The position numbers and the translations under genes are program-made. Below, piece after piece: positions 1 to 64,000 of a stretch of DNA of 64,000 nt (position 1 is the first letter of the stretch; each line of letters opens with the position of its first letter). The notes under the pieces are model-generated. The model saw only the letters and a list, made by a program, of their open reading frames with translations. It was not told the DNA's origin and did not search any database. This DNA is from Peptococcaceae bacterium (GTDB lineage Bacteria; Bacillota; Peptococcia; DRI-13; PHAD01): assembly GCA_040767105.1 (NCBI GenBank), contig JAXGPE010000005.1, positions 3,855 through 67,854 on the forward strand, given 5' to 3'.

Positions 1-1
1 T

Positions 2-442
2 AATCATCGTTATTTATATGAACAAATAGAGAAAGAAAAGAAGCGTTCAGATCGATTTAATACAGGATTCAGTTTGGTATTGATGGACCTCGATAGATTC
101 AAGTCCATCAATGACGAATACGGTCACCTAATTGGCGACGAAGTATTAAGAGGAGTTGCCCGTATTATTGCATCAAGCACCAGAGAGACGGATATTGTCG
201 GCCGTTATGGCGGAGAGGAATTTTTGATAATACTTCCGGGAACAAAGCTTGATGAGGCATATACGGTGGCGGAAAAAATACGTGCTGCAATAGATAGAGC
301 AAGATTTGTTAAGGATATACATATAACGATCAGCGGAGGGCTTGCCCAGTATCATGGAGAACCAGCGAGTGAACTGATTTCATTGGCGGATAAGAACTTA
401 TATTATGCAAAAGAAACGGGCAGAAATCGTAACATAATGTGA
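2..442 (+). CDS. GGDEF-domain diguanylate cyclase, C-terminal portion (5' end outside window)
   Basis: Frame is open from the window edge. Translation ...RFNTGFSLVLMDLDRFKSINDEYGHLIGD...GRYGGEEFLIILPG carries the GGEEF active-site motif. Confidence 0.85.
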   Translation, partial: NHRYLYEQIEKEKKRSDRFNTGFSLVLMDLDRFKSINDEYGHLIGDEVLRGVARIIASSTRETDIVGRYGGEEFLIILPGTKLDEAYTVAEKIRAAIDRARFVKDIHITISGGLAQYHGEPASELISLADKNLYYAKETGRNRNIM

Positions 443-527
443 TTTGCTCGATTTATTCTCATTTAATTTTAAGATTTCAATGCTAGAATCAAGTCAACCT
501 CCATTTTAATACATATATTTTCAAAAA

Positions 528-551
528 ATGCTCCGAGAGGAGCATTTTTTT
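528..551 (+). terminator. Rho-independent terminator after the GGDEF gene
   Basis: Hairpin atgctcc-gaga-ggagcat followed by a T-run. Confidence 0.75.
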
Positions 552-569
552 GCTATTATAATAAAAATA

Positions 570-598
570 TTGACGACTAATGTATAAATGTATACAAT
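570..598 (+). promoter_or_regulatory. Sigma-A-type promoter candidate for citrate synthase
   Basis: ttgacg, 17-nt spacer, tacaat, about 40 nt upstream of the start codon. Confidence 0.4.
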
Positions 599-638
599 AA
601 ACAATATTGAAGAGAATCGTTCAAGGGGAGGAAATAAA

Positions 639-1997
639 ATGTATTTGGCTTATGACAATTACGATCAAAGAAACTGGAGTTATTTAAAAGAGCTTAGTAG
701 AATTGTTGAAGAAAACAACAAGATCCAGCCAGAGTTGTATGACAAGTACAATGTCAAAAGAGGATTGCGAAATAGTAACGGCACAGGAGTATTGGTCGGA
801 TTGACCGGCGTAGGCGATGTTTACGGATACAAACTCGAAGATGGCGTCAAGATCCCTGATGAGGGAAGACTTTATTATAGAGGATATGAAATAATGTCTC
901 TCATTGATGGTTTTCAAAAAGATGACCGTTCGGGTTTTGAAGAAACATGTTATTTGTTATTATTTGGTGAACTTCCAGATGAAAGGAAATTGGAAAGTTT
1001 TAAACGGTTATTGGGAGAAAACAGGGATCTTCCGAATGGTTTTACAGAAGACATGATGTTAAAAGCTCCTAGCCGTGATATCATGAACAAACTTGCCCGC
1101 AGTGTTTTAGCGGCCTACTGTTACGACAGCAACCCAGATGATTTGAGCATACAAAATGTTTTGCGGCAGTCCATTGAATTGATTGCTCGTTTTCCAACAA
1201 TGGTTGCGTATGGTTATCAAGCAAAAGCCCGATATTATGATCAAAAAAGTCTCTTTATACATAGTCCTCAGCCCCAGTTAAGTACTGCTGAGAATTTTCT
1301 GCATATGATGCGTTCTAACAGCGAGTACTCAAAACTAGAGGCAGACGTATTGGATCTTGCCTTGGTATTGCATGCTGAACATGGAGGTGGAAATAACTCG
1401 ACTTTTGCTGCCCGTGTTGTCACAACAACTGGTACTGATACATATTCTGCAATGGCTGCTGCTGTTGGATCACTAAAAGGTGGTAAGCATGGAGGAGCAA
1501 ACATAAAAGTTCTTGAGATGATGGAAGATATAAAAAGTAATGTCAGCGATTGGCAGAATAAGACGATGGTGAGGAACTACCTGCAAAAAATAGCTCATGG
1601 CAAAGCAAATGATGGTTCAGGATTGATCTATGGTCTGGGACACGCAGTATATACTTTATCAGACCCAAGAGCTTTGCGCCTAAAACAAAAGGCTCTAGAC
1701 CTTTCCAAAGACAAAGGGCTAGAAGAGGAATTCGAGCTTTATGAAACAGTTGAGCGGATAAGCCCTGAAGTTTTGGGTAAAAATAATATCAGTGCCAATG
1801 TGGATTTTTATTCAGGTTTTGTATATAAGGCTTTGGATATCCCCAAGGAATTATTTACTCCTATCTTTGCTGTAGCACGTATAAGCGGATGGTGTGCCCA
1901 CCGTATCGAGGAGCTTGTAAGCGATGGGAAAATAATTCGTCCTGCATATAAAAATATAGTTGATAAAAGAGCATACGTATCAATAGGCGAAAGATAG
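639..1997 (+). CDS. Citrate synthase
   Basis: ORF 588..1997. Start moved to ATG 639, which follows GGGGAGG. Motifs VLHAEHGGGNNSTFAARV, LKGGKHGGAN and GLGHAVY are typical of citrate/2-methylcitrate synthases. Confidence 0.9.
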   Translation: MYLAYDNYDQRNWSYLKELSRIVEENNKIQPELYDKYNVKRGLRNSNGTGVLVGLTGVGDVYGYKLEDGVKIPDEGRLYYRGYEIMSLIDGFQKDDRSGFEETCYLLLFGELPDERKLESFKRLLGENRDLPNGFTEDMMLKAPSRDIMNKLARSVLAAYCYDSNPDDLSIQNVLRQSIELIARFPTMVAYGYQAKARYYDQKSLFIHSPQPQLSTAENFLHMMRSNSEYSKLEADVLDLALVLHAEHGGGNNSTFAARVVTTTGTDTYSAMAAAVGSLKGGKHGGANIKVLEMMEDIKSNVSDWQNKTMVRNYLQKIAHGKANDGSGLIYGLGHAVYTLSDPRALRLKQKALDLSKDKGLEEEFELYETVERISPEVLGKNNISANVDFYSGFVYKALDIPKELFTPIFAVARISGWCAHRIEELVSDGKIIRPAYKNIVDKRAYVSIGER

Positions 1998-2007
1998 AAA
2001 AAAAAAG

Positions 2008-2034
2008 AAAGCAGCTGCCAACGGCAGCTGCTTT
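2008..2034. terminator. Bidirectional terminator between convergent genes
   Basis: Perfect 9-bp stem gcagctgcc/ggcagctgc with a 3-nt loop, flanked by an A-run and a T-run. Confidence 0.8.
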
Positions 2035-2791
2035 AAAAATACTTTTGTTTAATTTCTGAGACTATTTGCTCGACTCGATCTGTAACCTGGGGTATAGAGT
2101 ATCCTATATAAATTGGAGATGTTATAAATCTGGGTATGACCTTTGCAAAAAATACATCTTCTAAGTGGTAGAAGAATAGATTGTAGCTCTGACACTGCCT
2201 GAAATGGTTAAGCAGGTAATGTATACATATCTGCAGGTAATCCGCCATTATATCAAGTTTATCAAGATTCTTAAGCACTACATTGAACTCTGAGAAACCG
2301 ACACGCGGATGATCGGAAATATTTAATTCAACGCCGCAATTCTGATCGATAATATGACCGCCAAACTGTTCTGGTGATATGTTATGACGATAATCAAGTT
2401 TATTGAAACCTATTATTTGCATGTGTGCATGAGCGATAGATCCGCCGGACAGTGGCCCATGATTTTTAAAAAGGATGACCGAGGCATATCGACCACATTT
2501 TTCTAAGGATAACCAGTGTTTAAAGGCAAAGTGGAACAAACGATGCAGATGTTCCTTGCTATAAGTTGAGAATTCTGCATCGCAGCTGTCGGTTTCGATA
2601 AGGACAGTCTGATAAGCATCTTCGATGACCTGAAATTTGTTTTTGACCAATAATATTGGTCCATCTTCGTCCAAAATGTCAGTCAAAGCTGAACGTTCGC
2701 AAAATGGGCAAGTATTCACCAGTCCTGCCGTATAAGTAAATTTCTGTTTACCCATTATGGAATTAAAAGTAAGTACATGTTCGGATTTCAT
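2033..2791 (-). CDS. GalT-like HIT-superfamily nucleotidyltransferase (DUF4931-type)
   Basis: 252-aa ORF with a CPFC zinc motif near the N-terminus and SIAHAHMQ (HxHxQ) like galactose-1-phosphate uridylyltransferase. Family assignment is from memory. Confidence 0.6.
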   Translation of the reverse strand: MKSEHVLTFNSIMGKQKFTYTAGLVNTCPFCERSALTDILDEDGPILLVKNKFQVIEDAYQTVLIETDSCDAEFSTYSKEHLHRLFHFAFKHWLSLEKCGRYASVILFKNHGPLSGGSIAHAHMQIIGFNKLDYRHNISPEQFGGHIIDQNCGVELNISDHPRVGFSEFNVVLKNLDKLDIMADYLQICIHYLLNHFRQCQSYNLFFYHLEDVFFAKVIPRFITSPIYIGYSIPQVTDRVEQIVSEIKQKYF

Positions 2792-2980
2792 TTATTATTC
2801 CTCGCTGATGTGATTAATACAAATCCATTATAAACGCTTTTTGCTTTTATAACATATCATTTTATTTGTATTATCGATAAAGATGATCTATCAAAATATT
2901 TTTAAAACACGAACAATTTATGCATAAGATTGTTAACAGATATTAAATATACGAATTTTAAAAATATTCGAAATAATCAG

Positions 2981-3009
2981 TTGACACATATAGACAGATT
3001 GTTTAGTAT
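2981..3009 (+). promoter_or_regulatory. Sigma-A-type promoter candidate for the trpB2 leader
   Basis: ttgaca, 17-nt spacer, tagtat. Confidence 0.45.
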
Positions 3010-3448
3010 AGTAATCACCCAGAAGATAACCGCAAGGGCACTTCAAAGGGAACCCTGAAAATCGATATATCTTGTTTCAAGCCGTGGAATATTTTATGAA
3101 AGTATTCAAAGCTAAACAACAGAGTAGACGAGAGTCCACGAAGTTGAGACGCAGGCGGGCGAAAAAATGAGGATCATTTTAGTAGGTGCCAGTGTACAGA
3201 GAGTAAAAAATAAAACGGATTGGAAACAGGATGAAAGCCCGTAACAAAATGTTCGACATTTTGTTCATCAGGCCTAAAAAGCTGGTGATCCAAGGATTAA
3301 AAAACCAAGGATACTGGTTCGAACAGAAGAGGAAACTCAAAACTGATTCAGGGTAAAAGAAGGAGGGCGTATTCCACTGGAGTACCAACTCAAGGGAAGA
3401 GGATGAGCCGCAAGTTAAAATATGACCGGCTTATCCTCTTCCTATTTT
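3010..3448 (+). promoter_or_regulatory. Long structured 5' leader ending in an intrinsic terminator (attenuator; T-box-like but not canonical)
   Basis: About 440 nt of non-coding sequence between the promoter candidate and trpB2. It contains cAGAGAGTA (3197-3205) and cACTGGAGTACCaac (3376-3390) directly 5' of a 16-bp terminator stem. TTCC (3372-3375) can pair with GGAA (3395-3398) of the terminator 5' arm. Confidence 0.4.
3395..3448 (+). terminator. Leader terminator upstream of trpB2
   Basis: ggaagaggatgagccg (3395-3410) pairs with cggcttatcctcttcc (3427-3442), 16 bp with one G-U. It is followed by tatttt, about 75 nt before the RBS. Confidence 0.75.
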
Positions 3449-3537
3449 AATTTAGTGCTTAAAATATATTGATTGAAAGTTGCCGCTGTGTTAAACTTGA
3501 AACATTAAAATTCACACTACAAGGAGAGATGAGCAAG

Positions 3538-4899
3538 ATGAGTAAAGCTGAGATCACAAAAATTATTTTACCGGAAGAAAAAATACCCCGTAGTTGGTAC
3601 AATGTTCAGGCCGATATGCCGAATCCAATGCAGCCATATTTAAATCCTCAAACAAAAAAACCGTTGGGTCCACAGGATATGGAACCTATTTTCCCGATGA
3701 ATCTTGTTATGCAAGAGGTTTCTACAGAAAGATATATTGAGATCCCGGAAGAAGTTCGGGAGCATTACAAAAAATGGAGACCATCACCATTATATAGAGC
3801 CTTTTCTCTTGAAAAAGCCCTAAATACACCGGCCAGGATTTATTATAAATACGAAGGTGTAAGTCCGGTTGGAAGCCATAAATTAAATACGGCAGTTGCT
3901 CAGGCATATTATAACAAGGCAGCAGGTGTTAAAAGATTGGCAACTGAAACCGGTGCTGGACAATGGGGAACTGCTCTATCACTAGCATGTTCATTTTTTG
4001 GATTGGAATGCCTGGTTTATATGGTGAGAATAAGTTTTGAGCAGAAACCATATCGCAAGTCGTTTATGCAGGCTTATGGAGCTGAGTGTATAGCAAGTCC
4101 AAGTGACAGGACCGCCATCGGTAGAAAAGTACTCGTGGAACAACCTGATACACCAGGTTCACTTGGTATCGCAATTAGTGAAGCAGTCGAAGATGCTGTT
4201 GGCAGAGAAGATACAAAATATGCATTAGGCTCAGTTCTGAACCACGTTTGTGTTCATCAATCAATTATTGGACAGGAAGTCAAACTGCAAATGGAGATGG
4301 TTGATGATTATCCGGATGTTGTTATTGGTTGCTGTGGAGGTGGAAGCAACTTTGCCGGAATAGCTTTTCCTTTTGTTCCTGATAAGCTTGCCGGGAACAA
4401 GGTGCGTTTGCTTGGGGTTGAGCCCTCTGCCTGTCCTACATTGACAAAAGGAGTATTTGCTTATGATTATGGTGACGTTGCCGGAATGACACCGATAATG
4501 ATGATGTATACACTGGGACACAACTTTACTCCAGCGGGTATACATGCCGGTGGATTGCGTTACCATGGAGAGTCGCCATTGCTTAGTCAGCTTTATCATG
4601 ATGGCTTGATAGAAGCGAAATCGTATAAACAAAAATCGGTATTTGATGCTGCGGTTCTATTTGCAAGGAGCGAGGGTATCATGCCAGCTCCCGAATCATC
4701 CCATGCTATAAGAGCTGCCATTGACGAGGCGTTACAGGCAAAGGAAGAGGGAACCCCGCGTTCAATAGTCTTTAATCTAAGTGGACATGGTCACCTTGAC
4801 ATGCTTGCCTATGATAATTATTTTTCAGGAAAGATGGTCGATGCCGAATTTTCAGATGAAAATTTAAAAGAGAGTCTGAAATCTTTACCAAAAATATAG
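3538..4899 (+). CDS. TrpB-like PLP-dependent enzyme (tryptophan synthase beta, TrpB2 clade), stand-alone
   Basis: ORF 3469..4899. AAGGAGAG at 3521-3528 favours ATG 3538 (ATG 3529 also possible). Shows [13 protein letters not shown] (PLP-lysine region), [11 protein letters not shown], and an N-terminal extension [15 protein letters not shown] typical of TrpB2. No trpA or other trp genes are nearby. Confidence 0.85.
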
Positions 4900-4910
4900 T
4901 GTATCAACAA

Positions 4911-4937
4911 AAAACCCCGGTGCATCCGGGGTTTTTA
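4911..4937 (+). terminator. Rho-independent terminator after trpB2
   Basis: aaaaccccgg-tgcat-ccggggttttt. Confidence 0.85.
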
Positions 4938-5019
4938 TTTTGTCAGAGTTATTCAGATTATGTTAAAATTAACAGGTGCGTAAGTAAATTGTATAAACAA
5001 TACGAAAAGGGGTATTTTG

Positions 5020-6618
5020 ATGAAAATCACTTTTTGCGGTGCTGCTGGAACAGTGACCGGGTCTTGTTTTTGGGTCAATACCAACAACATCAATTTCTTG
5101 GTAGATTGCGGAATGTTTCAAGGAATAAAAGAAATCAAAGAAAGAAATTACCATGACTTTTTATTTGACCCGAAGGATATAGACTTTATATTGTTGACCC
5201 ATGCGCATGTTGATCACTGTGGATTGATACCTAAATTATATAAAAAAGGTTTCAGAGGTAAGATATATACGACTAAAGCTACAACTGCACTATGCTCAGT
5301 AGTATTACCAGACAGTGCACACATTCAAGAAATGGAAGTAGAATTTAAAAATATCAAAAACGAACGGAAGGGGCTTCCCCTGCTTGAACCGATTTATACA
5401 ACAGCAGATGCGCAAGGATGTCTTGAAAACTTCTTTAGCGTTGATTATGAAGAACAAATCCAAATAACTGAGAGTATACATGCGCATTTTCAAGATGCAG
5501 GTCATATATTAGGATCAGCTATAATCGAGGTCTGTATTAAAGAAGAGGGCACAGAGAAAAAAATAGTATTCTCTGGAGACCTTGGAAATATAGGACAGCC
5601 AATACTTGACGATCCAACAAAAATCCATGAGGCAGACATCTTGATCGTTGAGTCAACTTATGGGAACCGATATCACCTTAATGCAAGCAATAAGCTGGAT
5701 GAATTGGCATTTGCCGTAAATATGACTATGAAAAAGGGCGGAAATCTTGTGGTCCCTTCATTTGCAGTTGAAAGGACACAGGATTTGATTTATGAATTAA
5801 AGCTGATGATGGATGAGAAAAAAATACCTGAAGTTGATATATACATAGATAGCCCGATGGCAGTTGAGGCGACAAAGGTATTTCTTGAAAATCATGAATT
5901 TTGTTTGGATGAAGAATTCAAGCATGTTTGTGGGATCGATGGAAAAAAATGTTTTGAAGAATTTCCGCATCTGAAATATATTCTTTCAGTCCAAGAATCA
6001 ATGGCCTTAAATAGAGTCAAGAGTGGAGCGGTAATTATATCTGCCAGCGGAATGGCTGAAGCAGGTAGAATAAAACACCATTTAAAATACAATTTATGGA
6101 GAAAGGAATCAACTATATTGTTTGTTGGATATCAGGCTGAAGGAACGCTAGGAAGAAGGATTCTGGATGGGGCAGAAAAGGTCACTATACACGGGGAAGA
6201 GGTTGTTGTAAAGGCAGATATAATAAATATCGAAGGATTTTCGGCCCACGCGGATCAAAAGGGATTGCTAGACTGGATAAGACATTTTAAAAATACCCCT
6301 AAACAATTATTCCTTGTACATGGCGAAATGGCTGCTTTGGAAAACATGAAGAGAATTATTGCTTCGGAATTGGGAGTAAAAGCTAATATACCCATGATTG
6401 GTTCTGAATATGACTTTAAAGCCGATGTGATCACTGATATTACTAAATTGGAAACTGTTCATTATACTGAATTGAAAGAAGAAACGATTCAGGCTTTTAT
6501 AACGATAAAAGAGCAAATCAAGGAACTTTCACAAAAACCAGGCAATGATATACGACAACTGCAAAGACTATTGGCACAAATAAATGAAGTTGAAAGGGAA
6601 ATACATAAGGTTTGTTGA
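5020..6618 (+). CDS. MBL-fold metallo-hydrolase of the beta-CASP (RNA-metabolising) type
   Basis: ORF 5017..6618 with ATG at 5020. Has the THAHVDHCG (HxHxDH) motif, then ESTYG and SAHAD motifs as in beta-CASP nucleases, and a C-terminal ~80-aa charged extension. Confidence 0.8.
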   Translation: MKITFCGAAGTVTGSCFWVNTNNINFLVDCGMFQGIKEIKERNYHDFLFDPKDIDFILLTHAHVDHCGLIPKLYKKGFRGKIYTTKATTALCSVVLPDSAHIQEMEVEFKNIKNERKGLPLLEPIYTTADAQGCLENFFSVDYEEQIQITESIHAHFQDAGHILGSAIIEVCIKEEGTEKKIVFSGDLGNIGQPILDDPTKIHEADILIVESTYGNRYHLNASNKLDELAFAVNMTMKKGGNLVVPSFAVERTQDLIYELKLMMDEKKIPEVDIYIDSPMAVEATKVFLENHEFCLDEEFKHVCGIDGKKCFEEFPHLKYILSVQESMALNRVKSGAVIISASGMAEAGRIKHHLKYNLWRKESTILFVGYQAEGTLGRRILDGAEKVTIHGEEVVVKADIINIEGFSAHADQKGLLDWIRHFKNTPKQLFLVHGEMAALENMKRIIASELGVKANIPMIGSEYDFKADVITDITKLETVHYTELKEETIQAFITIKEQIKELSQKPGNDIRQLQRLLAQINEVEREIHKVC

Positions 6619-6649
6619 AATAAATAGCGGATGAATATTTTTTGGAGAA

Positions 6650-7876
6650 ATGCATATGCGAATTCGAAACATTGCTTCAATCGCACTAATGATCATTATA
6701 ATGGCTATATTCTGGCCTGATTACAAGCAAGACCAGTCAGCTGACATTTATCATGCTCCTTTTGAGCCAACTTACGCTGAGGAAATATTGGAAGCAGGCA
6801 AGTATTCGCGGGAACGCATTTGGTATGTTTCGGACCTGCTGACGATGAAGGAAAGGATATTTGAATTACATCATTTATATCCCAGAGACTATCGGCCTTT
6901 AATAAAGACACCGGTAAAGGTCAAGGGTATATATATGACCGGAGCAGTATTCCATCACACAAAACTATTTAACCGTTTGATAGATATTGTCGACAATACA
7001 GAACTTAATTCACTGGTCATCGATATAAAAGATGACAGGGGTTATTTATCAGCGAAATTTGATTCAGAAGAAATAAGAAAAGTTGATCCAAATGTTCACC
7101 GTGGAAGAAATGTATACCAAAATATGCGAATAATTACTGAAAAAAATATTTATCCAATTGCACGGGTAGTAGTTTTTAAAGATCCGTTGCTTGCTTCGGC
7201 CCATGAGGAGTATGCAATATTAGATAAAAATGGTCGACCATGGCTCGATAGAAAGGGCCTTGCCTGGGTAGATCCACATTGCAAAGAAGTTTGGGCTTAC
7301 ACAGTGAATATTGCCAAAGAAGCAGCCAAGCTTGGATTTCATGAAATACAATTTGATTATGTCCGTTTTCCGACAGACGGAAATATCGAAATGGCAGTTT
7401 ATCCTTATGCCACAGGGCAAAAGAAAGAAGATGTCATAAGCGAATTTTTGGCATATGCCAAAGAAGAGCTCGATGAGTACAATGTTTTTATTTCAGCAGA
7501 TGTTTTTGGCCTGACGACATTAACTGTAGACGACATGGCCATGGGACAAAAGTTTGAAAAAATCATGACGCAGGTGGATTATATTTGCCCGATGGTTTAT
7601 CCCTCTCACTACGAGGCAGGCAATTATGGTTTCAGTAATCCTAATGCGAACCCACATGAAGTGGTAAGACGAGCGTTACTTGATGCACTTAATAAAGCAC
7701 AGGGATCAGAAGTGATTGTTCGTCCTTGGCTCCAAGACTTCACACTTGGTAAGCCTAAGTATGGGATAGATGAGGTTTTGGCTCAAATAGAAGCAACGTA
7801 TGCTGCAGGACTGGACGAGTGGCTGCTTTGGAATGCAGGAAATAATTATACTGTAGGGGCCTTGATGGAGAATTAA
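6650..7876 (+). CDS. Membrane-anchored putative glycoside hydrolase-like protein (DUF4015-type)
   Basis: 408-aa ORF with an N-terminal TM helix (IASIALMIIIMAIFW). KGIYMTG...NSLVIDIKDD...QFDYVRFP resembles the DUF4015 TIM-barrel family. Assignment is from memory. Confidence 0.6.
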   Translation: MHMRIRNIASIALMIIIMAIFWPDYKQDQSADIYHAPFEPTYAEEILEAGKYSRERIWYVSDLLTMKERIFELHHLYPRDYRPLIKTPVKVKGIYMTGAVFHHTKLFNRLIDIVDNTELNSLVIDIKDDRGYLSAKFDSEEIRKVDPNVHRGRNVYQNMRIITEKNIYPIARVVVFKDPLLASAHEEYAILDKNGRPWLDRKGLAWVDPHCKEVWAYTVNIAKEAAKLGFHEIQFDYVRFPTDGNIEMAVYPYATGQKKEDVISEFLAYAKEELDEYNVFISADVFGLTTLTVDDMAMGQKFEKIMTQVDYICPMVYPSHYEAGNYGFSNPNANPHEVVRRALLDALNKAQGSEVIVRPWLQDFTLGKPKYGIDEVLAQIEATYAAGLDEWLLWNAGNNYTVGALMEN

Positions 7877-7970
7877 ATATTTGACGTATTTTGTAACTGG
7901 TTATTATAATTAAAGTGGTTTGCAAAAAGAATGAGATCTTTGATTATGTAGTGCCGGAGGAGGCTACAGA

Positions 7971-9587
7971 GTGAGGATAGAATATCTCGACGGTAAGTTA
8001 TGGGCTAAAATGGTTGAAGCTTCCGGCGCGTTTTTAGAAGAGAATAAGATTTATGTCGATTCTTTGAACGTTTTTCCGGTACCTGACGGAGATACCGGAA
8101 CAAACATGAGCCTTACTATGGCATCAGCTATTAAAGCTGTCTCAAATAACGACATGCCAGATATTGGTGAAGCAGCTCAAAAAATTGCGTATGGAGCACT
8201 CATGGGAGCTCGCGGCAACTCAGGAGTGATCCTCTCTCAGATATTTGCAGGTTTTGCAAAAATTGCTGAAGGAAAGCAAATAATGAGCAAACAGGAAGTC
8301 GTTCAAGCACTCGGTTCAGCCGTAAAAACCGCTTATCAGGCAGTTATGAAACCAGTTGAAGGAACTATTCTGACTGTTTCGAGAATGGCTTATGAGGCTG
8401 CAGAAAAAGTATCAAATGACGAAAATAAAGATTTAATAGATTTATTTGAAGCAACACTGGCAGGTTCGATAACAGCCCTCAAAATAACACCAGAATTACT
8501 ACCTGTACTGAAACAGGCTGGTGTAGTTGATGCAGGAGGACAGGGATTTGTCTATATTATCGAAGGAATGCTTAATGCACTAAAGGGCAAAGATATTAAA
8601 AGCAGCAATACAATGTCTTTACCGAGCATAAATGAGAAAAGTGAAATCAATTATTTTCATGAGGATAGTTTGGAATTTCAATATTGCACAGAGTTTATTC
8701 TCAAGAAAAGAGAGCAAGATTTGGATTTAGATAAAATTCGTGATTTTCTGGCAGACAAGGGAGATTGCCTGTTGGTTGTAGGAAGTATCGATACCGGGAA
8801 AATTCATATACATACCAATAATCCTGGAAGGGTATTAGAATATTGCACAGATATCGGAACACTGCATCAAGTACAAATAAATAATATGTGTGAACAAAGC
8901 GAGGAAATGCAGCTTAAAGGCAAGTTGAACAAGAGATTGGGTTTAGTTGGTGTTGCTGTTGGCAATGGGATGATAGAGATATTGAAAAGCCTTGGTGTTG
9001 ACGCAGTCATCACCGGAGGGCAGACAATGAACCCCAGCACCCAGGATTTTCTTGATGCTATTGAGATCGTTGGAACAGAAACAGTCCTGTTGCTACCGAA
9101 CAATAGCAATGTATTGTTGACTGCAAAACAAGCAGCAGATTTATCCACAAAGCATTGTCTGGTAGTGGAAACGAAAACCGTCCCGCAGGGCATTGCGGCC
9201 TTAATGGCATATAATTCCGCAAAGGACATTGAATATAATAAAAGTAAAATGCAGGAGGCAAGCTTTTCGGTCAAAACCTTAGAAGTTACTTATGCTGTTC
9301 GCAGTTCGGTTTTTGAAGGACATACGATAAAAAAAGATCAGATCCTGGGCATAGTTGATGGGCAGCTTACACTTACAGGAATTGAACCGGAAGAAGTTGC
9401 GGAAAAACTTATTTCAGAAAGTCTGGAGAAGTCACATGAATTAGTAACAGTATATTATGGTGAAGACGCAAATGAGAGTGACGCAAAAGAGTTAATTGAA
9501 AAACTTGCTGAAATTTATGAAAATGTTGATTTTGAACTTCATCAAGGAGGACAGCCGCTATATTATTATCTTATTTCAATGGAATAA
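7971..9587 (+). CDS. yloV: DAK2 domain-containing protein YloV
   Basis: 538-aa ORF with a GTG start after GGAGGAGG. N-terminal DGDTGTNM and ARGNSGVILSQ are Dak phosphatase-domain motifs. It lies next to degV, as in Bacillus. Confidence 0.85.
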   Translation: MRIEYLDGKLWAKMVEASGAFLEENKIYVDSLNVFPVPDGDTGTNMSLTMASAIKAVSNNDMPDIGEAAQKIAYGALMGARGNSGVILSQIFAGFAKIAEGKQIMSKQEVVQALGSAVKTAYQAVMKPVEGTILTVSRMAYEAAEKVSNDENKDLIDLFEATLAGSITALKITPELLPVLKQAGVVDAGGQGFVYIIEGMLNALKGKDIKSSNTMSLPSINEKSEINYFHEDSLEFQYCTEFILKKREQDLDLDKIRDFLADKGDCLLVVGSIDTGKIHIHTNNPGRVLEYCTDIGTLHQVQINNMCEQSEEMQLKGKLNKRLGLVGVAVGNGMIEILKSLGVDAVITGGQTMNPSTQDFLDAIEIVGTETVLLLPNNSNVLLTAKQAADLSTKHCLVVETKTVPQGIAALMAYNSAKDIEYNKSKMQEASFSVKTLEVTYAVRSSVFEGHTIKKDQILGIVDGQLTLTGIEPEEVAEKLISESLEKSHELVTVYYGEDANESDAKELIEKLAEIYENVDFELHQGGQPLYYYLISME

Positions 9588-9608
9588 CTGTTTATAGGAA
9601 GTGTGTTG

Positions 9609-10448
9609 ATGGCAAATATAAAAATTATAACTGATAGTACCGCAGATCTTCCAGTACAATTTATAGAAGAATATGATATTCACGTCGTTCCCCTTAAGGT
9701 CATTTTCAAAGAGAAAATGTATCGTGAAGGCGAAGACATAACGACGGACGAGTTTTATAAAAAGTTGAAAAAGGCTGATCAACTTCCAAGTACTTCTCAA
9801 CCATCTCCCGGAGAGTTTCAGGAAGTATATGAAAAATATACAGCCAATGGAGCGAGTGTTATATCGATACATATATCTGCAGAAATGAGCGGAACGTACC
9901 AGTCCGCTTTAATGGCAAGGAAAAACCTATCGGGAAGAGATATAAGGGTAATTGATAGCAAAAATGTAACATGTGCATTGGGGTTAATTGTCATAGCTGC
10001 GGCAAAGGCAGCAAAAGAAGGCAAAAACCCCGAAGAAATCGAAAAAATAGCATTAGATATCGCAGAAAAAATTAAAGTATATTTCATTGTAGATACACTT
10101 GAAAACTTGCATAAAGGCGGAAGGATAGGCAGAGCAACAGCATTACTGGGTACAGTTTTGAAAATAAAACCGGTTCTGACCATCAATAATGGCATAGTAG
10201 CGCCTTTCGAAAAAATAAGAGGCAAAGGAAAAGCGATCAATAAAATAATATCAATACTAAAGGATCACTCGAGAAAAGAGAAAATAAACTATTGTGTTTT
10301 TATGCATGCCCATTGTTTGAAGGATGCTTTGATACTAAAAGATAAAATCCGAAAAGAGATTGGCGATCATGAAGGATTTATAGGTGAGATTGGCGCCGTT
10401 GTTGGGACGCACGCCGGCATAGGAACATTTGGTATAATATATTACTAG
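9609..10448 (+). CDS. DegV family fatty-acid-binding protein
   Basis: ORF 9603..10448 with ATG 9609. Starts MANIKIITDSTADLP and contains TSQPSPGEF, typical DegV motifs. Confidence 0.9.
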   Translation: MANIKIITDSTADLPVQFIEEYDIHVVPLKVIFKEKMYREGEDITTDEFYKKLKKADQLPSTSQPSPGEFQEVYEKYTANGASVISIHISAEMSGTYQSALMARKNLSGRDIRVIDSKNVTCALGLIVIAAAKAAKEGKNPEEIEKIALDIAEKIKVYFIVDTLENLHKGGRIGRATALLGTVLKIKPVLTINNGIVAPFEKIRGKGKAINKIISILKDHSRKEKINYCVFMHAHCLKDALILKDKIRKEIGDHEGFIGEIGAVVGTHAGIGTFGIIYY

Positions 10449-10492
10449 TATTTGGATTAAAGCATGGTGCATTAATAGTATCTGAAATTGCT

Positions 10493-10520
10493 AAAAAGCA
10501 CAGGAATTCCTGTGCTTTTT
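10493..10520 (+). terminator. Rho-independent terminator after degV
   Basis: aaaaagcacagg-aatt-cctgtgcttttt. Confidence 0.85.
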
Positions 10521-10542
10521 ACCCTAAAATGAAGGAGGAACA

Positions 10543-11220
10543 ATGAACGTCCGATTATTGCCATACAATAAGGAAAACAAAAAAGGGATCGGTATAGTTA
10601 TTACCAATGAAATGGCAACGGTTGAGGATTATCTGGATGAACTGGAAAAATATATTGAAACGTGTCCTTTGGACCGGCTTAGGGCTGATGTTTCGACTTG
10701 TATTGGTTGTGAGGTATGCTGCCAGGAAAGGATGCCATTGACAAATATAGATAAATACAATTTAGCAGCTGTTTTCAATTTAGATGGCTCGGAGGCTGAT
10801 TTTTATAATAAGCACACAAAAACCATAATAAAGGGTAGAAATATTGATATCGTATTTGCTCATGGGGAAGAAGGGAAATGCATTTTGCTTGACAGCAAAA
10901 ATAAGCTTTGCACAAGATACAAAAAGCGTCCCTTTGTCTGCAGGACATATATATGCTGCCCGGTGTCTGAGAGAGCAGAAAGGCTGAGGCAAGAACTGGT
11001 CAATTCTGGGGAAGACGCCTTAGTTGCAGAATGGATCGAGAAGATGCAGAGAGGAGAAGTATTTATATACGAGTTGGGAGAAGAGGCAGACATACGACCT
11101 GAGGATTGGAAGGGAAACGGTTGGACCGGAAAGGATTCTTTCGCGAAAGTATATATTAAAGAAGTGATCAGCGAGAAATTATGGGAAGAGATTTTTGAAC
11201 GAGGAAAAGAAGATGTTTAA
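10543..11220 (+). CDS. YkgJ-family cysteine-cluster protein (UPF0153)
   Basis: 225-aa ORF after AAGGAGG. Has the Cys clusters CIGCEVCCQ and CRTYICCP. Confidence 0.65.
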   Translation: MNVRLLPYNKENKKGIGIVITNEMATVEDYLDELEKYIETCPLDRLRADVSTCIGCEVCCQERMPLTNIDKYNLAAVFNLDGSEADFYNKHTKTIIKGRNIDIVFAHGEEGKCILLDSKNKLCTRYKKRPFVCRTYICCPVSERAERLRQELVNSGEDALVAEWIEKMQRGEVFIYELGEEADIRPEDWKGNGWTGKDSFAKVYIKEVISEKLWEEIFERGKEDV

Positions 11221-11674
11221 TATAGTATTATTCGAACCGGAAATACCAGCAAATACTGGTAACATAGCCCGCACATGCTCGGTGACGGGAACTAGCCTTC
11301 ATTTGATCGAACCGCTGGGCTTTTCGATCGATGACAAACATTTGAAACGTGCCGGATTGGATTATTGGGACGAGCTAGACATCCATATTTATAGTGGTTT
11401 AGAGGTATTCTTTAAAACAGTAAACCCTGCCAGGCTGTATTTTGCAACAACGAAAGCAGGGAATTATTATAATGAAATGAGATTCATACCAGGAGACTAT
11501 ATTATTTTTGGAAAAGAAACAAAAGGATTACCAGAGCAGCTTCTAAAAATCAAGAAAGACTGGTGTATTCGTATTCCTATGAAGGATAATGCAAGATCAT
11601 TAAATCTAAGTAATTCAGTGGCAGTTATTGTATATGAAGCACTTCGTCAAAATAGCTTCACTGAAATGTTTTAA
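11213..11674 (+). CDS. trmL: tRNA (cytidine/uridine-2'-O-)-methyltransferase TrmL (SpoU family)
   Basis: ORF 11195..11674. Start MFNIVLFEPEIPANTGNIARTC at ATG 11213, overlapping the upstream gene by 8 nt. C-terminal SLNLSNSVAV is a SPOUT knot motif. Confidence 0.88.
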   Translation: MFNIVLFEPEIPANTGNIARTCSVTGTSLHLIEPLGFSIDDKHLKRAGLDYWDELDIHIYSGLEVFFKTVNPARLYFATTKAGNYYNEMRFIPGDYIIFGKETKGLPEQLLKIKKDWCIRIPMKDNARSLNLSNSVAVIVYEALRQNSFTEMF

Positions 11675-11749
11675 TGGTACGCCCGGTAGGAATCGAACCT
11701 ACGCACCTGGCTCCGGAGGCCAGCGCTCTATCCACTGAGCTACGGGCGC
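11675..11749 (-). tRNA. tRNA-Arg (anticodon CCG)
   Basis: The reverse complement gcgcccgtagctcagtggatagagcgctggcctCCGgagccag...ggttcgattcctaccgggcgtacca folds as a cloverleaf. Anticodon loop is CTCCGGA and the CCA end is encoded. Confidence 0.9.
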
Positions 11750-11772
11750 ATTTTAATAAAATCAGCACGCAA

Positions 11773-11801
11773 ATTATAAACCATCGATTATTAAAAGTCA
11801 A
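11773..11801 (-). promoter_or_regulatory. Consensus sigma-A promoter for tRNA-Arg (minus strand)
   Basis: The minus strand reads ttgact, 17-nt spacer, tataat, about 24 nt before the tRNA 5' end. Confidence 0.55.
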
Positions 11802-11839
11802 AGTATTTGCGCTGCGTACCAGAAAGGAGAACATATTAA

Positions 11840-13090
11840 ATGCCGGAAATAAAAAATGATGAACGTTTGATAAAAAGAGGCAAAGCAAAACTACGCTGGG
11901 TAAAAGAATTTATGCCAATCCTTAATGTAATAGAAAAAGAGTTTTACCATAATAAACCATTCAAAAATATAAGAATAGCAATATGCCTCCACCTTGAGGC
12001 GAAAACCGGATATTTGGCTGAGGTCCTTAAAGCTGGAGGCGCAGATGTTACTATAACTGCGTCAAATCCATTATCTACACAAGATGATGTTGTCGCAGCG
12101 CTGATGGATAATGGAATACGAGCCAATGCGAGACATGGAGTCAGCGATGAGGAATATACCCTGCATCATTGCCAGACTATTTTGCAAAGACCGCAATTAA
12201 TAATCGATGATGGGGGAGACCTTATAACACTCATGCACACAAAGTTTAGAGACTATCTTCCTGAAGTCATTGGAGGGTGTGAAGAAACTACAACTGGACT
12301 TCAAAGGCTTCGCTCTATGGAAAGAACGGGTGATTTAGCTATACCGGTAATAGCGGTAAATGATGCTTTGATGAAATATTTATTTGATAATCGTTATGGA
12401 ACAGGGCAGTCTGTTTGGGAGAGCATTATGCATACAACAAATCTTTCAATAGCCGGTAAAAACGTTGTTGTTGTTGGCTATGGATGGTGTGGGAAGGGCA
12501 TTGCGATGCGTGCAAAAGGATTAGGAGCAAAAGTAACAGTGAATGAGATAGATCCTGTTAAGGCCAATGAGGCTTTGATGGATGGATTTGATGTAATGAG
12601 CATCTATGAGGCATCTAAAATCGGCAATATATTTGTCACTGCAACAGGTAATTATCATGTAATAAATAAAGAACATTTTGATCAGATGCCGAATGGAGCG
12701 ATTTTAGCTAATGCAGGACACTTTGACGTTGAAATCAATAAGGAAGATTTGAATGCGTTGGCAATTTACAAAGGAGAAATCAAAGAGCATATAGGAGAAT
12801 ATCAAAAACCTGATGGGAAAAAAATATATCTTTTGGCTGAAGGAAGACTCGTGAATCTTGCATCCGGGAATGGTCATCCCGCTGAAATAATGGATATTTC
12901 ATTTGCTATCCAGGCCTTATCATTGCAATATATACTACAAAATAAAAATATAATGGAAAAGGGAGTATTGACTGTCCCGAAAGAGATCGACTACAAGGTT
13001 GCTATGCTTCGTCTGGCCGCATTAGATATAAAGATTGACGATTTAAACGAATTACAGAGAAAATATCTTGAATCCTGGAAGAATAAATAG
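11840..13090 (+). CDS. ahcY: Adenosylhomocysteinase
   Basis: 416-aa ORF after AAAGGAG. Has CEETTTG and VVVGYGWCGKG (NAD-binding) motifs. Confidence 0.93.
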   Translation: MPEIKNDERLIKRGKAKLRWVKEFMPILNVIEKEFYHNKPFKNIRIAICLHLEAKTGYLAEVLKAGGADVTITASNPLSTQDDVVAALMDNGIRANARHGVSDEEYTLHHCQTILQRPQLIIDDGGDLITLMHTKFRDYLPEVIGGCEETTTGLQRLRSMERTGDLAIPVIAVNDALMKYLFDNRYGTGQSVWESIMHTTNLSIAGKNVVVVGYGWCGKGIAMRAKGLGAKVTVNEIDPVKANEALMDGFDVMSIYEASKIGNIFVTATGNYHVINKEHFDQMPNGAILANAGHFDVEINKEDLNALAIYKGEIKEHIGEYQKPDGKKIYLLAEGRLVNLASGNGHPAEIMDISFAIQALSLQYILQNKNIMEKGVLTVPKEIDYKVAMLRLAALDIKIDDLNELQRKYLESWKNK

Positions 13091-15744
13091 ATGAAATCAT
13101 TGAGGAACGAATTGATATTTATTGATCTTGAAACAACTGGTTTGAACCCCGACTGTGATAAGATAATTGAGATCGCAGCGGTTTGGTATGAAGCAAATGG
13201 TTCAAAAAATATTTATCAGAAACTGATCGATCCGGAAGTTGAAATCCCTGAGTTTATTTCCAGATTAACGGGTATAGATAATGCTATGGTAGATTATGCA
13301 CCTCGTGCTGAAGAAATTGTAAAAGAAGTAGATAAATTATTTGAAAACAAAATAATTGTTGCCCATAATGCCCGCTTCGATGTGTCATTTTTGGAAAAAT
13401 TATTATCTAAAAAGTTAGATAATAAAATTATTGATACTCTTGATCTTTGTAAACTTGTGTTCCCTGAATTTGATTCTTATGCGCTACGCAGCATCGCGGC
13501 TTTTTTTGGATTTGCCACTCAATCGGATCATAGAGCTTTGAGTGATGTAGAAATACTTATATCTTTATACGATATTATATATGAAAATATTAAGAACATT
13601 TCAATAACAGTACTTGAAGAGCTTAAAAGCTTGCTTTGGCACGAAAAATATGCGTTAAGCTTACCATTTGCGGAAGTATAAATGAAAAAATCAGTAATAA
13701 TCATGAAATAGTATTTGATAAAAAACCATCAAGCAATTTACAGAGATTGTGCGTGGTGCTCCAAAAAAGAATTTAAGCTGGGATATTTCAGCGATGGAAA
13801 AAATGCTTATCAGGGGAGGCGAGATTTCTAACAGCATTGATGGATATGAGGAAAGAAAATCACAAATTATTACGATGAAAGCTGTGGCCAAAGCTTTTCA
13901 GCAAAGCAGGCATTTGATAGTCGAGGCTGGAACAGGTGTCGGGAAATCAATGGCTTATTTGTTGCCTGCTGTATTATGGTCTTTGACACAAGATGAAAAA
14001 GTAATTATAGCAGCGCATACTATTGCGCTGCAAGAGCAGTTACTCAATAAAGAAGCAGTATTTCTAAAATATGATATTGATTTGGAATTTAAAACAGCAG
14101 TATTAAAAGGACGAAGTAATTATTTTTGCATGAGCAAATGGCTGTCTTATAAAAGTAACGCTATTAAGTACTCATGGAACGAAAGAATATTCACAGCCAG
14201 AATTTGCATATGGCTTTCCAGAGAACATGCAGGGGATAGAGACCATATCAATCTAAATGACTGGGAAAATGATATATATATGCAGTTGAGTTCGACCGCT
14301 GAAAGTTGCTGGGGGAAGGGCTGTCCAAATATAAATATGTGTTTTATGATAATGCCAAACAAGCAGCACACCAGGCAAATATAGTGATAGTAAACCATTC
14401 TCTTCTACTTGCTGATCTAAAAAATGCTGAAAGCATATTACCTGTTTATTCATTTCTTATAATTGATGAAGCACATAATTTGCTTGACGAAGGCAAAAAG
14501 CAGTTCAGCGAAATATTTTCGTTGCGTGAATACGCTAAAAACATAGTCTTTATCCAAAAATATTTGGCGAGATCTAAAAATAATCATATTCAAAGAATCA
14601 ACGAGATCATAAGAGAAATAAGCGAATACCACTTGCTAGAAGGAATGAAAGACTCAATACTGATCTCTCAAGATAAGACGGGGAAAAATGGTGGAGTCAC
14701 CTGCGTGCGTCATGTGAAAATTTAGTTTTAAACACAACATACTTGCTTGAGGAAATCGTATTGATGGAAGAAGAGCAGAAGGCATATAATCTTAAGAACG
14801 TAAATAAACAAATCAAAAACAGTATTGATATAATAAAAAGATTCTTTAACGATATGGATGAAACAAAGAATATTTACTGGATCGAAAAGAATATGCACTC
14901 TATGGAGATGAGCTTTATCATTACGCCTAATAATACTGAGGAATATTTCAGCAGGCTATTATTCAATGCGAAAGAATCGATTATTTTAACTTCTGCCACG
15001 ATGAGTGTTGAGGATAGTTTTACCTACCAGATAAAACATCTTGGTATCCCCGATGAGCTAATTGATTGCAAGATACTTACTTCGCCGTTTTTTTATAGTG
15101 AGCAATCAATCACATTGGTGGATACGAGTATGCCTGATCCCGGAAAAACAAGTGATGCAATATTTAACATCGCCACTGCGGATGCCTTGTTGAATTATTT
15201 AAAAATCGTCGGAGGAGGAACGCTGGTATTATTTACATCACGCAAGCAAATTATAGAAGTTTTTGATATCCTTTATAAAGAGTTAAAAAATATTGGTTTG
15301 GACCTCTTCGCTGATGGAATAAATGGAAGGCGACAAATCTTGATAAATGAAATGAAGAAAAACCCGAATGCAGTGATATTTGGTGCAAGAGCTTTCTGGG
15401 AAGGCATTGATCTGCCCGGAGAATCCTTAAGAACCTTGATAATGGTTCGACTTCCTTTTGATCCACCAACAATTCCTCTTACTGAAGCTATAATGAAGGA
15501 ATATGCGAGTAAAAACAAAGATGGGTTTACTGAATACTGTCTGCCAAGAGCAATTCTACGTTTTAGACAAGGATTTGGAAGATTGATTCGAACACAAAAT
15601 GATCGAGGAGTTTTTGTCGTACTGGATAAAAGATTGATCACCAAACAATATGGACGTGCTTTTATCAATTCTTTACCCCAACAAGAGTATCTTGCAGGAG
15701 ATACAGCAACTCTTGTGGAAGAAGTATCTTCGTGGTTTTCATGA
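13091..15744 (+). CDS. dinG: DinG-type ATP-dependent helicase fused to an N-terminal DnaQ-like 3'-5' exonuclease; frame interrupted about 4 times in this sequence
   Basis: Four ORF fragments (13091..13681, 13749..14384, 14306..14725, 14743..15744) are collinear with Firmicutes DinG. The exo motifs are FIDLETTGL, VAHNARFDVSFL and HRALSDVE. The helicase motifs are EAGTGVGKS, IIDEAHNL and WEGIDLPG. Frame changes lie near 13680, 13740, 14300-14384 and 14725-14743. Confidence 0.8.
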
Positions 15745-15760
15745 CGGGAGGTAGAAATAA

Positions 15761-16416
15761 TTGAAAAAGAATAAATTCCCGGTGATGCCGGAATCTATAG
15801 ATATGATTCTTGCCGGACTTGCTTGTGCGTTGGTATTTTATTATTGGTTTGGCATTTGGGGTGTATTGCCTCCAGTGTTATTTATTGCGTTTGTTTTATA
15901 TTTTTTTCGCAATCCGAAAAGGGAATATATAGGACCAGAAAATGATTTGATTTCACCTGCTGACGGTGTGATCCAGTATATTGGCGAAGTGGATGAAAAT
16001 CGATATATAAAGGGTAGAACGATCAAAATCAGTATCTTTATGAATGTTTTTAATGTTCATGTTAATCGTTTGCCTATTGATGCCAATATCGAATACGTGG
16101 ATTATGTAAAGGGCAAGTTTTTACCCGCGTTTAAGAGTCGGCATCCGATATAAATGAACGCAATTATTTAGGTATTAGCAGCTTGTTATATCCGGACAAA
16201 AAAATTCTTTTGGTCCAGATAACTGGTTTTATAGCCCGCCGCATAGTATGTTGGGCAAAACCGGCAGAAAAATATTCGCGTGGAGATTTGTTTGGATTGA
16301 TTAAGTTTTGGCTCGTGTGTAGAAATATATGTGCCTTTGGGGACTGATATAATTGTACGATGTGGACAAAGGTTCGCGGAGGCGAGACGGTCTTGGGGAG
16401 GATCAAAAATGAGTAA
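15761..16416 (+). CDS. psd: Phosphatidylserine decarboxylase-family protein (short form); frame interrupted in this sequence
   Basis: ORF 15761..16153 (TTG start after GGAGG) continues in other frames as ...ASDINERNYLGI...LLVQITGFIARRIV...LIKFGS.VEIYVP...GRIKNE to the stop at 16414-16416. There are several single-base frame changes. Confidence 0.75.
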
Positions 16417-16909
16417 AAGACTTATTCCCAATATTATTACATTATCAAATATGATACTGAATTCTTTCGCTGAGATACACAATGAATGGACTTTATAAAG
16501 AAGCAGCTGTATCCGTTTTGTTTGCGATGGTCCTGGATGGTATGGATGGAAGATTAGCAAGGCATTTAAATGTTACCTCAGATTTTGGGAAAGAGCTCGA
16601 TTCTTTATCTGACCTTGTCTCCTTCGGCGTCGCCCCAGCTTTGCTCACTTATTCAAGTGTTTTGCTAAACTATAAATTTTAGGATTGATGATATCGATAA
16701 TATTTGTTTTATGTGGAGCGGTAAGACTAGCCAGATTCAATGTTTTGAATATAAAAGAATATTTTGTGGGGATCCCTATAACTTTTGCAGGACCACTTAT
16801 GGCAATATTCGTCTTACTATCGAATAATTTACCGGTCGTGTTTTTTCCAGTACTAATGCTGATACTTGCTGCGCTTATGGTGAGCAATATTAAAGTTCCA
16901 AAATACTAA
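16409..16909 (+). CDS. pssA: CDP-diacylglycerol--serine O-phosphatidyltransferase; frame interrupted in this sequence
   Basis: ATG 16409 (MSKRLIPNIITLSN) overlaps the psd stop. Later fragments 16482..16682 and 16685..16909 carry LDGMDGRLAR...GKELDSLSDLVSFGVAP (CDP-alcohol phosphatidyltransferase motif). Frame changes lie near 16455-16490 and 16680. Confidence 0.8.
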
Positions 16910-16928
16910 GTTTTAGGAGGAATATAAG

Positions 16929-17495
16929 ATGGATCTAGCTAAAATTGAAAAAGCAGTCAGAGATATTTTGATTGCAATTGGTGAAGATCCTGAAAGAGAA
17001 GGATTGATTGAAACACCCAAGCGTTATGCAAAGATGTGTGAAGAGATTTATTCCGGTTTGACGGAGGATCCGCATAAGCACCTCGAGGTTTGTTTTAACG
17101 AACAGCATGAAGAAATGGTACTGATACGCGATATCCCTTTGTATTCCTTTTGTGAACACCATTTGTTGCCATTTTATGGTTTCGCTCACGTAGCCTACAT
17201 TCCGCGTGCGGGCAAGGTCACTGGACTGTCAAAACTGGCAAGGGTTGTTGAAGGATATGCACGGAGGCCTCAACTCCAAGAAAGATTGACTTCTCAAATA
17301 GCTGATGCGCTTGTGCGAGGTTTGAGTCCGCAGGGGGTCATAGTAGTATTGGAAGCTGAACATATGTGCATGACACTTCGCGGAGTCAGTAAACCTGGAA
17401 GCAAGACGATCACCTCTGCGGTCAGAGGGATCTTTCGCTCAAACGAAATAACCAGAGCAGAAGCACTTTCACTAATATTTGGGGGTAAAAAATAA
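16929..17495 (+). CDS. folE: GTP cyclohydrolase I
   Basis: 188-aa ORF with [10 protein letters not shown] and [10 protein letters not shown] motifs. Confidence 0.93.
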
Positions 17496-17497
17496 TA

Positions 17498-18283
17498 ATG
17501 AGGATATTGCTGACAAACGATGACGGGATTATGGCTCCAGGCATACAAGCTCTCGCAAAACGAATGGTTGATCTGGGCGAGGTCGTGCTGGTTGCTCCGG
17601 ATACAGAGCGGAGCGCTTCTGGACACGGGATAACCATATTAGACCCAATTAGAGTAAAACCTGTAAAAATAAGCAGTATAAGCGAAGCATGGGCAATATC
17701 CGGAACTCCTGCAGATTGTGTAAAAATGGCTGTGCAGGAATTTTTTAAAGATGGCTGTGACATGATTTTGTCGGGTATAAACCATGGACCCAACTTGGGA
17801 ACAGATGTTCTTTATTCGGGTACTGTTTCTGCAGCAATAGAAGGAAGTATTTTAGGCATTCCCTCCGTAGCAGTCTCGCTTGCTTCTTTTGCTGTTGAAT
17901 CTGATTATTCACTATCAGCAGATATTGCTCATAGCATAGCAGAACAATTGTTCAAGAAGAAGGCTAATCTGCCGCCAAATACACTGTTGAATGTGAATAT
18001 ACCTGATGTTGAAGCAAATCTGATCAAGGGTTATAGAATAACAAAACTGGGAGTGAGAGAATACAGCAATGTTTTTGATAGGCTTGTTGATCCTAGAGGG
18101 AATACATATTATTGGCTTAAAGGAGAACTTGTAAAACAGGATGAAATGGATCCGGATCTTGATACTGTGGCGATCAAGGAAAAATATATATCGATTTCAC
18201 CCGTCCACTTTGATTTGACAAACTATCGAATAATGAAAGATATAAGAAAATGTGGATTTGAAGAACTCAGCTTGAACATATAA
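17498..18283 (+). CDS. surE: 5'/3'-nucleotidase SurE
   Basis: 261-aa ORF beginning MRILLTNDDGI and containing SGINHGPNLG. Confidence 0.92.
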   Translation: MRILLTNDDGIMAPGIQALAKRMVDLGEVVLVAPDTERSASGHGITILDPIRVKPVKISSISEAWAISGTPADCVKMAVQEFFKDGCDMILSGINHGPNLGTDVLYSGTVSAAIEGSILGIPSVAVSLASFAVESDYSLSADIAHSIAEQLFKKKANLPPNTLLNVNIPDVEANLIKGYRITKLGVREYSNVFDRLVDPRGNTYYWLKGELVKQDEMDPDLDTVAIKEKYISISPVHFDLTNYRIMKDIRKCGFEELSLNI

Positions 18284-18408
18284 TTGATGATATGACCAAC
18301 AAAAAGAAGGAATTTAATCTTTTTTGATGTATTTTTATTTATTGTGTTGCTTAAGATATGATTTGCCTGCTGGCAATTGATATACTATTTTTTAAGGAGG
18401 GACCTGTA

Positions 18409-20453
18409 TTGAAAGTATATCCAACCAATAAGATTAGAAACGTGGGCATCCTTGCACATGGAGGAGCTGGGAAGACTTCTCTCGCTGAGGCCATGCTTTT
18501 TAATGCAAGTCATACCACAAGATTGGGCAAGGTGGATGATGGAACTACGACAACAGATTATTTGCCTGAAGAAATCAAAAGAAAAGTAACCGTAAATACA
18601 ACGACGGCCCCGGTCGAGTGGAAAGATCATAAGATCAATTTATTAGATACGCCTGGATACGCTGATTTTATAGGTGAAGTAAAAAGCGCTCTGCGCGCAG
18701 TTGACGGTATGATTTTGATCGTCGATGGAGTTGCAGGTGTTGAGGTACAAACTGAGGTCCATTGGGAGGCCGCAGAAGAATTGGGTATGCCAAGAATTAT
18801 TTTTGTAAATAAACTTGATCGTGAAAATGCAAACTATGAAAGGGTCCTGGATGATCTGAAAAACCATTTCGGGCATCATGTGACGCCGCTGATGATCCCA
18901 ATCGGAAGTGAAGAAAACTTTACTGGTGTTATTAATGTTCTTACAAATAAAGCATATACCGTTGAGGGAAATAAAGTAAAAGAAGTTGCGTTCCCGAATG
19001 AAATGGCAAGTGAAATCGAAACCTATCATGATGCACTAGCTGAAGCAGCAGCCGAGGGTGACGATGAAATAATGCTAAAATATCTTGACGGCGAGGCGCT
19101 AAGTGAAGAGGAAATATACAGAGGATTAAAGCGGGTATTTCTGCAGCAAAAATTGTTCCGGTTTTTTGCGGATCAGCCACTAAAAATATCGGGATACATT
19201 CGCTGATGGATTCAATTATTGAGTTGCTTCCTTCTCCGGCAGATATTCCTGAAATGAAAGATAAAAATCCAGAAACAGAACCCCTTGCAGCCATTGTATT
19301 CAAAACTCTTGCTGATCCATTTGTAGGTAAATTAAGTTTTTTGAGAGTCGTCAAGGGTGTATTAAAGAGCGATATGACATTGTTCAATGTGAACAAAGAG
19401 AAGGAAGAAAGATTTGGATCTCTGATCGTTATGCGAGGTAAGAATCAGGATACAGTAACCGAAGCTCAAGCCGGCGATATTGTCGCGATAGCAAAACTAA
19501 CAGATACTACAACGGGAGATACGCTTGGGGTCAAGGGAAAAACAGAGCCTTTATCCGGGGTAGACTTCCCCGAACCAACATTCTCTGTTGCGGTTGAGGC
19601 TAAATCTAGAAATGACGAAGACAAAGTTGGCATGGCTTTAAACAGGATCATGGAAGAAGACCCGACCCTTCGATTAGAAAAAAATACAGAAACAAAACAA
19701 ACAATATTAACTGGTATCGGTGAACAGCATCTTGATATAGTGATTGAAAGAATGAGTAGAAAATTTGGCGTAGAAGTTAACACGACTACACCAAAAGTTC
19801 CTTACAGAGAAACCATAAGAGGGGCTGCAGAATTTGAATACAAACACAAAAAACAGTCTGGCGGACATGGTCAATATGGGCATGTGAAGTTGAGATTTGA
19901 ACCTCTCCCTGATAAAGATTTCGAATTTGCAGAAACAATTTTTGGGGGAGTCGTACCCAAAAACTATCATCCAGCGGTAGAAAAAGGAGTTCGTGAAGCC
20001 ATGAGCGAGGGCATTCTTGCTGGATATCCCGTTTCTAACATAAAGGTTACTCTTTTCGACGGATCTTACCATGATGTTGATTCTTCTGAAATGTCATTTA
20101 AAATAGCAGCAAACATGTGCTTTAAAAAAGGTGTTGAAAAATCCCAACCGGTTATCATGGAGCCTATAATGAATGTTGAAGTTTATGTGCCTGAACAGTT
20201 TATGGGGGACATTATAAGTGATATTAATGGTAAGCGCGGAAGAATACAGGGAATGGAACCGCAAGGCAAAAAACAGGTGATCAAAGCGCAAGTACCTTTG
20301 GCGGAAATGTATAGATATGCGATCGATTTAAAATCAATCACTCAAGGCCGCGGGAGTTTCTCGATGTCATACGATCATTACGAAGACGTTCCGCACCAAA
20401 TAGCAAAGGAAATAATCGAAAAAGCTGCAAAAACTAAAGCTCAAGAGGAATAG
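18409..20453 (+). CDS. Elongation factor G paralog (EF-G2/PRK12740-like); one frame interruption near 19133
   Basis: TTG 18409 follows AAGGAGGG. G-domain motifs are ILAHGGAGKTS, DTPGYADF and NKLD. Domains II-V continue in ORF 19206..20453. The junction reads aagcgggtatt where aagcggggtatt would restore ...GLKRGISAAKIVPVFCGSATKNIGIHSLMDSIIELLPSP. Confidence 0.85.
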
Positions 20454-20464
20454 TAAATTAAAAA

Positions 20465-20495
20465 GAACCGGATCACTTTCAAAGTGACCCGGTTC
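20465..20495. terminator. Hairpin terminator between convergent EF-G paralog and usp genes
   Basis: gaaccggatcactt-tca-aagtgacccggttc. The T-run is on the minus-strand side (aaaa at 20461-20464). Confidence 0.65.
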
Positions 20496-20520
20496 TGTAC
20501 CAATTAACTATAAAAATAAA

Positions 20521-20946
20521 CTATTTTACTATAAGGATAGGAGATTTAACACAATTCAAAACTTTAGTGGCAACGCTCCCCAAAACGAAGCGCGAAACGG
20601 GATTAAGACCACGGCTTCCCATTATTACCAAACTATAGTTATTTTTATCCGCTTCATCGCATATCAATTCGGCGGCGTCTCCTGCAAGAATTTTAGAAGA
20701 GACTTCGATGCCGGCTGATTTAAAAATCTCCAGCCCTTTGGCTAAAATCTTTTCTGAATCTTTGATCAACAATTCTTCTAGAGCAACTTTGTCGTAGACT
20801 ACTCTGTTTGAATAAGAGTGAATAGAGTCTCTGACATGCAGTAAATCAATTTTAGAATTATCAAGCTGAGCTAAACGCACCGCGTATTCGGCAGCCTTTA
20901 CCGAATGCTTTGAACCATCATAAGCAAGTAATATTTTACCAAACAT
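20521..20946 (-). CDS. Universal stress protein (UspA family)
   Basis: 141-aa ORF with MFGKILLAYDGS...LVIMGSRG...GSVATKV, typical Usp motifs. Confidence 0.88.
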   Translation of the reverse strand: MFGKILLAYDGSKHSVKAAEYAVRLAQLDNSKIDLLHVRDSIHSYSNRVVYDKVALEELLIKDSEKILAKGLEIFKSAGIEVSSKILAGDAAELICDEADKNNYSLVIMGSRGLNPVSRFVLGSVATKVLNCVKSPILIVK

Positions 20947-21066
20947 TTTATTGCCCCTTTCCTCATATGCATATTCTTTTAAGTTATATTTTTCTATACA
21001 CTTTTGTATATTCCTCTAAAATAATAAAAATATATACCGCTTATTTGCGCCGGGAGGGTTTTTTAT

Positions 21067-22068
21067 ATGAAAAAAATCAGTTTGATATTTATTATTATGT
21101 TTGTTTTTTCCGCCGGTTGCACAAACAAAGAAAAGATGACAGATTATTTTCCGTATTACGAAAACACGACACTTCACTACGAGGGAACCGGAAATGAGTA
21201 CGCTTCCTACGTCGCTTATACTGATTATCTTGACACAGGCAGAATACAAATGAGAATTAACAACGGTGGTACCGAGATGACAAAAGTTTATGAAATAACG
21301 GATAATAAAATATCGCTGATATATCAAGAAGAGGAGTTTTATCACAGAGAAAAACTGATCGATAGAGTTTATTCAAATGAAGAAATATTGTTAATGGAGC
21401 CACTTAAAAAAGGAACACAGTGGATCTTGCCAGACGGCAGGACGAGAGCGATCACAGCAACAAGGATCAATATTGATACACCGATTGGTGAATTTAAGGC
21501 AATAGAAGTCACAACCATCAATACCGATAGTATTTCAAAGGATTACTATGCTGCAGGAATAGGACATATAAAAAGCGTATTTATTGCAAAAGACTACGAG
21601 GTTTCATCATCGCTTGAAACAATTGATCCCCAAACTTCCTGGGACCAAGTTATAAAAGTATATTATCCAAATATAAACGATGAAAGGTTTTATTTTATTG
21701 ATCAAAATATAAGCTTTCACACAAATGATTCGATTGAAGATGCATTTGAGTATTTGTTGAAAACTGATCCTCCAGAGGGATTCGGAGCATTGCTTGGCAA
21801 TAATGTGGAAATCATGAGTATTGATCGCTTAAAAGATAATTCTGTACACATCGATTTTTCAAAAGAATTTATTCGCGAAATGAATGCCGGAGCAAATTTT
21901 GAAGGAATGATCCTGCAGTCTGTGGTTAACACGATAGGTGATTACTACCGAGTCGAACAAGTGCTTTTAACCATCGAAGGGGCACCCTATTCTTCCGGGC
22001 ATTTTGAATTTGCGGAGGGAGAGAAATTATCGGTAGATCATACAAACATTCAAGAGGTTATCAAATAA
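21067..22068 (+). CDS. Lipoprotein with C-terminal GerMN (germane) domain
   Basis: Signal peptide plus lipobox MKKISLIFIIMFVFSAGC. The C-terminal part (...VKVYYPN...LLTIEGAPY...) resembles GerMN domains. The N-terminal domain is unassigned. Confidence 0.6.
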   Translation: MKKISLIFIIMFVFSAGCTNKEKMTDYFPYYENTTLHYEGTGNEYASYVAYTDYLDTGRIQMRINNGGTEMTKVYEITDNKISLIYQEEEFYHREKLIDRVYSNEEILLMEPLKKGTQWILPDGRTRAITATRINIDTPIGEFKAIEVTTINTDSISKDYYAAGIGHIKSVFIAKDYEVSSSLETIDPQTSWDQVIKVYYPNINDERFYFIDQNISFHTNDSIEDAFEYLLKTDPPEGFGALLGNNVEIMSIDRLKDNSVHIDFSKEFIREMNAGANFEGMILQSVVNTIGDYYRVEQVLLTIEGAPYSSGHFEFAEGEKLSVDHTNIQEVIK

Positions 22069-22140
22069 AAAATAGGTTTATAAAAGAATATGGAGAGGGG
22101 GATAGTTGTTAGTATTATTTTACGATAGGAGAGATGATAT

Positions 22141-22602
22141 ATGTCAAATGAAAAAAAAAGAACAAACATCCAGTCCTTGCATGGAAAACTATGTGTAGCT
22201 CTGTATGAACAGCTTGGTGATGTTGTATTGCCAATTATAAAGGAAACGTACGGGGCATATGGTCGCGAGCTGGGTACCGGACTTAAAAGGAAATGGGATC
22301 CAAAGAGTTTCGATACTGCAATAAGCTCATTCGCTAAAATGTGCAATGATGGTGGCATGCCATTGGAGATAAGAATAGAAGGAGATACAGTATATGTCAA
22401 AGGGACTGTATGTCCTTTCAAACTTGAGGGTACATATTATAAAGTATGTGAAGCTATGATGGAGATGGACTTGGAAATGCTAAGAGTTCTTACTGGAGAA
22501 GAAAGGCTTAATATGTCTATCGAAAAAACTATTGCTGCAGGAGATCAAGCATGCGAAATGATATATTCTGTTAATAATGGGAAAGAGGCTGTGGATCAAT
22601 AG
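22141..22602 (+). CDS. Small cysteine-containing hypothetical protein (possibly ATC-hydrolase/V4R-like)
   Basis: 153-aa ORF after AGGAGAG. The pattern CPF...CEAMMEMD...AAGDQACE is reminiscent of PF14196-type proteins. This is a weak call from memory. Confidence 0.35.
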   Translation: MSNEKKRTNIQSLHGKLCVALYEQLGDVVLPIIKETYGAYGRELGTGLKRKWDPKSFDTAISSFAKMCNDGGMPLEIRIEGDTVYVKGTVCPFKLEGTYYKVCEAMMEMDLEMLRVLTGEERLNMSIEKTIAAGDQACEMIYSVNNGKEAVDQ

Positions 22603-22641
22603 ATGGCGATAATAAATCAGTTTTGTCAACTAAAATATTGC

Positions 22642-22680
22642 AAAAAAAAATAGGTTTAGCAAACGCTAAACCTTGTTTTT
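22642..22680. terminator. Bidirectional terminator (A9 - hairpin - T-run)
   Basis: aggtttagc-aaac-gctaaacct is flanked by aaaaaaaaa upstream and tgttttt downstream. It serves the 22141 gene (+) and tRNA-Trp copy 1 (-). Confidence 0.8.
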
Positions 22681-22681
22681 A

Positions 22682-22809
22682 CATGGCAGGGGCGGCAGGA
22701 ATCGAACCCGCAACCAACGGATTTGGAGTCCGCTACTCTACCAGTTGAGCTACACCCCTGTTATTTACACATTGCTCATTATATGACAAGATATTTATTA
22801 TGTCAATTA
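22682..22809. repeat. Direct repeat copy 1 (128 bp): tRNA-Trp gene plus its consensus promoter
   Basis: Identical to 25460..25586 except for one G in a G-run. The minus strand reads ttgaca (22801-22806), 17 nt, tataat (22778-22783), then the tRNA. Confidence 0.9.
22684..22759 (-). tRNA. tRNA-Trp (anticodon CCA), copy 1, intact
   Basis: The reverse complement is aggggtgtagctcaactggtagagtagcggactCCAaatccgttggttgcgggttcgattcctgccgcccctgcca. It has a 7-bp acceptor stem AGGGGTG/CGCCCCT, discriminator G and an encoded CCA. Confidence 0.92.
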
Positions 22810-22956
22810 ATAAGATTTAGTGGAAAATGGTTTGCTCGGCAGGCATGCAGAAAGTGCTTAGGAGCTATTATTGAGGCTGGAAAAGCTATTGCTTTATACT
22901 GATAAAGTGATATAATATTAGAAGGATTTTACAGACTGAAATTGGAGGAATTTTAA

Positions 22957-23764
22957 ATGAAGAAGTTAATATCTTTGCTTTTGGCGTTAACCATGGTTCT
23001 TGCACTGACTGCATGTGGAAATTCGGAAAAAAATCCGACAACAAATCAGTCCCAGGATGAAAGTGATTTGAGTTATATTAAAGGTAATGGAAAGCTGATA
23101 ATTGGTTATACCGATTATGCTCCCATGAATTATACAGATGAAAGTGGCACTTTTACCGGCTTTGACACAGAACTGGCAACTATAGTCTGTGATGAACTTG
23201 GTGTTGAGCCTCAATTTGTAGAAATCAACTGGGATACAAAGTGGAACTGAATGCAAAATCCATGAAGCTGCATATGGAACGGTCTGACAATCAACGACGA
23301 TCGTTTAAAAACCATGGAAATCACCCAGCCTTATGTAAAGAATGCACAGGTGGTTGTGATGAGGGAAGACGCTGCTTATGAAGGTACTGCATCCTTAATT
23401 GGCAAAAATGTTGCGGCAGAGCAAGGCTCCGCCGGCGAAAGCACCATTCAGGAGACGATAACCTGAAGCAGAGCAATATTGTTCCAAAACATTGCAGACG
23501 CTGAAGCCCTGATGGAAGTGAAAGCCGGAACTGCTGACGCAGCTGTATTAGACTTGACATTGGCAAATACCATGACAGGTGAGGGCACCAGCTATGCTGA
23601 TATTACCATCGTAGATCGCTTGGCGGAAGAGAATTATGAGGTGCGCCTTTCCGAAAGGGTTCTGACATTTGTACAGAAGTGAATAAAATATTTGACGAAT
23701 TAATTGCAGATGGTACCATGAGTGATTTAGCAGAAAAAAATACGGACTGGATCTGGCTAAATAG
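22957..23764 (+). pseudogene. Polar amino-acid ABC transporter substrate-binding lipoprotein, multiply frameshifted
   Basis: Starts MKKLISLLLALTMVLALTACGN (lipobox). SBP family-3-like segments (LIIGYTDYAPMNY, GFDTELA, IWNGLTINDDR, MEVKAGTADAAVLD, DGTMSDLAEKYGLDLAK) are scattered over three frames. Confidence 0.8.
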
Positions 23765-23843
23765 CTAGATGATATATAGAAAATGGGTATGGGGCAGAGG
23801 ATAAACCTTTGCCTCTTAGTTTATCTATTGAGGTTAGAAAAAT

Positions 23844-24500
23844 ATGAATCAGATTCCTGTGATCATTGAACGTTTATCCGAGAGCTTTCTTATCAATTGC
23901 AAGCTCTTTACCTTAACGCTTTTATTCTCACTGCCCTTAGGGTTGTTGATTGCTTTTGGTTCCATGAGCCGCTTTCGCCCCATCCGTTGGCTAGTACGAA
24001 CATTTGTATGGACTATACGTGGAACGCCGTTGATGCTTCAGCCATTATTATTTTCTACGGACCAGGTCTTTTGGAAATGCATTTTCCTGGCCAAATGGTT
24101 CGTCAGGACGTTTGTTGCAGCTGTTGTTGCCTTTGTCATCAACTATGCCTGTTATTTTTCGCAGAGATTTATCGAGGCGGCATTGAAAACATGCCGAGGG
24201 TCAATATGAAGCTGGACAAGTCTTGGGCATGACAAAGAGGCAGATATTTTTCAAGGTGACACTGCTTCAAGTAATTAAGCGCATCCTTCCGCCAATGGGT
24301 AATGAGGTGATTTTTAGTGAAGGATACATCTCTTGCCCGCATCATTGCAAATAAAAGAGATTATTATGATGGCTGGAGAATATAGCAGTAAAGGATGTTG
24401 GCCTCTCTTTGCTACAGGGATCTATTTCCTTGTATTTGTGGGTGTTTTAACCTTACTGCTTGATTGGTTGGAAAAGAAGCTGCATTATTTCCGTACATAG
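23844..24500 (+). pseudogene. Amino-acid ABC transporter permease (His/Glu/Gln/Arg type), multiply frameshifted
   Basis: Fragments ...LLFSLPLGLLIAFGSMSRFRPIRWLVRTFVWTIRGTPLMLQ..., then ...EIYRGGIENMPRGQYEAGQVLGMTKRQIFFKVTLLQVIKRILPP... and ...LLDWLEKKLHYFRT lie in different frames. Confidence 0.8.
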
Positions 24501-24516
24501 AGAGGAGGGAATTATA

Positions 24517-25303
<787 letters not shown>

Positions 25304-25418
25304 GGTAACATCAGATTATTATTCATGTCCACTATCTGCATAATTTGTGCAATCTTAATAATACCCATTCTGAGCTTTTTTCCGTAGTCGGCATTTAGTA
25401 TTTTATATTCAAAAACGA

Positions 25419-25450
25419 AAAAATAAAAACTCCCGCAAACCTTGCGAGAG
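25419..25450 (-). terminator. Minus-strand terminator for tRNA-Trp copy 2
   Basis: The minus strand reads ctctcgcaa-ggt-ttgcgggag followed by tttttattttttcg. It differs from the terminator of copy 1. Confidence 0.7.
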
Positions 25451-25459
25451 TTAGTTATG

Positions 25460-25586
25460 CATGGCAGGGCGGCAGGAATCGAACCCGCAACCAACGGATT
25501 TGGAGTCCGCTACTCTACCAGTTGAGCTACACCCCTGTTATTTACACATTGCTCATTATATGACAAGATATTTATTATGTCAATTA
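25460..25586. repeat. Direct repeat copy 2 (127 bp): tRNA-Trp gene plus consensus promoter
   Basis: See copy 1. On the minus strand the -10 is at 25555-25560 and the -35 at 25578-25583. Confidence 0.9.
25462..25536 (-). tRNA. tRNA-Trp (anticodon CCA), copy 2, one nt shorter in the 3' acceptor strand as given
   Basis: Same sequence as copy 1, but tggcagggcgg replaces tggcaggggcgg. This leaves a 6-nt 3' acceptor strand (CGCCCT). Confidence 0.85.
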
Positions 25587-25684
25587 CTTGGACAAAGGTT
25601 GAATAAGCATATAATTAACATGTGTACAAATTATTCGATATGTAATAATATGGTAATTGATTAAACAAGCGAGGAGTGACGAAT

Positions 25685-26379
25685 ATGAGGGTGATTTTCC
25701 ATGGACATTCTTGTTTCTCAATATTAACAGATCGATATCATATAATCATAGACCCTTTTTTTATACGGGCAATCCAAAAGCAGAAATAAAAGTTGATGAA
25801 ATTAAGCCGACGCACATTTTATTGACACACGGACATCAAGATCACCTTGGAGACGCTATATATCTTTCAAAAAAATCAAAAGCTATAATAATTGCACCGA
25901 ATGAGCTTGGTTTATATTGTGCGAGTTTAAAGGCGCTCTGGTTCATCGAATGCATATAGGAGGAAGCTGAGGAACTTTGAATTTGGCTGGGTGAAGCTCA
26001 CTCCTGCGTAGCATGGTTCAGCGGTTGTAGAAAATAACAAGATAATATATACTGGTACACCTTGCGGTTATATTATCAGGATTGAGATAAGTATATTTAT
26101 CATGCCGGAGATACGGGATTGTTTGGTGACATGTCATTGATCGGTGATTCATATGATTTGACCTGTGCTATGATACCCATCGGAGATAATTATGTCATGG
26201 GGCCAGAAGATGCAATCAAAGCAGCGGAAATGTTGAACCCAAAAATCGTAATACCAATGCATTACAATACTTTCCCGGAAATTGAACAAGACCCGGAAGA
26301 TTTTGCTCAGAGAACCAATGCTATTTTAGCTGAAAACAGAGTTAGAGTACTATCCCCCGGCGACTATATCAGCATATAA
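25685..26379 (+). CDS. UPF0173 metal-dependent hydrolase (YtkL-like, MBL fold); frame interrupted several times in this sequence
   Basis: MRVIFHGHSCFSILTD... (ATG 25685), ...THILLTHGHQDHLGDA..., ...YHAGDTGLFGDM... and the intact tail ORF 26119..26379 are collinear but in different frames. Confidence 0.75.
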
Positions 26380-26422
26380 AATATATACGCAGGAAGGTGA
26401 AGCTTTTATAGAGAGATACTAT

Positions 26423-27490
26423 ATGCTTGCTTTTCACCGAATAATGTACAACAGCATGAATAAATATTTCTCAATAATACCAAAGCATTTTGGTTCTTGG
26501 TGTGAAGCATGGAAGAGGATATGTAATTTTAATGAACTAGGTTTTACTTCCGATAAGGTAAATATACTATTGCAGGCAAAGAAACAAACAGATCCGATAA
26601 GGAACTTTGAATATCTGGAAAAGAAAAGTATAAAGGCATTAACTATAAATGATCCTGATTATCCAAAAAGCTTGAGAGAAATTCATAATTGCCCTTGTGT
26701 AATATACAATATCGGCAATAAAGAACTTCTGCACAAAGAAGCTGTAGCTATAATTGGTTCACGCAGTGCAACCCCTTATGGACTCAAACAAGCTGCAAAG
26801 CTTGCTGAACAATTGAGCGGCTGCGGATTGACAGTAGTAAGTGGTTTAGCAAGAGGACTAGATGCTGAAGCTCATTCCGGTGCCTTGAAAGCTGCAGGAA
26901 AGACTGTGGCTGTATTGGGATCAGGTATCGATATCTCTTATCCGCGAGAAAACTATAAGTTGTATAAGGAGATTTGCGAATATGGACTTGTGATCAGCGA
27001 GTATCCACCTCAGATACCGCCCTTAAGACATCATTTCCCGTCGAGAAACAGGATGATCAGCGGACTAAGTCTAGGTGTGCTCATAATCGAGGCTGCTGCA
27101 CGGAGCGGTACACTTATCACATGCGATTATGCTCTTGATCAGGGGAAAGAAGTATTCGCTCTCCCGGGTCCGGTAACAAGCTCTAATAGTATAGGTACAT
27201 TGAGATTGATCCAAAGTGGTGCAAAACTGGTGATCGATGTACATGATATATTGAATGAGCTTCCGCTAAATATAGATAGCTTGATTTTGCAGGAAGATAA
27301 ACAAGCTATTTCTGATGATTATGATAAAAGCAAAGAGACGCTATTAAAATATTTTTCATGGGAACCTGTTCATATCGATAAGCTGCTCTGTGTTTCAAAT
27401 AGAGGTAAAATTGATCAAGAAGTATTGCTGGATATGGAAATTAAAGGATTGATAAAACAGCTGCCAGGAAAGTATTATGTAAGGGTGTAG
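26423..27490 (+). CDS. dprA: DNA-processing protein DprA (Smf)
   Basis: 355-aa ORF with AIIGSRSATPYG, SGLARGLDAEAH and EAAARSGTLIT (Rossmann-like DprA core). Confidence 0.9.
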   Translation: MLAFHRIMYNSMNKYFSIIPKHFGSWCEAWKRICNFNELGFTSDKVNILLQAKKQTDPIRNFEYLEKKSIKALTINDPDYPKSLREIHNCPCVIYNIGNKELLHKEAVAIIGSRSATPYGLKQAAKLAEQLSGCGLTVVSGLARGLDAEAHSGALKAAGKTVAVLGSGIDISYPRENYKLYKEICEYGLVISEYPPQIPPLRHHFPSRNRMISGLSLGVLIIEAAARSGTLITCDYALDQGKEVFALPGPVTSSNSIGTLRLIQSGAKLVIDVHDILNELPLNIDSLILQEDKQAISDDYDKSKETLLKYFSWEPVHIDKLLCVSNRGKIDQEVLLDMEIKGLIKQLPGKYYVRV

Positions 27491-27516
27491 ATTTTATGAA
27501 TCAGAGGTGAATATTT

Positions 27517-29613
27517 TTGTCAAAAACACTTGTAATTGTTGAGTCTCCGGCTAAAGCTAAAACCATAGGAAAGTTTTTGGGTAAAAAATATATAGTGAAA
27601 GCATCAATGGGTCATGTTCGCGATCTACCCAAAAGTCAGCTTGCCGTCGATGTAGAAAATGATTTCAGCGTAAGATATATTACAATTCGTGGCAAAGGAG
27701 ACTTAATTAAGGAGTTGAAATCTGCAGCCCAAAAGTCGGAACACATTTTGCTGGCAACTGACCCTGACCGAGAGGGAGAGGCTATTGCGTGGCACTTAAA
27801 AGAATTATTGGGTATATCTGAAAAAGAAAAATGTCGAGTAGAATTTAACGAAATAACGCAAAAGACGATCACTGATGCTGTAAAAAATCCACGAGAGGTA
27901 AATTATCAACTCGTTAATGCTCAACAAACCAGAAGGGTATTGGATAGACTTGTCGGGTATAAATTAAGTCCTTTGTTGTGGCGAAAAATAAAAAAAGGTT
28001 TAAGCGCCGGGAGGGTCCAGTCTGTAGTAGTAAGATTGATTTGTGATCGCGAGAATGAAATAAACAAATTCATCGAGGAAGAGTATTGGTCGATAACTGC
28101 ATCGCACCATAAGGATAAAGTAAAATTTGAATCAAAACTACAAAAAATAGATAATAAAAAGGCTTATATAAAAAATGAGGCTAAAGCAAAAGAAATACTT
28201 CTGGATATTGGCCAGGATCAATTTGTTGTAAGTGATATTTCAAAAAAGAAACAAAGGAAAAATCCTGCGCCTCCATTCATAACAAGCACACTTCAACAGG
28301 AAGCTTACCGTAAATACGGATATGCAGCAAAAAAAACTATGATCATCGCCCAACAACTTTATGAAGGTATTGACTTGAGCAAAGCTCAAGGAACTGTCGG
28401 GTTGATAACGTATATGCGGACGGATTCCACAAGAATAAGTGAAGAAGCTAAAAATTCAGCTCTACTATATATTAAGGATAATTACGGAATTGACTATGTC
28501 CCTGAAATAGCAAAAAAACATAATTCAAAAGTTAAAATACAAGGTGCCCATGAATGTGTTCGCCCAACTGATGTAAATTTAATGCCTGATAAAATCAAAG
28601 AGTTTCTTTCTGCTGAACAATATAAAGTATATCGATTGATTTGGGAAAGATTTCTGGCATCTCAAATGGCCCCGGCGATAATTGATTCAACTTCAGCGAA
28701 TTTTATCGTTAAAAAATATCAATTTAAAGCAACCGGGTCAGTAACTATATTTCAAGGATATACTAAAATTTATATCGAAGGAAAAGACGAGCAGGAAAAT
28801 GAAACAGGGGGTAGCTTACCTGATTTAAAAGCTGGAGAAGCGATATCCGCAAAAGAGCTGATCCCAAAACAGCATTTCACCCAACCTTTGCCAAGATTTA
28901 CCGAAGCTACTTTGATCAAAACTCTTGAAGAAAATGGTATAGGTCGTCCAAGTACATATGCTCCTATTTTAGATACGATTCTCAGTCGTGGATATGTTGT
29001 AAAAAGGCAAAAGCAATATTCGCCAACAGAATTAGGTTGTGTGGTTATCGATTTATTAAAAAACTATTTTCCGGAAATAATCAGTACGGAGTTTACCGCA
29101 CGCCTTGAGAAACAATTGGATGGTGTTGAAACAGGCGAAACTGAATGGAAAGAAATGCTTAATAATTTCTATGGACCATTCTATAAGGAATTAGAAAAGG
29201 CTGAAAATGAAATCGGAAAAATTGAATTAAAAGAAGAGGAATCTGATGTAAAGTGTGAAAATTGTGGTAAGTTGATGGTTTATAAAATGGGAAGATTCGG
29301 CAAATTTTTAGCGTGCCCCGGATTTCCCCAATGTCGAAATACAAAACCAATTCTTGAAGAAACAGGCATTGCCTGTCCTAAATGCAGTGAAGGACGTATT
29401 GTGATACGATCTTCGCGTAAAGGCAAAAAATTTTATGGTTGCAGTACTTATCCTAACTGCGATTACGTTTCATGGGATGAGCCGGCAGGGGAAAAATGCC
29501 CGAGATGCAGCAACGATTTATATATAAAGAGGAATAAAGCAGGAGTGAAGGCCTATTGCATAAGTAAAGACTGCGGATTTGAAAAAAAGTTGAATGAGGA
29601 ACAAAATGGATAG
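27517..29613 (+). CDS. topA: DNA topoisomerase I
   Basis: 698-aa ORF with a TTG start. Has the TOPRIM LVIVESPAKAKTI, DPDREGEAI, the active-site region YMRTDST, and C-terminal Cys4 zinc ribbons. Confidence 0.95.
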   Translation: MSKTLVIVESPAKAKTIGKFLGKKYIVKASMGHVRDLPKSQLAVDVENDFSVRYITIRGKGDLIKELKSAAQKSEHILLATDPDREGEAIAWHLKELLGISEKEKCRVEFNEITQKTITDAVKNPREVNYQLVNAQQTRRVLDRLVGYKLSPLLWRKIKKGLSAGRVQSVVVRLICDRENEINKFIEEEYWSITASHHKDKVKFESKLQKIDNKKAYIKNEAKAKEILLDIGQDQFVVSDISKKKQRKNPAPPFITSTLQQEAYRKYGYAAKKTMIIAQQLYEGIDLSKAQGTVGLITYMRTDSTRISEEAKNSALLYIKDNYGIDYVPEIAKKHNSKVKIQGAHECVRPTDVNLMPDKIKEFLSAEQYKVYRLIWERFLASQMAPAIIDSTSANFIVKKYQFKATGSVTIFQGYTKIYIEGKDEQENETGGSLPDLKAGEAISAKELIPKQHFTQPLPRFTEATLIKTLEENGIGRPSTYAPILDTILSRGYVVKRQKQYSPTELGCVVIDLLKNYFPEIISTEFTARLEKQLDGVETGETEWKEMLNNFYGPFYKELEKAENEIGKIELKEEESDVKCENCGKLMVYKMGRFGKFLACPGFPQCRNTKPILEETGIACPKCSEGRIVIRSSRKGKKFYGCSTYPNCDYVSWDEPAGEKCPRCSNDLYIKRNKAGVKAYCISKDCGFEKKLNEEQNG

Positions 29614-30919
29614 CATAAATATTATTGGCGCAGGCCTTGCGGGTAGTGAAGCCGCATGGCAGATCGCAAAAAGAGGTTTTAAGGTCAGATTATACGAGAT
29701 GCGGCCAAACGTTATGACTCCAGCTCATCACACTTCAAAATTTGCCGAATTAGTTTGTAGTAATTCTTTGAAGGCGGATACCCTTGATAGTGCATCCGGC
29801 CTATTGAAACAGGAATTGCGCTTGCTGGATTCCCTGATAATTAGCAATGCTGAAAAAACGAAAATACCTGCCGGAGGGGCTCTGGCGGTTGATCGAGAGG
29901 CTTTTTCAGAATCTATTACGGAAAAACTGTTAGGATTGACAAATATCGAAATAATTAGAAATGAAGTTGTAAATATCGATGATCGAGAAATTACTATCGT
30001 AGCCACAGGTCCACTTACCAGCAAGAAATTATCAGAACAGCTACAGCTTATAACCGATCAAAAATTTTTGTATTTTTATGATGCCGCAGCTCCTTTGATC
30101 GAGGCTGACTCGATAGATGATTCAAAAGTATTTTGGGCTTCCCGTTATGGAAAAGGTACTGCAGATTACCTTAACTGTGCAATGTCCAAGGAAGAATATG
30201 ACAGGTTTTATTCTGCCCTGATCAACGCAGAAACACAACCCTTAAAGGAATTCGAAAAGCAAAAGACTTTTGAAGGGTGTATGCCTATTGAGGTAATTGC
30301 TAAAAGAGGTTATAAGACAATGCTTTTTGGACCATTAAGGCCCGTAGGCCTTCATTCAGAAGCTATTGATGCAAATAAGCCATATGCAATTGTACAGCTT
30401 CGCAGGGACAATGCAGCGAAAACACTTTTCAATATGGTCGGATTCCAAACAAATTTAAAATGGAAAGAACAAAAGAACGTTTTCAGATTGATCCCGGGAC
30501 TTGAAAAAGCAGAATTCGCAAGATTTGGAGTCATGCATCGCAATACATTTATCAATTCCCCCAAAATACTTCTTCCGACAAAACAACTTAAACTAAGAAG
30601 AAACATATTGATCGCGGGTCAATTATCCGGGGTTGAAGGATATATGGAATCAACAGCTTCCGGACTTCTGGCCGGAATTAATGCGGTGAGGATCATAAGT
30701 GGAGAAGAACCGCTTATTATGCCGCGAAACACCGCATTTGGCTCATTGATGCATTATATTACCAACGCTGATCCGGATGATTTTCAACCTGCAAATATTA
30801 ATTTTGGGTTACTTCCGGAATGGCCAAAAGAGCTTAAAGATAAAAGAGAAAAAAAGCTATGTATCGCAAATAGGGCTATTGAATCAATGATAGAGTTTAT
30901 TAATAAGCATAAATTGTAA
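29606..30919 (+). CDS. trmFO: Methylenetetrahydrofolate--tRNA-(uracil54-C5)-methyltransferase TrmFO
   Basis: ORF 29594..30919. ATG 29606 gives MDSINIIGAGLAGSEAAWQ (FAD-binding GxGxxG). Position after topA is conserved. Confidence 0.92.
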   Translation: MDSINIIGAGLAGSEAAWQIAKRGFKVRLYEMRPNVMTPAHHTSKFAELVCSNSLKADTLDSASGLLKQELRLLDSLIISNAEKTKIPAGGALAVDREAFSESITEKLLGLTNIEIIRNEVVNIDDREITIVATGPLTSKKLSEQLQLITDQKFLYFYDAAAPLIEADSIDDSKVFWASRYGKGTADYLNCAMSKEEYDRFYSALINAETQPLKEFEKQKTFEGCMPIEVIAKRGYKTMLFGPLRPVGLHSEAIDANKPYAIVQLRRDNAAKTLFNMVGFQTNLKWKEQKNVFRLIPGLEKAEFARFGVMHRNTFINSPKILLPTKQLKLRRNILIAGQLSGVEGYMESTASGLLAGINAVRIISGEEPLIMPRNTAFGSLMHYITNADPDDFQPANINFGLLPEWPKELKDKREKKLCIANRAIESMIEFINKHKL

Positions 30920-30957
30920 TGAGCAGACTTTAGGAACAAATACAGGGGGTCCTACAC

Positions 30958-31860
30958 TTGCTTTTGACCGTTTTGACAGATAGTTATTTTGAATATTTGA
31001 AGAGTGAAAGGAATATTTCTGACAAAACTGTTAATTCGTATAACAGTGACTGGCAGGATTTTTATCATTATTTAGAGGAAATAGCAGGCTATGAGCTTGC
31101 CAGTTTAAACGCGGAACTTATCAACCATACTTTAGTGCGAAGTTATCTCGCTTATTTAAATAAAAGAGGGCTTAGCAAATCAACAATTGCCAGAAGACTG
31201 TCTTCGCTAAGAAGCTTTTTCAAATATTTGATGCATAAAGAAATATTAATAAAGAATCCATTAAATTATGTTTCTACACCAAAACTCTCACGTAAATTAC
31301 CGCGTTATCTTGAACAACCAGAAATGCAAAGACTTCTTGATACACAAAAAAATAGCTCATGGTCTGATAAAAGAAATAGAGCGATCCTTGAGCTTTTATA
31401 TGGAGCTGGCTTAAGAGTTAGTGAACTAGTTAAACTGGATGTACAAAGCATTGATTTTAACTCTGGCTATTTAAAGGTGATGGGAAAAGGTAGTCGTGAA
31501 AGGATTCTGCCAATTGGAAAAAGTGCCATCACTGCTATTTTGGATTACATTGAAGCGTCTTCAGATTTATTTACTTCTTCAAACGCAGCATTGTTTTTAA
31601 ACAATAAAAAAAGTCGTTTAAGTGATCGGTCTGTACGCAATATTGTAAAACAAAAGTGCAAAATAGCATCAACAAAAGAAATACTCTCCCCGCACGGTTT
31701 TAGACACAGCTATGCTTCTCATTTGCTTGATAACGGTGCGGATCTGAGGATAGTTCAGGAACTATTAGGTCATAAAAAACTTTCTTCGACGCAAATATAT
31801 ACACATGTCTCACGTAATAAACTCAGAAATATATACCAAAAAAGTCACCCCCGAGCATAA
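30958..31860 (+). CDS. xerC: Tyrosine recombinase XerC
   Basis: 300-aa ORF with GLRVSEL, HGFRHSYASHLL and LGHKKLSSTQIYTHV (R-H-R-Y catalytic set). Confidence 0.9.
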   Translation: MLLTVLTDSYFEYLKSERNISDKTVNSYNSDWQDFYHYLEEIAGYELASLNAELINHTLVRSYLAYLNKRGLSKSTIARRLSSLRSFFKYLMHKEILIKNPLNYVSTPKLSRKLPRYLEQPEMQRLLDTQKNSSWSDKRNRAILELLYGAGLRVSELVKLDVQSIDFNSGYLKVMGKGSRERILPIGKSAITAILDYIEASSDLFTSSNAALFLNNKKSRLSDRSVRNIVKQKCKIASTKEILSPHGFRHSYASHLLDNGADLRIVQELLGHKKLSSTQIYTHVSRNKLRNIYQKSHPRA

Positions 31861-31967
31861 AAATATATTGCTTGAATATACTGAAAATACTATTGATGAA
31901 ATAAAAATATTTGCGTATACTTTAATGAGTCAGGCATAATTTGGGATAATATATAGGGGGAAATTCA

Positions 31968-32751
31968 ATGAAATCCTTACTGGAAAAAACCAGAACTGTC
32001 AATAAATTGCTGCAAAAATCAGCCGGACATCCTGTTGAATTCACTGAAATGGCAAAAGTACTTTGTGATTTGATCGACGCTAATGTATATATTGTCGGAA
32101 AAAGAGGAAGAATTCTTGGCTATGCATTTATGGACGGATTTCAGTGTAATGTAATGGAGGATATTATAAACATTTCAGAGAGGTTCCCGGAGTCCTATAA
32201 CAATGGATTGATGCAGATCAACCAAACAGATTCAAATATTAGAAAAACAAAACAATGATTGCATATTTATAAAAGGCTCAAATAAAACCTGCCCATTTGG
32301 AGGAAAGATCCAGACTGATTGTTCCAATTTTAGGAGGGGCGAAAGACAAGGAACGCTTGTTTTGGCCAAATATAACGTAGATTTCGAATATGAAGATTTG
32401 ATCCTTGCTGAATACGGCGCTACAGTTGTGGGTATGGAAATCTTAACGTTCAAAGGCTGAACGTATAGAAGAAGAGACTAGAAATAAGGCTGCTGTTCAG
32501 ATAGCCATTGGGACGCTTTCATATTCTGAACTTGAGGCAATCGAACATATATTCGGAGAGCTTGGTGGAAAAGAGGATTGCTGGTAGCAAAAATAGCGGA
32601 TAGAGTTGGAATAACCCGTTCGGTTATTGTTAATGCTTTGAGAAAATTTGAAAGTGCAGGAGTTATAGAATCAAAATCTCTAGGGATGAAAGGTACATAT
32701 ATAAGGATATTGAATGATACTCTTTTGGATGAGCTTAATAAAAGGCACTAA
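31968..32751 (+). CDS. codY: GTP-sensing transcriptional pleiotropic repressor CodY; frame interrupted about 5 times in this sequence
   Basis: The N-terminal ORF 31968..32258 ([20 protein letters not shown]...) continues in other frames as ...[14 protein letters not shown]...[17 protein letters not shown]...[12 protein letters not shown]...[36 protein letters not shown]. Confidence 0.85.
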
Positions 32752-32944
32752 ATCATTGGATTAATAGAGCTCAAAAGTTAAATATTCATATCTTGATTTT
32801 ATATGAAACTGATTAATTATATATTAATAAGCAGAATCTAATCGGAGTAAAATAAATATATACTGTTCATTAATGATATGATATAATACCTTTCAGTGTA
32901 TTACACACGCCTACGGATTCATTATCGGTGCCCCAAAAGGGTGA

Positions 32945-33803
<859 letters not shown>

Positions 33804-33820
33804 ATAATTATCGCTATCTG

Positions 33821-33870
33821 AGCGGGGGACTTGGGGAGGATAAATTACTGACCCCGCTTTGTTCTTGGTT
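33821..33870 (+). terminator. Intergenic hairpin between rpsB and tsf (partial terminator/attenuator candidate)
   Basis: agcgggg (33821-33827) pairs with ccccgct (33852-33858) around a 24-nt loop. It is followed by a T-rich tract. Confidence 0.35.
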
Positions 33871-33903
33871 TAGATATAAATAATTTGGGGAGGTGTGGAT
33901 AAT

Positions 33904-34548
33904 ATGGTAACAGCCCAAATGGTTAAAGAGCTCCGCGAAAGAACTGGAGCAGGCATGATGGATTGTAAAAAAGCTTTACTTGAGAATGACGCAAACATGG
34001 AAAAGGCGATCGAATATCTTAGGGAAAAGGTTTAGCAGCTGCTGCGAAAAAGGCAGGACGTATCGCTGCAGAAGGCGTAGTTGAAGCTTACATCCACGGG
34101 CAGGGACGTATCGGTGTTCTTGCAGAAGTGAATTGCGAAACTGATTTTGTCGCAAACTCCAGAATTTCGTGAATTGGTCAAGGAAATAGCTATGCAGATC
34201 GCCGCGTCAAAACCTGAATACGTTTCAAAAGAGCAGGTTCCATCCGAACTAATCATAAAGGAAAAAGAAATATTTAGGCATCAGGCACTAAACGAAGGTA
34301 AACCCGAAAAAATCATTGATAAAATGGTCGAAGGAAGAGTAGAAAAGTATTATAAAGAATTATGTTTGCTTGAACAGCCTTATATAAGAGACCCTGAAAA
34401 AACGGTCAATCAACTTATTATCGAAAAAATCACAAAAATCGGCGAAAATATTCAAGTGCGTCGTTTCATCAGATTTGAAATGGGCGAAGGACTTGAGAAA
34501 AAGCAGGATAATTTTGCCGAAGAAGTAATGGCTCAAATAAATAGATAA
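33904..34548 (+). CDS. tsf: Elongation factor Ts (short form); two frame interruptions in this sequence
   Basis: ATG 33904 gives [25 protein letters not shown]. The middle segment ...[39 protein letters not shown] is in another frame, and the tail is ORF 34147..34548. Lesions lie near 34029-34030 and 34154-34156. Confidence 0.9.
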
Positions 34549-34551
34549 ATA

Positions 34552-34581
34552 AAAGAGAGAACACTTCGTGTTCTCTCTTTG
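34552..34581 (+). terminator. Terminator after tsf
   Basis: Stem gagagaacac/gtgttctctc (10 bp) with a 3-nt loop, extended by A/T pairs. Confidence 0.75.
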
Positions 34582-34663
34582 CAGATACCATTGATTTGCA
34601 TCGCGACATAAAAAGGATTTTTATAATATAGCGTAGAAATTTCAATTGGGAGGAAACTTCTTC

Positions 34664-35393
34664 ATGACCAATAAATATAAACGTGTCATAATTAAACTTA
34701 GCGGAGAGGCTCTTGCAGAAACAGAGTTATGGTTTGGAACATAGGATACTCGATTCTATTTCGCGCCAAATCAAAGAAATAGTTGATATAGGCGTTGAGA
34801 CATCCGTAGTTGTTGGAGGAGGAAATATTTGGCGGGGAGTATCCGGAAGCGCGCGCGGCATGGATCGTGCTACAGCTGATTATATGGGCATGTTGGCGAC
34901 GATTATCAACGCTTTAGCTTTGCAGGATGCTCTTGAAAGCAGAGGTGTAGTTACAAGGGTTTTATCAGCTATAGAGATGAGACAGGTTGCAGAACCATAT
35001 ATACGCAGAAGGGCGATACGCCACCTGAAAAAGGAGGGTAGGGTTGTAATTTTTGCCGCAGGCACGGGTAGCCCTTATTTTTCAACAGATACGACGGCTG
35101 CTTTAAGAGCTGCGGAGATTGAAGCTGAGGTTATTCTGATGGCAAAGAAGGTTGACGGAGTGTATGATTCTGACCCTAAAAAGAATCCCTTGGCTAAAAA
35201 ATATGATTCACTGACTTACATTGATGTTCTGAATAAAGGTTTAGGAGTTATGGATTCAACGGCTACCTCTCTGTGTATGGATAATGGTATTTCGTTGATC
35301 GTCTTCAGCATCCTGGAGGAGGGTAATATAAGGAAGGCCATATCAGGCTATAAGATAGGTACTTATGTCGGGAGGGATGACAATAATGCTTAA
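34664..35393 (+). CDS. pyrH: UMP kinase; frame interruption near 34716-34722
   Basis: ATG 34664 gives [17 protein letters not shown], which joins ORF 34713..35393 ([10 protein letters not shown]...[11 protein letters not shown]...) only after a frame change in gcagaaacag. Confidence 0.9.
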
Positions 35394-35943
35394 AGATGTT
35401 ATGCATGAAACAGAAGAAAAAATGAAAAAGTCAATAGAAATATTACGTAAAGATCTTATGACCATGCGCGCCGGCAGGGCTAATCCCTCAATACTGGATA
35501 AGCTCACAGTAGATTATTATGGTGCAATAACACCTCTAAATCAAATCGCTAATATTTCTGCACCAGAACCCAGGCTTATAACTATTCAGCCATGGGACAA
35601 AACGATAATTCCTGCGGTGGAAAAATCAATATTAAAATCTGATTTAGGACTGAATCCAAGCAGTGATGGAGCTATAATTCGTATCATAATTCCTCAGTTG
35701 ACCCAAGAAAGAAGAATGGAATTAGTTAAGACCTTGAAAAAAAAGGGTGAAGATACAAGAGTAAGCCTTAGGAATATTAGACGGGATAGCAATGAAAAAT
35801 TAAAATCCATGGAAAAAGGCAAAGAAATAACTGAAGACGAAAATAAAAAAAGTCAGGATGAAGTTCAAAAGTTGACCGACAAATATATCAAAGAAGTTGA
35901 TCATGTTCTCGAGGTTAAGGAAAATGAAATCATGGAAGTATAA
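35386..35943 (+). CDS. frr: Ribosome recycling factor
   Basis: ORF 35365..35943. ATG 35386 gives [38 protein letters not shown]. Confidence 0.93.
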
Positions 35944-36002
35944 AAATAGGAATAAAATATAATTCAAATAAATGTATTAAATTCTGAGAGCCTGTATGAA
36001 CG

Positions 36003-36024
36003 ACCCCCTGAAACGGGGGTTTTA
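36003..36024 (+). terminator. Terminator after frr
   Basis: accccc-tgaaac-gggggtttt. Confidence 0.7.
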
Positions 36025-36047
36025 ATTCATGGGAGGTAATTGAAACA

Positions 36048-36818
36048 ATGCTTTCATATCTGCATCAAAAAATATTCGCGAGAAAAAAGAGAAGATACCT
36101 AGCGCAAGATATACTTATAAATAAACTTCCGCTTCATATCGCAATAATCATGGATGGAAACGGCCGCTGGGCCAAAAAGAGGGGATTGCCTAGATTTGCC
36201 GGACATCGTGCTGGGATTGAGTCACTAAGAAGAGTTGTTAAAGAATGTATTGCTCTTGGCATAAGAAATCTAACTGTTTATGCATTTTCGACAGAAAATT
36301 GGAAGAGACCTCCTGAAGAAGTGAGTCTTCTAATGGGATTGCTTGTTGAATTTATAGATCGCGAAATTGATGAACTAGACTCAAAAGGGGTCAATATAAG
36401 ATTTATTGGTTCAAAAAATAATCTGAATACTCAAGTGTGTCGTCAAATAGAAATTGCTACGCTTAAAACTGCAAACAATAATTCTCTGTACTTGCAGATC
36501 GCCTTGAATTATGGTGGGCGTTTTGAAATAATAGAGGCTGTTAAAAGAATTGCCGAAGAGACAAAAGGAAACGTTATAACACCACAGGATATTGATGAAG
36601 AATTATTCAGTAAATACCTATATACAAGTGGTTTGCCCGATCCTGACATAATAATTAGATCTTCCGGAGAACTACGACTGAGCAATTTTCTTTTATGGCA
36701 ATCAGCATACAGCGAATTGTGGTTTTCGAATGTTTTATGGCCTGATTTTTCGGAAGAAGATCTCCGTCATGCAATATATGACTATCAAACAAGAAATAGG
36801 CGATATGGAGCTGTCTGA
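36048..36818 (+). CDS. uppS: Isoprenyl transferase (undecaprenyl diphosphate synthase)
   Basis: 256-aa ORF with HIAIIMDGNGRWA and RSSGELRLSNFLLWQ. Confidence 0.93.
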   Translation: MLSYLHQKIFARKKRRYLAQDILINKLPLHIAIIMDGNGRWAKKRGLPRFAGHRAGIESLRRVVKECIALGIRNLTVYAFSTENWKRPPEEVSLLMGLLVEFIDREIDELDSKGVNIRFIGSKNNLNTQVCRQIEIATLKTANNNSLYLQIALNYGGRFEIIEAVKRIAEETKGNVITPQDIDEELFSKYLYTSGLPDPDIIIRSSGELRLSNFLLWQSAYSELWFSNVLWPDFSEEDLRHAIYDYQTRNRRYGAV

Positions 36819-36842
36819 TATTGAAGGGAGCGCTAAACGAAG

Positions 36843-37641
36843 ATGTTGATTCGTAGGACGTTCGTCGCAATTATTGGAATACCGATATTAATATTATTTT
36901 CATATCTAGGCGGATCTTTTCTGCTTGCGTTGATAATAGTATTGAGTATTCTGGCGATACATGAATTCAAAGAGTTAATAAATCGCGCAGGATATAATGC
37001 TATTCAGCTACCTCTCTTTATAGCTGCTATTTTAGTTCCGGCAACGATCAGCTATTATTCGGTTTTTTTACCAGGCATTATATTCCTGTACTTGTTTTTT
37101 ACTGCGATTTGTTATTTGCTTAAGAATAAATCTTATTCATTCATAGACTTGGCACTTTCTTATATGGGTTTTTTATATATAGTGATAGGTTTTTCTCATT
37201 TGTTGATGTTACGTGAACTTCATCAGGGATTCTTCTGGTTAATAATGTATTTATTCATAATAAGTATGGAGTACTGACACTTTTGCATATCTTATAGGCA
37301 CAAGATTTGGCCAAAGGAAACTTGCTCCGGAAATAAGCCCTAAGAAAACTAAAGAGGGTATGCTTGCTGGCTTGTTTTGTAGTTTTATGACAGTATTAAT
37401 ATTTTTAATGATTCTGGACCTGCAAAACAGCATGTTTTTAATATTTCTTGCTCCCGTAGTATCTTTTTCCGGTCAACTAGGCGATCTTTTTGAAAGCACT
37501 ATCAAGAGATTCTCTTCTGTAAAAGATTCGGGGGCAATTATTCCGGGGCACGGAGGGGTATTGGATCGCTTCGATAGTATAATTTGGGCAGCACCCTTGA
37601 CGTACTATGCATACGTCATTTTCGAAAGGATGTTTGGTTGA
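36843..37641 (+). CDS. cdsA: Phosphatidate cytidylyltransferase; one frame interruption near 37262-37270
   Basis: ORFs 36843..37277 and 37360..37641 are collinear. The bridging segment WSTDTFAYLIGTRFGQRKLAPEISPKKTKEG reads in the second frame. The C-terminal KRFSSVKDSGAIIPGHGGVLDRFDS is the CdsA signature. Confidence 0.88.
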
Positions 37642-38740
37642 TGGATAAAGATTATGCATATTATAAATTACTTTTCTTAAGAATATTGATTGTCTTTTCG
37701 ATTTTACTGGGAGTGTATTTTTGCTTTATGTATTTTTTCCCTGCCCTAAAAAAAGTCTCGGCAATTCTTTTGGGGGTTTTTGCCATTTATATTGGCAGTT
37801 ATTGTTACAGCAGTTATCGATCCCTATGTTGATTACCTGGATGTCAAAAAAGGTTGGAAAAGGGTTTGGCTGTCGCTTTGATCCTCTTTGTCCTTTCGGC
37901 ATTTATAATATTGATCGCCATTCTTTTTGTTTCAAGATTTACTATTGAAATAACACGCCTATATACGAGCCTGCCTACATATGCAAACGCATTGAGTATT
38001 TATGCCATGCAAATAGTTGACGCAGCCAAAGATTATCTTTCGCATAATCCACTTCCAGCCGAGGCTAACGAAGCATTAAATGCTAATCTGCAAAATATTA
38101 TTAGAACCTTAACTAATTTGATAGGCTCAATTTCAAATCTTTTACTAAATCTTGTGGCAAAGCTGCCATACTTATTAACACTTATTATCGTCACAGCAGT
38201 TGCTTCATTTTTTATCAGCCGTGATAAGAAAAAATTAGCAGGCTGATTTATCGCTCTTTGCCTTCAAAATATGTTCCAACATTAAGCAGGGTGATTGGAG
38301 AAATCAATATGGCTATCCTAGGTTTCTTCAGAGCACAAATCATACTTATCAGTGTCACTGCATCCATTTCAATAATAGGCTTATATATAATTAAATCGCC
38401 ATATGCTTTATCAATAGGAATAATAGTTGGTTTATTTGATTTATTGCCTATTCTTGGCCCGGGGACTATTTTAATTCCGTGGGGGATTTATTTGATTGCC
38501 GTGCAAAAGTACACTACAGGAATTTTCATTCTGATTTTATACGCAGTGATTATCGTAGTACGTCAATCAATCGAACCAAAAATACTTTCACAGAACATAG
38601 GTCTGCACCCCTTAGCTACATTGCTTTCTTTGTATGTAGGTTTAAAGCTCATAGGTATAATAGGAGTAATAGCCGGACCATTTTTAGTAATTCTGCTTAA
38701 ATCAATATATAAGAACAGAATTGGAGAGAAAATTCAGTGA
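37641..38740 (+). CDS. AI-2E family transporter (YtvI/PerM-like integral membrane protein); about 3 frame interruptions in this sequence
   Basis: ATG 37641 overlaps the cdsA stop. Fragments in ORFs 37584..37832, 37854..38246 and 38258..38740 are collinear, and the bridging PFILAVIVTAVIDPYVDYLDVKKGWK lies in a third frame. Lesions lie near 37775, 37862 and 38245. Confidence 0.75.
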
Positions 38741-39900
38741 AAAAAAATATATCAATACTGGGCTCAACTGGATCTATTGGTCGACAAGCCTTGCAGGTGA
38801 TCGATGCCTTCCCGGAAAAATTTAAAATAATTGCATTAGCTGCCGGTGAAAATGTAAATTTATTTGCCGAACAAATTGAGAAATACAAGCCTAAATATGC
38901 AGCGATAGCAAACTCAAATGCTGAAATAAACCTTAAGAATATGATCCAATCAAAGGACACAATAATTATGAGTGGTGGATCATCTTTATTATATATTGCC
39001 GATCTTCAAGAAACTGATTTAATACTTATATCATTATCAGGGATCACTGGACTTAAACCCACAATAAGAGCCCTGCAAAACAATATTACAGTTGCTCTTG
39101 CAAACAAGGAGACACTGGTTACCGCCGGAGATTTGGTAATGCAATTAAGCCAAAAAACAGGGACAAAAATCATACCTGTGGATAGTGAGCATTCCGCAAT
39201 ATTCCAATGCCTGGATTTAAAAAATACTAAAGCCATCAACAGGCTTATTCTCACTGCTTCAGGGGGTCCATTTTTATCGATGAACAAGGAAAGTATAGCC
39301 TTGGTTAGTTCCGAGGATGCCCTTAATCATCCGAAATGGAAAATGGGCAATAAAATAACAATCGACAGCGCAGGTATGATAAATAAAGGTCTTGAAGTTA
39401 TCGAGGCTCATTGGCTTTTCAATGTGCCCTACGAAAAAATCAATGTTTTGATACATCCGCAAAGCATAGTACATTCCATGGTAGAATATCAGGACGGCTC
39501 AGTCCTTGCACAATGTGGACTGCCGGACATGAGAATACCCATACAGTATGCACTTACTTATCCTCAGCGCTTTAGTAATCCGTTCCCCAAGATAGATTTT
39601 ACTAAAATAGAGCCACTGATATTTGCTGAACCTGATAATAATAAATTTCCAGGTTTGTCACTAGCTTATGAAGCGGGAAAAGCGGGGGGCACTGCGCCAA
39701 CAGTTTACAATGCTGCAAATGAGATCGCTGTTCAGCTTTTCCTTGAGAAGCGTATTAGATTTTATGATATTCCCATGCTCATAGAAAGTGCACTAATAAA
39801 ACATCATCCATTTCCGGAATATTCGCTGGAAGATGTTCTTTTAGTAGATGAATGGGCGCGCAGGATCACTCTTGAGAAATTTAGTGCAATGTGTACATAA
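38737..39900 (+). CDS. dxr: 1-deoxy-D-xylulose 5-phosphate reductoisomerase
   Basis: 387-aa ORF with a GTG start. Has ILGSTGSIGRQAL, LANKETLV and PVDSEHSAIFQCL. Confidence 0.95.
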   Translation: MKKNISILGSTGSIGRQALQVIDAFPEKFKIIALAAGENVNLFAEQIEKYKPKYAAIANSNAEINLKNMIQSKDTIIMSGGSSLLYIADLQETDLILISLSGITGLKPTIRALQNNITVALANKETLVTAGDLVMQLSQKTGTKIIPVDSEHSAIFQCLDLKNTKAINRLILTASGGPFLSMNKESIALVSSEDALNHPKWKMGNKITIDSAGMINKGLEVIEAHWLFNVPYEKINVLIHPQSIVHSMVEYQDGSVLAQCGLPDMRIPIQYALTYPQRFSNPFPKIDFTKIEPLIFAEPDNNKFPGLSLAYEAGKAGGTAPTVYNAANEIAVQLFLEKRIRFYDIPMLIESALIKHHPFPEYSLEDVLLVDEWARRITLEKFSAMCT

Positions 39901-39918
39901 AGGACGTGACGCGATATT

Positions 39919-40971
39919 ATGCAAACTTTGATATTGTCCATTATAATATTTGGAATAATTATATTTGTTCATGAATTCGGGCATTATTCTGTAGCTAAAA
40001 TAACCGGTGTGAAAGTTGAAGAATTCGCTCTTGGTATGGGCCCGAAGCTTATTGGTAAACAATGGGGAGAAACCTATTATTCATTTAGGGTTTTTCCATT
40101 AGGCGGCTTTTGTCGTATGGCCGGAGAAAATACAGGTGAATCACTTGAGCAAAAGAATACTTCACAAGTAGATATTTCAAAAAGGTTTGATAAAAAGCCT
40201 TTGCATGTTCGCTTTGCCGTTATAGCGGCTGGATCAATAATGAATCTACTCTTAGCGGTTTTAATATTCAGTTCGGTTTTCGCAATTATAGGTATACCAT
40301 CACAGTTAAGTAACGAAATAGGTTCTGTCCTGCCTGGAACACCCGCTGAGTCTGCAGGGCTTCTTCCGGGAGATAAAATAATCAGAATAAATGGTACTGT
40401 CATCGAGGATTGGTCTGGGGTAACAGGCTATATACACAACAATCCTGGAGAGGAATTGACCATCGAACTGGAACGAGCAGAAGACAAGATGGTTTTTAAG
40501 ATTACTCCTGAGTTTAACTCAGATACACAGACCGGAATGATTGGTATAACTTCGACAAATTCCAACATGGTCAAAGTTGGAGTATTGAACAGCATCCGGT
40601 TTGGAACCCTTAAGACAGTTGAAATAATACAATTAACATTTCAAAGCATTGGACAGATGATCACCGGGAAAGTTTCTGCGGAAGGCATTTCCGGCCCGGT
40701 TGGTATAATTAAAATAATAGGTGAAACTGCAAATTATGGGTTGCTTTACGTAGCTAATCTAACAGCACTCATATCAATCAATATAGGCCTACGATACCTT
40801 TTCCCTATACCGGCATTGGATGGAAGCCGTCTGCTGTTTCTTTTTGCAGAATTAATAAGAGGGAAACCTGTACCGGCGGCAAAAGAGAATATGATCCATT
40901 TTCTCGGTTTTGTATTTCTGATGAGCATCATGCTATTTGTTACATATAAAGATATTATAAAATTATTTTAA
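39919..40971 (+). CDS. rseP: RIP metalloprotease RseP (site-2 protease)
   Basis: 350-aa ORF with the HEFGH zinc motif, a PDZ segment (LPGDKIIRINGT) and a C-terminal NLFPIPALDG-like motif. Confidence 0.92.
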   Translation: MQTLILSIIIFGIIIFVHEFGHYSVAKITGVKVEEFALGMGPKLIGKQWGETYYSFRVFPLGGFCRMAGENTGESLEQKNTSQVDISKRFDKKPLHVRFAVIAAGSIMNLLLAVLIFSSVFAIIGIPSQLSNEIGSVLPGTPAESAGLLPGDKIIRINGTVIEDWSGVTGYIHNNPGEELTIELERAEDKMVFKITPEFNSDTQTGMIGITSTNSNMVKVGVLNSIRFGTLKTVEIIQLTFQSIGQMITGKVSAEGISGPVGIIKIIGETANYGLLYVANLTALISINIGLRYLFPIPALDGSRLLFLFAELIRGKPVPAAKENMIHFLGFVFLMSIMLFVTYKDIIKLF

Positions 40972-40982
40972 AGGTGAAATAA

Positions 40983-42080
40983 ATGATAAATGATCAAATC
41001 GAAAGAAAGAAAACAAAGGAGATTTATGTAGGAAATTTAGGCATTGGTGGAAAACATCCTGTTTCCGTTCAGTCGATGACTAATACCGACACCAGAGACA
41101 TTTCTGCAACCTTGGGACAAATCAAAGAACTCTACGATGCAGGATGCGAGTTAGTGCGTGTTGCTGTACCGGACATTGAAGCTGCTGAGGCTATTGCTGA
41201 AATAAGCAAGAGATCGCCTTTACCGGTGATTGCAGACATCCATTATGATTATCGCCTTGCCATACGCTCTATCGAATCAAATGTTCATGGATTAAGAATA
41301 AACCCCGGCAACATAGGTTCACGTGCAAGGATCAAAGAAATCGTCAAGCTGGCAGAGATTTATGATTTACCGATCAGGATCGGAGTCAATTCAGGTTCGG
41401 TTGAAAAAAAGCTCTTGGACAAATACGGCGGACCAACCTCTGATGCATTGGTGGAAAGCGCAATGAACCACATTAAATACATGGAGGATTTAGGTTATTC
41501 TAAAATTAAAATATCGATAAAATCATCGAATGTGCAAATAATGTTGACTTCTTATCGTAAAATATCAAAACTAATTGAATATCCTCTGCATATTGGAGTT
41601 ACCGAAGCCGGTTTTGGTGATTCAGGGGTAATAAAATCTGCAATTGGAATCGGAACATTACTTGCTGAGGGTATCGGCGATACTATTCGTGTTTCACTTA
41701 CTGGCAACCCTGTCAATGAAATAGGTGTTGCATTGAAAATTTTGCGTGCGTTGAATTTAAGGCAACAAGCAATCAACATTATTTCTTGTCCCACTTGCGG
41801 CCGTTGCCAGATCGATTTATTCAGCCTGGCAACAAAAGTAGAAAAAATGACTGAAAATATAAACATACCTTTAACCATTGCAGTCATGGGCTGTATCGTA
41901 AATGGTCCGGGAGAAGCCAAGGAAGCAGATATTGGAATTGCCGGAGGCAAAGGAAAAGGATTGATTTTTGTTAAGGGCAAGATTGTAAATACAGTGTCTG
42001 AAGATAAGCTTTTAAATGAATTATGGACAGAGATTTTAAAAATCAAAGAAGAAAAAAAGGGGAATAAGAATGTATTTTAG
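40983..42080 (+). CDS. ispG: 4-hydroxy-3-methylbut-2-en-1-yl diphosphate synthase (flavodoxin)
   Basis: 365-aa ORF with [15 protein letters not shown] and the CPTCGRC cluster. Confidence 0.95.
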
Positions 42081-43776
42081 TAAACTATATACACCGACAT
42101 TACGTGAAGTTCCGGCTGAAGCTGAAGTAATAAGCCACAAACTCCTTGTGAGAGCAGGATATATACGCAAATCATCTTCAGGAGTTTACATGTATCTTCC
42201 TTTGGCTCAAAGAGTCCTCCAAAAAATATCCGCAATAATCCGAGAAGAAATGAATCAGGCCGGTGGTATGGAACTTATGTTACCAATCATCCAACCTTCA
42301 GAGCTTTGGTTGGAATCCGGCAGATGGAATGTTTATGGAAAAGAATTGTTCAGGCTGAATGATAGGCATAACCGAGAATTCTGCCTTGGCCCGACTCATG
42401 AAGAGATAATTACAGACTTAGTGCGAATGGATGTATCTTCATACAGACATTTGCCTTTAATGCTCTATCAAATCCAAAACAAATATCGAGACGAAAGGAG
42501 ACCGCGCTTTGGTTTGCTCCGAGGTCGTGAATTTATCATGAAGGATTTGTACTCCTTTGATCGCGATCAGGCAGGACTGGATGAAAGTTATGCAATTATG
42601 TATGAGGCGTACACAGAAATATTTACAAAATGCGGACTTGATTTCAGACCGGTAGAGGCAGATTCAGGAGCAATCGGAGGAAGTGGTTCGCATGAATTTA
42701 TGGTTATTGCTGATTCGGGTGAAGCGGCAATAGTATATTGCCCAGCATGCAATTATGCAGCAAATGTTGAAATAGCACCTTGTCTCCCCCAAAATTCAAA
42801 GAAAGATAATATTTTACCTGCTTATAAGAAAGCTACGCCAGGAATGACAACGATTGAAGAGGTTGCGAAATTTTTAAATTTACCTTCCCAAAAACTTATC
42901 AAAACTATTTTTTATCAGGCTGATGAGAAAATAATCGCTGTTTTGGTACGCGGTGATCGAACTGTAAACGATATTAAACTACAAAGGGTCCATCCTTGCG
43001 ACAATCTTGAAATGGCTTCACATGAACAGATAACATCAGTAACTGGATGTGAAGCTGGTTATGTTGGTCCGGTGGGTCTTTGCGTTAAAGATACTGAAGT
43101 TTACGCCGATTTAGAAATCAAAGATATGGTAAATGCGGTATGCGGAGCGAATGAAGAGGGATTTCACTTGCTGCAGGTAAACCCTGGAATTGATTTCAAT
43201 GTAACAAAGTATGAAGATATTAGACAAATTGAGAAGGGCGAACCATGTCCTAAATGCGGAATACCCCTTGATCTTGCAAGAGGAATAGAGGTTGGGCAAG
43301 TGTTTAAATTGGGAACAAAATATAGCGAATCTCTAAAAGCGACTTTCCTTGATGAAAAAGGGCAAGAGAATTATATTATTATGGGTTGTTATGGAATTGG
43401 GGTGAGTAGAACAATGGCTGCCGCGGTAGAGCAGAATTATGATGAAAATGGTATCATCTGGCCAGTGCAAATCGCTCCTTATCATGTGTTTATTGTTCCG
43501 GTTTCTGTTTCTGACCAAGCGATATGGACAGCGGCACTGGATATTTACAAAGAGCTTTCTTCTGCTGGAGTTGAAGTCGTAATCGATGATAGAGATGAAA
43601 GAGCAGGAGTGAAATTCAAAGATGCTGACCTGATTGGTTTTCCGATTCGAATAACAGTGGGCAAGAAATATATTGAAAGTAATCAAGTTGAAGTTAAAAA
43701 GAGAATAGAGAAGGAACATTTCAATGTATCTCGAAATAATATCCTATCAACTGTAAAAGAAATCATAGCAAGATAG
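42070..43776 (+). CDS. proS: Proline--tRNA ligase (bacterial type with editing domain)
   Basis: 568-aa ORF with [24 protein letters not shown]-like and GCYGIGVSR motifs. Confidence 0.95.
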
Positions 43777-43792
43777 TATAGCGGAGGAAATT

Positions 43793-44425
43793 ATGACTAT
43801 TTCTGTCGTTGTTCCCGCATACAATGAAGAAAAATACATCTCAAATGTTATAGGAATATTACAAAAGATTGATTTGATCGGAGAAATAATTGTAGTCAAT
43901 GACGGGTCAACAGATGATACTGCTGAAGCAGCAAAAAAATACTCTATTAAACTGATAGAACACACTATTAATAAAGGCAAAGGTGCAGCAATGCACACAG
44001 GATTTCAAGCTTCTTCGCTTGAAGTTGTTATGTTTCTTGATGCTGATCTTATTGGTTTGAGTCCAACACATATTTTATCGTTGTCTTCCCCGGTCATCGA
44101 ATCAATGGCCGACATGACACTGGGCATATTTGACAATGGCCGCCTGCGCACAGATCTTGCTCAGGTCGTTGCTCCTTCTTTTGACAGGCCAAAGATGTAT
44201 AAGAAAAAGTTGCTTCGCCGATTTTAATCACTGGACAGAAGTTGGTTACGGGATTGAAAGTGCATTAAATAAGTTTGCCCAAAAAAATCGCTAAGAGTCA
44301 CAACCGTAGCACTTGAGGGAGTCACACACGTGATGAAAGAAGAAAAATACGGCTTGGTTCACGGATTTTCTTCGCGAATGAAAATGTATCGGGAAATAGT
44401 AAAAAATGGTCGTTCGGAGGTGTAG
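43793..44425 (+). CDS. Family-2 glycosyltransferase; frame interrupted in this sequence
   Basis: ORF 43793..44227 has VVVPAYNEEKYI, VVNDGSTDDT and FLDADL. The tail ...GYGIESALNKFAQKN...VTHVMKEEKYGLVHGFSSRMKMYREIV reads in shifted frames up to the stop at 44423-44425. Confidence 0.7.
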
Positions 44426-44428
44426 GCG

Positions 44429-45092
44429 GTGTTGAATTATGAACTGCATATGGCCCTCCGCCTGATCTTTGGCAGCGGTACTTGGCGGGTTGATAGGACT
44501 TGAACGCGAAAGCCTTAATAAAGCTGCAGGGTTCCGCACGCATACTTTGGTTTGTCTTGGATCATGCCTGATAATGATAGTTTCTATTGATATGAACACA
44601 AAATATGGTTCAGTTGCCGATCCGGCAAGACTTGCTGCCCAGGTAGTGAGCGGCATCGGATTTTGGGTGCCGGGACTATTTTGCATTCAGGATTTGGTAT
44701 TCGCGGACTGACCACAGCTGCTTCGCTTTGGGTAGTTGCTGCAGTTGGTTTATCTATTGGATCGGGATTATATCACTGCAGTTGTCACTACTGCTATTGT
44801 TTTGATCGTACTTGTATATTTTGGCGGTTTAGAAGAATATGTTAAAGTCAAACAAAAAAAGTTGAAGCGGATCGATGTAATCATTGCTGATAGGCCAGGG
44901 CAGCTTGGTAAAGTATCGTCTGCATTAGGGGAATTGGAAATACACATTCGCAAGGTTGAAATGAGCGAAGCTCTTGAAAATCAGACAATCAAGATCAGTA
45001 TCTTGTGTAATATTCCTTATAATATAAGATTGAATGATGCTTTGGATTTTATCAGACGGGTCGACGGAGTTTTCGATGTTCAGATTTGTTGA
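44429..45092 (+). CDS. MgtC/SapB family membrane protein with C-terminal ACT-like domain; about 3 frame interruptions in this sequence
   Basis: GTG 44429 follows GGAGG. The collinear pieces are AAVLGGLIGLERE...AGFRTHTLVCLGS...AQVVSGIGF, then LGAGTILHSGFGIRGLTTAASLWVVAAVGLSIGSGLY, then ORF 44736..45092. Confidence 0.75.
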
Positions 45093-45122
45093 GCATTCAA
45101 AATGTTTTCAGGAGGTAGCAAA

Positions 45123-48100
45123 GTGCCTTTCAATATAAAAGAATCTCCCATTTTTATTGATGCGATGTGTGTGCTTGACTTTAGTGACGAAAGTAAAGTT
45201 TTTTAAAACAATGTGCAATAAAAGATATTCTGGTTTCCCAGGCTGAGAAAGCTTGGGAAATCAGTTTTATATGTCCGGAGTCATCTAACGAAGCAATAGA
45301 AGACTGTGCCAGAAAATTGTTCGAATATATCTTTGGTTCATTATTTTCATATAAATTTATATTTCAAAGCACTTATAATTCTATAAAAATCGATAGTATC
45401 TGTGGGGAGCATAAGGAATATTTACTGGATCAATTATCTTCTGCTTTTCCGATATGTAGAACCTGGATGAAAAACGCTCGTTTTTCAGTAAAAGGAAACT
45501 GTCTGCAATTATATATCAACCAGGAGATCGGATGGCAATATATGATATCCAGAAATTTCTCGAGATATTTAGAAGAAATAATCAATAAGAAGTATAATCT
45601 AACGGTGAATGTAGAACTGTTGTTAAATGAAGATAACCATGATGACCCAGCTGATAATGAATCTTATCTTGACGAAATACTTGAAACTAGAATCGATGAA
45701 TATGCGAAAACTGAAGAAAACAAATCGGAGGGGCAAAAAAACACAAGTCAAAAATATCAGTAATACACGGGAAAAAGATAAACGTAAAGCCGGTATTAAT
45801 ACAAGAAATCGTTGAAGAGGAAAAGGATATCACAATCAAAGGTTTCCTTTTTAATAAAGAAGTTCGGTTGCTGAAAACTGGGCGAAAAATAATTAACTTT
45901 TCATTATCAGATAAAACCGATTCTATATCGTGTAAGCTAATAATTGACAGTAAACGTTCGGAAGCTATTGAAAAAAGAATACAGGAAAAATCATGGTATT
46001 TGATCCGAGGACAGGTTTCGGTAGATAGCTATTCACAAGAGCTTACAATGATCCCAAGGGATATCTGCGAAGCTTATCATGAACAAAGAGTCGATACTGC
46101 AACGGATAAGCGTATAGAGTTACATATGCATACAAAAATGAGTGCGCTAGATGGACTGGCTGATATAGATGAAATAATCAAACGAACAAGCATTTGGGGA
46201 CATGAGGCTATTGCTATAACAGATCATGGAGTAGTCCAGGCTTTTCCCGAAGCATATGAGGCAGGAAAAAGGTACAACGTTAAAATAATTTATGGATTAG
46301 AAGCTTATATTTTTAATGACGATCATACTTCAGAAATGCATCATGCAAAAGCACAAACCTATCATTGTATAATACTAGCCCAAACAAAGGAGGGATTGCG
46401 TAATTTATATGAGCTTGTAACACTATCTCATCTAAAATATTTCTACAGAGTACCAAGAATACCAAAAAGCACACTTGCCCGATTAAGAAAAGGACTGCTT
46501 TTAGGTTCTGCATGTGAGTCAGGAGAATTGATCCAAGGATATATAAACGGAATCGATAAAAGATCTTTGGAACAAATTGCATCTTTCTACGATTTTCTTG
46601 AGATACAACCGAGAGGAAACAATAAATTTTTACTGGACAATGGAACTTTTACTTCTGAACAATCTCTGCTTGATATGAATAAAAGCATTTATGGTATGGC
46701 GAAAGAGCTAGATAAGCGTATAGTTGCGACCGGTGATGTTCATTTTATTGATCCAGAGGATGAAGTATATAGAAGAATTCTGATGGCTGGCAAAGGGTTC
46801 GAAGATTCAGATGACCAGGCTCCTTTATATTTCAAAAATACTCAAGAAATGTTAGAAGAATTTGCTTATCTGGGTTTGGATGAAGCTCAAGAGGTAGTGA
46901 TCGGGAATCCTAAGTATATTTGTGATCTTATTGAAGAATTGATCCCTATTCCGAGTGATTTCTATCCACCGGAGATACCGGGTGCAGAAAAAGAAATCGA
47001 ATATCTAACAATGCAGGAAGCCAAAAAATTATACGGAGATCCGTTGCCCAAACTTGTAAATGATAGGATCCGAAAAGAGCTTGATGCGATAATAAATAAC
47101 GGTTTTGCAGTGCTATATCTTACAGCTCATAAATTAGTTCGCAAATCCAATGAAGATGGATACCTTGTTGGATCCAGGGGTTCTGTAGGATCATCTTTAG
47201 TAGCAACACTTTGCGGCATAACGGAAGTAAACCCTTTATCGCCTCATTATCGCTGCCCGAACTGTTCAGAAAGTGAATTCATCAATGACATTAATGTTCG
47301 TTCAGGTTTTGATTTGCCAAATAAAGTTTGTCAACGCTGCAATACCGAGATGATAAAAGATGGTCATAATATACTTTTTGAGGTGTTTATGGGTTTTAAA
47401 GGCGACAAAGTGCCGGATATAGATTTGAATTTTTCCGGAGAATATCAACCCAAAGCTCATAAATATACCGAAGAAATATTTGGTAAAGAAAACGTCTTTA
47501 GAGCCGGGACGATTGCAACCATAGCTCAAAAAACCGCCTTCGGATTTGTTAAAAATTATTTTGAGGAGAGAAAGAAAAGCTTGCGTAATCCAGAAATCAA
47601 TCGTTTACTCGCTGGGTGCACAGGAGTAAAAAGAACAACTGGACAGCATCCGGGAGGATTGATGGTTTTACCCAAGGGATTAGATGTTCATTTATTTACT
47701 CCTTTGCAAAGGCCTGCCGATGATCTTAAAACAGATACTATCACGACCCATTTTGATTATCATGCTATTTCGAGCCGCTTGGTAAAACTTGATATACTTG
47801 GACATGACGATCCCACTGTGCTCAAAATGCTCGAAGATTTGACCGGTGTAAATTGCCGAGCAATCAATTTGAATGATCCAAAGGTATTTTCTCTGTTCCG
47901 ATCGACAGAGATTCTTGGCATCGACCCCAAAGAACTTGGTTCCAGAATGGGTACCCTCGGAATACCTGAATTCGGTACAAAATTTGTCAGACAAATGCTT
48001 GAGGATACAAAACCTCAGACATTTTCAGATTTGATCATGATAAGCGGTTTTTCACACGGGACGGATGTTTGGCTCCATAATGCACAAGATTTGATTCGGA

Positions 48101-48840
48101 ATAAGATTGCTGAGGTTTCTGAGGTTATTTCAACTCGAGATGACATAATGCTTTATTTAACCAAAAAAGGCATAAAACCTGATAAGGCATTTAAAATAAT
48201 GGAAGACGTCCGTAAAGGCAATGGTATTCGATCTGAATTTATAGATTTGCTTGAAGACCATCAGGTACCTGACTGGTACATTCGTTCTTGTCAGAAAATA
48301 AAATATATGTTTCCAAAAGCTCATGCAGCTGCCTACGTAATCATGGCACTCAGGATAGCGTATTTTAAAATACACTATCCAGCGGCTTTTTACACCAGCT
48401 TTTTTTCAGTAAGAGCTGATGAGTTTGACTCAGAAATAATTGTTGGGGGCATAAAAGCGATAAAAAACAAAATGGAGTACATTGATAAAAAAGGCGGAGA
48501 ATCCACTCAAACCGAGGATAAACTCTATACGATCCTCGAAGTATCCTTGGAAATGTTTTTAAGAGGCATAAGATTAAAACATGTCGATTTAAATAACTCT
48601 GATGCAAAATGCTTTAAAATCGACGAAGGAGGCAAGTCATTGCTCCCGCCGCTCGTTTCATTGCCCGGCTTAGGTCAAAACGCTGCTATGTCTATAGTCA
48701 ATGCTCGCTCGAAAAAACCTTTTACTTCTCAAGACGATTTAAGAACAAGAGCTAAATTAACTAAAACTGTGATCGAGGTCTTGAATAATCATGGATGTCT
48801 CTCGACATTGCCTCAAAGCGATCAGATCACACTTTTTTAA
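45123..48840 (+). CDS. polC: DNA polymerase III PolC-type alpha subunit lacking the 3'-5' exonuclease insertion; two homopolymer frame interruptions in the N-terminal region
   Basis: GTG 45123 follows CAGGAGG. Frame changes lie at the T6 run 45199-45204 and the A7 run 45735-45741. The main ORF 45868..48840 has the OB fold, PHP (LHMHTKMS, ITDHG, GLEA), the PolC zinc finger CPNC...CQRC and GQHPGG. Only about 20 aa separate GLEAYI from YHCIILAQTKEG, where PolC normally carries a ~190-aa DEDD exonuclease. Confidence 0.88.
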
Positions 48841-48914
48841 TAATCCTTGCCAACCAGTGCCACATTATGGTAGACTTAACCTCGTAGACGCGGCAAACAT
48901 TTTTTGAACTCTGC

Positions 48915-48943
48915 AAGAGTGGGATATCCCACTCTTTCGTCTT
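48915..48943 (+). terminator. Hairpin after polC (terminator candidate)
   Basis: aagagtggg-atat-cccactctt followed by tcgtctt. The T-run is weak. Confidence 0.5.
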
Positions 48944-48969
48944 ATTATGTATCATGGAGGGATAAAAAT

Positions 48970-49443
48970 TTGAAAAAAAAGAGTATTCAGCAGCTTGTTT
49001 ATGAGCTGGTTGATCCGGCAATAACTGAAATCGATTATGAATTAGTGGCAGTCGAATATTTAAAAGAAGGTGCCAATTGGTTCTTGCGCCTGTATATCGA
49101 TAAACAATCAGGTGCGATCGATTTAGATGATTGTCAGGTTGTGAGCGCTGTTGTTTCAGACTTGCTTGATAGGGCAGATCCAGTTCCAAATGCCTATTTT
49201 TTGGAGGTATCTTCACCAGGTATAGAACGGTTGTTGCAGCGGGAAAAGGATTTTAAAAGATACTTTGGGAGTAGAGTAAATGTGCATACATATGCACCAG
49301 TCGATGGTGCGAAAATACACACTGGTACTTTAGGACTAGTTACAATTGATGCTTTGGAACTTAATACAGAAGATACTATAAAAATAATTCCGAGAGAAAA
49401 AATATCTCAGGTGAGGTTAGCCTGGGATATTAAGGAGGCATAA
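48970..49443 (+). CDS. rimP: Ribosome maturation factor RimP
   Basis: ORF 48904..49443. TTG 48970 follows GGAGGGA. Has EVSSPGIERLL and the position before nusA is conserved. Confidence 0.88.
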   Translation: MKKKSIQQLVYELVDPAITEIDYELVAVEYLKEGANWFLRLYIDKQSGAIDLDDCQVVSAVVSDLLDRADPVPNAYFLEVSSPGIERLLQREKDFKRYFGSRVNVHTYAPVDGAKIHTGTLGLVTIDALELNTEDTIKIIPREKISQVRLAWDIKEA

Positions 49444-49450
49444 TATAAAA

Positions 49451-50506
49451 ATGAATCAAGAATTAGTAGGTGCTTTGATTGAATTAGAAAGAGAAAAGGG
49501 GATCAACAGCGAAATTATAATTGAAGCTATTGAAGCTGCGTTAGTTTCAGCATATAAAAAAAATTTTGGAACGCATTCTAATATGCGGGTACATATCGAT
49601 CGTAATACAGGGACAATAAAAGTTTTTTCTCGCCGGACTATTGTCACGGAGACAACAAATATCAGAGAGGAAATATCCCTTGATGAAGCGCGAAAAATGG
49701 ATCCGCGCTACGAAATAGGCGATATCGTCGAAAACGAGGTCACGCCTAAAGATTTTGGCCGCATTGCAGCACAAACTGCAAAACAGGTTGTTGTGCAAAG
49801 GCTGCGTGAAGCTGAACGTGACATGGTATTCAATGAATACTCAAACCGTGAAGGAGATATCGTAACTGGCGTAGTTCAAAGGATTGAGAATAAAAACGTT
49901 TATATTGATTTAGGTAAAACGGAAGCCATATTGGGACCTAATGAACAGATGCAAAATGAATCATATCGAAATGGTGAACGTATAAAAAGCTTTATAATTG
50001 ATGTGAAAAAGACTACCAAGGGCCCGCAGATCCTTTTATCCAGGACTCATCCGGGATTACTCAAAAGACTTTTTGAATTAGAAGTTCCAGAAATACATGA
50101 TGGTACTGTGGAAATCAAGAATGTGGCTCGCGAAGCCGGAGCACGTTCAAAGATTGCTGTATATTCCAAAAATGAAAATGTCGATCCTGTGGGTTCCTGT
50201 GTAGGTCCTAAGGGTCTGAGAGTGCAATCTATAGTTAATGAATTAAAGGGAGAAAAAATTGATATCGTAAAATGGAGCTCTGACCCCATAAAATACATTG
50301 CGAATTCTCTCAGCCCTGCAAAAGTGATTTCTGTTGAAGTAAATATTGATGAAAAGATGGCTCAGGTGGTGGTGCCTGATTACCAGCTTTCTTTGGCTAT
50401 CGGCAAAGAAGGACAGAATGCAAGGCTAGCGGCAAAATTGACTGGATGGAAAATTGATATCAAAAGCGAATCGCAATGCATGGTTTTAGATGAAGATACA
50501 ATTTGA
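49451..50506 (+). CDS. nusA: Transcription termination/antitermination factor NusA
   Basis: 351-aa ORF with S1 and KH domains ([44 protein letters not shown]). Confidence 0.95.
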
Positions 50507-50523
50507 ATCATGGAGTGTTATTT

Positions 50524-50802
50524 ATGAAACAAAGAAAAGTCCCCTTGCGAATGTGTGTTGGTTGTCAAGAAATGAAACCCAAAAAAGAACTAATTCGTAT
50601 TGTGAGAACGCCAGAATCTGAAGTTATCCTCGATTCCTCCGGGAAGAAATCCGGGCGCGGGGTTTATATCTGTCCGCAAAAGGAATGTCTGCAAAAGGCT
50701 ATTAAAAGCAATAGGCTTGAGAAAAATCTTCAACATCCTATATCAGAAGAAGTTATGAACAGACTTAAAATAGGCTTAGGTTACGATACAAATGAAAAAT
50801 AA
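50524..50802 (+). CDS. rnpM: YlxR/RnpM family RNA-binding protein (DUF448)
   Basis: ORF 50503..50802. ATG 50524 gives MKQRKVPLRMCVGCQEMKPKKELIRIV...GRGVYIC. Confidence 0.88.
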   Translation: MKQRKVPLRMCVGCQEMKPKKELIRIVRTPESEVILDSSGKKSGRGVYICPQKECLQKAIKSNRLEKNLQHPISEEVMNRLKIGLGYDTNEK

Positions 50803-51109
50803 AGTATTTGCCCTGCTTGGCTTCGCACAAAAATCCGGCTGCTTGTACAGCGGGGAAACATCTGTAAAAACTGCCTTAAGAATAGGCAAGGCAAAACTAA
50901 TACTTATCGCTGAGGATTTGCCCATGAAAAAGAAAGCGCATTTGATACATGAATGTCATAAATTAGGAATTAATTACTACATCTCAGGTAGCAAATCAGA
51001 ATATGGGGAAATATTAGGTATGCCGGATCGGGGAATCATCGCGGTGACGGATAAACAGATGAGTATAGCTATAATTAATATATTTAATAATAATGATCTG
51101 ATTGAGTAA
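50792..51109 (+). CDS. ylxQ: L7Ae/L30e-family RNA-binding protein YlxQ
   Basis: 105-aa ORF between ylxR and inf[16 protein letters not shown]...[10 protein letters not shown] fits the family. Confidence 0.8.
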
Positions 51110-51129
51110 TAATTCATGGGGGTGGTTTA

Positions 51130-53466
51130 ATGGCTACTATTCGAGTACACGAATTGGCAAAGGAAATGAATCTTAATAGCAAAGAACTTTTAGAAAAATT
51201 ACAGGCCTTGGGCTTGAACATGAAAAATCATATGAGTACTATTCCTGGAGGCGAAGTTAACCGTATTAAAAATATGGTTTTAAATTTGGAATCTATCCAG
51301 GCTGAAAACTTAGCTTCGGCTTCTCAAAAGGAGAAACCTCCTCAACCTATTCAAACCGGAGTTAAGCTTGAAAGAAAAATAGATGAAAAACCGAAGCAAA
51401 TTCAAAAAAGCATCCCATCGCAAAAACAGCCGGAAAAAAAGGATATTGTTGATGCCCAAAACAGGCAAAAGACATTTCCTCAAATGCAGACAACGGGCCA
51501 GACAGGGGTATCCGGTCGCGAGCTTAAGGATGCCTATTTGAATAAAGCTGAAACCGCATTGGGAGAAAAGGCCTATGATCGCGGAGGAATAACGAAGACT
51601 CCGTCGGCGAAAAAAGGATCTCGCTTTGATAATAAACGTTCTGATAATAAAAAGGGAGGGCGTTTTAATAAAGGTTATCGAAGGCAGTCAATAGCGAAAG
51701 AAATTGTCCCGGTGGTCGTTAAAAATATTGCTTTGGATGGGCCATTGACTGTCCAGGATTTTGCCCATCTGATAAACAAAAAGGCTACAGACGTTATCAA
51801 AAAGTTGCTTTCACTTGGCATGATGACAACAATTAATCAGGAGTTGGATATCGAAACACTGATTCTTTTGGGGGCTGAATTTGGTACTACCGTTGAAATC
51901 AAAGCTACCAAAGAGGATATACTTCTTGCCGAAGAACCGGATAAGCCGGAAGAGCTTGCAGAACGCCCTCCCGTAGTTACAATAATGGGACATGTCGACC
52001 ATGGCAAAACCTCTTTGTTGGATGTGATAAGAGAAACAAATGTAGTTGCTGGTGAAGCCGGAGGGATCACTCAGCATATTGGAGCCTATCAGGTTGAAAT
52101 CAAAGGTAAAAAAATTACATTTCTAGATACTCCCGGACATGAAGCATTTACAGCAATGCGTGCAAGAGGTGCTCAAATCACGGACATTGCAATCCTTGTC
52201 GTTGCGGCGGATGATGGAGTTATGCCTCAGACGATTGAAGCAATCAATCACGCACATGCAGCCAATGTCCCTATTATAGTTGCAATCAACAAAATCGATA
52301 AACCAGGAGCCAATCCAGACAAGATTAAACAGGAATTGACTGAGTATGGAATAGTTTCCGAAGAGTGGGGCGGAGAAACTATTTGCGTAAATGTGTCCGC
52401 GAAGACAAAGCAGGGCTTGGATTCTCTCTTGGAAATGATCTTGCTTGTCTCTGAAATGGGAGATCTAAAGGCTAATCCAGAAAGAAAAGCAAAAGGGACG
52501 GTTGTCGAAGCAAAACTCGATAAGGGGCGCGGGCCAGTCGCAACTTTATTAGTCCAAAATGGACATCTCAGTACAGGTGACTTTATGATTGTTGGTACCA
52601 CACAGGGAAGAGTCCGTGCAATGTACGATGATCTTGGCAGAAAAATACGTAAGGCTTTACCCTCGACCCCGGTCGAAATAATTGGACTTACAGATGTTCC
52701 TCAAGCTGGAGATGTATTTCAGGTTGTAGAAGATGAACGCCTGGCCAAGCAAATTACGAGTGAACGAACTGCTCAAAAAAGAGAAGAGGCAATGCAGTCT
52801 AGAACAAGAGTTTCGCTAGAAGATCTGTTTAGCCATATCCAGCAGGGTGAAATCAGAGATTTGAATATTATTATTAAAGCAGATGTTCAAGGATCCATAG
52901 AAGCACTTAAACAATCGCTGGAAAAATTATCAAACAATGAAGTGCGAGTTAATATTATCCATCAAGGAGTTGGTGGAATCCGCGAAACTGATGTAATGCT
53001 TGCGGATGCCTCGAACGCGATCATTTTGGGTTTCAATGTTCGACCAGACGTAAATGCGCGTAAAACAGCCGAAGCACAACAAATAGACATCAGGCTTTAT
53101 CGAGTTATTTATAATGCCATTGAAGATGTTAAAGCAGCCTTAGGAGGTCTGTTAAAGCCAGAAATACGCGAGCTTGTTCTTGGACACGCTGAGGTACGTG
53201 CAGTATTTAAAGTCCCCAAAGTTGGAACAATTGCCGGGTGCTATGTTACTGAGGGTAAAATCAGTCGTAATTCTCAGGTTCGAGTTACCAGAGATGGAAT
53301 AGTGATCCATGAAGGCACGATAAATTCTCTAAAAAGATTCAAGGAAGATGCAAAAGATGTGAGTAGTGGATATGAATGTGGTATAGGAATAGACAGGTTC
53401 AATGATATACATGAAGGCGATCAGTTGGAGTCCTTTACTTTTGAAGAGATCAAAAGGGAGCTGTAA
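51130..53466 (+). CDS. infB: Translation initiation factor IF-2
   Basis: 778-aa ORF with [22 protein letters not shown] and NKIDK. Confidence 0.96.
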
Positions 53467-53473
53467 TCAAATT

Positions 53474-53830
53474 ATGTCAAATTACCGAATCTCAAGAATA
53501 TCCGAGGAGATAAAAAGAGAGCTTTCACAAATGATCCGCGATGAGATAAAGGATCCGCGGGTCAAAGGATTAATAAGTGTGACACACGTAGAGGTTACAA
53601 ATGATTTGCGTTACGCCAAGGTTTATATCAGTACGCTTTTGTTGGGCGAAGAAGAGTCATCTGTATTAGAGGGGCTTAAGCAAGCTTCAGGATACATGCG
53701 CAGCGAGCTGGCGAAGAGATTGCAGCTTCGATTGACTCCTGAGCTTGTATTCAAAAAAGATGATTCAATAGAACATGGCTCAAAAATCAATGAAATAATC
53801 TCTAATATCAAGCATGATGAAAGGAATTAA
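53474..53830 (+). CDS. rbfA: Ribosome-binding factor A
   Basis: ORF 53402..53830. ATG 53474 gives MSNYRISRISEEIKRELSQMI...VEVTNDLRYAKVY. Confidence 0.9.
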   Translation: MSNYRISRISEEIKRELSQMIRDEIKDPRVKGLISVTHVEVTNDLRYAKVYISTLLLGEEESSVLEGLKQASGYMRSELAKRLQLRLTPELVFKKDDSIEHGSKINEIISNIKHDERN

Positions 53831-54809
53831 GAGTTTTATGCTTGATGCTAATAAACTATCTGCTGAATTGGACAAATACTCCGAGATTGTTATAATCACT
53901 CATGAAAAGGCAGACGGGGATGCTTTGGGTTCTTCTATTGCTCTGGCATTAGGTTTGACTGGGATTAATAAAAAGGTGTCCATGTATTATGCCGAAAGTA
54001 TTTCTGATATGTATAGTTTTCTGCCTGGCGTAGATATAATTAACAATGTTCCTCCGGGAACTCTGCCTGATAATACTTTAATAATAACAGTAGACTGTAC
54101 TGATTTGAACAGATCTGCTTACAATACTCTCCCCGGTTCAACGATTGTTAACATTGACCATCATATAAGCAACTCTTTTTTTGGAGATGTAAATTTTGTT
54201 GAACCTTTAGCAGCAGCATCTGGTGAAGTCATATTCAAAATTTTAAAATTCTTAAAGATAGATATCACGCCGGATATAGCGACAAACTTGTATGTTGCCA
54301 TTTCTTCCGATACCAGCGTTTTTACTTACAGCAATACCACGGCTGATACCCTACGCATATGTGCAGATCTTGTCGCTAGGGGTGCAGATCTTTCGTCTAT
54401 ACGTGAAAACCTTTATAATAAAAAATCTTTAAGTGAATTATTTTTCATACGTGAATCCCTAAATAATATGTATATAAGTGCAGATGGTTCGATTATTGCC
54501 TGCTCGATAAACTATAAACAAATGCTGAATGGAAATTATTTTTATACAGAAACTGATTTTTTAACTAATATGATGCGCTCTTTGGAAGGCGTTGAAGTTG
54601 CACTACTGCTAAAAGAAATTTTCTCCGGAGAAATCAAAGTAAGCCTTCGTTCGAATAAGTATGTAGATGTTAATCTTTTGGCAAATGAGTTTGGAGGAGG
54701 AGGACATCCTCGCGCTGCGGGCTGTACGATAAGAGGAGAATTGGAAAAAACAAGGGATATCTTGATCGATAGAGCTCTTTCGTTTTATAAACAGGTGCGA
54801 TCAAAATGA
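53814..54809 (+). CDS. nrnA: DHH-family phosphoesterase, bifunctional oligoribonuclease/PAP phosphatase NrnA-like
   Basis: 331-aa ORF with THEKADGDALGS, DHH (NIDHHISN) and GGGHPRAAG (DHHA1). The start could also be ATG 53838. Confidence 0.85.
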   Translation: MMKGIKSFMLDANKLSAELDKYSEIVIITHEKADGDALGSSIALALGLTGINKKVSMYYAESISDMYSFLPGVDIINNVPPGTLPDNTLIITVDCTDLNRSAYNTLPGSTIVNIDHHISNSFFGDVNFVEPLAAASGEVIFKILKFLKIDITPDIATNLYVAISSDTSVFTYSNTTADTLRICADLVARGADLSSIRENLYNKKSLSELFFIRESLNNMYISADGSIIACSINYKQMLNGNYFYTETDFLTNMMRSLEGVEVALLLKEIFSGEIKVSLRSNKYVDVNLLANEFGGGGHPRAAGCTIRGELEKTRDILIDRALSFYKQVRSK

Positions 54810-55685
54810 ATGGGATAATTAATTTTTTTAAACCTCCCGGAATGACATCGCATGATGTTGTACAACGTTTGCGAAAAGAATTAGGTATTAAAAAAATTGG
54901 ACATACAGGAACTCTCGATCCCCAAGCATCGGGTGTTTTACCGATTTGCGTCGGCTATGCTACGCGACTGGCAGAATTTATCAGTGTTTCTGACAAAACA
55001 TACTTCTGCCGACTCAAGCTCGGTATTGTAACATCTACCCAGGATGCATGGGGAGATGTCCTCTCTCAAACCCCGGTAAAAACTGTTTGCTACGAAGATG
55101 TTGAAAAGGCACTTTCTTCTTTCCGTGGCTGTATTTCACAAAGGGTTCCTGCATATTCTGCTGTTAAACTTAATGGTGAACCGCTATACAAAAAGGCACG
55201 ACGCGGTGAGGAAAATATTCAAATATTTCGCGAGATAAATATTAAAGATTTACAGCTTATTGATATAAAAGGAAATGAGCTAAGCCTGAAAATATCATGT
55301 TCTAAGGGAACATACATTCGTACATTGTGCCATGACTTGGGTTCCAAGCTCGGGCTAGGGGCACACATGAGTTATTTGTTGCGTATACAAGCAGGATCTT
55401 TTCATCTTAAGGACAGTATTACTTTCGAAAAAGTCATTAAAAGGAACCTATGGATTTTTAATTAAACCATCTGCTAGTATTCTCGATCTTCCGCAGATTT
55501 GTCTGGATGAAGAGGAATCAACAAATATTCGTTTTGGAAGGAAAATTTATATACCCAATGACCGTATCCAATTATTGAGTACTAGCAATGATTTGCAGAA
55601 CAGGGCAGCATTGATCGATCAGGATAATGATATCGTTGCCATAGCTTGGATGCGAAGTGAGCCAGAAGCTGAAAATACTTTTTAA
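54806..55685 (+). CDS. truB: tRNA pseudouridine(55) synthase TruB; one frame interruption near 55442
   Basis: ORF 54806..55465 has GHTGTLDPQASGVLPI. The C-terminal PUA-like part (...ILDLPQICLDEEESTNIRFGRKIYIP...IAWMRSEPEAENTF) continues in another frame to the stop at 55683-55685. Confidence 0.88.
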
Positions 55686-55717
55686 AACCCCAAAAAGTTT
55701 TCCGGCCGGAGTGAAAA

Positions 55718-56700
55718 ATGAAAATTTGCTTTGATTTTAAAGAAATTTCAAATTTTGATAAACCAATAGCTATTGCAATTGGAAATTTTGATGGTGTTCA
55801 TATAGGTCATCAACAGCTTATCCGAACTTGTGTTGAGGAATCGCATGAAAAGAGGATGGTTATCCTGTGCAATGACTTTCCAGCCTCATCCAAAATCTTT
55901 CTTTGATAAAGAGGGGATTTTTAAGCTCATTAACACACCAGAACAGAAATATAGTTTGATCGCCTTATTAGGGATCGACATCCTGATTGTAATTCCGTTC
56001 GACAAATACTTTTCCGAAACGAGCCCGGAAGATTTTATTGCAAAATACCTAGTAAAATTTATGCACATTAAAAAAATCTATATGGATTCAATTTCTTTTT
56101 CGGGAAAATGGGGGCACCCCCGAGTTATTAGCCGATCATGGAAAAAAGTATGAATATGAAACTAAAATAATACCTCCGATATATATAAATGATTCCCTGG
56201 TTAGCAGCAGCCTTGTGCGCGAACAATATCGCACTGGAAACATTAAAGCTGCCTTTGAACTTCTCGGCTACTGGCCATTTTTCGAAGGAATAGTCGAAAA
56301 AGGCGAGGGGAGAGGAAGGAATATTGGCTTTAGAACAGCAAATATCCATATCCCGAACGATTTGCTTTTGCCTCGATACGGTGTTTATGCAGCCTGGACA
56401 GAAATTCCTGATGATCAAAAAAATGAAGACACTAATTTTTATCCGGCAATAGTAAATATTGGTATTAGACCGACTTTCCACATTGAGAAACCAATTATTG
56501 AGATTCATCTTCTTGATTACTCTGAAGATATCTATAAAAAATATTTACGAATCAATTTGTTGGGATTCATTAGAGACGAGTTATATTTCACCGATATGAA
56601 TGAAATGCGCAGGCAAATTGAAAGCGATATCAAAGAAGCGCGTAATTTATTGAAGCAAAAGACATTTAATATAAATTACTTGCATTATAAGTTGATCTGA
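55718..56700 (+). CDS. ribF: Bifunctional riboflavin kinase/FAD synthetase; three homopolymer frame interruptions in this sequence
   Basis: Three collinear fragments: 55718..55906 (AIGNFDGVHIGHQ), 55830..56153 and 56215..56700 (EGRGRNIGFRTANI...VNIGIRPTF). Lesions lie near 55848, 56077 and 56097. Confidence 0.88.
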
Positions 56701-56793
56701 AATATAATGAATTCTGTTAAATTAGCGTTGACTAGGTCAAGCGATTCACCACCGCTGTACTTGGTATCGCTGAATAAATAAGGAGGTGCTCAT

Positions 56794-57063
56794 ATGTCAA
56801 TGGATCAGGCTAAGAAGACAGATATAATCAGTAAATATCGTCTTCATGAAACCGATACCGGTTCACCCGAGGTTCAAATAGCTATTTTGACCGAGCGGAT
56901 CAATTATTTAACGGAGCATTTAAAAATCCACAAGAAAGATCACCATTCACGCCGGGGGCTTTTGGTCATGGTCGGACAACGCCGGGGATTGCTTAATTAC
57001 CTTAAAGAAAAAGATCTTAATCGTTATAGAGCAATTCTTGTAAGTCTAAATATTAGAAGATAG
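56794..57063 (+). CDS. rpsO: 30S ribosomal protein S15
   Basis: 89-aa ORF after AAGGAGG with [36 protein letters not shown]. Confidence 0.96.
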
Positions 57064-57087
57064 AGCGGTATTACCGCTCTATCTTTA
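57061..57087 (+). terminator. Terminator after rpsO
   Basis: agagcgg-tatta-ccgctct overlaps the stop codon and is followed by atcttta. Confidence 0.65.
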
Positions 57088-57196
57088 TAATAGCTGGCAT
57101 TTGGCCCATAATAAAGGAAATACAGCCTTGTTTGTAGAATAGAAGGCTTTGACGATATATTCTTATTACCATATAACGGGAGGTTTACAATAACAG

Positions 57197-59317
57197 ATGG
57201 AATATCCATATCCAATATTAAAAAAAGAAATTGAAATCGCAGGCCGCAAACTTATTTTTGAAACAGGCCGCATGGCTAAACAAGCCGGTGGAGCAATTCT
57301 GATAAGCTATGGGGATACAAGTGTCCTTGCAACTGCAACAGCATCTTCCGAACCAAGGGAAGGAATAGATTTTTTCCCATTAACAGTCGACTATGAAGAG
57401 CGTCTTTATGCTGTTGGTAAAATACCGGGTGGATTTATAAAACGCGAAGGAAGACCAAGCGAAAAGGCTACTTTGTCGAGTCGTTTGATTGACAGACCAA
57501 TAAGACCATTATTCCCAAAAGGATTTAAAAATGATGTTCATTTGGTTGCGACTGTTCTTTCGGTTGACAAAAACAATATGCCTGACATTACGGCGATCAA
57601 TGGCATCTCGGCGGCATTGCATATTTCGGGCATACCTTTTATGGGTCCTATTGCTGCAGTGTCTGTAGGTTATGTCGATGGAAACTATATTATTAATCCG
57701 GATATCCAACAAGCTGAAAAATCAAAATTGAATCTGGTAGTCGCCGGGACGATGGATGCAGTTATGATGGTCGAAGCAGGCGCTCAAGAAATCTCTGAAG
57801 AGGAATGTTTAGAAGCGATAATGCTTGGTCATGAAAAGATCAGGGAAATCGTTGCTTTCATAGAGGAGTTTCGAACAGAAGCTATAAAAATCGGACTTGC
57901 AAAGGACAAAGAAACCCCCTTGATCTACACTATTCCAGCGGATCTAGAAAATGATGTCAGAGCTCATGCTACCGAACAGCTGCAAAATGCGGTCAAGAAC
58001 AAAGACAAGAAGCAGCGCGAGGAAAACATATCCTTGATCAAAAAAAGTACTTTTGAAGAATTGATCGTTAAATATCCTGATAATCCCAAGGATATACAAA
58101 CTCTTCTTGATACAATAGTAAAAGAAATAGTCCGTAAACTGATCACCGTTGAAAAAATTCGCCCGGATGGACGAGCATTAGATGAAGTTCGAAATATAAC
58201 TTGTGAGGTAGGAATCCTTCCAAGGACCCACGGTTCCGGACTCTTCACTCGCGGACAAACACAGATATTAAGTGTAGTGACACTTGGCGCTGTTGGTGAA
58301 GAACAAATACTTGATGGACTTGGAGTTGAGGAAAGTAAACGTTATATGCACCACTATAATTTCCCTCCTTTCAGTGTGGGTGAAACACGCCCGATGCGCG
58401 GGCCAGGAAGACGAGAAATAGGCCATGGTGCTCTCGCTGAAAGAGCTTTGCTTCCAATGATCCCATCAGAAGAAGAATTCCCTTACGCTTTTCGTCTTGT
58501 ATCTGAAGCTATAGAATCCAATGGTTCAACTTCGATGGGCAGTGTCTGCGGCAGCACACTGGCTCTTATGGATGCAGGAGTACCTATAAAAGAACCGGTT
58601 TCTGGCATAGCAATGGGATTAGTCAAGGATGACGATAACTACACTATATTAACAGATATTCAGGGTATGGAAGATGCACTTGGAGATATGGATTTCAAAG
58701 TTGCCGGCACTAAAAATGGTGTAACTGCGATCCAGATGGATATAAAAATATCAGGTATCAACCGTGCTATTATGAAAGATGCTTTGGAACAAGCAAGAAA
58801 AGGCCGCATGTTCATCATGGAAAAAATGCTCTCTGTTATCTCAGAACCTCGAAATGAATTATCACCTTATGCACCGAGGATCATTACCATGATGATCGAA
58901 ACGGATAAAATAAGAGAAGTGATTGGCCCAGGCGGAAAAATGATCAAAAAAATCATTGAAGAAACTGGTGTGAAGATCGATATAGAGGACGATGGAAGAG
59001 TTTTTATAGCTGCTATAGATCCTGAAGCAGGTAAAAAAGCAATGAAAATTATTGAGGATTTGACTAGAGATGTCGAAATAGGAAAGTTATACATGGGCAA
59101 AGTGACTAGAATAATGGCTTTTGGTGCTTTCGTTGAAATACTTCCAGGCAAAGAAGGTTTAGTACACATTTCTCATATGGCCGAAGAACGGATAGCCAAA
59201 GTTGAGGACGTTGTTTCGATGGGCGATGAAATCCTAGTTAAGGTCATTGAAATAGATAAACAGGGCAGAATTAACTTATCGCGAAAAGAAGCATTGCGAC
59301 AGCAAAAAAATCAATAA
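57197..59317 (+). CDS. pnp: Polyribonucleotide nucleotidyltransferase (PNPase)
   Basis: 706-aa ORF with two RNase PH domains, a KH domain ([10 protein letters not shown]) and an S1 domain ([15 protein letters not shown]). Confidence 0.96.
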
Positions 59318-59323
59318 AAAACG

Positions 59324-59353
59324 GATAGAAGCGCTCAACGCTTCTATCTTTTT
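59324..59353 (+). terminator. Rho-independent terminator after pnp
   Basis: gatagaagcg-ctcaa-cgcttctatc followed by ttttt. Confidence 0.85.
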
Positions 59354-59388
59354 AGTACATATTAACCATTAAAGTTAAAGGAGCTTCA

Positions 59389-60660
59389 ATGCAGATAAAT
59401 AATTCTAATAAAACTATTCTAAATAATGGTGTTCGTATCGTTACTGAAAATATCCCCGGTGTTCGTTCTGTATCAATTGGTATTTGGGTAGGTGTTGGCT
59501 CGAGGAATGAAACTTCTTCCGAGTCAGGCATTTCGCATTTTATCGAACATATGCTGTTTAAAGGTACCCAAAAACGAAGCGCGGCACAAATTGCCGAATC
59601 CCTGGAAGCGGTCGGTGGTCAATTGAACGCATTTACAACCAGAGAGTATACTTGCTACTACGCAAGAGTACTCGATGATAATCTTGATCTTGCAATCGAT
59701 GTACTTACGGATATCTTTTTCAATTCTATATTTGCTGATGAAATGATCGAAAAGGAACGTGGAGTGGTCGAAGAAGAGATTCGTATGTATGACGACACCC
59801 CTGACGAACTCATTCATGATATCGCCATTCAGAATATATGGCCTGAAGATAGTCTTGGAAGGCCAATCCTGGGCAATTATAAGTCATTAAATGAAATCAA
59901 CACTCAAAAGATCATGAACTATATGAATGATAATTATTTGCCGTCAAACTGTGTTGTAGCAGTCGCAGGAAATGTAGATCACGAAAGTATCCTCAATAAA
60001 TTGGGCGGGATTTTTGAATGCTGGAATAATAAAGCAAACATGAAGGAATTTAATACACCTAAAAAAATATTTAATGTATCAAATTTATACAGAAAGACCG
60101 AACAAGTTCAGATTTGTTTATCTACCGATGGATTGAGTTATGATGATCCGCGGATATATTCGCTTATGATCCTCAACAATGTTTTAGGAGGAGGCTTATC
60201 CTCTCGATTGATGCAGTCAATAAGGGAAAACCATGGTCTTGCTTATTCTGTATACACATATCACTCTGCTTTTAGAGATACTGGATTGTTCACGATTTAT
60301 GTCGGTACAAGTCCGCAAAAGTACGAGGATGTTCTAAAACTGCTATTTGAAGAGCTTTTAGATGTCTATCTGAACGGAATAACACAAAAAGAACTCACTA
60401 ATACAAAAGAGCAGCTGAAAGGAAATCTCTATCTTGGTTTGGAAAGTGTTAACAGCAGAATGATTAGACTGGGACGATCAGAGTTGACCTTGAAAAGGAT
60501 CTTGACCCCGGAAGAAATCGTCGAGAAACTTTATGCTGTTAAGATGGAAGACATTTGCTCGTTATCTGAAGATCTTTTTGCGCAGAACAACTTTAGTCTT
60601 AGCACAATTGGACAACTGAGCAAAAATACTGATTTGAGTATTTATAAGTTGACAAAATAG
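59389..60660 (+). CDS. M16-family zinc peptidase (insulinase-like, MlpA/YmxG-type)
   Basis: 423-aa ORF with the inverted zinc motif HFIEHMLFKG (HxxEH) and a downstream E (EEEIRMY). Confidence 0.88.
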   Translation: MQINNSNKTILNNGVRIVTENIPGVRSVSIGIWVGVGSRNETSSESGISHFIEHMLFKGTQKRSAAQIAESLEAVGGQLNAFTTREYTCYYARVLDDNLDLAIDVLTDIFFNSIFADEMIEKERGVVEEEIRMYDDTPDELIHDIAIQNIWPEDSLGRPILGNYKSLNEINTQKIMNYMNDNYLPSNCVVAVAGNVDHESILNKLGGIFECWNNKANMKEFNTPKKIFNVSNLYRKTEQVQICLSTDGLSYDDPRIYSLMILNNVLGGGLSSRLMQSIRENHGLAYSVYTYHSAFRDTGLFTIYVGTSPQKYEDVLKLLFEELLDVYLNGITQKELTNTKEQLKGNLYLGLESVNSRMIRLGRSELTLKRILTPEEIVEKLYAVKMEDICSLSEDLFAQNNFSLSTIGQLSKNTDLSIYKLTK

Positions 60661-60714
60661 GAATATAAAATTAAAATATTATAAAATCATATAAATACCT
60701 CGCTCTTATAGAGT

Positions 60715-60855
60715 GGGGTAGGGGTCGCGAAAACCATAAGTAATTCAGGGAGCTTGGCAGCGAGGAACTGAAATGAAAGGGGGATTCGCCGAAGTTTGAT
60801 AAATGCCTGTTTATCAAGCTGGGACAGTGTTGAAAAAGCACTGGACTGTCATGTG
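60715..60855 (+). promoter_or_regulatory. Lysine riboswitch (L-box) aptamer upstream of dapB-dapA
   Basis: Conserved L-box cores appear in the order seen in the B. subtilis lysC leader: tAGGGGTCGCGAAAAC, AGTA, GGGAG, CTGAAAtGAAAGGGGgAttCGCCGAAG, GCTGG, GGaCTGTCA. Confidence 0.8.
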
Positions 60856-60926
60856 CCAGGAACCCGGCCTGTCACATGGAGCACTATCTCGCTGTTGGGT
60901 TATGGGGGTGAGCTGGAGTCTAAATG

Positions 60927-60957
60927 GCTTGAGGTTGCAACTCTTGCCTTTTTTGTT
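60927..60957 (+). terminator. Putative expression-platform terminator of the lysine riboswitch
   Basis: Imperfect hairpin ggcttgag-gttgcaa-ctcttgcc (two T-T mismatches) followed by tttttt. It lies 60 nt before the dapB start. Confidence 0.5.
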
Positions 60958-61017
60958 TATACAGGATCATTTTTGATATCATTGGCAAAACTTTTAACAC
61001 AGTATGGGGGGATCAAA

Positions 61018-61818
61018 ATGCAAAAATTTAATATCGTTGTTACAGGTGCTTGTGGCAAAGTGGGAAGAGAAATGGTCAAGGGTATCGTGGATACAAAGGA
61101 CATGAATATTGCCGGTGCTGTCGATGTTTCCAACATTGGTCTCGATATAGGAGAAATCGTAGGATGCAAATCCTTGGGTGTGACTATCACAAATGATCTT
61201 CCGGCACTGATCAAGGATTTGTCCGCAAAAGCTCAGACAATTGTAGTGGATTTTACTTTTAAAGATGCCGCGCGGATAAATGTGCCTTTAGCACTAAAAA
61301 ATGGTGCGCATGTCGTGATGGGCACAACTGGCTTGACTTCTGATGAATTAACGAGCTTCGCTGATCTTGCTGAAAAGAATAATTTAGGTATATTTGTTGC
61401 TCCAAATTTTTCCCTCGGCGCTGTACTGATGATGAAAGCTGCTCGCGATATATCACGTTATATGAAGCAAGCAGAAATAATTGAATATCATAATGATAAA
61501 AAGGTCGATAGCCCATCCGGCACTGCCATCGCCACAGCACATGGCATGAAGGAAAATGCCTCATCCTGTGGATGTATAGGCAATGAAAAGGAAAACAGTG
61601 CCCGCGGCGCCGAATATGATGGGATCAGGATACACAGCGTTAGATTAAAAAGCCTTGTTGCACACCAGGAGGTTTTATTTTCAGGCTGTGGAGAATTACT
61701 GACCATACGTCACGATTCATTTTCAAGAGAGTCTTTTGTTCCTGGTGTTCTGATGGCAATACGTAAAGTAACATCATGGAAAGGAATTAGAATCGGTCTT
61801 GAGACTATTATGGATTAA
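61018..61818 (+). CDS. dapB: 4-hydroxy-tetrahydrodipicolinate reductase
   Basis: ORF 60796..61818 runs through the riboswitch. The true start is ATG 61018 after GGGGGGA. MQKFNIVVTGACGKVGREM, EYHNDKKVDSPSGTA. Confidence 0.9.
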   Translation: MQKFNIVVTGACGKVGREMVKGIVDTKDMNIAGAVDVSNIGLDIGEIVGCKSLGVTITNDLPALIKDLSAKAQTIVVDFTFKDAARINVPLALKNGAHVVMGTTGLTSDELTSFADLAEKNNLGIFVAPNFSLGAVLMMKAARDISRYMKQAEIIEYHNDKKVDSPSGTAIATAHGMKENASSCGCIGNEKENSARGAEYDGIRIHSVRLKSLVAHQEVLFSGCGELLTIRHDSFSRESFVPGVLMAIRKVTSWKGIRIGLETIMD

Positions 61819-61837
61819 CGGCAAGGAGATGAATATA

Positions 61838-62719
61838 ATGAAAACTTTCCCAAGAATGATGACGGCAATGATAACTCCATTCAAGGAAAATGGTGAGGTT
61901 GACTATAATGGAGCTCAATACTTAGCAAAATATTTGCTGCAAAATGGCAGCAAAGGGATCGTCGTCAGCGGGACAACGGGTGAATCGCCCACAATAACGA
62001 TCCAAGAAAAACTGGATTTATTTAAGGCTGTTAAAGAGGCAGTAGGAAATGAAGGAACTGTTATAGCAGGTACAGGTTCATACTCGACTGCTGATAGCAT
62101 CAAACTGACCGAACAAGCCTCAAAGCTTTCCATAGAGGGGATATTATCTGTCACGCCATATTATAATAAACCAAACCAGGAAGGATTATACCAGCATTTT
62201 TCAGCAATTGCAGCCTCAACTGATTTGCCAATAATTCTATATAATGTTCCCGGTAGAACAGGAATCAACCTACTTCCCGATACTGTTGCCCGCTTAGCCA
62301 CCAAGAAGAATATAGTTGCTCTGAAGGAAGCTTGCGGTAATACAGATCAGGTTTCCGCTCTTAAAAATTTAGTTTCAGATGATTTTATTATTTACAGCGG
62401 AGACGACAGCATGACTTTGCCGATGCTTGCTGTAGGTGCTTATGGGGTTATAAGCGTTGCTAGTCATGTTGCTCCTAGAGCCATCAATGAGATGATAGAA
62501 TACTTTTTCTCCGGAAATACTTATGAATCAGCACGCATGCATAATAAGCTTTATCCTCTATTTAAGGCAATGTTTGTTACAACTAACCCAATACCAGTAA
62601 AAAAAGCTTTGGATTTACTCGGATTACCATCCGGAAAACCTCGGCTCCCTCTTGTTGAAGCATCTCCATCCGAAACAGAAACAATTAAGAAAGCACTAGC
62701 AGGATTTGGATTATTATAG
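61838..62719 (+). CDS. dapA: 4-hydroxy-tetrahydrodipicolinate synthase
   Basis: ORF 61799..62719. ATG 61838 follows AAGGAG. TAMITPF, GTTGESPT, YNKP, and the active-site Lys region IVALKEA. Confidence 0.93.
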   Translation: MKTFPRMMTAMITPFKENGEVDYNGAQYLAKYLLQNGSKGIVVSGTTGESPTITIQEKLDLFKAVKEAVGNEGTVIAGTGSYSTADSIKLTEQASKLSIEGILSVTPYYNKPNQEGLYQHFSAIAASTDLPIILYNVPGRTGINLLPDTVARLATKKNIVALKEACGNTDQVSALKNLVSDDFIIYSGDDSMTLPMLAVGAYGVISVASHVAPRAINEMIEYFFSGNTYESARMHNKLYPLFKAMFVTTNPIPVKKALDLLGLPSGKPRLPLVEASPSETETIKKALAGFGLL

Positions 62720-62764
62720 TCTAGAATATTTTATAATCTAATTTGTATAATACAATAGATATTT

Positions 62765-62793
62765 AAAAGGTGCTCTTTGAGGTGCACCTTTTT
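62765..62793 (+). terminator. Rho-independent terminator after dapA
   Basis: aaaaggtgc (62765-62773) pairs with gcacctttt (62784-62792) and runs into a T-run. Confidence 0.75.
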
Positions 62794-62798
62794 GTTTC

Positions 62799-62827
62799 TT
62801 GCGCACACTACGTTTATCGCTTATAAT
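62799..62827 (+). promoter_or_regulatory. Sigma-A-type promoter candidate for the rnj leader
   Basis: ttgcgc, 17-nt spacer, tataat. Confidence 0.5.
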
Positions 62828-62870
62828 AGTATCAACGACGATGTGCGGAACGGTTATCCAATTCAATGCA

Positions 62871-62908
62871 AACCTTCTGAACGGAACGAAAGAGAAGGTT
62901 TTTTTTGT
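62871..62908 (+). terminator. Intrinsic terminator inside the rnj 5' leader (attenuator candidate)
   Basis: aaccttct (62871-62878) pairs with agaaggtt (62893-62900) around a 14-nt loop, followed by a T8 run. It sits between the promoter candidate and the rnj RBS. Confidence 0.6.
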
Positions 62909-62931
62909 GTTAAGAACAAAAGGAGGTCATA

Positions 62932-64000
62932 ATGAGTAATACAGACAAAAAAATAATGCTTATACCACTGGGCGGTCTTGGTGAAATAGGCAAAAACATG
63001 ATGGCTTTGAGATATGGCGATGAAATCATGGTCATTGATGCTGGACTCATGTTTCCAGAAGATGAGATGCTTGGTATAGACATAGTTATACCTGATTTTA
63101 CTTATTTAGTAGAAAACAAAGATATGGTCAAGGGATTTGTTTTGACCCATGGTCATGAAGATCATATTGGAGCACTACCTTATGTATTAAAGGAGCTGGA
63201 TGTTCCTGTTTATGGAACGAAATTGACCTTGGCATTGTTGCAAGGGAAGCTAAAAGAACACGGCATATCAGCAAAAAACCTCATAACTATTCGTCCACGT
63301 GACACTATAAAGCTTGGAGAATCTTTCGTAATAAAAATCATCAAAGTAAGCCATAGTATACCTGATGCCATTGGAATGGCTGTTCATACACCTGTGGGCA
63401 TCGTGTTGCATACTGGAGATTTCAAGTTTGATCAGACACCCGTGGATAGTATGGTTACTGACTTTGCTCGTTTTGCAGAATATGGCCAAAAAGGTGTTTT
63501 AGTTATGCTTTCTGACAGTACAAATGTTGAAAGGCCTGGGTTTACTCCTTCAGAGAAGCTCGTTGGTCAAACATTTGAGGATATGTTTCGTCTGGCAAAA
63601 GAAAGAATAATAGTGGCGACCTTTGCTTCAAACGTCCATCGTGTTCAGCAAGTTATTAATGCGGCATATCGGTATAATCGCAAAGTTGCCGTATTGGGCA
63701 GGAGCATGGTCAACGTTGTATCAGTGGCTCAAGATGCAGGTTATCTTAGCGTTCCTGAGAATACACTTATAGAAATAGATGAAATCGTCAATTATCCCCG
63801 AAATAGAATTGCTATAATAACAACAGGCAGTCAGGGGGAACCTATGTCGGCGCTCACTAGAATGGCAATGTCTGATCACCGTCGTGTTGAAATAGTTCCT
63901 GGTGATACTGTTGTGATTTCAGCAACTCCAATTCCCGGAAACGAGAAAATGGTTGGCAGGATCATCAATCAGCTGTACCGCCAAGGAGCAGAAGTAATTT
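62932..64000 (+). CDS. rnj: Ribonuclease J (beta-CASP MBL RNase), 3' end outside window
   Basis: Absent from the ORF track because it runs off the window. ATG 62932 follows AAAGGAGG. MSNTDKKIMLIPLGGLGEIGKNMMALRYGDEIMVIDAG...LTHGHEDHIGALPY...HTGDFKFD... stays open to position 64000. Confidence 0.9.
   Translation, partial: MSNTDKKIMLIPLGGLGEIGKNMMALRYGDEIMVIDAGLMFPEDEMLGIDIVIPDFTYLVENKDMVKGFVLTHGHEDHIGALPYVLKELDVPVYGTKLTLALLQGKLKEHGISAKNLITIRPRDTIKLGESFVIKIIKVSHSIPDAIGMAVHTPVGIVLHTGDFKFDQTPVDSMVTDFARFAEYGQKGVLVMLSDSTNVERPGFTPSEKLVGQTFEDMFRLAKERIIVATFASNVHRVQQVINAAYRYNRKVAVLGRSMVNVVSVAQDAGYLSVPENTLIEIDEIVNYPRNRIAIITTGSQGEPMSALTRMAMSDHRRVEIVPGDTVVISATPIPGNEKMVGRIINQLYRQGAEVI

Follow-up and report, generated by a model that had tools for sequence, protein, structure and literature searches.

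We examined a polC gene in the window, the whole 64-kb stretch of DNA that was analyzed. The gene encodes a PolC-type DNA polymerase III alpha subunit without the exonuclease (exo) that is usually embedded in the PHP domain of this enzyme. In the features listed here, P0001 is an intact PolC from an independent Logan assembly and L081 is an independent assembly of the same region from a 98.3%-identical strain.

45110..45115, + strand: Shine-Dalgarno sequence AGGAGG, 7 nt 5′ of the polC GTG start at 45123, read from the sequence
45123..48840, + strand: polC, PolC-type DNA polymerase III alpha, exo-less subtype, 1239 aa with one base added at each of two homopolymers; matches the intact P0001
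45199..45204, + strand: polC frame break 1 (frame 0 to frame 2), where the T6 run lacks one base that is present in L081
45735..45741, + strand: polC frame break 2 (frame 2 to frame 1), where the A7 run lacks one base that is present in L081
45829..46065, + strand: OB fold, residues 237-315 (PF01336, 28.6 bits against a cutoff of 27; marginal)
46111..46950, + strand: PHP domain, residues 331-610, uninterrupted (PF02811)
46123, 46129, 46150, 46225 and 46300, + strand: codons of PHP ligands H335, H337, D344, H369 and E394, verified
46363, 46513, 46735 and 46741, + strand: codons of PHP ligands H415, C465, D539 and H541, verified
46309..46359, + strand: short loop, residues 397-413, IFNDDHTSEMHHAKAQT, at the site of the canonical ~193-aa DnaQ-like exonuclease, from alignment with exo-containing PolCs
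46993..48222, + strand: polymerase core (palm, thumb and fingers), residues 625-1034 (PF07733, PF17657)
47254-47340, + strand: zinc finger C712/C715/C737/C740, from motif positions
47416-47424, + strand: catalytic Asp residues D766 and D768, from motif positions
47791-47793, + strand: catalytic Asp residue D891, from motif positions
48565..48816, + strand: tandem helix-hairpin-helix domain, residues 1149-1232 (PF14579)
48823..48837, + strand: C-terminal beta-clamp-binding motif QITLF, residues 1235-1239, read directly

The original prediction had placed frame breaks at these T6 and A7 runs and had put the repaired product at about 1239 aa. Repair at both homopolymers indeed yielded a single open reading frame of 1239 aa plus a stop codon. 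Of the 1239 residues of the P0001 protein, 1224 are identical in the repaired protein, and the P0001 gene is uninterrupted at both break sites. The repair is valid because this intact ortholog carries neither break, and base-calling or assembly errors at the homopolymers are the likeliest cause of the two breaks.

Pfam matches on the repaired protein comprised the NII, OB, PHP, Pol3 alpha, finger, and HHH_6 domains, whereas PF00929 was absent, the pattern that the original prediction had expected of an hmmscan-type check (PolC N-terminal, PHP, and Pol III alpha domains matching without the exonuclease). The PolC N-terminal domain (PF11490, residues 97-208) scored a marginal 26.7 bits against a cutoff of 26.3; together with the OB fold it lies N-terminal to PHP, which is the order expected of PolC. 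The PolC equivalog NF001688 matched with 1545.9 bits (cutoff 873), split in two stretches, the larger of which pairs residues 399-1239 with profile positions 600-1444 of 1445, and TIGR01405 matched with 1390.5 bits (cutoff 1043). We also found the CPNC/CQRC zinc finger, GQHPGG, the catalytic motifs PDIDLNF and LDILGHDD, and the C-terminal QITLF, which we take to be the clamp motif from established knowledge of PolC. The hallmarks said to be kept (OB fold, CPNC...CQRC, GQHPGG, and C-terminal tail) were thus all recovered by Pfam matches and motif positions. The window gene is a real PolC without the DEDD exonuclease and with an intact PHP ligand set.

A DnaQ-like exonuclease of ~190 aa had been reported as missing, and both the alignment and the profile searches agree. 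Against the exo-containing PolCs of Carboxydocella (P0076) and Thermincola (P0104), the window protein shows a clean gap of ~193 residues between GLEAYIFNDDHT and SEMHHAKAQTYHCIILAQ, and an HMM of 11 PolC exo inserts had no match to the polC region in any reading frame. Among exo-less relatives in the aligned set, 10-22 residues lie between anchor positions 396-414. The distance from E394 to H415 is 20 residues in the window PolC versus 22 in Taq DnaE.

As judged from the alignment of relatives and from the codons, the window PolC has kept all nine metal ligands of the trinuclear PHP site (HHDHEHCDH), and in an alignment these pair one-to-one with the ligands of Taq DnaE. The earlier claim of a complete metal-ligand set therefore stands for every residue it listed, but it had overlooked D344. 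An AlphaFold2 model of the PHP domain had a mean pLDDT of 90.4, with blocks over the loop region averaging 80 and 70, and its best Foldseek match was 3F2B (TM 0.87). Across relatives, in counts that cover correctly extracted proteins, the nine ligands were invariant in 167 of 168 exo-less proteins (the exception, L045, has D344E), and the set was also complete in all 27 exo-containing ones. Since the full set is shared by exo-containing relatives, the ligands may serve structural stability. In a wider set of 50%-identity cluster representatives spanning the PHP region, with the window protein included, the ligands were intact in 26/28 exo-less versus 68/111 exo-containing proteins, a contrast (Fisher p = 0.0012, uncorrected for phylogeny) that is confounded by phylogeny; the two exo-less proteins with degenerate ligands were both truncated fragments. 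The idea that ligand conservation marks compensation was rejected, because exo-containing close relatives are equally intact and the contrast appears only in the wider set.

A six-frame search of the 64-kb window with the exo-insert HMM, built from the same 11 inserts, found no stand-alone dnaQ. The one match of this search, and the sole DnaQ-like domain of the window, was the N-terminus of a DinG helicase.

13091..15744, + strand: dinG, Firmicute-type helicase with an N-terminal DEDDh exonuclease at 13091-13681 (exo HMM, NF005981); gene split over four frames

The DinG family model NF005981 matched the exonuclease fragment and two helicase fragments of this gene. Because that model spans the same exonuclease-helicase architecture, nothing links the DinG domain to the loss of the PolC exonuclease, and we rejected the exo-HMM match at 13091-13678 as a split-off proofreading subunit; it is the ordinary N-terminus of a dinG gene fragmented by frame errors. 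No dnaE was recognized in the part of the window's open reading frames that was scanned.

A survey of relatives for the same deletion found the exo-less form to be common, the insert being missing in 109 of the best 120 database homologs. The architecture occurs in more than 100 relatives from Peptococcia, Desulfitobacterium, Desulfosporosinus, Moorella, Heliorestis, Syntrophomonas, Sporomusa, Anaerovibrio, and Veillonellaceae, and matches of ~2.95 kb, the length expected without the insert, were seen at Desulfitobacterium, Desulfosporosinus, Sporomusa, Anaerovibrio, Veillonellaceae, and Syntrophomonas loci. Exo-less proteins made up 27 of 140 cluster representatives (50% identity, PHP region covered). 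Besides one 99%-identical metagenomic strain, the best matches to the window PolC were ~72% identical, and the nearest species-representative genomes, MAGs of Clostridia and Peptococcia, encode PolCs that are 66-67% identical. The nearest named relatives (Clostridia and Peptococcia MAGs, Thermanaerosceptrum, Desulfitobacterium, and Desulfosporosinus) place the host among the Clostridia/Negativicutes. In a neighbor-joining tree that covered 198 PolCs and omitted the insert columns, backbone branches were 0.002-0.02 long; an exo-containing Thermincola/Carboxydocella clade fell among exo-less groups, and a few exo-less proteins were scattered among exo-containing ones. L032, L058, and L062 (long branches, wrong ORF picked) were left out. 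Counting single versus multiple losses of the insert was abandoned because the tree is too poorly resolved.

Timinskas et al. (2014, PMC3919608) found the Exo insertion missing in 6% of PolCs, all of them from Clostridia/Negativicutes and all paired with DnaE1. The exo-less architecture is therefore an already known class, catalogued in 2014 and common in the lineage of the window, and the window PolC belongs to this subgroup. It shares with the catalogued proteins the N-terminal domain, OB fold, uninterrupted PHP, Pol3, and HhH without the Exo insertion, as well as the taxonomic block and the conserved PHP metal site; there is no difference in kind, the window PolC coming from an uncultured lineage.

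Compared with canonical PolC (Bacillus, Staphylococcus, and Geobacillus kaustophilus; NF001688 and TIGR01405; PDB 9QPC), every module and motif outside the exonuclease is the same, as is the locus beside rimP-nusA-infB, whereas the ~193-aa DEDDh exonuclease in the PHP loop is lacking from the window protein, and PHP ligand 8 is Asp in the window PolC versus Asn in Geobacillus PolC and 9QPC. The mutator effect of C669Y, seen in an exo-containing PolC, could act by destabilizing the embedded exonuclease. The crystallization construct of G. kaustophilus PolC (3F2B/3F2C/3F2D) aligns end to end with window residues 227-1239, and an SGSG stretch in 3F2B aligns with the natural 17-residue loop. This stretch is said to be an engineered linker in the 2008 work of Evans et al. 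The construct derives from an exo-containing enzyme by artificial deletion and also lacks the N-terminal domain, whereas the window PolC is a natural full-length form. Mycobacterium tuberculosis (Mtb) DnaE1 (5LEW) and Thermus Pol III alpha (2HPI) share with it the nine-residue trinuclear site HHDHEHCDH and a DnaE-like length of the loop between ligands 5 and 6 (20 residues in the window PolC, 22 in Taq); they belong to another C-family branch, while the window protein has the PolC order, with OB and N-terminal domain N-terminal to PHP. According to PMC5636811, the PolC exonuclease is inserted in exactly the PHP loop along which, in Mtb DnaE1, the primer reaches the PHP active site. The primer-path loop residues of Mtb DnaE1 are S100 and Y105.

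We consider it probable that the window gene is the single orthologous functional polC of the exo-less subgroup, with PHP as the likeliest proofreader and with DnaE1 encoded elsewhere. The subgroup comprises anaerobic Firmicutes (Peptococcia/Desulfitobacteriia/Moorellia/Syntrophomonadia/Negativicutes), and the window PolC retains all polymerase, DNA-binding, and clamp-binding modules. A loop of DnaE1/Taq size takes the place of the DnaQ-type domain, and the nine-residue trinuclear site of the PHP domain around it is complete. In the proposed scheme, misincorporated 3′ nucleotides would be removed by PHP, as in Mtb DnaE1 and Thermus Pol III alpha, and PolC would function together with a DnaE1 from another part of the genome. 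On this analysis, the PHP trinuclear metal center is most likely the proofreader of exo-less PolC. There is perhaps an even chance of the broader proposal, that exo-less PolCs use the PHP center as their only proofreader and that the insert was lost, possibly more than once, only where PHP was still catalytically competent. Literature searches returned no biochemically characterized exo-less PolC and no exonuclease assay of one.

The two frame breaks in polC, along with many further broken genes in the window, might point to an exonuclease segment collapsed in assembly or to a decaying paralog with real breaks. L081, however, which matches the window collinearly across 23.7 kb (98.3% identity), has an intact gene with the same exo-less junction and no insertion near 46.33 kb. 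Over this distance the two differ by 17 indels, most of them at or beside homopolymer runs. The indels also strike several unrelated genes whose L081 copies are intact, the distribution expected from sequencing error. Gene calls and Pfam matches gave the order proS-GT2-mgtC-polC-rimP-nusA-ylxR-infB in L081, and the window polC sits at the canonical orthologous proS ... polC-rimP-nusA-infB locus. Its dN/dS relative to the P0001 ortholog is 0.13, so that purifying selection on the exo-less polC is strong, and the same architecture recurs in more than 100 homologs. On the junction, intact ortholog, locus, and dN/dS, we rejected assembly collapse and pseudogene formation, which together are extremely improbable.

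The other alternatives accept the gene and move proofreading away from its PHP domain. A separate DEDDh exonuclease could proofread in trans, leaving PHP only a structural role; it might be the DinG N-terminus or a stand-alone DnaQ-like protein whose gene lies outside the window. The DEDDh domain at 13091-13681 is closely related to the PolC exonuclease (138 bits on the exo HMM) and has intact DLET, HNARFD, and HRALSD motifs; bacterial proteomes contain on average more than three stand-alone DnaQ homologs, and in Bacillus subtilis the PolC exonuclease proofreads for DnaE3 in trans (PMC12926913). Yet the DEDDh domain belongs to a standard Firmicute DinG, the consulted papers yielded no ε-type partner of any PolC, and no exo-like gene lay within 10 kb of polC in ~60 exo-less loci, on which ground a split exonuclease gene beside polC in relatives was rejected as well; we regard trans proofreading as quite improbable. 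It is also unlikely that PolC does without proofreading and has a reduced or specialized role, with DnaE1 and its intact PHP as the main or correcting replicase and fidelity secured by DnaE1 and mismatch repair. Timinskas et al. raised the same idea, noting that clostridial DnaE1 has all hallmarks of a self-sufficient replicase and is the sole replicase in some Clostridia, and their exo-less PolCs are all from clostridial genomes (PMC3919608). Against this, the low dN/dS indicates strong purifying selection, and the clamp motif, active site, and every PHP ligand are kept across more than 160 relatives, which would be needless for a non-proofreading accessory enzyme; degenerate ligands were confined to the two truncated fragments among 28 exo-less proteins. 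Of the two options offered by the original prediction, DnaQ in trans or PHP, both are live, and the evidence leans towards PHP.

The architecture of the window PolC adds nothing new in itself, as it is also common in Desulfitobacteriia, Moorellia, Syntrophomonadia, and Negativicutes. Exo-less PolC bears on more general questions, namely, fidelity without a DnaQ domain and the division of work in replisomes with both PolC and DnaE1 (flagged in PMC3919608 and PMC12926913). For tests of PHP proofreading in the PolC branch, natural exo-less PolCs provide clean material, and the window PolC or its intact twin P0001 offers a ready natural test case because the exonuclease deletion has already been made by nature. 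These enzymes also matter for PolC-targeted antibiotics, since they are present in gut Negativicutes. If proofreading by PHP is borne out, exo-less PolCs would be the first replicases of the PolC branch shown to use the ancestral PHP proofreader.

Addition of one base at each of two homopolymer runs gave a single open reading frame of 1239 codons that ends at 48840 and begins as follows:

45123, plus strand: GTG start codon of polC, with AGGAGG 7 nt upstream
45199-45204, plus strand: T6 run, first frame break, after which translation goes on in frame 2
45735-45741, plus strand: A7 run, second frame break, after which translation goes on in frame 1

P0001, the intact PolC of a near-identical strain from an independent Logan assembly (run SRR26484016), likewise has 1239 aa, of which 1224 are identical in the repaired protein, and its frame runs uninterrupted across both break sites. 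The repair is therefore not guesswork, and the original prediction of a ~1239-aa PolC after mending of two homopolymer breaks is borne out.

A Pfam scan of the repaired protein matched the N-terminal NII domain, OB fold, PHP domain, Pol III alpha core, finger and tandem HhH, but no RNase_T/DnaQ domain, the pattern that had been expected. The NCBIfam PolC equivalog NF001688 matched in two stretches with a score of 1546 bits (cut-off 873); the larger stretch (residues 399-1239) corresponded to profile positions 600-1444 of 1445. Alignment with PolCs of Carboxydocella and Thermincola that carry the DEDDh exonuclease in the PHP loop (exo-containing) showed a single clean gap of ~193 residues between GLEAYIFNDDHT and SEMHHAKAQTYHCIILAQ, and in no frame of the polC region did a profile made from 11 inserts of the PolC exonuclease find a match; the exonuclease is absent, as claimed. 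The best PDB match, the Geobacillus kaustophilus PolC construct 3F2B, aligned end to end with residues 227-1239, with an SGSG stretch where the window PolC has a natural 17-residue loop. The PHP domain has its full set of nine metal ligands (H335, H337, D344, H369, E394, H415, C465, D539 and H541). Also present are the polymerase aspartates D766, D768 and D891, the zinc finger with its four cysteines, GQHPGG and, at the C-terminus, the QITLF clamp motif. Every particular of the original observation was confirmed, including the complete ligand set and the other PolC hallmarks (OB fold, zinc finger, GQHPGG and C-terminal tail).

L081, the contig that encodes P0001, was collinear with window positions 35125-58836 at 98.3% nucleotide identity. 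It held no extra DNA near 46.33 kb, so the missing exonuclease is not an assembly collapse, and this independent assembly upholds the view that no ~570-bp segment was lost there. Over these 23.7 kb we counted 17 indels, most at or beside homopolymer runs and clustered in four patches, with these genes broken in the window and intact in L081:

37.2-38.2 kb: cdsA and AI-2E transporter region
44.2-44.8 kb (within a frame-shifted stretch at 43.8-45.1 kb): glycosyltransferase (GT2) and mgtC
polC: broken twice, by two indels
55.4-56.1 kb: truB/ribF region

Indels mostly at homopolymers, in several genes that are intact in L081, point to homopolymer assembly errors rather than gene decay. A stray paralog was likewise ruled out: the two polC sequences differ by 31 synonymous and 16 non-synonymous changes (dN/dS 0.13), and the locus has the canonical Firmicute order (in L081, pyrH-frr-uppS-cdsA-dxr-rseP-ispG-proS-(GT2-mgtC)-polC-rimP-nusA-ylxR-L7Ae-infB-rbfA-truB-ribF-rpsO-pnp), so the window gene is the orthologous polC.

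Elsewhere in the window, single-base frame shifts also fragment amino-acid ABC transporter genes (22.9-25.0 kb) and a metallo-hydrolase gene (25657-26379); window-wide, such shifts look like uncorrected long-read error. Further features were as follows:

2033-2791, minus strand: DUF4931 protein, among the few long (at least 120 aa) minus-strand ORFs
11675-11749, minus strand: tRNA-Arg(CCG)
22684-22759, minus strand: tRNA-Trp(CCA)
25463-25536, minus strand: tRNA-Trp(CCA)
60711-60894, plus strand: lysine riboswitch (Rfam RF00168, 106 bits, full length)

The near-identical tRNA-Trp(CCA) genes, 2.7 kb apart, flank the fragmented ABC-transporter genes and differ solely in one C of the 3′ C-run. All three tRNAs are antisense to the nearly uniform plus-strand coding orientation, and the window shows strong positive GC skew. 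A TTG-start ORF (60796-61818) overlaps the 3′ part of the riboswitch.

We surveyed relatives for the same deletion, and it proved widespread. Among the 120 best database homologs, the junction was just 11-21 residues long in 109, which lacked PF00929 (exo-less), and ~210 residues long in the other 11. Named exo-less hosts included Thermanaerosceptrum fracticalcis, Desulfonispora, Desulfitobacterium hafniense, Paradesulfitobacterium, Moorella (Neomoorella) thermoacetica, Heliorestis and Formimonas, together with many Peptococcia and Syntrophomonadaceae MAGs. In species-representative genomes, where the closest matches were a Clostridia MAG (67%) and a Peptococcia MAG (66%), matches of ~2.95 kb, the length expected without the insert, came from Desulfosporosinus, Sporomusa, Anaerospora, Pelosinus, Anaerovibrio, Selenomonadales, Veillonellaceae and Syntrophomonas, and the 3.53-kb exo-containing form from Thermoanaerobacter, Halanaerobium, Tissierella and Brevibacillus. 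Of the 150 best hits when 1.84 billion cluster representatives were scanned exhaustively with HMMER, the 140 covering the PHP region comprised 27 exo-less, 111 exo-containing and 2 intermediate proteins.

In a neighbor-joining tree of 198 PolCs (from loci L001-L080 and proteins P0001-P0120), built with the insert columns left out, the exo-containing Thermincola/Carboxydocella/Phosphitispora clade was nested among exo-less groups, and isolated exo-less PolCs (loci L037, L073 from a Lachnospiraceae MAG, and L074) lay amid exo-containing ones. Junction sequence and length vary from clade to clade. Judged from these sequences, there are hints that the exonuclease was lost through decay or deletion, possibly repeatedly; because the branches of the unresolved backbone were too short, repeated loss is suggested but not sure. 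One cluster representative, P0153 (1323 aa), which retains the nine PHP ligands and the YLVDDGTP lead-in, has at the exonuclease site a 141-residue insert that shows no detectable resemblance to the DEDD domain. This insert may represent an exonuclease that has decayed or been replaced, intermediate between the two forms.

As to how an exo-less PolC proofreads, we lean towards its own PHP domain, which is predicted to do this work itself. Of 168 exo-less relatives that were correctly extracted, 167 have the nine ligands unchanged, the exception being D344E in locus L045. Each ligand aligns with its counterpart in Taq Pol III alpha, with 20 residues between ligands 5 (E394) and 6 (H415) compared to 22 in Taq. 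The ligand 5-6 loop is exactly where the PolC exonuclease is inserted, and in Mycobacterium tuberculosis DnaE1 it lines the groove guiding the primer to the PHP active site; Geobacillus PolC, with one ligand mutated, is without PHP exonuclease activity (Banos-Mateos et al., PMC5636811). Both the Geobacillus PolC and 9QPC sequences have Asn at the position of D539. An AlphaFold2 model of residues 325-620 (mean pLDDT 90.4, pTM 0.89) lost confidence over the loop only and superposed on 3F2B with a TM of 0.87. An intact ligand set occurred in 26 of the 28 exo-less proteins (the 27 cluster representatives plus the window's own; both exceptions are truncated fragments) and in 68 of the 111 with the exonuclease (Fisher p = 0.0012, not corrected for kinship). 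However, the closest exo-containing relatives have the same perfect set, so ligand conservation alone is no proof of catalysis. A further point for the PHP domain is that in Clostridium thermocellum, PolC C669Y, at the ligand equivalent to C465, suffices for a roughly 30-fold mutator phenotype (bioRxiv 10.1101/2021.07.30.454558), an effect that might be indirect since that PolC retains its DnaQ domain.

Proofreading could instead be supplied in trans by a separate DEDDh exonuclease, and the window's only DnaQ-like domain (13091-13681) has intact catalytic motifs and strongly resembles the exonuclease of PolC, with 138 bits on the profile made from the PolC inserts. It is, however, the N-terminus of a standard Firmicute DinG, so nothing ties it to the loss in PolC:

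13091-15744, plus strand: dinG, Firmicute type, with N-terminal DEDDh exonuclease domain; NF005981 matches three fragments

This gene is spread across four reading frames (13091 f2, 13749 f0, 14306 f2 and 14743 f1), apparently from single-base errors. No exonuclease-like ORF lay within 10 kb of polC in ~60 exo-less loci, and we regard supply in trans as quite improbable. Improbable too is the idea, raised by Timinskas et al. (PMC3919608), that PolC goes without proofreading and DnaE1 bears most of the load; PolC and its PHP ligands are under strong purifying selection, which speaks against it.

No biochemical work on any naturally exo-less PolC turned up in full-text literature searches, so the class is known from comparative genomics. 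The architecture has been in the literature since 2014 and is not new in kind: Timinskas et al. found that 6% of PolCs are exo-less and that these are, one exception aside, confined to Clostridia and Negativicutes, groups in which the partner of PolC is DnaE1 (PMC3919608). A 2026 survey by the same group defined the active PHP motif as HHDHEH[C/H]DH and named three putative proofreaders usual in Clostridia, the PHP domain in PolC, that in DnaE1 and the DnaQ domain of PolC (PMC12926913). In this part of the Firmicutes polC is ordinarily of the exo-less form, and the remaining interest, which is not peculiar to this window, lies in the proofreading mechanism.
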